A stretch of DNA of 26,922 nucleotides, from positions 1 through 26,922 of the forward strand of contig JBBQRQ010000068.1 in NCBI GenBank assembly GCA_038214755.1, written 5' to 3'. The translations under genes were made by a program, and so were the position numbers. Under the pieces are notes generated by a model that was given only the letters and a program-made list of their open reading frames with translations, searched no databases and was not told the origin of the DNA. The stretch's first letter is position 1, and each line of letters begins with the position of its first letter. Positions 1 to 26,922 of the stretch are shown here, piece by piece. The DNA is from Verrucomicrobiota bacterium. Its GTDB lineage: Bacteria; Verrucomicrobiota; Verrucomicrobiia; Limisphaerales; CANJXF01.

Positions 1-1
1 C

Positions 2-8
2 GTTAGGC
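2..8 (+). other. attC: attC R' core site (rest of the site lies upstream of the window)
   Basis: GTTAGGC at 2-8. GTTAGGCTC (2-10) is the reverse complement of GAGCCTAAC (613-621) at the other end of the cassette. Confidence 0.85.
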
Positions 9-16
9 TCCGACCT

Positions 17-607
17 GTGTTTAGCGAAATCCCTCTTTCCATGTTAGCGCGTATGCGTGAGCTTGAGCAGATTGACCAACGCGATCGCTCAGATGGTACT
101 CCTCATTCGGAGCGCCTGCGGCAGGTTTCGCCTGAGGCGGGCCGTTTTCTCGCGATTTTGGCGGCGATTGCCCCGCCCGGTGAGTGCCTCGAGATTGGGA
201 CGAGTGGAGGATACTCAGCCATGTGGATCGCTCTGGGTTGTCGGGCAAGAGGTGGTCGACTGATTACGTTCGAGACTTCGGAGCAGAAGGTCCGGCTAGC
301 TAGGCAGACGATTGAGCAAGCGCAGATAAGCTCTACAGTAGAGCTTGTGCAGGAAGACGCCTTGGAGCACCTGCCGCGTTTCCAGAAAATTAGCTTCTGC
401 TTCTTGGATGCAGAAAAGGATCTGTATGAGAAGTGCTACGACTTAGTGGTCCCTCGAATGGTTGAAGGTGCTCTTTTGATTGCTGACAATGCGATCAGTC
501 ATCAATCCTCACTTCAATCGTTTATTGATAACACACGCCGCGATAATCGGGTGGACTCGGTTCTTGTCCCGATAGGAACAGGCTCTCTGGTATGCAGGCG
601 CAAATGA
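17..607 (+). CDS. Class I SAM-dependent O-methyltransferase (caffeoyl-CoA OMT-like), cassette 1
   Basis: Motifs LEIGTSGGYSA, FLDAEK, IADNAI; GTG start 8 bp after the core site. Confidence 0.9.
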   Translation: MFSEIPLSMLARMRELEQIDQRDRSDGTPHSERLRQVSPEAGRFLAILAAIAPPGECLEIGTSGGYSAMWIALGCRARGGRLITFETSEQKVRLARQTIEQAQISSTVELVQEDALEHLPRFQKISFCFLDAEKDLYEKCYDLVVPRMVEGALLIADNAISHQSSLQSFIDNTRRDNRVDSVLVPIGTGSLVCRRK

Positions 608-614
608 TTTCAGA

Positions 615-738
615 GCCTAACCAAGCGATGCAGCGAACGACTACCCGCTGTTCGCCCCCCACTTCCCATGACTAAACCATTTCATCTCCGAGCGACGCTT
701 GCTCCCGGTAGGCGTCGCTGATCTTGTTCTCGTTAGGC
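615..738 (+). other. attC: attC site 1 (124 bp)
   Basis: R'' GCCTAAC 615-621, 5-nt spacer, L'' GATGCAGC ... L' GCTGATC, R' GTTAGGC 732-738. Confidence 0.93.
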
Positions 739-751
739 ATCATTCACGCGT

Positions 752-1063
752 ATGGGTTTTAAGATTTCACCGCCGGTTAATGCGATTCTTGGGCCAATGA
801 CTGTATTCGGCATTATTTGGATATCCGTCCACATGCTCGTGCTTCCTACCTTCGAGATCTTCGCGCCGCTTTCGGACGCTACTCGACGACTGGCATTGTT
901 AATCACGGTTTTCGTCGCTGCCGTCGCGGGTTCCGTTTACTCCTTGAGATTTGCACAGAGGGAACGAGCGAGATTGTCGCGGACTGATTTGGGATTCTAT
1001 TGGTTGTTTTGACCGATATTATTTTTCGGCATCTTTGGATTCGGAGTTTATTTGAGTCGATGA
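752..1063 (+). pseudogene. Small membrane protein with an internal TGA at 1010-1012, cassette 2
   Basis: The ORF stops at ...YWLF*, but the same frame continues as hydrophobic PILFFGIFGFGVYLSR to a TGA at 1061-1063, 7 bp before attC. Confidence 0.7.
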
Positions 1064-1070
1064 AGATGAT

Positions 1071-1331
1071 GCCTAACCAAGCGCGAGCCTGTGTGAAAAC
1101 TCAAATCTGGTCATTTTACAAAACGAAAAAGTGGTTCAAATCACTCTCGCCAAAAATAAAAACGCGCCAGAACAAAAATGTGAGCGTCGATTTTTTCATG
1201 CGGCTTGCTCGTGGTGAGTTTTCACACAGGCTCGCGCTGGAGCCAACGCGGTTGAGCCGTTCTGGTTTGCCGGGAAGTCGCGGGTGTGCTTGCGTTTTCG
1301 GTCCGCGTGGCTCAGCTTTTATCCGTTAGCT
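1071..1331 (+). other. attC: attC site 2, interrupted by a MITE (108 bp when reconstituted)
   Basis: Removing 1085-1233 and one GCGC restores GCCTAAC-CAAGC-GCTGGAGC...GCTCAGC-TTTTATCC-GTTAGCT. Confidence 0.9.
1085..1233. mobile_element. 149-bp MITE (ends resemble IS1182/IS5-type termini) inserted in attC2
   Basis: Perfect 19-bp terminal inverted repeats GAGCCTGTGTGAAAACTCA (1085-1103 / 1215-1233), GCGC duplicated on both sides (1081-1084, 1234-1237), A-rich non-coding interior. Confidence 0.88.
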
Positions 1332-1342
1332 GTCAATCGCGC

Positions 1343-1951
1343 ATGCACCCTGATATACCACCGCCATTGCCTCAACCGCCGCGAGTTCCGATGAGCAGCC
1401 GCAGCAAGCTCCTTGTCGGGCTGGCTCTTCTACCGGCATTTCTTGTTGGCGCACTGATTCTGCTTCGCGTTTGCGGACTGGTCCGACCGTTCTCCGTGCC
1501 CACGGGAGCGATGACGCCTGCGGTCTCCGCAGGCGACCACATTGTGATGGAAGGTATGACGTTTCTCTCTCGCCAGCCTCGTCTTGGAGATATTGTGGTC
1601 TTCAAGACCGACGGAATCGCTTCGTTGCCGTCTGCGACGATTTATGTCAAAAGGGTCGCAGGAAAGCCTGGAGACCATGTGCGGCTTTCAGAGGGTAAGT
1701 TGTTCATCAATGACAAGCAGGTGTCACTTAGCAATGTTGTGGGAGAGATTGCCTACGATCTGCCGCCCCGTGTTGGGACGTTTTCACTGCAGACCAACCT
1801 GACAGTTCCAAGCGGCTGCTATTTTGTGCTCGGTGATAATTCGACCAACAGCTTTGACAGCCGCTTTTGGGGTAGCGTCCCGCGCGCGAACATCATCGGC
1901 CGGGTTTCATTTTGTTATTGGCCACCACAAAGAGTCGGAGAAGTAAAATGA
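1343..1951 (+). CDS. lepB: Signal peptidase I (S26) homologue, cassette 3; nucleophile position is Ala
   Basis: N-terminal TM segment, PTGAMTP, GDIVVF, YVKRV, GDNSTNSFDSRFWG. The ATG at 1343 is the first start after the core site. Confidence 0.88.
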   Translation: MHPDIPPPLPQPPRVPMSSRSKLLVGLALLPAFLVGALILLRVCGLVRPFSVPTGAMTPAVSAGDHIVMEGMTFLSRQPRLGDIVVFKTDGIASLPSATIYVKRVAGKPGDHVRLSEGKLFINDKQVSLSNVVGEIAYDLPPRVGTFSLQTNLTVPSGCYFVLGDNSTNSFDSRFWGSVPRANIIGRVSFCYWPPQRVGEVK

Positions 1952-1952
1952 C

Positions 1953-2045
1953 AGCTAACCATGCTCTGCAGCTAACGGCGGCGGGCCATCGCGGTTGCAA
2001 TCGGCGCGTCTCGTGGCCGCCGTCGCTGAACTTGGGTCGTTAGGC
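1953..2045 (+). other. attC: attC site 3 (93 bp)
   Basis: AGCTAAC 1953-1959, L'' TCTGCAGC ... L' GCTGAAC, GTTAGGC 2039-2045. Confidence 0.92.
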
Positions 2046-2073
2046 CGCTTCAAACGCCACGCACATCAAATCT

Positions 2074-2364
2074 ATGAAAACACAAAATACCTCCACCGAA
2101 ACGCACGCAGGAGTCATCCGCGCTGGCGTTATCAGTCTCTTAGTCTTCGCCCTTTGTTATGTCTGGATGACGGGGATTTCGGATACGCCGCGCGCATGGC
2201 TGTTTATCGTTTCTTTCGCGGTCTTCTTTGTCCTCATGATTCAGTCCATCGTTGACTTGCTTATCTTGGTGTTCGGGATCACCGCGAGGTTTTCAGGCAC
2301 GACCATCGGTCGGTCAGTGAGAGTCGTTCGTCGTCTTTTCTCACATGCTCCCAACGCGGCCTAA
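2074..2364 (+). CDS. Hypothetical membrane protein, cassette 4
   Basis: 96-aa ORF with two long hydrophobic segments that fills the cassette; its TAA stop lies within GCCTAAC. Confidence 0.8.
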   Translation: MKTQNTSTETHAGVIRAGVISLLVFALCYVWMTGISDTPRAWLFIVSFAVFFVLMIQSIVDLLILVFGITARFSGTTIGRSVRVVRRLFSHAPNAA

Positions 2365-2450
2365 CCATCGCTGTAGCGAACCCGGCCAACGCGCTGTGGT
2401 TGCAATCCGCGCGTCCCGCGGGCCGGGTCGCTGAGCTTGGGTCGTTAGGC
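2359..2450 (+). other. attC: attC site 4 (92 bp), last site of the array
   Basis: GCCTAAC 2359-2365 ... GCTGAGC-TTGGGTC-GTTAGGC 2444-2450; right half closely similar to attC3. Confidence 0.9.
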
Positions 2451-2500
2451 CTCGCGATGCTTCCTTTTCTCCTGACGCTCCACTGCATTACGATTCGCGA

Positions 2501-3235
2501 TCACACCGCGCCAAACCGTCGATGACGTCGCGCATATTCTTCGAGCGCGTCGTTGAATTGCGCTTTCCGAAAATCCGGCCAGAGCGTTTGCGTGACGACG
2601 AGTTCGGCGTAGGAAATTTGCCAGAGCAGAAAATTGCTGACGCGCATTTCGCCGCTGGTGCGAATCAATAAATCGGGATCGGGCCACGGGCGCGTGTAGA
2701 GATGTTGCGCAAAAATTTGTTCGTTGATTTCCGCCGGCTCGATGGCGCCGCGTTTTACTTTCGACGCGATCTCGCGCACGGCCTCGACGATCTCCGTGCG
2801 CCCGCCGTAACTCAACGCGAGGATGAGGGTGAGTCCATTATTTTTCGCGAGCGCGGCTTTGGTTTTGGCAAGCTGTTGCTGCACAAATTCGGGCAACCGA
2901 TAAATTTGGCCGATGGCTTCGAGGCGAACGTTGTTGCGATTCAATTCGGGAATTTCGTTTTTCAGAAATCGCGCGAGATATTTCATCAACGTATCGACTT
3001 CATCTTTCGGGCGGTTCCAATTCTCGACGGAGAAAGCGTAGAGCGTTAAATATTTTACACCCGCTTCGCCCGCCGCCCGCACGACCGCGCGCACGGATTC
3101 GACGCCGTGCCGATGACCTTCGACTCGCGGAAGATGACGTTGTTTCGCCCAACGTCCATTGCCGTCCATGATGATGGCGACGTGTTGAGGCAAAACGGCT
3201 TTGGCTTGTGGGGTAAGATGTAAAATAGCGCTCAC
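2501..3235 (-). CDS. uppS: Undecaprenyl diphosphate synthase (isoprenyl transferase)
   Basis: HVAIIMDGNGRWA, YAFSVENWNRP, PDLLIRTSGEMRVSNFLLWQ, RRFG. Confidence 0.97.
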   Translation of the reverse strand: MSAILHLTPQAKAVLPQHVAIIMDGNGRWAKQRHLPRVEGHRHGVESVRAVVRAAGEAGVKYLTLYAFSVENWNRPKDEVDTLMKYLARFLKNEIPELNRNNVRLEAIGQIYRLPEFVQQQLAKTKAALAKNNGLTLILALSYGGRTEIVEAVREIASKVKRGAIEPAEINEQIFAQHLYTRPWPDPDLLIRTSGEMRVSNFLLWQISYAELVVTQTLWPDFRKAQFNDALEEYARRHRRFGAV

Positions 3236-3291
3236 CGAATTTTTTCAGGAAACAGATGGACGACAACCTCGCCGACTACAGGCTTGCCCAT
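3232..3291 (-). pseudogene. Truncated PemK/MazF-type toxin remnant (19 aa, MGKPVVGEVVVHLFPEKIR)
   Basis: ATG overlaps the antitoxin 3' end. The peptide resembles the G(D/E)VVxxPFP first strand of MazF/PemK toxins. Its stop overlaps the uppS start (GTGA). Confidence 0.62.
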
Positions 3292-3470
3292 GCGGCATCC
3301 TCCTCCGGGTGGTTCCAATCTTTGGCGAGGGCGGATTCGCTCAGAAGCAATCCATTGAAATGTTCTTCCTCGTTTTTGAGACGCACGAAACGCGCGAAAT
3401 CATAGACCTCGCGTTGCAACGATTCCGGCAACTGGGTTAGTTCCTGTTCGATTAATTCTCGCGCCCTCAT
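3276..3470 (-). CDS. DUF2281-family putative antitoxin
   Basis: LPESLQREVYDFARF and acidic tail SESALAKDWNHPEEDAAWASL. Confidence 0.82.
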   Translation of the reverse strand: MRARELIEQELTQLPESLQREVYDFARFVRLKNEEEHFNGLLLSESALAKDWNHPEEDAAWASL

Positions 3471-3560
3471 GGTTCTTTATGGCACGAGAAAGTTTTTGAG
3501 GCAACTGTCGGTTCTCAAACAAAACGAGTTTGCGCGCGCGCCAGCCACTTGAGGCTTCAA

Positions 3561-4733
3561 TCAAATCCCTTTCAAGCGGTAGAACCGATTGCTGCTGGAC
3601 AAAGGCACGATTACTTCATTGTGGAGGTTGGTGAGATTTAAGGTGGGTGGTGGCGTCACGTCATTCCAGTTCGTGATGTTCAAATCAGAGCTCTGCTGCA
3701 AGACGAAAGGCGTCGAAGGCAAAAGCCACGAAATAAGAAGGCTGCTGCCCGAATGTTTAATGCTCAGTAACGGATTTGGAGTTGATTCCCCGCGGTAAAT
3801 CGAGCGGTACCATCCCGCCGCGGCCAATTTATTTCCATCTGCCGAGGAGGCGATGGCTTGCCAAGTTTTAATCGGCGCGCTGTTTGACAGCCAGGTTGTC
3901 CCTGAATTCGTCGAGCTATAAATCGGCCCGTAACTGGCCGCGACCATCTTGCTCCCATCCGCAGAACACGCGACAGAATGCCAATGCTGAACTGGTGTGC
4001 CACCGGACGTCCAAGTCGCTCCCGAATTTGTGGAAGTATAAATTGGCCCGAGATCGGAAAAAGCGACTGCGACCAATTTGGTTCCGTCCGATGACGACGC
4101 GACAGAAGCCCAATTTGTGCTGGGCGCGTTGGCGGACATCCAGGTTCCTCCAGAGTTAGTGGAGATGTAAATCGATCCTCCGCACACCACCGCGACTAAT
4201 TTGATCCCATCCGCCGAAGAAGCGACGGCTTGCCAATAGTTGCTGTTCGGAGCGGAGGTTGCTACCCAAGACTCTCCGGAATTTGTAGAGGTATAAATCG
4301 GACCGAAGGCAGCGACCGCGACTAATTTGATCCCGTCTGCTGAAGAGGCGACAGCTTTCCACCAATTCGTGCCGGGAACTGCGATGGGTATCCAACTGGC
4401 TCCTGAATTTTGAGAAATAAAAATTTGGCCGCTGCCGCCGCCGTCCGGCATCCCGGTCGCTGCCACTAAACTCATTCCATCGGCTGACGAGGCGATAGAA
4501 CTCCAATTTGTGAACGGTGCGCTGGTTGCCGCCCAGTTGGTCCCCGAATTCGTCGAAATATAAATCGAGCCGGAGCTTGGCCCGCCCGCCGCCGCCACCA
4601 ACTTGGATCCATCCGCAGACGAAGCGATAGAAACCCAATTCGTTTCAGGCGCGCTGGTCGGCATCCAGTTTTGCGAAAAGGTAGAATGGGCCACGCCCAA
4701 AATGATTGCCGCCAATTGAGCTTTCGCTTTCAT
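3561..4733 (-). CDS. Secreted beta-propeller (BNR/Asp-box-like repeat) protein with C-terminal RFYRL domain
   Basis: Signal peptide from the ATG at 4733; about seven repeats of W..(V/I)ASSADG.KLVA....G.IY.STNSG..W. Confidence 0.85.
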   Translation of the reverse strand: MKAKAQLAAIILGVAHSTFSQNWMPTSAPETNWVSIASSADGSKLVAAAGGPSSGSIYISTNSGTNWAATSAPFTNWSSIASSADGMSLVAATGMPDGGGSGQIFISQNSGASWIPIAVPGTNWWKAVASSADGIKLVAVAAFGPIYTSTNSGESWVATSAPNSNYWQAVASSADGIKLVAVVCGGSIYISTNSGGTWMSANAPSTNWASVASSSDGTKLVAVAFSDLGPIYTSTNSGATWTSGGTPVQHWHSVACSADGSKMVAASYGPIYSSTNSGTTWLSNSAPIKTWQAIASSADGNKLAAAGWYRSIYRGESTPNPLLSIKHSGSSLLISWLLPSTPFVLQQSSDLNITNWNDVTPPPTLNLTNLHNEVIVPLSSSNRFYRLKGI

Positions 4734-4770
4734 TGCTTTCTTTTTCCACCACGCTACCGGCGAGTCAAGT

Positions 4771-6106
<1,336 letters not shown>

Positions 6107-6111
6107 GTTGG

Positions 6112-6140
6112 AAAGTAGGAGTGCCGAATCTTATTTGCAA
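6112..6140 (-). promoter_or_regulatory. Putative sigma70 promoter for purA
   Basis: TTGCAA-17 bp-TACTTT on the minus strand. Confidence 0.5.
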
Positions 6141-6167
6141 GAGGGGATTCGGAACCGACGCAGTTCA

Positions 6168-6372
6168 GGGTGTGATTAAAAGCGGGTGAGGCTGGATTTG
6201 GTTTCTTGGACTGCGGCGGCATGACGCCGCTTTTCCTGCACGTTACGCGATGGAGAAAGTGCGCAAAAGGAAGAACCTTTCCGGCTTTTCCACCGTGCAG
6301 CCAAAGCGGGGACGTGTCCCCGCAGTCCAAAATAAGTTCGGTTCCAACCTCACCCACTTTTAATCACCCCCC
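6168..6372. mobile_element. ~205-bp MITE carrying an inverted REP pair, copy 1
   Basis: ~29-bp imperfect TIRs (GGGTGTGATTAAAAGYGGGTGAGGYTGGA), flanking direct repeat CGCAGTTCA (6159-6167 / 6373-6381), internal TTGGACTGCGG...CCGCTTT palindromes; second copy at 12241. Confidence 0.85.
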
Positions 6373-6610
6373 CGCAGTTCATGAAAAAAGAACAACAATA
6401 AACCACCCCCGCCCCCGTCCATCGTTTCGGGGGAACTTCAGAAGCTAGAGGGAAAGCCGACGCAAAATAAAACAACCGCTAAAGACAGCCCGCTCCACAG
6501 GCGGTGCGAAGCGTTTCCGTTTTTTGCGATTCCACGCGGGTGGATGAACCAGACCAACATCTCGCTGGTAGGTTGATGGAATTGGAGGCCCACCGAACTT
6601 ATCCCTTCCG

Positions 6611-6772
6611 TCAGACTTTTCGCCGGCCCCTGAGGAGAGACACGATAAAGATCACCAGAAATACGACAAAAAGAATCTTCGCAATGTAAGCCGCGGTTCC
6701 GGCTACCGCGAAGAATCCCAATGCGCCCGCAATTAACGCGATCAATAAGAATAACAACGTGTAGTATAACAT
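6611..6772 (-). CDS. DUF1328 (UPF0391/YtjA-like) small membrane protein
   Basis: [41 protein letters not shown] ribosome binding site. Confidence 0.92.
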
Positions 6773-7072
6773 AGGTTCCTTTCCAACGAACCAGCCGTTC
6801 CTTGCATCCCAGCGCAACTCCCTTGTTTTTTTCCCAACAAAGAACAAACGGTTCGTGTGAAAAAAACGTAGCCTTAAAGAGAAACAATGGAATCAGTTAA
6901 AGTGCCAGCCGAAGAGACCGGCATACTACCTGGCCCTAACTTTTCGGTGGAGAATTATCGTATGCCGCTCGGAAGTGGACTGAAGTTCCGCGCCTCTCCG
7001 AATCATTATTATTGCAGGCACGTATCCCATTACTTCGCGCCGGCTTAATTCTGGATGTGCCGGCAATCCATT

Positions 7073-7741
7073 CTACCAAAAATTCCATGCGCCTTTCCAA
7101 ATGATCCACAACGCTAACAGAAAATTGGTCGTCGCGTGCGCGGTCATGGCATCTCCCAGCCGTTTTTTCCAGCAAACTAAACCTTGATAGATAATGCCGC
7201 AGAGAATTCCGGCGAGCCATTCGTGATGGGCCAGACCAAAAATGGCCGAAGTAATGAGAAATGCGCCCCAACGAAATTGGCCGAGCGGAACCGTTTGGAA
7301 ATCCGAGCGAACGATGGAGCGATAAACGAAGGAGCGATAAAATACTTCTTCCAACGGAGGGACAACGAAAGTTGATCCGGCAACCCGACAGAAGACAAAG
7401 ATCCAGGCGAGCGGAGAATTATTTCCAAATTGTTGATGAGGATTCCAGAGCGCTCCGGTTTTTCCAAGATGCGGATAAAAATTATCCAGTCCCACCCATA
7501 GCGCGAAAACAATTATTCCAGCGACGATTGCCTCACCGCTGATTTTCCAGCGCATCTCTGGAACGTAGGGCCACACGGCCCAAATCATGGCCGCGCCCAG
7601 CAACGTCTTGATCAGGTAAATCCAATAACGCGATGCTTCCCCGAATCTCCCTTGAAAAAAAGTGAGCGCGATAAAAATAAAAAAAGGCGCAACGCGGACG
7701 AGCGTGGGAGAACCAGACAATTTATTTCTTAAGGAGATCAC
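7073..7741 (-). CDS. CAAX prenyl protease-related intramembrane protease (CPBP family, PEP-CTERM-associated type)
   Basis: VVPPLEEVFYRSF, FGLAH, AHATTN; multiple TM helices. Confidence 0.88.
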   Translation of the reverse strand: MISLRNKLSGSPTLVRVAPFFIFIALTFFQGRFGEASRYWIYLIKTLLGAAMIWAVWPYVPEMRWKISGEAIVAGIIVFALWVGLDNFYPHLGKTGALWNPHQQFGNNSPLAWIFVFCRVAGSTFVVPPLEEVFYRSFVYRSIVRSDFQTVPLGQFRWGAFLITSAIFGLAHHEWLAGILCGIIYQGLVCWKKRLGDAMTAHATTNFLLALWIIWKGAWNFW

Positions 7742-7766
7742 TTCGCCAGGGTTCGAATAGAAAATA

Positions 7767-8411
7767 TTACTTCATCCTCAGAACCGTGATTTGCCCGTCT
7801 CGTTCCAACGAGACTTCCTGCCGCTCGATTTTCACGACTCGCGCGCCCGCAACCGTTTCCCCCACCCCCAGAGTTTTTCCATTGATCAGCGCGGTTGGAT
7901 TGGAGAGCCGATAAAAAATTCCTTGCAGCTTTAGCGGGGGTGGCGCGGGGGGAGGAATAGGTTCACCCGCTTCTGCCACGCTCTGTGTTGATAATTTTTC
8001 TTCAACCGAACCTGAATTTGCGGAAGGTTGCGTGGAGACAGGTGTGACCTCGGCCGCTATTCTATTTTCCGGCTGCGCAGGAGTAACACTGGGCGCGACT
8101 TTCGTAGCCGCCGACGTGAGGAGGCGGTCTGACTTTTCCTGATTGCTTAAATCACTCCGCCTCCTCACGTCGTCGGCTACGGACTTGGAGTGGATTACGG
8201 TGGTGGAATTGGTCTTCAAACTTTTCCACAGAAAGAAGCCTGCCAGGAGTACGACCAAAGGAATCGCGATCAGTAAGATCGGCGCAAGAGAGGACGATGA
8301 CGATTTGGTCGGCGAAGGATTGGGCAGCATCGGCGCGCCAGCGGATGTGTCGGAAGATTCTTTTTTCTTCGTTTGATTTGCCCTGCGCAGCGCGTCGTTG
8401 ATTAAACTCAT
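7767..8411 (-). CDS. GspB/ExeB-like membrane protein
   Basis: MSLINDALRRA start, one TM helix, Pro/Ser linker, C-terminal LQGIFY...ALING...GARVVKI; overlaps the ExeA stop (ATGA). Confidence 0.75.
   Translation of the reverse strand: MSLINDALRRANQTKKKESSDTSAGAPMLPNPSPTKSSSSSLAPILLIAIPLVVLLAGFFLWKSLKTNSTTVIHSKSVADDVRRRSDLSNQEKSDRLLTSAATKVAPSVTPAQPENRIAAEVTPVSTQPSANSGSVEEKLSTQSVAEAGEPIPPPAPPPLKLQGIFYRLSNPTALINGKTLGVGETVAGARVVKIERQEVSLERDGQITVLRMK
8103..8181. repeat. GTAG-type REP doublet in-frame inside the GspB-like gene
   Basis: 25-bp inverted arms CGTAGCCG(C/A)CGACGTGAGGAGGCGG at 8103-8127 and 8157-8181, one mismatch. Confidence 0.85.
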
Positions 8412-9223
8412 ACGTCAATATTTCCTTCCAGTTCGCGAATGGCTCGTCCCACCATTCTAAAGTCGATTCGATCTCGCGCGTGAACGAAGCCGGCGAGGAG
8501 ACATTTATCGCAGAGCGCATTGATCAATCGCGGCACTCCCTGGCTGTAACGATGAATCCGCCACAAGGCCGGCGCCGTGAAATAAGGCGGACCTTTCCCC
8601 CCGGAGACATGGAGGCGATGTTGCACATATTGCCCAACCTCCGGGTATTTCAGCGGTCGCAAATGGTAGCGAACCGTGATGCGCTGGCGCAATTGGCGAA
8701 GACCATGATGGTTCAAGCGCTCGCGCAATTCCGGCTGGCCCATCAAAACAATTTGCAGAAGTTTGCGCTCATCCGTTTCCAGATTGGAGAGCAGACGCAC
8801 CTGTTCGAGCAAGTCATCAGTCAGGTCTTGCGCTTCGTCGATAATGAGGACCGCCTCGCGGCCCTGCGCCATTTGATCGAGCAGAAAATGGTTGATCTCG
8901 GCAATGGTTTCCAGCCGATCAAGCTCCTTGACCTTCAAACCAAATTCGGTCGCGATGGCTTTCATCAATTGGTCGGCATTGAGAACAGGATTGACGATCA
9001 GCGCGGTGGAAAAATTGTTCCCCAGTTGGTCGAGCAGCGCGCGGCAGAGCGTCGTTTTTCCCGCGCCCACTTCGCCCGTGAGTTGCACAAAACCTTTGCG
9101 CTCGCGAATCCCATAGACCAGATGATTGAACGCCTCGCGATGTTTGGCGCTGTAAAAAAGAAATCGCGGATTTGGAGTGAGGTTGAACGGCTGCTCGGCC
9201 AATCCATAATATTCCAAATACAC
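8408..9223 (-). CDS. ExeA/GspA-family AAA ATPase (short form, no C-terminal peptidoglycan-binding domain)
   Basis: YLEYYGLAEQPF, Walker A GEVGAGKTT, Walker B IIDEAQ, GQPEL, SQGVPRLIN; GTG start at 9223. Confidence 0.92.
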   Translation of the reverse strand: MYLEYYGLAEQPFNLTPNPRFLFYSAKHREAFNHLVYGIRERKGFVQLTGEVGAGKTTLCRALLDQLGNNFSTALIVNPVLNADQLMKAIATEFGLKVKELDRLETIAEINHFLLDQMAQGREAVLIIDEAQDLTDDLLEQVRLLSNLETDERKLLQIVLMGQPELRERLNHHGLRQLRQRITVRYHLRPLKYPEVGQYVQHRLHVSGGKGPPYFTAPALWRIHRYSQGVPRLINALCDKCLLAGFVHARDRIDFRMVGRAIRELEGNIDV

Positions 9224-9279
9224 GGGAATGGTGTAGCGGAAAAAAACCGGTGAGAAAAGCAAAATGGTTTTTGATGGGG

Positions 9280-9421
9280 ATAGCATCTGCCTCCGGCGGG
9301 TGCGGACAACACCCCTTCGGTGTTCAGCGTTGGATGTTCGATGTTCGGAGATGATAACCAATATCGAATATCCAACATCGACCTAAGAAATGTCTTCGCA
9401 CCCGCCGGAGGCAGATGCTAC
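9280..9421. repeat. REP doublet family A, copy 1
   Basis: Inverted arms TAGCATCTGCCTCCGGCGGGTGCG with TGTTCRR-like heptamers inside. Confidence 0.9.
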
Positions 9422-10548
9422 CCGGAAATTTTTCGCGCCGCTTGGATGAGCGCGTCCGCTTCTTGATCCGCGCCAACGGTGATGCGAAGGAAATCTTTCG
9501 CCTCGGGTTTGTTAAACCAACGAACTAAAATTTTTTCTGCGCGCAACTTCTCCAGCCATTCCCGCGCCGGAAATTTTGGCGGGCGCGCGAAAAGAAAATT
9601 CGTTTGGCTCGGGCAAACGGAAAAGCCGAGTCCGATTAATTCGAGGCGCAAACGTTCGCGCGTTGCTTTGATTTTCTGAAAATTCTTCCGGTAATAACCC
9701 AGATCAGAAAGCGTAGCCAACGCGGCGACTTGACCAAGCCCATTCACATTGTAGCTATCGCGAATTTTATCGAGCGCCGCGATGAGTTTGGGAGGACCCA
9801 CAAAATAACCGACGCGCTGGAAGCAAAGGGAATACGCTTTAGAAAAAGTGCGCGAGACAATGACGTTGGAATATTTCAACGCGAGCGGCAGCGCATTTTC
9901 ATCGGCGAAATCAACGTAAGCCTCATCGAGAATCACGACCCCTTTTGATTTTCGGCACAGCCTTTCAAGATCGGCAATCGAATAACCCCGGCCGGTCGGA
10001 GCATTGGGTGTCGTTACAAACGTGAGCGCTGCATAATGAAATATTTTTTTTGGGAAATAACCGATGCTATCGAGCGGCAGGGAAAAATCTTCATTTAATG
10101 CGACGGGATTTTCCAACGCGCCGTGAATCGCAGCCAGCACGGGATAAAGCGAATAACTCGGCGTAAAGTACTGCACCATGTTTTGCCCGGAGCGAAGTCC
10201 TTTCCGCCGGGAGAATTCATCCGGCGGCTCTACGAAACATCTCACCGCCAGAGCCAACAACTCATCGGAGCCATTGCCCACGATAATATTTTCCGGAGAG
10301 CAACGGTGAAATTTTGCGAGCTTCTCCCTCAGCCGTTGTGCAGTAGGATTGGGATAAAGACGAAGTCTTGCATCCACCGCGCGCCGAATGGCTTTCAGAA
10401 CTTTGGGCGATGGAGAGTAAGGATTTTCGTTTGTATTTAGTTTGATCAGCCCCCGAATCTCAGGCTGCTCACCGGGAACGTAGCCATGCAACCCGCGCAC
10501 GAGCGGGCGAATGAAGCGAACAGGTTTTGCGCGCAGTGGCATAAACAT
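9418..10548 (-). CDS. hisC: Histidinol-phosphate aminotransferase
   Basis: KLNTNENPY, GNGSDE, PNAPTG, DEAYVDF, RTFSKAYSL, LRITVG. Confidence 0.96.
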   Translation of the reverse strand: MFMPLRAKPVRFIRPLVRGLHGYVPGEQPEIRGLIKLNTNENPYSPSPKVLKAIRRAVDARLRLYPNPTAQRLREKLAKFHRCSPENIIVGNGSDELLALAVRCFVEPPDEFSRRKGLRSGQNMVQYFTPSYSLYPVLAAIHGALENPVALNEDFSLPLDSIGYFPKKIFHYAALTFVTTPNAPTGRGYSIADLERLCRKSKGVVILDEAYVDFADENALPLALKYSNVIVSRTFSKAYSLCFQRVGYFVGPPKLIAALDKIRDSYNVNGLGQVAALATLSDLGYYRKNFQKIKATRERLRLELIGLGFSVCPSQTNFLFARPPKFPAREWLEKLRAEKILVRWFNKPEAKDFLRITVGADQEADALIQAARKISG

Positions 10549-10607
10549 CGTTCATTACTTCAATTCAACTGGCCAAAAAAGTCGAGTTCACATCACGAAA
10601 GAAGCAT

Positions 10608-10681
10608 GGGTAGCATCTGCCTCCGGCGGGTGCGAAAAGAATTTTTTTTTTATTCGCACCCGCCGGAGGCAGATGCTACCC
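10608..10681. repeat. REP doublet family A, copy 2
   Basis: Perfect 29-bp inverted repeat GGGTAGCATCTGCCTCCGGCGGGTGCGAA around a 16-nt AT-rich spacer. Confidence 0.92.
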
Positions 10682-10843
10682 CGGAAGATGGTCTCGTTAC
10701 GTTAAATGCTTTTCCCGATGTTTTCGTTTGCGGACATCTTGTTCCTTGTGCGCCAGAGAAAACAACTGAGGTCGGAATATATTTTTACAGCATCGCTCTT
10801 TTGCACCTTTGCGCTCAGGTTATTTCCCGGTAATCTTTGGCGC

Positions 10844-11536
10844 ATGAAAAGAGCTTGCCCCATTTTTCCTTTCCCAAAATTCGCGCAGCGGTCAGATACG
10901 GCGGCAAAGGCGCGTCCACTTTTTCAATTCCTCGCTATTTTCTTTTTAGCGATGACCAGTCTTCGCGCCGACCAGGTGCTCATGCAAAATGGAGATCAAT
11001 ATTTCGGGACGGTCTCGATACTTACTACCAACACTCTAATCCTGCAAAGCGATGTTCTCGGGACCGTCCTGCTGCCGCGCGCCAAGCTAGCGTCAATTAC
11101 TTTTTCCACCCACGTTCCAAGTCGTGTGGCCGAAGGAACAGTGCCCGCGCGCGCTCCAGTTGCCGCCGTTTCCACAACGAACATCCCCGCAGAAGTGCCC
11201 GCCTCTTTGCGCAAACTCGCTGCCCACACCAATCTTATTCAGCAAGTGCAATCCCGTTTTCTCGCGGACGCCGGGCCGGAAGCGAATGCAAAATTCAACG
11301 AACTGATGAATGGATTGACCTCCGGCAAGCTGAGTATTACTGACCTTCGCGCGGAAGCAAAAAAATCCGTCGAACAATTGCGCGAGCTTCAGCGCGGACT
11401 GGGAGAAGACACTAGTTCATCGCTCGACGCCTACCTGTCCATCCTCGATCATTTTCTTAAAGAGACTCCTGCAAGTTCCACGACCAATACCCCTCGCGCC
11501 GCGCCTCAGTCTGCCACCAAACCAGAAGACGAGTAA
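10844..11536 (+). CDS. Hypothetical exported protein
   Basis: Long ORF with signal-peptide-like LAIFFLAMTSLRA followed by DQVLMQNGD; start uncertain (ORF open from 10706). Confidence 0.72.
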   Translation: MKRACPIFPFPKFAQRSDTAAKARPLFQFLAIFFLAMTSLRADQVLMQNGDQYFGTVSILTTNTLILQSDVLGTVLLPRAKLASITFSTHVPSRVAEGTVPARAPVAAVSTTNIPAEVPASLRKLAAHTNLIQQVQSRFLADAGPEANAKFNELMNGLTSGKLSITDLRAEAKKSVEQLRELQRGLGEDTSSSLDAYLSILDHFLKETPASSTTNTPRAAPQSATKPEDE

Positions 11537-11554
11537 GACAAACTCCTTTCACGG

Positions 11555-11732
11555 AGTGTGATTTCAAGTGGCGGTCAAACGTAGCGCAGGATTGCATCCT
11601 GCCGTATCGCAGGTTTTCAACCTGCGAGATGCCGCCAGAACGGAAGACTTTCGAAAACCAAAGGCTTTCTTTATTTCCGACGTTCAGCCGGTTTCAAACC
11701 GGCGATACAGCAGGATGCAATCCTGCGCTACG
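11555..11732. repeat. REP doublet family B (four hairpins), copy 1
   Basis: CGTAGCGCAGGATTGCATCCTGC...GCAGGATGCAATCCTGCGCTACG (11580-11732), with a left flank shared with the copy at 16546. Confidence 0.88.
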
Positions 11733-11781
11733 GTGGCAGGGACGAGACAGGACATGGAAAACAAATGCGTCACTTCACTGA

Positions 11782-11810
11782 TTGACAGCCAGAGGAAAAT
11801 CCCTTTCAAT
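11782..11810 (+). promoter_or_regulatory. Putative sigma70 promoter for the lipoprotein gene
   Basis: TTGACA-17 bp-TTCAAT, 35 bp upstream of the ATG. Confidence 0.5.
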
Positions 11811-11845
11811 GTAAATGTCGGGGAAAAAAAATATCACCAACAATT

Positions 11846-12145
11846 ATGAAAAATAAATTAATACTGCTGTTCGCTTCGATTGCGCTCGTTGCCTGCAACA
11901 AAGAAAAAGACGCCATTGAAGATAATAAAGAGGCCACGAAGGATGCTCTCAACGATCAAAAAAAGGCGGTTGATCAAGCCGCCAGCGACGCCAAGAAACA
12001 AGCCGAGGCCGATGCGAAAGTTGAGAAAGCCCGTATCGAAGCACAAAAGGACTCCGAAAAAGCGCAACTGGATGCCGAAAAAAAGAAAGCAGAAGCACAG
12101 GCTGAATTGGACAAAGCCAAAGTGGACGCAGCGAAAAAACCATAG
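11846..12145 (+). CDS. Small Ala/Lys/Glu-rich coiled-coil lipoprotein
   Basis: Signal peptide with lipobox LVAC; charged helical mature region. Confidence 0.88.
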   Translation: MKNKLILLFASIALVACNKEKDAIEDNKEATKDALNDQKKAVDQAASDAKKQAEADAKVEKARIEAQKDSEKAQLDAEKKKAEAQAELDKAKVDAAKKP

Positions 12146-12168
12146 TTCTCTGGCCTCAATAGTTTGTT

Positions 12169-12203
12169 GACCCGCGCCTTCAAAAAAGGCGCGGGTCTTT
12201 TTT
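12169..12203 (+). terminator. Rho-independent terminator
   Basis: GACCCGCGCCTT-CAAAA-AAGGCGCGGGTC followed by TTTTTT. Confidence 0.9.
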
Positions 12204-12240
12204 ATTTAAGTTGGCATCATTTAGTTGCGCAATGGCAGCA

Positions 12241-12428
12241 GGGGGTGTGATTAAAAGTGGGAGAGGTTGGAACCGAACTTATTTTTGGCCTGCGGGGACA
12301 CGCCCCCGCTTTGGCTGCACGGTGGAAAAGCCGGAAAGGTTTATTTTGAGCTTTCTCCCTCGCGTCACGTGCAGGAAAAGCGGCGTCAGGCCGTCGCAGT
12401 CCAAAAAAAACCAAATCCCGCCTCACCC
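12241..12428. mobile_element. REP-carrying MITE, copy 2 (inverted relative to copy 1, one end truncated)
   Basis: Reverse complement is highly similar to 6185-6372; the outer part of the second TIR is missing. Confidence 0.85.
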
Positions 12429-12447
12429 AGGGAATGGCCCCCGAAAC

Positions 12448-13122
12448 TCAATTGGCAATTTGATCTTCCGGACGGGCTGCTCCGGGCGTCGCTTGGAGGG
12501 CGAGCTTGAGGATGACATTATCGCGGATGAGATCATTCTGTTTGCCGGGATAATTGATGTTAAAATCTTTCCGATTGATGGCGAAATCGCCCTGCACCGT
12601 CACCTTCTCATCGGTCACTTCAATTTTCGCTGGAAAAGAAATGCTCTTAATCACTCCGTGCATTTCGAAGTTGCCGGTGATCTTGTGCTGGCCTTCCGCC
12701 GGCTCAATGCTCGTGACGGTGAAGGTCGCCATCGGATATTTTTGCACATCGAAAAAATCCGCGCTCTTGAGGTGGCCGGTCAACCTCTCGTTGTCGGCCC
12801 AGATGGATTTCATATTGATCTGAATGACCGGCGAGCCAACAATTTTTCCGCCCGCGACGCTGATGGTGCCCGCAAAATTCTTGAAGCCGCCGTCGTGTTT
12901 TCCCGTCACTTTTGAACCGATGAACCCAATGGTGGAACTGCTGCGAACGACATATTCCTTAGCGGCAGTTGGCGCATCCGGGGCGGCTTCGACCTTTGCC
13001 GGCTCAGACGCAGCGCTCTTGTGAACTTTGTTGGCGGGATCGGAGCAACCCACCAAGAGTAGAAGAGCAACGGCAGGAGCAATGGAACTGAAATTGGATT
13101 TTCTGGGCACTGCGATTTTCAT
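12448..13122 (-). CDS. YceI-family lipid/polyisoprenoid-binding lipoprotein
   Basis: Lipobox LVGC; GHLKSADFFDVQKYP, INRKDF. Confidence 0.92.
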   Translation of the reverse strand: MKIAVPRKSNFSSIAPAVALLLLVGCSDPANKVHKSAASEPAKVEAAPDAPTAAKEYVVRSSSTIGFIGSKVTGKHDGGFKNFAGTISVAGGKIVGSPVIQINMKSIWADNERLTGHLKSADFFDVQKYPMATFTVTSIEPAEGQHKITGNFEMHGVIKSISFPAKIEVTDEKVTVQGDFAINRKDFNINYPGKQNDLIRDNVILKLALQATPGAARPEDQIAN

Positions 13123-13192
13123 ATGGTGGATTATCACCGTCAAACATCCATCAAGTAAAGTTCCAATGCGATAGCGCTACCACCAAGGCAAC

Positions 13193-14950
13193 TCATGGTG
13201 CGGCGCTTGCACGGTAGAATCGGGTGTTCGTGCTTGAGGAGGTTGGATCAACAAATACAAATTGCGATGAGGGCAGCACCAGATTGGTCAGCACAGTCCA
13301 GTTAGTGCCGGGAAGAGACGAGGCGACCTCCAACCGGTGACGAAATCCGAGGCTTCCCTGAATGATGAGCGTCACTGGATCATTTTGTTGAATGCTTAAT
13401 TTAGGAGCCGGAGGAGTAAAAAATCCGACGAACGGAGCGCCCGTCTGTAACTTGAATAACGCCGCATCGCCGCCATTCAAATTCAACACAAGCTGTCTCT
13501 TACCGTTGCCTATGTCGGCCATCGCATTGGTTTGTAACAGGCCAGTAACCGGATTGAGCAGGACCGCAGTGGTAGGAGGAGAACTGGCAAAGTTAAGCTT
13601 GATCTCCTGCATACAATCGGCCGCAGAGCCAGTGGGGTCAGTCAGTCCGTTGACCACCATGAAATAAATTTGATTATTGAAATTGGTTCCATCGAATCCC
13701 TCGTCCATCGGCTTGAACCAGGAGATGATTACGTCACCGCGTCCGCCGTTATTCTTAACTCCTGCTTTGTTGGTTACGCTCCATCCGTTCAAAAAGGAAT
13801 CGTTCCGCTGATAGACCCAATCGGTGTAGTTAACGGTTGGATTATCCTGGTCAGGCAGGAAACCACTTGGAATAGGGGTCAATGTTCCACTGAAATTCGT
13901 TCCGCGAATAATCAAGATACTTGTCGTGTAACCGTTCGAACCTTCGATTGTAATTGGAGTCAAACGTGTCAGTGCTTTGCCAAAATTTAGCGCGCGTTTG
14001 TTGATGTCGATCATCTCAGCGTAAAGACCATTGGTGCTGATGACGCTGTCGCCTGAGCCGTTAAAAGTTTTTGTAAAAAGCGAAGCCGCGCCAGTGTTGT
14101 AAGTAAAGTCTGTGAAAAATTTTGCGTTGAAAGCCATCGCCGCAAAAGTATTAAGCCGGAGTTCCGACGGTGACGGATCGCGAAAAACATGCTGGTCGTA
14201 ATCCTGCACGGCATGAAATGTTTGCCGATAAATCGCCAGCGGAATTCCGAAGCTTTTGGCGTACTCGCGATCCTGGCGCAAGTAGGCATACCAATCTTTG
14301 AGTAGCGTGCTGCCCGGGCCTGGGATGGCGGGACCGGTGTGGTTCGTTTGATTGCTGTCCCAGACCGATTGCCACGGGTAGGTATCGAAGCAAAGCAGAT
14401 CGGGCCGCGCGCGAGATAGGTAGTCGGCTAATTGCGCGTCACCGATCTGGCCGCCCCAATTATTGTGATAAAGGATCGCGTTCGGCCAATTGCTGCGAAC
14501 GGTAATAAACCAATTGACCAGGCGAGTGCGGGTCGCGTCGTCATTGAGGTTCCATTCGTCGCCGAGTTGAATGCTGATGAGTTGGTTCGTGTAGGGGATT
14601 TCGTTGCTGCGCGAAAACGAATCGCCATTTCCAGTTTGGCCAACGCCCATTGTCGGCATGTTGTCTTCATCGGAAACCCACCGCGCCCAAGGAAAGCCCG
14701 GCGTCTCACCGACAAATATTGGAAGCGGTCCGAGATTGCCGGTGGAATTCCACAAAAAATTTACGGCGGTGTAATTCGCATTGGAGTAGGTGTCCAAATG
14801 AAAGTAATTGTCGGGCGTAATCAGGCCTTGAATCTGCAATCCGCGCTCGAGAAGAATCAAATTTCCTTTGCTGATCTGAGCATGGGCGTTCGCCCAAAAA
14901 AGGGAAACGTTCGCTACTAGCGCCACGAGGAGGATTCGAGAAAAAGGCAT
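13193..14950 (-). CDS. Secreted protein, possible glycoside-hydrolase-like barrel, with C-terminal RFYR domain
   Basis: Signal peptide ending AHA; QLGDEW and PDLLCFDTYP motifs; start uncertain. Confidence 0.75.
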   Translation of the reverse strand: MPFSRILLVALVANVSLFWANAHAQISKGNLILLERGLQIQGLITPDNYFHLDTYSNANYTAVNFLWNSTGNLGPLPIFVGETPGFPWARWVSDEDNMPTMGVGQTGNGDSFSRSNEIPYTNQLISIQLGDEWNLNDDATRTRLVNWFITVRSNWPNAILYHNNWGGQIGDAQLADYLSRARPDLLCFDTYPWQSVWDSNQTNHTGPAIPGPGSTLLKDWYAYLRQDREYAKSFGIPLAIYRQTFHAVQDYDQHVFRDPSPSELRLNTFAAMAFNAKFFTDFTYNTGAASLFTKTFNGSGDSVISTNGLYAEMIDINKRALNFGKALTRLTPITIEGSNGYTTSILIIRGTNFSGTLTPIPSGFLPDQDNPTVNYTDWVYQRNDSFLNGWSVTNKAGVKNNGGRGDVIISWFKPMDEGFDGTNFNNQIYFMVVNGLTDPTGSAADCMQEIKLNFASSPPTTAVLLNPVTGLLQTNAMADIGNGKRQLVLNLNGGDAALFKLQTGAPFVGFFTPPAPKLSIQQNDPVTLIIQGSLGFRHRLEVASSLPGTNWTVLTNLVLPSSQFVFVDPTSSSTNTRFYRASAAP

Positions 14951-15095
14951 GTCGAATCGTAAGTTCATTTTCCCCTTGAAACAAGTTTGAAGGCAAATTT
15001 TCGGAAGCATTTCGGCAATGAACCTCCCAAAGAGAGAGAACGAATTCAGGCGCGCCGGTTCGTGGGCGATGAAGTTCAACCGACGTCGAGAGACT

Positions 15096-15191
15096 GGAGC
15101 GCGGAATTTTTTCCGCTTCGCCTGGAGCGTCCCCCTCGATCACCGCTCATCGAATGATAGGCCTGTTGAAGCGGACTGAAGTCCGCGCTCC
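15096..15191. repeat. GGAG-type REP doublet
   Basis: GGAGCGCGGAATTTTTTCCGCTTC ... GAAGCGGACTGAAGTCCGCGCTCC; degenerate single copy near 6972-6999. Confidence 0.75.
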
Positions 15192-15238
15192 TCCTCGTCG
15201 CGATGCTTGAAAACAATCGCGGAGATTCTCTCAATCAA

Positions 15239-16333
15239 CTAAATCGATTTCTTCAAACCTAATCCCAAAACTTCTTTGCAATATTTCAGGCTCCGCTCGA
15301 TCTCACCTTTTTGATATTCCTGTTCAGCTTCCGGCGTGGCGGATTTGTGCGGCGCGCGAGGCTTCCCTTTCTTGGCCAGCGCCAAAAACTTGGCGAAATC
15401 TCTTGCCCTGGCTCGCGGCCAAACGTTCCAGAACTCGTCTTTGAAAAAAGGTATCTCGCGATTGAAACCGGAGATCGTTTCGATATGCACCGGAACTCCC
15501 GGACACAACTCGGCGAAACGTTTGAAATAAGTTTTTAAATCCGTAGTCCCCTCGCCCATCGCCGTCCATTGCACAGTCGCTCCATTTTCAGATTCCCAGA
15601 CGGCGGAGTCGCGCAGGCTGGTGGTGACCACATATGGCGCGAGTATTTCAAGATTTTCCAGCGGATCTTCCATCGTCCAAACGGCATTTCCAGAATCGAT
15701 GTTCGCGCCGACAAAATCCTTCCCGGCCGCTTCAATCAAGGTCACCAACTCCCACGACTGCATGTCGCCGCCATGATTCTCGACCGCGATTTTCACGCCG
15801 GCATCCACCGCGCGACTGCGACACGCCTGACAAACTTTCACGGTGTCAGCAATGCGCGCTTCGATGCCGCCTTCGCTTTTGCGATCATCGCCCAAGCCCA
15901 GAATGACGCGAATGACCGGCGAGCCGAGAGCGCCAGCCACGCGGATTCCCAGCGCGAGATGTTCCTCCGCCGTGCCCCATTTATTTTTGAAAAATTTTGA
16001 GGTGGGACAAATACTCCAGGTGCCCGCGTGAATTTGCAGCGCGTTGTCCGACGCTTTCTTCCGCAAATTTTTTAAATAGGCCCCGTCGAAATTTTCAAAC
16101 GCGTCCAGGTCCGTAATGAAAAGCGAATCTGTTTTGAGCGAGACGGCGTAATCAATCAATTGCGACGCATTCCATTTCAAAGCGCGCACCGAAAAATTAT
16201 CGAGGCCGAGTTTGATTTTAGGGGCAGCAGGATTTTCCTGCGCCAAAATATTTTCGCCGAGTGCAACGCCCGCGCCGGCCAGGGCGAAAGTTTTGACAAA
16301 GTTTCTTCGCGAAAAACCAAAGGTTGAATTCAT
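15239..16333 (-). CDS. Tat-exported sugar phosphate isomerase/epimerase (xylose isomerase-like TIM barrel)
   Basis: SRRNFVK twin-arginine signal; IAVENH, DSGN, HIET motifs. Confidence 0.88.
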   Translation of the reverse strand: MNSTFGFSRRNFVKTFALAGAGVALGENILAQENPAAPKIKLGLDNFSVRALKWNASQLIDYAVSLKTDSLFITDLDAFENFDGAYLKNLRKKASDNALQIHAGTWSICPTSKFFKNKWGTAEEHLALGIRVAGALGSPVIRVILGLGDDRKSEGGIEARIADTVKVCQACRSRAVDAGVKIAVENHGGDMQSWELVTLIEAAGKDFVGANIDSGNAVWTMEDPLENLEILAPYVVTTSLRDSAVWESENGATVQWTAMGEGTTDLKTYFKRFAELCPGVPVHIETISGFNREIPFFKDEFWNVWPRARARDFAKFLALAKKGKPRAPHKSATPEAEQEYQKGEIERSLKYCKEVLGLGLKKSI

Positions 16334-16402
16334 AGAATAAAAATAATCTAGGCAGGCTTGGTCGGATTGGGCAACGAAACTTCCGCTGCGTCGCACCACC
16401 AC

Positions 16403-16544
16403 CGGGTAGCATCTGCCTCCGGCGGGCGTGGCTAGAATTTTCCCAATTCGATGTTCAGTGTTCGATGTTCAATGTTCGGAAAGGAATTGACATCGAACAC
16501 TGAACACCGAACTGACTCGCACCCGCGGAGGCAGATGCTACCCG
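16403..16544. repeat. REP doublet family A, copy 3
   Basis: Same arms, slightly decayed, with direct and inverted TGTTCRR heptamer runs inside. Confidence 0.88.
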
Positions 16545-16545
16545 A

Positions 16546-16706
16546 AGTGTGATTTCAACCGGCGGTCAAAACGTAGCGCAGATTTCCAATCTGCCGTATC
16601 GCGGGTTCCCAACCCGCAGACGCTGGACAGTTCAAACGCATCTGGAATTGTGGAGGTCCAACCGATTAGAAATCGGCGATACAGCAGGTTGGAAATCTGC
16701 GCTACG
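16546..16706. repeat. REP doublet family B, copy 2
   Basis: CGTAGCGCAGATTTCCAATCTGC...GCAGGTTGGAAATCTGCGCTACG (16572-16706) plus the shared left flank. Confidence 0.88.
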
Positions 16707-16754
16707 AATCTTGCTAAACGCCACACCCTTATCATCTGGATCGGGCTAAAGAAA

Positions 16755-18134
16755 TCAGGCGAGAATAGCTCTCACCACATTTCCCGACACATCGGTCAAA
16801 CGAAAATCGCGACCGGCATTTCGGAAAGTTAATTTCTCGTGATTGAATCCGAGCAGATGAAGAATCGTTGCGTGAAAATCGTGAACATGCACCGGGTTCT
16901 CGAGGACCGATCCGCCGAGTTCGTCGGTCTTGCCATACACGATTCCGCCTTTCACTCCGGCGCCCGCGAGCCACGATGAAAATGCGGCGGGATGATGACT
17001 GCGCCCTTTGTGTCCGTCGGCTTGCGGAGTGCGACCAAATTCGGTTGTCCAAACCACCAACGTATCGTCGAGCATTCCGCGCGATTTCAAATCTTTCAGC
17101 AAACCCGCAATCGGCTTGTCCACGTTTTTTGCGAGCGGGCCGTGCGATTTCATGTCGGCGTGAGCGTCCCAATTGTCGTGCGAGCCGACATCAATCAGTT
17201 CGATGAAACGCACTCCGCGTTCGGCCATGCGGCGCGCCACCAGACATTGCCAGCCAAAACCTTTGCTGCTGCCGCGTTCCAATCCGTAAAGTTCCAGTGT
17301 CGCGTCCGTTTCCTTCGACAAATCGAGAACGTCCGGCATGGTGCGCTGCATTCCGAAAGCGGTTTCAAAAGATTTAATTCTGGCAGACAACGTGGAATCC
17401 GCGCCGCGTTTCTGTTGGTGTTTGCGATTGAACCGATCCAACAAACCGAGTTCGAGTTCCTGAATTTTGGCGGAGGGCGAACGGCGATTCAAATCCGCAA
17501 TCGGTTCCGCGCCGGAAAAAACGCGAGTGCCTTGATGACAGGCCGGCAAAAAATCCGCGCTCCAAACCTGACTCCCCGCGTAGGGCAAATCCGGCGCGAG
17601 CACGACGAACGAAGGGAGATTCTGGTTCACGGTGCCCAATCCGTAACTGACCCACGAACCGATGCTGGGCCGCGCCACGCTAACCGAGCCAGTGTGAATT
17701 CCGAGCGTCGCTTGAAAATGATCAATGTGATCAGCGCGCATCGAGCGAATCAGGCAAATGTCATCCATGCACTCGCGCAGGTGCGGAAACAAATCGCTGA
17801 CTTCCGTTCCGCATTTTCCGCCGGGTTGGAACTCCCACAATGGCGCTAAATATTTTGGCGAATTATCTTTCTTGAAAATGGGCTGTCCCGCTTTCTCCGC
17901 CAGTTTCGGTTTCGGATCAAATGAATCCATGTGCGACACGCCGCCGGTCATGTAGAGGAAAATGACGCGCCTGGCTTTGCCGGGAAAGTGCGGCGACCTG
18001 GGCGCGAGCGGATTCAATTCGCTACCGCGCGATTCCTCCGCCAAAAGTTGGGAAAGAATTCCGGGCAAAAGAATTGAGCCACTGACCAGCGAGCGAATCG
18101 CGCCGCGCCGAGTGCATTCACAATTGGAAATCAT
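16755..18134 (-). CDS. DUF1501 domain protein (Tat signal)
   Basis: TRRGAI, RVIFLYMTGGVSHMDSFDPKP, ARRMAERGVRF, TEFGRTP, HVHDFHATIL. Confidence 0.93.
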   Translation of the reverse strand: MISNCECTRRGAIRSLVSGSILLPGILSQLLAEESRGSELNPLAPRSPHFPGKARRVIFLYMTGGVSHMDSFDPKPKLAEKAGQPIFKKDNSPKYLAPLWEFQPGGKCGTEVSDLFPHLRECMDDICLIRSMRADHIDHFQATLGIHTGSVSVARPSIGSWVSYGLGTVNQNLPSFVVLAPDLPYAGSQVWSADFLPACHQGTRVFSGAEPIADLNRRSPSAKIQELELGLLDRFNRKHQQKRGADSTLSARIKSFETAFGMQRTMPDVLDLSKETDATLELYGLERGSSKGFGWQCLVARRMAERGVRFIELIDVGSHDNWDAHADMKSHGPLAKNVDKPIAGLLKDLKSRGMLDDTLVVWTTEFGRTPQADGHKGRSHHPAAFSSWLAGAGVKGGIVYGKTDELGGSVLENPVHVHDFHATILHLLGFNHEKLTFRNAGRDFRLTDVSGNVVRAILA

Positions 18135-18171
18135 GGTGGTAAAAAATCAGATGTTTGAAAAAATTGACGAT

Positions 18172-18921
18172 TCAATCTCTCGAATTCTCCTCTATGCTTT
18201 CATCGTTCTCAATCTCGAGATGTCCGAGCTCTTTTAGCCGAGTTTCCGCAAGTTTTTCCAAACGCCGGGCTTGGGTGAGCAAGGTTCTGCGAAGCCCAGG
18301 AGAAACTTTTCGTTCGCTGATAACTCGGGCTAAACTGGCAATCGTGTTTGCACGGCGCGCTATTCGAATATCAGGATGTTTGCGTTGAGGATAAATTGAA
18401 TCAGGAATAATCCGTTTTCGATGAGATGCCGCAAGTTCAACAGTTGCCAGCGAAACCGGCACTTTCTCGTTCAAGACCGCTCCAAGGTTTGATTCCTTGA
18501 TGACTTTCTGAAACAGCGTGAATTCGGCACGGTCGAGATAGTTGCACCGTTCGGATAGAGCGATGTCTTTCAAATCAAGCGGCCAGATACAAATCTCAGC
18601 GACCTCGAATGGATCAAGAACGTTCATCGCAACGGCGTCAGTCCGTTGGTTTGTAAGATGACGGCTGATTCGCTGGCGAAGGGTTTCAAATGTCTGGCCA
18701 ATGTAGATCGGTTCTCCGTCGTAATCGTAAAACGCATAAACGCCATATTGGTAATTGCCGATTTTCTTTCCACTCGCGTCTTTCGAATCAAAGAATATTG
18801 AGATCTCTTTGCGAATGGCAGCGACGTCGGACGGCAAACCTACCGGCGTTCCGGGTGCCGGGGCACCTTTACCTGTAGCGGATTGGACGCGGTTGGGTTT
18901 CAGGGATTTTTTCTGAGGCAT
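18172..18921 (-). CDS. GIY-YIG nuclease, putative restriction endonuclease
   Basis: GVYAFYDYDGEPIYIGQT, conserved Arg in LRQRI, downstream AE and LNE; overlaps the methyltransferase 3' end. Confidence 0.85.
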   Translation of the reverse strand: MPQKKSLKPNRVQSATGKGAPAPGTPVGLPSDVAAIRKEISIFFDSKDASGKKIGNYQYGVYAFYDYDGEPIYIGQTFETLRQRISRHLTNQRTDAVAMNVLDPFEVAEICIWPLDLKDIALSERCNYLDRAEFTLFQKVIKESNLGAVLNEKVPVSLATVELAASHRKRIIPDSIYPQRKHPDIRIARRANTIASLARVISERKVSPGLRRTLLTQARRLEKLAETRLKELGHLEIENDESIEENSRD

Positions 18922-20041
18922 AATTTTCAATCCAGACAGGTGTGAGATAGTTATCTGCAATCCATCGAATCACAGACACACAAACGGCGTCACCAAAACC
19001 GAACAACGCCTGATTCAGCGATGCTTTAATTGCGAAATCGTCAGCGCCCATCAACCGGGCGCATTCGCGTGGCGTTAGAAGACGGACGAAAAATTTTCCG
19101 CCTCCAGCGGCAAACAAGATTTGCCGGCCGCTTCCACCGCGGGGTGTACGCAGGCACCCAGCAATTCCATCTACGCGCAATTCTGCCATTGACTTCCCAA
19201 CTCGAACGCGTCGAAAAACCGTTCCATAAGTAATTGATTTTCCGCAAATCATGGAGTCCGCCATCTGGCGATGTTTGCTGCTCATTTGATTCAGCAAGTA
19301 ATCTGCCCGATCCCGATTCCACCAAAGTTTGGAATTAGGAGACACCCGTTCCAAAATGTCTGCAAGCTGAGTCTGTCGATTTGGAAGCGATGGCAAGGGA
19401 CGAATGTTCCAGTCTATGTCTGGATGCCACATTATAAAATCCGCCAGAGCGGAGGGCCGGGTTTCGCTTTCGTTAAAATGCATTGTGTCATGAAGAATAT
19501 CCGGACTGATTTTTTTTCTCCCTACGACAAAAAGCCGTTGCCGGCTTTGTGGAACAAAACGAGAAGCGTCGATAATGAATGCATCAACAGAATAATTTAG
19601 TTCGTTCAAAGCGACGAGCGCATCTTCAAAATCACTTCCTTCGTGTGATGTTAAAAATCCAGTAACATTTTCCAATAAAACCAAGGACGGTCCGCGCTTC
19701 TCCATCTTTCTCAACACCTCAACAAAGCCCCAAAACGCCTTCGACTGTTCCCCGGCCAACCCTTTGCGCGCTCCGGCAAGTGACAAATCGTTGCAAGGAA
19801 AAGATGCCGTGGCCAAGTCAATATCGGGCAAGACGTTTGCATCAAGTTCATGGATGTCACCAAGATGAAACTCGCCACTGTCACCAAATTGCTCCCGATA
19901 CATTTCCCATTTCTTCTCGTCGATATCATTGGCAAATACCGCGTCCCACCCGGATTCCTCCAACCCTAAACGCATTAAACCAATCCCCGCGAAAAACTCT
20001 GCGAAGCGTGGATTTTTGAATGAAGAATTTGGCGAGCGCAT
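18869..20041 (-). CDS. dcm: DNA (cytosine-5)-methyltransferase
   Basis: FFAGIG, FPCNDLS, ENV, QSRQR, RECARLMG, GDAV; alternative starts at 20056 and 20068. Confidence 0.95.
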   Translation of the reverse strand: MRSPNSSFKNPRFAEFFAGIGLMRLGLEESGWDAVFANDIDEKKWEMYREQFGDSGEFHLGDIHELDANVLPDIDLATASFPCNDLSLAGARKGLAGEQSKAFWGFVEVLRKMEKRGPSLVLLENVTGFLTSHEGSDFEDALVALNELNYSVDAFIIDASRFVPQSRQRLFVVGRKKISPDILHDTMHFNESETRPSALADFIMWHPDIDWNIRPLPSLPNRQTQLADILERVSPNSKLWWNRDRADYLLNQMSSKHRQMADSMICGKSITYGTVFRRVRVGKSMAELRVDGIAGCLRTPRGGSGRQILFAAGGGKFFVRLLTPRECARLMGADDFAIKASLNQALFGFGDAVCVSVIRWIADNYLTPVWIENYASEKIPETQPRPIRYR

Positions 20042-20080
20042 GAAACTATCTCGCATGGAAGTTATCATCTTGGCAACGAA

Positions 20081-20494
20081 TCATTTTTGCGTGGCCAACA
20101 CCTTGTTCAATTTCGTTGCGATCACGGTAGGTCGAGTGAAATCATGTTCCCAAAAACACAAAACCGTCCATCCCAATTTTTTCAACGTCCTACGAGTGCG
20201 CTGATCACGGAGTTTGTTTCGTCGAATTTTATTCTGCCAATAAATTCGATTGCTTGCCGGGATTCGAAGGTGTTTCGCGCATCCGTGCCAAAAGCAGCCA
20301 TCTACAAAAATGAGGACATGTTGACGGCGAAAAACAAAATCGGGTTTGCCAATGATGGGATGGTGTCTTCGCCAGCCATTGATTCGATGTTCTCGAAGTA
20401 GGCGCACGAACTTGATTTCCGTGGCTCTATTCCCTTTCGCTTTGATTGCAGCCATGATTTGGGACCTTTTTGATTTAGACACGACATCTGCCAT
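20081..20494 (-). CDS. vsr: Very short patch repair endonuclease
   Basis: MADVVSKSKRSQIMAAI, GKPDFVF, FVDGCFWHGC, WEH. Confidence 0.95.
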   Translation of the reverse strand: MADVVSKSKRSQIMAAIKAKGNRATEIKFVRLLREHRINGWRRHHPIIGKPDFVFRRQHVLIFVDGCFWHGCAKHLRIPASNRIYWQNKIRRNKLRDQRTRRTLKKLGWTVLCFWEHDFTRPTVIATKLNKVLATQK

Positions 20495-20519
20495 TTCTTT
20501 TCTTTCCAACAAATTTTGT

Positions 20520-22985
20520 TCAATCGACAAATAAAAATTCGTTGCTGCTGAACAGCGTTCGACAATAACTCGCCAACGCGGCGCGCGCTTGTTTTTCTTT
20601 CGGGAGGTTCGTCTCTTTTAAATTTTGCGCGCATTGTCGCAAATATTCTTTGCCCATTTTGATTTCTTCGCTCGAAGCAGGCCGGCCCAAAGCGAGGCGA
20701 TAGGCGTAACTGATTCGCTGCGCCGTTTCCGTTTTGGCTAGACCTATTCGAATCGCGAGCTGGTCGGCCTGCTCGTGCGCGAAGGGATCGTTCATCATAA
20801 ACAACGCTTGAATCGGCGTCGTGCTCACGGGCCGGACGCCGGTCGTCGCGTTCGGGTCCGCGCCATCGAACACTTCGAGAAAGGGCTGCTTCTTGATTCG
20901 CTGCTGCATCAAATAAATGCCGCGCCGATTGGTCTCGTAAACCGCGACAAACGGGGTGTGCTGCGTAAATCGCCAATCTTTCTCCGCAGGAAATGGATGT
21001 TGTTCTCCCCTCGTCGCGTCGAGCGATCCGCTGACCGACAACATCGCGTCGCGAATTTCTTCCGCGTCTAATCGACGCCGATTAAATCTCCAACACAAAT
21101 CATTGTTGGCGTCGGCGCTTAAATTTTTCGCATCGTCGGTGGTCGCGAGTTGATAGGTTTGCGAGAGCATCATCAACTTGTGCATTTTTTTTATTGACCA
21201 ACCGCTTTGCGCAAATCGTGTCGCCAAAAAATCCAATAACTCGGGATGCGTCGGCGCTTTGCCGCGAGAGCCGAAATCGTTGACCGTTTCCACAATGCCT
21301 CGACCGAAATGATGCTGCCAGATTCGGTTCACCATCACTCGCGCGGTCAGCGGATTTTTCGGATCAGTCAACCAATCAGCCAATTCAGCACGACCACTCC
21401 CCTGCTCTGCCGCCGGCAACTTTTGTCCGCCGAGAATTTGCAAAAATCCGCGCGGCACCGTTTCGCCAAGCGCGCCGGGGTCGCCTTTCTTTTGGATTTT
21501 TGCGTCTGAGATTTTTCCCTCGGAAACCGCGTAAGCTTTTTCGGCGGACGGCGGTTTGGCTTCCAACTTTTTTTGACGTGTTCGCGCGTCTTCCAACGCC
21601 GCTTTGACCTTCAACAATTTATCTTCGGAATCTATTTCGCCGCTGGGTTTTTCAACTTTGGCTTCACCGGTCGCGTCGTCTTTGTCGGGTTTTTCCAGCG
21701 CCTTTTTCTTTTCCTGCAATTTCTCAATCTCGTCATCGAGTTCGGCGAGATCGGTTTGATATTTCGCGACGGCTTCGACGTTGGTTCCCGTGGCGAGCGG
21801 AACAAAATCTTTTGGATGCCGATAAATTTCTGTGCCGGGAAAAGCGTAGCGGGTGCTGCTGAAAATTCCGTAAAGCGCGTAATAATCTTTCGTCGGGATC
21901 GGATCGAATTTGTGATCGTGACAGCGCGCGCAACTGACCGTCAGTCCGAGAATTCCTTTGCCGACATTATCAATCGTGTCTTCGATGGTGAGATGAAATT
22001 CATTGTTGCGTGAACCGAACCGCCGCGAAATTGCGAGGTAACCGGTGGCGATAATGTGCTCGAAAGTTTCGGCGTCGGTTTTTCCAGGAAGCAAATCGCC
22101 CGCGATCTGTTCGCGAATAAATTCGTCGTACGGTTTGTCTTTGTTGAACGAATCGATGACGTAGTTGCGATATTTGTAAGCGGCTGGAATCGGGTAATCC
22201 GAATTGCAACCCGACGTGTCGGCGTAACGCGCGACATCGAGCCAGTGCCGTGCCCAACGCTCTCCGTAATGCGGCGAGGCGAGCAGGCGATCCAGGATTT
22301 TTTCAAAAGCATTCGGCGATTTGTCGGCGAGAAAGTTTTCAATTTCGTCTGGCGTCGGCGGCAAACCGATCAAATCGAAGGTGGCGCGGCGAATTAAAGT
22401 CCGACGGTCCGCGGAGGAAACAGGCGAGAGATTGTTCTCTTCGAGTTTCGCCAAAATAAATTGATCGACCTCGTTCTTCGGCCATTTGCGATTGCGCACT
22501 TTTGGCGGCGCGAAATTTTTTATCGGCTGAAATGCCCAGTGAGATGAAGCAGACTCCGACGAACTTTGAACTTTGAACTTTGAACTTTGAACTTCGGGAT
22601 AGGGCGCGCCCATTTTGATCCAGGTCTCAAAGTTTTTTATTTGTTGCTCAGCGAGTGGTTTTTTGGGCGGCATTTGCAAATCGGGATCGACGTAGCGAAT
22701 AGCTTTCATCAACAAACTTTTTTCGGGATTTCCTGGAATGATGGCGGAGCCGGTTTCGCCACCGTTTAAGACGCCTTCTTTTGAATCGAGTCGCAACCCG
22801 CCTTTGAGTTTTTCACTCTCGGCGCTGTGACATTTGTAACAACGCTCTACGAAAATCGGCCGGATATTTTTTTCAAAAAACTCTGTCTGCTCGGAGGGCT
22901 GTTCGGCCTCAGCCTTCGAGACTGACAACGAAATCAGCAACGGAATTATCGGCAAAATAAATTTAGCGCGTCGGACAAATTGCAT
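20520..22985 (-). CDS. Planctomycete cytochrome c / DUF1549 / DUF1553 (PSD1) domain protein
   Basis: CYKCH, HWAF, YGERWARHWLD, CARCHDHKFDPI, ARVMVNRIWQHHFGRG, SNEFLFVD. Confidence 0.95.
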   Translation of the reverse strand: MQFVRRAKFILPIIPLLISLSVSKAEAEQPSEQTEFFEKNIRPIFVERCYKCHSAESEKLKGGLRLDSKEGVLNGGETGSAIIPGNPEKSLLMKAIRYVDPDLQMPPKKPLAEQQIKNFETWIKMGAPYPEVQSSKFKVQSSSESASSHWAFQPIKNFAPPKVRNRKWPKNEVDQFILAKLEENNLSPVSSADRRTLIRRATFDLIGLPPTPDEIENFLADKSPNAFEKILDRLLASPHYGERWARHWLDVARYADTSGCNSDYPIPAAYKYRNYVIDSFNKDKPYDEFIREQIAGDLLPGKTDAETFEHIIATGYLAISRRFGSRNNEFHLTIEDTIDNVGKGILGLTVSCARCHDHKFDPIPTKDYYALYGIFSSTRYAFPGTEIYRHPKDFVPLATGTNVEAVAKYQTDLAELDDEIEKLQEKKKALEKPDKDDATGEAKVEKPSGEIDSEDKLLKVKAALEDARTRQKKLEAKPPSAEKAYAVSEGKISDAKIQKKGDPGALGETVPRGFLQILGGQKLPAAEQGSGRAELADWLTDPKNPLTARVMVNRIWQHHFGRGIVETVNDFGSRGKAPTHPELLDFLATRFAQSGWSIKKMHKLMMLSQTYQLATTDDAKNLSADANNDLCWRFNRRRLDAEEIRDAMLSVSGSLDATRGEQHPFPAEKDWRFTQHTPFVAVYETNRRGIYLMQQRIKKQPFLEVFDGADPNATTGVRPVSTTPIQALFMMNDPFAHEQADQLAIRIGLAKTETAQRISYAYRLALGRPASSEEIKMGKEYLRQCAQNLKETNLPKEKQARAALASYCRTLFSSNEFLFVD
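22561..22595. repeat. Heptamer tandem repeat (GAACTTT)x4 plus GAACTTC inside the PSD1 gene
   Basis: Read directly; encodes EVQSSKFKVQSS in an interdomain linker. Confidence 0.9.
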
Positions 22986-23268
22986 GCGATTGATGAGACC
23001 ATTAAACCAGCGGAAGGGTTACGAAACAAATCATCTTCAAGACGATACGAAATTACAGGAAACGTTTTGAACGAGAACGTTCGTTTTTCTGTAAAAAAAC
23101 TCTCGTTTGTCGTCTTTCTCGGAAAACGAAACGAGAAAGCTTTTCATAAACTTGAGAATTCTCTCAGGATTCGATTGCAAAGTTTTCCCGTGAGGCATAA
23201 AACATCTGCGTCCCGAAAATAATGTAATAACCAAACCAAAAATAACTTTGCGTAGCTTTGGCTACGGA

Positions 23269-23378
23269 CTCATCCGAGAACCGCGAATTTTCCCGAGTCA
23301 ACAGTTCGACCAAGCGCGCGCCAATTGGCGCGGCTTGGCGTGCTCTGTTGACAGGCGCTTCGCGGTGCCTCGGATGAG
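23269..23378. other. 110-nt long interrupted hairpin (candidate structured RNA or leader)
   Basis: Nested stems CTCATCCGAG, ACCGCGAA, GTCAACAG, CCAAGC and CGCGCC, each with an exact complement in mirrored order. Confidence 0.6.
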
Positions 23379-23432
23379 GGTGCGTTAAGTTCGCGCCTTT
23401 CCGTTCTCAGGCACCGCAGGAAAAATCACTCC

Positions 23433-26400
23433 ATGAAAAAAACCCTCCTTCTCGCATTTGCATTCCTTCTCCTGTTCTCGAGTAACGCCCAGCAAAGCTA
23501 CAACTTCCAATTCGACGAGGCTGAATCCGTGGAAAAGAATTATGTGGAAGTCCCCGTCTTGTTATCCTCGCCGCCAACCCAAGGGACGTTTTTTTCAGCA
23601 CAGATGACTCAACCTCCTTGGCCGTTTCTGCCGTTTCCAGAGTTGAATTTGGACGTTTATTCTTTCTCCGGCGGATTCATTTATGACGATAGAAAACTCG
23701 ACTACCCTGCTCTGAAGGAGCAAGGCATCTCTCTGTTCGGAACCACCGTTGATGTAAAAACGAGCGGGAATCAAATCCTGGAGGCGGATGGGCCGACGCC
23801 GCCGGGAGAAGGAGGTTCGGAAGAAGGTCCTACTCCAAACCCGCCGTTAGCTTTTGACTATACCAATGGTCTGTGGCTTTCCATCTACAGTTATGATTCC
23901 AATTGGATGACGCTGACGTTGCACGGCACAATCGCGGATGGCTACTACGAAATCCTGACGAAGACAAATTTATCGGAAACGAATTGGACAGTAGATCAGG
24001 GTTTCATCGGACAGGATATTTCGACGCTAGCCAATTCCATCTGGCTTCCCGGTCGCACGAACCTTTTCTTTTGGGCGCGCTATACGAGTCTCGATACTGA
24101 TGGTGATGGTTTGCCGGATTGGTGGGAGATGGAACATGGCCTTAATTCCAACCTTGCCGACACGGGCAACACAGGGACACCGGATGGTTACAAGGATGCG
24201 GATGGTGATGGCTGGACGAACCTCGACGAAATGCGCAATGGAACGAACCCCAATCAGTTCAATACTCCACTTGCGCCTGTTAGTTTGAAATTACATCCCA
24301 CCAATAGTGCGATCACTCTGACGTGGAACAAATCCGCCGGCCCCGTAACTGGTTATCTGATTCAGCGGGCTGATCCTTGGACTTACACGTTTAACACGAT
24401 AGCAACTGTAAATTCCAATACTACTTCCTATACGGATACTGGGAATTTTACCTTCGGCGATCCAGACCCTGGACATGAGGTTCCAACTTTTGATCCACAA
24501 AGCTCTGTTTACCGAATTCGGGCTAGTTATGCCGGGGGTTCATCTCAATATTTTGATTCACAAATCAATGCTGGCGATCTGGAATTCTCTGTGGACACAC
24601 AGTTAGTGCGCGGTTCAAACGGACACTGGGAAATAGTCTGTTCGGCAATTCCTAATAGTATAACCAAGCTTCGTTTCTACTGGTTTGAATGGGGCTATTG
24701 GTGGGACTTCGGTGACCTTCGGTCATCCTTCGATATATCTGTCACCAATTTCTCTTCGGGCGTTTATCAAATTCCTGATTCGGAAATAACGAACCATTTT
24801 GAAGGCGATCTTTTGTGGGTGCAAGGAGTCGGTGTAGATGGGCAGGTTGGGGTGCCTGTTTATGTCGGCAAAATCCCGCAGGATGCTCCTTGCTTTGTTG
24901 ATGGTCGGGAACACGTCAAACAAAATTTATTGTTTCAACTTCGGGCTGCGACTCTTACTCAGGCCATTTCACTTTCGGATACGGGAATTCTACTGGGAGG
25001 ATGGTGGGGCACTTATGGAATCGGTTCGAGCACTAATTATGTGGAGAGCAGTTTTTTTCATAATGCTATCGAAGACAAAGAATACAGTAATCAAGGGGAC
25101 TCTTTGCGCCACTACATTAAGTTGGACGACCTATGGCCCTTCAAAGCGAATTATCAATTACACAACGCTCTTTTTGATCCGAGCAACTCGGTGCCATCGA
25201 GTTTTGAGTGGCGAACCAACTTCTTGACCGTGCCTGCTCCCGCGGTTTTGGGTTTGCCACCGCCCTACTGGATTGCACAAGATTTTGGGAACCTAGGCGA
25301 GGTTGCGGCAGGCGTTTCTGGAGATTCTTTATTTCTGCAAAGTGGCGCTCACAATTTATATGGGCTGGGGTTTGGGACGGCCTTGGTTAGACCGGGCGGA
25401 CGCGATTGGTTCACAGATGAACCCTATCCGCCGATTACACTCTCTCCGGGATCTTCCGTCGCCTATTCTAATGCCACTGTCTTTTTCAGTCAGACGGCTT
25501 TTCCGTCACTGCAAACCGTCGATTACTTCTTTTCTACTGTCGATACTCCGGGAACTGACCCGATCAATGGCGAGGGGGACGTTCCACGTTTTCCGACACC
25601 TTTAACAGAGGGATTTAACACCACAAATCAGACCGCCGTAATGATTGCGTCAGTGGGGCGAAGTTCGGTTATAGGAGGCTGGGCCAAGCAAGCTATCACC
25701 AATGGTTACGCAAATAAATTCGCCTACCTCGGACAATACTTTGATAAAGCGTATCAAGTCACTACCAATGGCGTGGTGACGACCAATAGCGCCGGGATTC
25801 TTTCCCCCTACGGTGAATTTTTTCCGACGCAAGCGGGGCAGGCTGCTTTAGTAACCATGCCTGACATGGATACTGGACTTCGCGGCACTGCCGTGGTTCA
25901 CGTAGTTAAGATTCAATTGGACGTAGATCACGACGGTGAGATGAACCCCTCATTTTATGGACCCGATAATACCTTCGTCCAAAAACCTTTTGTCTTTTGG
26001 ATCAATAATGACAATGACGGCAGCGGGGTTGGTACGGACATCAATGCGCCAAAGGCGCCTGATTATTCCTACGGCCGAATTCGTAGCCAGCGGAATCTTG
26101 AAGACTTTGCGAGGTTATGGGTATCCGGATTGCCAGCCCTGCCCTCAAGCCAGGGTTACACGGTCACGCTCCGTATGTCGCCTTCGAGCGGAAATCCTGC
26201 GATCAACCTGTATCGTGCTTACGACACCAACGGCGGCGCGGCGTATTTGAGTGATACCAATGCAGCAGCGGCGCAGTTCACGCAGGTTTTTCTCAACGGC
26301 CAATTGATAATTGATTACGCGCAAAAAGTAGGCTCGGTGGATTCGGGCCATACTTATACGTTGCCTGTATCCACTGACGGGACGCCGCAGTTCACCCATT

Positions 26401-26792
26401 TTCTTTTTGAAGGCGCAGGAATCGGGTCGGGAGATTTGGTGCTGACAATCTCACAAGGCACCAATGTCATTGCTCAAACCTCGGCGTCTATTGATTTGAA
26501 AGACGTGAAGGATTTGTGTGAACGAGTCATTATCACGAACAGTTTTTCGGGAGCGATCAGCAATTGGAGCAGTGGGATACAATCCGTGCAAAGCCCTCCA
26601 GTTTTGGGCGGGGAGCAAGACACAAACCTCATTGCTCTGGTGCATGGAATAAATGTCAGACACGATGATTGGGTATCCAGCAGCGCCACGGTGTTCAAGA
26701 GACTTTATTGGGCAGGCTATCGTGGAAAATTTGCGACGGTGAAATGGCCGTGCGATTATCTTACGCCGCCGAGCATTTGGGACCTAGTCTAG
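23433..26792 (+). pseudogene. Large secreted multidomain protein (DxDGDG repeats, FN3-like domain, C-terminal alpha/beta-hydrolase-like domain) truncated by IS630
   Basis: Signal peptide, DTDGDGLPDWWE, ITLTWN...GYLIQR, LVHGINV...FKRLYWAGYRG...W. The TAG stop coincides with the IS junction, and no nucleophile elbow is reached. Confidence 0.8.
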
Positions 26793-26922
26793 TGTCCCAT
26801 AAATGACTATACTTATTTTCTTCGCTTTTTCCGCTTTTTCTTTTGCGACCAGCCCGGCTTGATCGTTTCCAAGGCGGCTCGCCCCCGCGCGACCTTGTCC
26901 ATGATTTTTTGAACCGTCGCGG
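26790..26922 (-). mobile_element. IS630-family insertion sequence, transposase-3' end (partial)
   Basis: CTAG/TA target followed by GTGTCCCATAAAT terminus; transposase-like C-terminus on the minus strand. Confidence 0.78.
26813..26920 (-). CDS. IS630-family transposase C-terminus (partial)
   Basis: ATVQKIMDKVARGRAALETIKPGWSQKKKRKKRRK*, resembling the tail after the PFxWTA motif of IS630 transposases. Confidence 0.72.
   Translation of the reverse strand, partial: ATVQKIMDKVARGRAALETIKPGWSQKKKRKKRRK

Follow-up and report, generated by a model that had tools for sequence, protein, structure and literature searches.

The window analysed here is the whole stretch of 26,922 nt with which contig C68 of genome G000, a Verrucomicrobiota bacterium, begins. 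It opens with an array of gene cassettes and attC sites, one of which is split by a MITE, and the array ends beside uppS. The features are as follows (coordinates are those of the window).

2..8, + strand: R' core GTTAGGC of attC0; the body of this site is at 44864-44971 on contig C36, which overlaps the window
41..607, + strand: cassette 1, O-methyltransferase (PF01596; E 8e-21, above cut-off)
615..738, + strand: attC1, 124 nt (covariance model 60.9 bits; fold)
752..1012, + strand: cassette 2, 86-aa hydrophobic ORF (no family and no homologue found)
1071..1331, + strand: attC2, with the MITE between R'' and L'' (35.1 bits in the split state, R box broken)
1081..1084, no strand: GCGC, left copy of the 4-bp target duplication (from the sequence)
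1085..1233, no strand: MITE, 149 bp, 19-bp perfect terminal inverted repeats GAGCCTGTGTGAAAACTCA, 42% G+C (from the sequence)
1234..1237, no strand: GCGC, right copy of the 4-bp target duplication (from the sequence)
1343..1951, + strand: cassette 3, signal peptidase I homologue (PF10502; Ala replaces the catalytic Ser, Lys retained)
1953..2045, + strand: attC3, 93 nt (covariance model 48.7 bits; fold)
2074..2364, + strand: cassette 4, 96-aa hydrophobic ORF (no family above cut-off)
2359..2450, + strand: attC4, 92 nt, final site of the array (covariance model 59 bits; fold)
2501..3235, - strand: uppS (PF01255, profile match), convergent with the array, stop at 2501-2503

The covariance model was trained on 14 attC sites from other genomes, in which the model pairs covary; these sites were chosen via motifs already seen in the window, so the model is only partly independent. 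It gave six matches in the window plus L012 (30.5 kb), five of which are the attC sites of the array, including attC0 on C36 with 59 bits, and the sixth is a weak hairpin at 8112-8172 (15.6 bits). The sites carry R''/R' and L''/L' boxes and extrahelical bases, as expected of an integron cassette array. On the bottom strand, R'' and R' are paired within 0.4 kcal of the minimum in 5/5 sites, and the folding beats shuffled sequences in only two of the five (attC0, z -3.5; attC4, z -4.0), the remaining three having z of -0.95, -0.27 and -0.4. A first-pass annotation, made from the letters alone, had placed four attC sites here and had staked them on an attC model and on paired R and L boxes; the sites pass the model and the R''/R' pairing, and their places and lengths hold by sequence, fold and covariance model. 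The same annotation had reconstituted attC2 to 108 nt, which is the length obtained after subtracting the 149-nt insert and one GCGC copy, and the insert that it removed is the MITE, the most unusual part of the array. The core site that it saw at base 2 belongs to the complete attC on C36, as its R' end. No relevant Rfam family was found in the window.

The cassettes are co-oriented and hold a single ORF each. Their GTT starts perfectly complement their own R'' over 9, 12, 11 and 10 nt (4/4 in the window), and the outer pairs of attC2 and attC3 are mismatched in the present state; this combination is characteristic of circles that an integrase has inserted. The attC3 and attC4 sites are 73% alike and all other pairs in the array 53-66%, in line with the earlier suggestion of at least two attC families with attC3 and attC4 in one of them. 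Judged by their sequences, the sites may form roughly three types (0/2, 1 and 3/4), and it is plausible that the cassettes are of mixed origin.

Searches with Pfam and PADLOC found no resistance or defence family among the cargo genes, and the four ORFs are confirmed as co-oriented, as had been proposed. A defence system in the array was also considered and set aside, as the sole PADLOC match is that of the methyltransferase domain to mad2. Beyond its TGA, the frame of cassette 2 is free of stops for another 16 codons, up to 1063, and the TGA may thus be a premature stop; no homologue of similar length was found. The Pfam matches of cassette 4 to MgtE and SpoIISA are weak and below cut-off. 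In cassette 3, PTGAM aligns to PSGSM of E. coli LepB, and the Ser of this motif that we take to be the catalytic nucleophile is replaced by Ala, while YVKR aligns to E. coli YIKR and retains the Lys general base. Among the homologues with a readable motif, the catalytic position holds Ser in 3/115 and Ala in 95/115, which suggests that the product of cassette 3 is likely a conserved non-catalytic form; the Lys is kept in 97/120 homologues. Cassette 3 was not found in viral contigs, and its three distant homologues in 400 genomes of the class showed no attC, so the family need not be specific to cassettes. The nearest named relatives of both cassette 3 and the MITE are Verrucomicrobiota.

The head of the array lies outside the window. 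The end of contig C36 is identical to the first 141 nt of the window, and this overlap is the sole link of either end. A contig of run X1 also covers positions 1-724 and starts 99 nt upstream, where X1 is possibly source data and not independent. The C36 contig adds a fifth cassette (127-aa ORF), attC0 and an attI copy at 44412-44471, and to the left of this attI it carries a 90-aa ORF without family, followed on the other strand by cdsA and dxr. With uppS on one flank (its stop lies 50 nt from the array end, as first noted), cdsA-dxr on the other and relatives of the MITE and of cassette 3 in Verrucomicrobiota, the initial view of a chromosomal array in a Verrucomicrobiota-like genome is upheld.

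The comparison of the uppS flank, which had been proposed as a check, was made in 29 relatives. The cdsA gene lies within 12-110 nt of uppS in 11 of them and at 0.8-1.3 kb in two, and in 16/29 no cdsA was found in the available DNA around uppS. In the same genus, G001, G004 and G008 have uppS and cdsA adjacent, 12-22 nt apart. The congener G005 has the same 90-aa ORF (90%) at this locus, together with a site resembling attI (80% over 55 nt) and a single, different ORF that no clear attC follows; its intI-like gene is on another contig. Furthermore, G001 holds an attI-like site without intI elsewhere in its genome. These loci bear on whether C36 and C68 were joined correctly, since the join could be an assembly artefact and the window cassettes could belong to a complete integron on contig C31. 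The assembly breaks exactly at base 1, which implies that the graph branches there, and C31 ends inside its first attC. However, the 141-nt overlap is exact and unique, the join restores the order uppS...cdsA-dxr that is direct in 11/29 relatives, and G005 has the matching order with the same intervening ORF and attI, so we regard an artefact as highly improbable.

Over 60 nt, the attI of C36 is 91.7% identical to the C31 site that separates intI from the first cassette. The C31 intI is intact, with no stops, and scores 447 bits on TIGR02249 (cut-off 265); its product keeps R152, H283, R286, H309 and Y318, which we assume to be the catalytic residue set of IntI. A third attI lies on C148, with only a 5' remnant of intI. 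In all, five attI-like sites are alike over about 60 nt only, ending at GTT, and their flanks are unrelated. A loose attI pattern run over 401 genomes gave matches equal to the control, while a tighter one found copies in 3/10 genomes of the family, one match in G005 being unrelated. The search for IntI on C36 and C68 gave no match, so the adjacent intI of a complete integron was not found, and by sequence alone an attI heads the array. The earlier advice to look upstream for intI and attI was thus rewarded with an attI copy and with no intI. A CALIN is defined by at least two attC sites with no intI nearby (PMC4889954), and the array has this layout. The CALIN label given at first therefore fits as far as C36 and C68 lack intI, but it is incomplete in that an attI copy heads the array and an intact intI is present elsewhere in the genome.

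According to the available part of one study, attI is recognised by its cognate integrase only (PMC2095811), so the array would be a satellite served in trans by the integrase of C31. The C36 attI may have arisen when the intI-attI platform was duplicated and intI was then lost, with C148 and its intI remnant as a possible intermediate, and the C36 attI would still accept cassettes. Alternatively, an old integron may have lost its intI by deletion and been frozen as a relic, its attI being a leftover, with no exchange since. The absence of intI from C36 and C68 and the possibly premature stop of cassette 2 fit this, as does a sigma-70 consensus scan, which found no promoter ahead of the array or inside the MITE. 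Neither an excision joint nor a MITE-free allele is listed among the run contigs, a contig-level result that cannot exclude them, and intI loss is a listed route to CALINs in the available text of PMC4889954. Against a relic, the attI is 92% like that of the intact integron although the flanks are unrelated, the cassette ends remain perfectly complementary, a different gene stands at the same attI in G005, and attC3 shows 94% likeness to the attC that stands at another attI, on C148. A relic is therefore unlikely in our judgement, and loading in trans is the reading that we carry forward.

The MITE sits in the spacer between R'' and L'' of attC2, 7 nt after R'', with GCGC on both sides. Between the R and L boxes it forms a 149-nt hairpin (z -5.0); the R box of the MITE-bearing site still pairs, at a cost of 1.3 kcal, and the split site scores 35 bits vs 49-61 for the other sites of the array. 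We infer from this hairpin within the unpaired central spacer that attC2 is blocked and that cassettes 2 and 3 travel together, in that the 153-nt insertion would join them as one unit between attC1 and attC3. Inverting the attC spacer alone lowered recombination 470-fold, according to the available part of PMC2727003.

Copies of the MITE were followed in G000 and its relatives. In G000, 4/6 flanked ends or copies are at the attC register (the window, C24, C129 and a transposase remnant on C5/C58), the C18 copy is in a half-like attC register, and the nearest copy, on C73 (97%), is outside attC. Among relatives, 6/9 matches are at the attC register and 3/9 elsewhere, a count that leaves out a match in G009; one row of the set of 101 insertions described below has the same flanks. 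The MITE shares with IS1182 elements its 17-18-bp ends (94-100% alike), the 4-bp duplication and the register, as a MITE derived from an autonomous IS would. Compared with four full-length or deleted IS elements, only the ends match, with no internal similarity. No intact transposase of the attC group was found in G000 (0 matches at E 1e-40), and remnants occur only on C5/C58, C25 and C3. The IS1182 gene on C3 was rejected as the parent because it is broken and its ends are different. The MITE was not found among PLSDB plasmids, and it was rejected as the mover of the array because the element end is absent from both array ends. We propose that an IS1182 transposase would have mobilised it in trans.

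Insertions of this type are present in many genomes. A scan of GTDB, with a pattern of R'' plus the element end at 6-8 nt from AAC, and thus with attC required, found 101 distinct insertions, 96 at 7 nt, five at 8 nt and none at 6 nt from AAC. The host phyla given by the records are Verrucomicrobiota, Gemmatimonadota, Chloroflexota, Nitrospirota, Acidobacteriota, Cyanobacteria, Deltaproteobacteria and others. Complete elements number 47 (35 MITEs of 99-160 bp, 11 elements of 1.62-1.72 kb and one of 967 bp); a perfect 4-bp duplication flanks 32/47, and an L''-like box stands behind 40/47, though the pattern did not require one. All 6/6 tested transposases of full-length elements pass NF033551 with 358-450 bits vs a cut-off of 270. 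The nearest named elements to the attC-group transposase are ISPa7 and ISPmo1, about 48-49% identical, which occupy GGCC-type non-attC sites and branch apart from the attC group in the tree, with non-attC elements. Both orientations occur: of 13 tree rows, four run in the direction of the cassettes and nine opposite to it. A pair of cassettes in G061 is inverted and has a copy on either side. Single ends are also found. In 19 insertions the DNA behind the end extends for at least 1.8 kb and lacks a second end, and by the rule used neither a hidden second end nor an attI close by turned up in 27 rows of solo ends with at least 400 nt. In G062, solo ends precede repeated attI-like heads, and no IntI match was obtained at E 1e-30.

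Since attC was built into the pattern of that scan, three checks that do not require attC were added, namely an end-only metagenome scan, a transposase-anchored search and copy inventories of two genomes. The end-only scan found at least 120 distinct insertions. Among the 120 listed, which represent a wider end family, 33 pass the attC rule (13 two-sided and 20 one-sided, one likely false), four are near misses and 83 are elsewhere, mostly in other palindromes or repeats; an attC target can therefore not be read from the end sequence by itself. Among the matches listed, 30 of the 83 non-attC insertions are at GGNCC-type duplications. These counts raise the alternative that the MITE belongs to a generalist palindrome-seeker, for which attC is one common hairpin target, with no lineage specialised on attC. 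The C73 copy outside attC agrees with it, as do IS1182 members known to target palindromes, in the available text of PMC5678879, and the unsettled monophyly of the attC group on the tree. Several observations do not. Random positions pass the one-sided attC rule only 1.8% of the time, and the register is fixed at 7-8 nt from AAC. Target type follows transposase identity: 16 matches came out of the transposase-anchored search, which covered 301 genomes of the order, and those at 61-88% identity are in attC in 6/9 cases (one tandem, one pseudo-site and one without a readable end) and those at 32-46% identity in 0/7. Nearly all copies in G061 and G064, two genomes chosen because each holds an attC insertion, are at one attC nucleotide, with 7/8 complete elements at R'' in G061 and 13/13 among the matches listed in G064, where loci were examined for 18 of 33 end matches. 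We consider a pure generalist even less probable than the relic.

In a tree of 28 transposases, from which three near-identical G061 rows were dropped, the attC label changes three times vs 9.0 when shuffled (0/500 shuffles), while no bootstrap tree (0%) has a single change of the label. Thus attC use tracks transposase relatedness, and a single origin of attC targeting is neither established nor refuted by this tree. The transposase, presumably of the DDE type as in IS1182, may recognise a motif of about 18 bp in the left arm, YTAAC-N3-(4-bp duplication)-TGSAGC, or else the unpaired spacer of the extruded hairpin. Pairs of elements could invert or truncate arrays independently of IntI.

For the locus itself, we think it probable that it is a five-cassette array headed by attI without adjacent intI, likely loaded in trans by the sole intact IntI of the genome, and that its attC2 is split by a MITE which was likely moved by an attC-homing IS1182-type transposase and likely blocks recombination at that site. 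A wider proposal is offered only tentatively, with somewhat more against it than for it: a DDE-type IS1182 lineage may have specialised on the unpaired-spacer arm of attC across many phyla, where it would lock cassettes and, in pairs, invert, truncate or split arrays without integrase, and would so contribute to the origin of arrays without integrase and of repeated attI heads, as in this satellite.

Several known elements resemble parts of this system. The IS1111-attC group is reportedly the subject of works by Tetu and Holmes in 2008 and by Post and Hall in 2009. Its members ISPa21, ISPst6 and ISKpn4 also have a fixed landing near the 5' end of attC, and the accessible parts of the sources describe a DEDD transposase, a seekRNA and one orientation (PMC3001079, PMC11187229, PMC11616780). 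In contrast, the IS1182 attC elements have true terminal repeats, a 4-bp duplication and both orientations and include numerous MITEs, and neither the IS110-type transposase nor the single antisense orientation of the IS1111-attC group was found in them. Group IIC-attC introns are likewise attC parasites that separate a gene from its attC, but in the available text they are retroelements that use the bottom strand only and have an outward promoter (PMC3001079), and no such promoter was detected in the MITE. ISPa7, ISPmo1 and IS1272 share the NF033551 transposase, a length of about 1.65-1.7 kb, similar ends, the 4-bp duplication and a palindrome preference, whereas IS1272 replaces stem-loops, unlike the attC-group elements, as far as the consulted part of PMC5678879 describes it. 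The 439-bp MITE and IMU are gene-less, linked to integrons and moved in trans, as here, but in the available sections of PMC3575428 they flank whole integrons, while the MITE of the window is inside attC. In the portions of the literature at hand, homing to attC is described for the IS1111-attC group and for group IIC introns (PMC3001079, PMC11187229, PMC11616780, PMC12444791). No report of an IS1182 element or MITE inside attC was found in the literature searched, a scope outside which subscription papers, ISfinder and supplements fall, and the available parts of PMC9137128 and PMC3971601 hold nothing on IS1182 in attC.

The array is similar to the CALINs of PMC4889954, as far as that text was available, in that the genome carries intI at another place, the sites number about five and the cassette genes are of unknown function. 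It differs from them in its well-kept attI at the head (attI was not searchable in the CALIN study) and in the recurrence of the same intI-less head at this locus in a second species. Relative to the CALIN definition, the kept attI that heads the array is an addition.

For attC biology, the homing of IS1182 to a fixed attC nucleotide raises the question of how a DDE transposase reads a site that is mostly defined by structure. Such insertions provide a concrete way for cassettes to become immobilised or inverted and for arrays to be split, and sites split by a MITE lose score in attC searches. An attI that lacks intI, sits at a conserved housekeeping locus and has different content in two species would make a clean case for asking whether CALINs are live satellites of a distant integrase.

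The third cassette of the array (window 1343-1951) encodes a signal peptidase I homologue, and 507 related proteins were recovered at E 1e-20. Of 115 of these homologues (from P0001-P0120), 95 carry Ala at the catalytic serine position and 14 carry Gly, while Ser and Thr occur there in 3 proteins each. The lysine is retained in the family although the catalytic serine is mostly absent, and from these residues the family is likely to be a pseudo-peptidase.

Elsewhere, arrays appear to have been rearranged by elements of the IS1182 family. In one compared genome (G061:C3:188500-198000, L388), attC spacers hold two full IS1182 copies with swapped flanks (L''/L'' and R''/R''), and two cassettes inside the array are inverted between this copy pair. 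In another (G006:C410, L029), all that separates an attC left arm from an attI-like core is a MITE, a gene-less element, lying 8 nt ahead of GTT; this suggests MITE insertion beside attI and recombination between copies. Further members of the family sharing the MITE-like ends (L169-L289) are found in REP-like palindromes and in repeats of the GGNCC type; the duplication is fixed for each and particular to it.

One cassette array (G062:C1:1719000-1731000, L387) has four or five repeated attI-like heads, two of them preceded by an attC left arm and a solo IS end; IntI had no match in genome G062 at E 1e-30. In the source genome, G000:C148:133-837 (L014) appears to be a decayed duplicate platform, with a second attI, intI reduced to its 5' 40 codons and one or more cassettes. 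In a congener, an attI-like site without intI (G001:C11:3019-3082, L065) directly follows an ordinary chromosomal gene, and cassette-like ORFs come next.

Outside the array, the window contains:
8098-8181, long near-perfect hairpin
10607-10682, long near-perfect hairpin
16444-16514, long near-perfect hairpin
3276-3470, 64-aa ORF upstream of uppS, DUF2281-like (under cut-off)

MicroRNA-family matches at the three hairpins in an Rfam search were put down to chance. The 64-aa ORF is probably part of a toxin-antitoxin pair.

At the uppS-cdsA junction (L035, L038, L041, L042), the small genes differ between several species and include PemK-like and HNH-like genes, both judged by eye, and, at L042, an ORF headed by GTTAG. 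This junction appears to be an insertion hotspot in the genus.

Follow-up and report, generated by a model that had tools for sequence, protein, structure and literature searches.

Organization of the cassette array

The window, which is the whole stretch of 26,922 nucleotides analyzed here, belongs to a Verrucomicrobiota genome assembly of 175 contigs that is 96.96% complete. The attC sites and elements of this genome resemble those in records titled Verrucomicrobiota, which agrees with such a host. The window opens within a cassette array, with the tail of an attC site at the contig start followed by four cassettes. The features of this region are collected in Table 1. One of the attC sites, attC2, is interrupted by an inserted element.

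Table 1. Features of the cassette array and of the element inserted in attC2 (positions in the window)
Feature	Position	Strand	Description
Cassette 1 gene	2..607	+	O-methyltransferase; follows the R' tail of an attC truncated at the contig start
attC1	615..738	+	Intact
Cassette 2 gene	752..1063	+	No Pfam match; hydrophobic-looking; in-frame stop at 1010-1012
R'' of attC2	1071..1077	+	Insertion moved L'' 153 bp further off
Target duplication, left copy	1081..1084	+	4 bp; attC nt 11-14
MITE	1085..1233	.	Without transposase; interior unlike sampled full-length IS
Left TIR	1085..1103	+	19 bp; first 18 bp equal the ends of IS1182-family elements
Right TIR	1215..1233	-	19 bp
Target duplication, right copy	1234..1237	+	4 bp
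L'' of attC2	1236..1243	+	Intact, with extra-helical base
L' of attC2	1310..1316	+	Pairs 7/7 with L''
R' of attC2	1325..1331	+	With G/TT crossover; start of cassette 3
Cassette 3 gene	1343..1951	+	Signal peptidase I (Peptidase_S26)
attC3	1953..2045	+	Element-free
Cassette 4 gene	2074..2364	+	96 aa; no Pfam match
attC4	2359..2450	+	Element-free; spacer one base short; final site of the array

When the element and one copy of GCGC are removed in silico, a 108-nt attC site is obtained, with a 5-nt spacer after R'', an 8-nt L'' including one extra base, and an 8-nt spacer before R'. Cassette 2 begins with the exact complement of the R'' of attC2, and cassette 3 with that of the R'' of attC3. The original prediction that removal restores a canonical attC therefore holds, both by the pairing of the arms (7/7) and by a natural homologue, locus L235 from a genome of the same genus, in which the attC is uninterrupted and contains a single GCGC. 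Among the three homologues of attC2 listed, L235 is of the single-GCGC type, and the two others differ in the spacer. The insertion had also been correctly placed at the junction of spacer and L'', where the duplication takes in 2 nt from the end of the spacer and 2 nt from the beginning of L''.

Judging from its sequence, the reading frame of cassette 2 (752-1063) is probably a pseudogene, and its stop codon fits a decaying array. The gene intI is absent from the window. An intact intI (TIGR02249, 447 bits, no stops) is located near the end of another contig, C31. Upstream of this gene lie an attI-like site, a single cassette and an attC that is truncated where the contig ends (C31:47534-48622, locus L230).

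Structure of the inserted element

The insert at 1085-1233 is 149 bp long and has perfect 19-bp terminal inverted repeats (TIRs) at both ends. Its GC content is 42%, compared with 52.7% for the genome. GCGC flanks it on both sides (1081-1084 and 1234-1237), and this palindromic target extends the perfect inverted repeat to 24 bp (1080-1103/1215-1238). The rough probability that a perfect 19-bp inverted repeat within 200 nt occurs in the window by chance is about 2e-5. The element is short, has TIRs and a target duplication, contains no transposase gene and occurs in multiple copies at differing sites. These are the features of a MITE, and the original prediction is borne out both in this classification and in the dimensions of the element, its TIRs and its GCGC duplication. 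An Rfam search of positions 1-2600 of the window gave no match, and no sigma-70-like promoter was found between 1000 and 1400, which gives no support for an outward promoter.

One public run contains the stretch; it is possibly the source sample and is therefore not independent. Its contig 1204-2003 crosses the right junction of the element, the left junction is absent from the eight pieces listed for that run, and contigs of the run end at the MITE. An empty attC2 allele was not seen in the contigs of this single run that match the stretch, a result which is uninformative.

Family of the element

The exact 18-bp end pattern of the element was searched in a species-genome collection and was found at 124 loci at least. 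The loci listed fall into two size classes, MITEs of about 100-170 bp and long elements of 1640-1680 bp. Elements of 1670-1680 bp (about 1.67 kb) have the 18-bp ends of the MITE, and the long elements encode transposases of 474-482 amino acid residues that pass the IS1182 model NF033551 with 420 bits against a cut-off of 270. The parent-type transposase contains the domains DUF772 and DDE_Tnp_1_6. The MITE thus has its ends in common with elements encoding IS1182 transposases, together with a 4-bp duplication. The ends had originally been recognized as those of a DDE-type IS like IS1182 or IS5; the assignment to IS1182 stands (NF033551, DDE_Tnp_1_6), and that to IS5 does not.

The closest named elements among plasmids are ISPa7 and ISPmo1, with 50% and 49% identity to the parent transposase, respectively. 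No plasmid record is 60% or more identical to the transposase of a full-length element, L038, at E<=1e-100. Among 401 genomes of the host's order, the end pattern is present in 29 and a transposase match at E<=1e-60 in 15. The interior of the MITE has no significant match to the sampled parents, and the ends alone are common. Derivation of the MITE by deletion from a specific sampled parent was considered and rejected, as only the ends match.

A tree was built from 28 transposases, which remained of 38 rows once 10 identical ones had been removed; L071 was labelled attC despite its tandem or unassigned flanks, and L089 has no flanks. The attC-associated transposases fall into two well-supported groups in this tree, apart from ISPa7 and ISPmo1. 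One group contains those of Verrucomicrobiota and the other those of Gemmatimonadota and Rokubacteria. The attC label requires three changes on this tree of 28 rows, which is compatible with one origin or with two. AlphaFold gave a poor model of the transposase (pTM 0.46), which matched no other fold at E<=0.001. A relative of solved structure was not found by sequence either, so that there is no structural clue to the targeting.

Copies in the source genome

Two complete and three partial copies of the MITE occur in the genome. The other complete copy, on contig C73, is 97% identical; the partial copies are on C129, C24 and C75, and a related end is on C18. The partial copy on C24 follows an R'' and that on C129 adjoins an L'', both at the same register as in the window. 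The copy on C75 and the end on C18 were left without assignment. On C5 a remnant of a related IS1182 element terminates at an R'', again at the register of the window. In total, three of nine high-scoring attC left arms in the genome are occupied at the register of the window, plus one L'' half on C129.

The copy on C73 is the closest sister of the window MITE and is located outside any attC. A relative has an empty site at this locus with a single copy of the four bases, and because of this the C73 copy is a true off-target insertion, with a duplication that later changed by one base.

An intact parent IS was not found in this 97%-complete assembly; the matching transposase is present as fragments only, with 52-64% identity, on C5, C25 and C58. 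The search for other copies and an autonomous IS, which had been suggested as a check, thus yielded further copies here and parents in other genomes, and no intact parent in this one. A near-complete IS1182 element at C3:61800-63422 is ruled out as the parent, having different ends and 26-47% identity. The transposase gene of this C3 element contains one stop codon.

Position of the insertions relative to attC

The flanks of the elements were scored by two weight matrices, for which 19 attC sites free of elements served as the training set. The matrices cover attC positions 1-10 and 15-26 with the duplication excluded, and each was set to 0.5% false positives on random genome positions. The training sites were from the same host groups, and the matrices are less sensitive for sites of the Gemmatimonadota type. 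They replaced a strict pairing classifier, which was dropped as it missed many L'' halves, with signal at neighbouring registers. A genome-wide regular expression for intact attC was noisy (16 matches versus 48 in the reversed genome) and served for training candidates only.

The matches listed contain 225 distinct ends, 118 of them from loci titled Verrucomicrobiota or of the same order, and five of these 118 are tandem. Among the matches listed, 86 of the 113 non-tandem ends are an attC half at the register of the window (45 R'' and 41 L''), which is a descriptive count, the ends being not independent (two per element, related genomes). When the same 113 ends are shifted by -8 to +8 positions, two at most are found per class. 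The count is 80 of 104 ends if the source genome and an unpublished genome, G009, are left out; G009 supplies two of the 113 ends and one row each in the sets of 27 elements, 24 rows and 36 sites described below. In the other phyla, also among the matches listed, attC halves at this register were found for 10/13 ends in Gemmatimonadota, 1/1 in Rokubacteria and 1/1 in Chloroflexota. The same 18-bp end is rarely or never at attC in Proteobacteria (1/16) and Acidobacteriota (0/20), and the values for Prosthecobacter, for other taxa and for ends with no taxon assigned are 0/2, 0/5 and 21/49.

A second set was blind to the target and consisted of the best 80 of 521 metagenome loci, picked by the L038 transposase alone. 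Here R'' is present in 51 of 58 distinct right flanks and L'' in 37 of 60 left flanks, with two at most at shifted registers; the opposite assignment is found in 2/58 right and 5/60 left flanks. The distal arm, L' with GTT, is present in 27 of 48 long flanks compared with 12 of 960 shuffles, and 37 of 55 loci have perfect 4-bp duplications. For MITEs of the type in the window, an attC half adjoins the element in 17 of 24 rows; the orientation is that of the window in 12 of these and the opposite one in five. Full elements are mostly oriented against the array, so that transposase gene and cassettes are read in opposite directions. The mirror position at L' is nearly unused (1/118 and 0/111 ends).

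The pattern recurs in better assembled genomes. In a long-contig Verrucomicrobiae genome, 18 of the 21 ends were examined; 16 of them score, and at the remaining two an R'' is displaced by one base. On a complete Longimicrobiales chromosome, 6 of 12 ends score, with both halves in only one of six copies.

The duplicated bases are CGCT, GCGC, TCGC, CGCA and others, and their position in attC is constant. GCGC is therefore ruled out as the target sequence, and the copies are not simply distributed over GCGC sites unrelated to attC. It is noted that 27 of the 113 ends and 7 of the 24 rows of the window-type MITE were not assigned to attC, which argues against strict targeting. The targeting of attC is a strong preference and is not absolute, as the off-target C73 copy shows. 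This agrees with the original proposal of an attC-preferring family, given the 86/113 ends and the 51/58 right flanks.

Ordinary insertion of a MITE at random, or a chimera of the assembly, with no targeting involved, is very improbable. The contigs of the public run do break at the MITE, and 11 of 27 elements flanked by two attC halves have mismatched duplications. However, a perfect duplication and complementary halves are present in the window, the register controls are negative and the same pattern is seen in genomes with long contigs, so that this explanation is largely refuted.

Possible mode of target recognition

The reading that we consider probable is of a MITE of the IS1182 family, related to ISPa7 and specialized for attC, which is moved in trans by a transposase reading the double-stranded left arm of the site and which has left attC2 largely inactive. 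A DDE transposase from a parent of about 1.67 kb would bind the ends of the MITE in trans. It would read a double-stranded target in two parts, approximately RYYTAAC-N3-[4 bp]-TGNAGC, corresponding to R'' and L'', and make a 4-bp staggered cut with insertion between the two. The MITE would thereby settle between genes, at a safe site that is renewable.

Reading of double-stranded DNA is proposed because the insertions preserve the two flanks and duplicate 4 bp perfectly, and because the mirror L' arm is almost unused. The target is proposed to have two parts because an L''-like sequence alone would be far too common; the source genome contains 324 L''-like sites, and only four of them are accompanied by R''. 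That the sequence is read linearly is suggested by the 10 of 36 two-half sites with perfect duplications that have no detectable distal arm.

The remaining 26 of these 36 sites are complete attC sites with the distal arm, as expected if the attC were targeted through its folded hairpin or cruciform, or by recruitment by IntI or another host factor, and not through the linear sequence. We consider this unlikely. IS1272, also of the IS1182 family, is described as targeting inverted-repeat structures (PMC5678879), and more distant relatives of the present elements are located in palindromes, both of which agree with a folded target. However, in the available part of that description IS1272 replaces the repeat with no duplication, whereas here the whole attC is retained and 4 bp are duplicated. 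The 10 sites lacking a detectable arm also argue against folding, although decay or length could explain them, as do the several copies located at an R''-like sequence with no canonical L'' and the nearly unused mirror arm.

A different possibility, to which we assign a small probability, is a loose motif preference like that of ISPmo1, for AGC at 4-6 nt beyond the duplication, with attC being incidental and insertions there surviving as intergenic. It would account for the off-target copy on C73. ISPmo1 and several proteobacterial MITEs are located 7 nt from a GTCCGCT-like motif resembling the inner part of L'', and where the spacer has 6 nt the register tracks L'' in a few cases. On the other hand, a loose motif does not explain why R'' is precisely spaced in 51 of 58 right flanks (best 80 of 521 loci), and L''-like motifs are about 80-fold commoner than attC here, yet most element ends are at attC. 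The site of ISPmo1 itself is a short palindrome in which AGC is equally far from the duplication, and by analogy one might speculate that an older preference for a motif was retuned to attC. Purifying selection against insertions elsewhere may also give rise to the concentration at attC.

Predicted effect on recombination at attC2

The predicted probability of the recombinogenic fold of attC2 is 0.29 without the MITE and 4.7e-4 with it, that is, about 600-fold rarer. This proxy is rough, as the element-free attC1 and attC3 also give low values of 3e-3 and 1e-2. In the predicted bottom-strand fold with the MITE, the 24-bp terminal stem occupies the first 3 nt of L'', and even the recombinogenic fold carries an arm of 149 nt in the central spacer. 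The pairing probability of the R box in the interrupted site is still about 0.3. By reading the sequence, no substitute R'' was found inside the TIR.

The unpaired central spacer normally has 5-6 nt per arm and is reported to influence recombination (PMC5027507). The 153 extra bases in this spacer would largely inactivate attC2, and cassettes 2 and 3 would then move only jointly via attC1 and attC3, the MITE included. On the basis of these predicted folds, attC2 is probably dead or nearly dead and the two cassettes locked together. Because the TIR stem takes up the first 3 nt of L'', the earlier suggestion that the TIRs might loop out and the site stay partly active is not favoured.

Possible rearrangement of arrays by the elements

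The duplications of elements with two attC halves are perfect in 16 of 27 cases and mismatched in 11, and mismatches also occur in genomes with long contigs; some of the mismatched ones may be chimeras of short reads. In L095 (846-5018)/L096, two inverted full IS copies flank a 0.9-kb block of two cassettes with an intact attC, and one copy has the flanks L''/L'' and the other R''/R''. Judged by its sequence, this arrangement corresponds to an inversion with both ends at the attC register. In L068, L071, L207 and L222, tandem elements are parted by a single 4-bp duplication, which suggests that an occupied attC was hit again.

It is conceivable, and is put forward here only tentatively, that the elements provide a second layer of rearrangement that does not depend on IntI. 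Attack on other attC sites, or recombination between copies, would lead to deletion or inversion of cassette blocks and to exchange of attC halves; deletion and inversion of blocks are envisaged because every copy, on this proposal, is located at the same attC register. The elements may also scatter cassettes around the chromosome.

Comparison with known systems

It is useful to compare these elements with their nearest named relatives. ISPa7 and ISPmo1, whose transposases are 50% and 49% identical to that of the parent, have similar ends and lengths of 1.65-1.68 kb; unlike the elements described here, the single copy of each that was inspected by eye is outside attC. ISPse1 is reported with a length of 1653 bp, a 16-bp inverted repeat and a 4-bp direct repeat (PMC3281130). 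MITEPye1 of Paracoccus yeei is a 159-bp MITE with 18-bp TIRs of the IS1182 type and 4-bp direct repeats, and is thought to be mobilized in trans (PMC11578231). It is intergenic at varied places, with no attC target mentioned in the accessible part of that paper, whereas the element in the window is at attC. IS1272 of Staphylococcus shares the IS1182 family and a selectivity for inverted repeats, but replaces the repeat with no duplication and with no integron link in the portion available of its description (PMC5678879), while the present elements duplicate 4 bp in attC.

Elements of the IS1111-attC group (ISPa21, ISPst6, ISKpn4) insert at a constant point close to the 5' end of attC and are oriented antisense to cassette transcription (PMC3001079, PMC11187229). 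The elements here are likewise fixed near the 5' end of attC and antisense, without being members of that group. The IS1111-attC elements have a DEDD transposase, sub-terminal repeats and a seekRNA guide, whereas here a DDE transposase of the IS1182 family, true terminal repeats and a 4-bp duplication are found. Group IIC-attC introns enter the bottom strand of attC, opposite to the cassettes (PMC3001079, PMC7923331). These are retroelements, and their TTGT/T site, by our mapping, is within R'' and not at the junction of spacer and L''. The insert in attC2 is not such an intron, being a 149-bp element with TIRs and no Rfam match, whose parents encode a transposase.

An IS is reported to be present in 12% of CALINs and, among complete integrons, in 23% (PMC4889954). 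In the parts available of the literature, including PMC12444791, PMC12888890, PMC9137128 and PMC3971601, the only elements described as targeting attC are those of the IS1111 family and group II introns. No report of IS1182 elements or MITEs targeting attC was found; ISfinder, subscription journals and supplements were outside this search and may hold a precedent. The present case would be one of a classical DDE IS, with several MITE offspring, that has converged on the niche of the IS1111-attC elements and group IIC-attC introns, apparently through recognition of the left arm of attC. It would offer a simple system for the question of how a DDE transposase gains site specificity, as well as a way for cassette arrays on chromosomes to become frozen, fused or broken up. 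Programs for finding attC probably overlook interrupted sites in Verrucomicrobiota and Gemmatimonadota, because elements occupy three of the nine left arms that score highly in this genome.

Additional observations

ISPmo1 (L154) and the proteobacterial MITEs that share the end of the window element (L029, L042, L055, L108, L114 and L136) are 7-9 nt from a GTCCGCT-like motif, the ISPmo1 copy being centred in its short palindrome. Elements with the same end in Acidobacteriota and Prosthecobacter are located in REP-like palindromes and not in attC (L030, L032, L041, L088, L130, L151; L045, L046, L129).

The window also contains REP-like intergenic palindromic repeats of several families (6168-6373 and 12241-12408; 9277-9428, 10608-10686 and 16402-16548; 11577-11732 and 16569-16706; 8103-8181). 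A protein of 417 residues encoded on the minus strand at 3561-4814 has internal repeats of 40-43 residues and a weak Sortilin/Vps10-like match. At 18172-20068, also on the minus strand, a C5 DNA methylase gene adjoins a GIY-YIG nuclease gene, possibly forming a restriction-modification pair.
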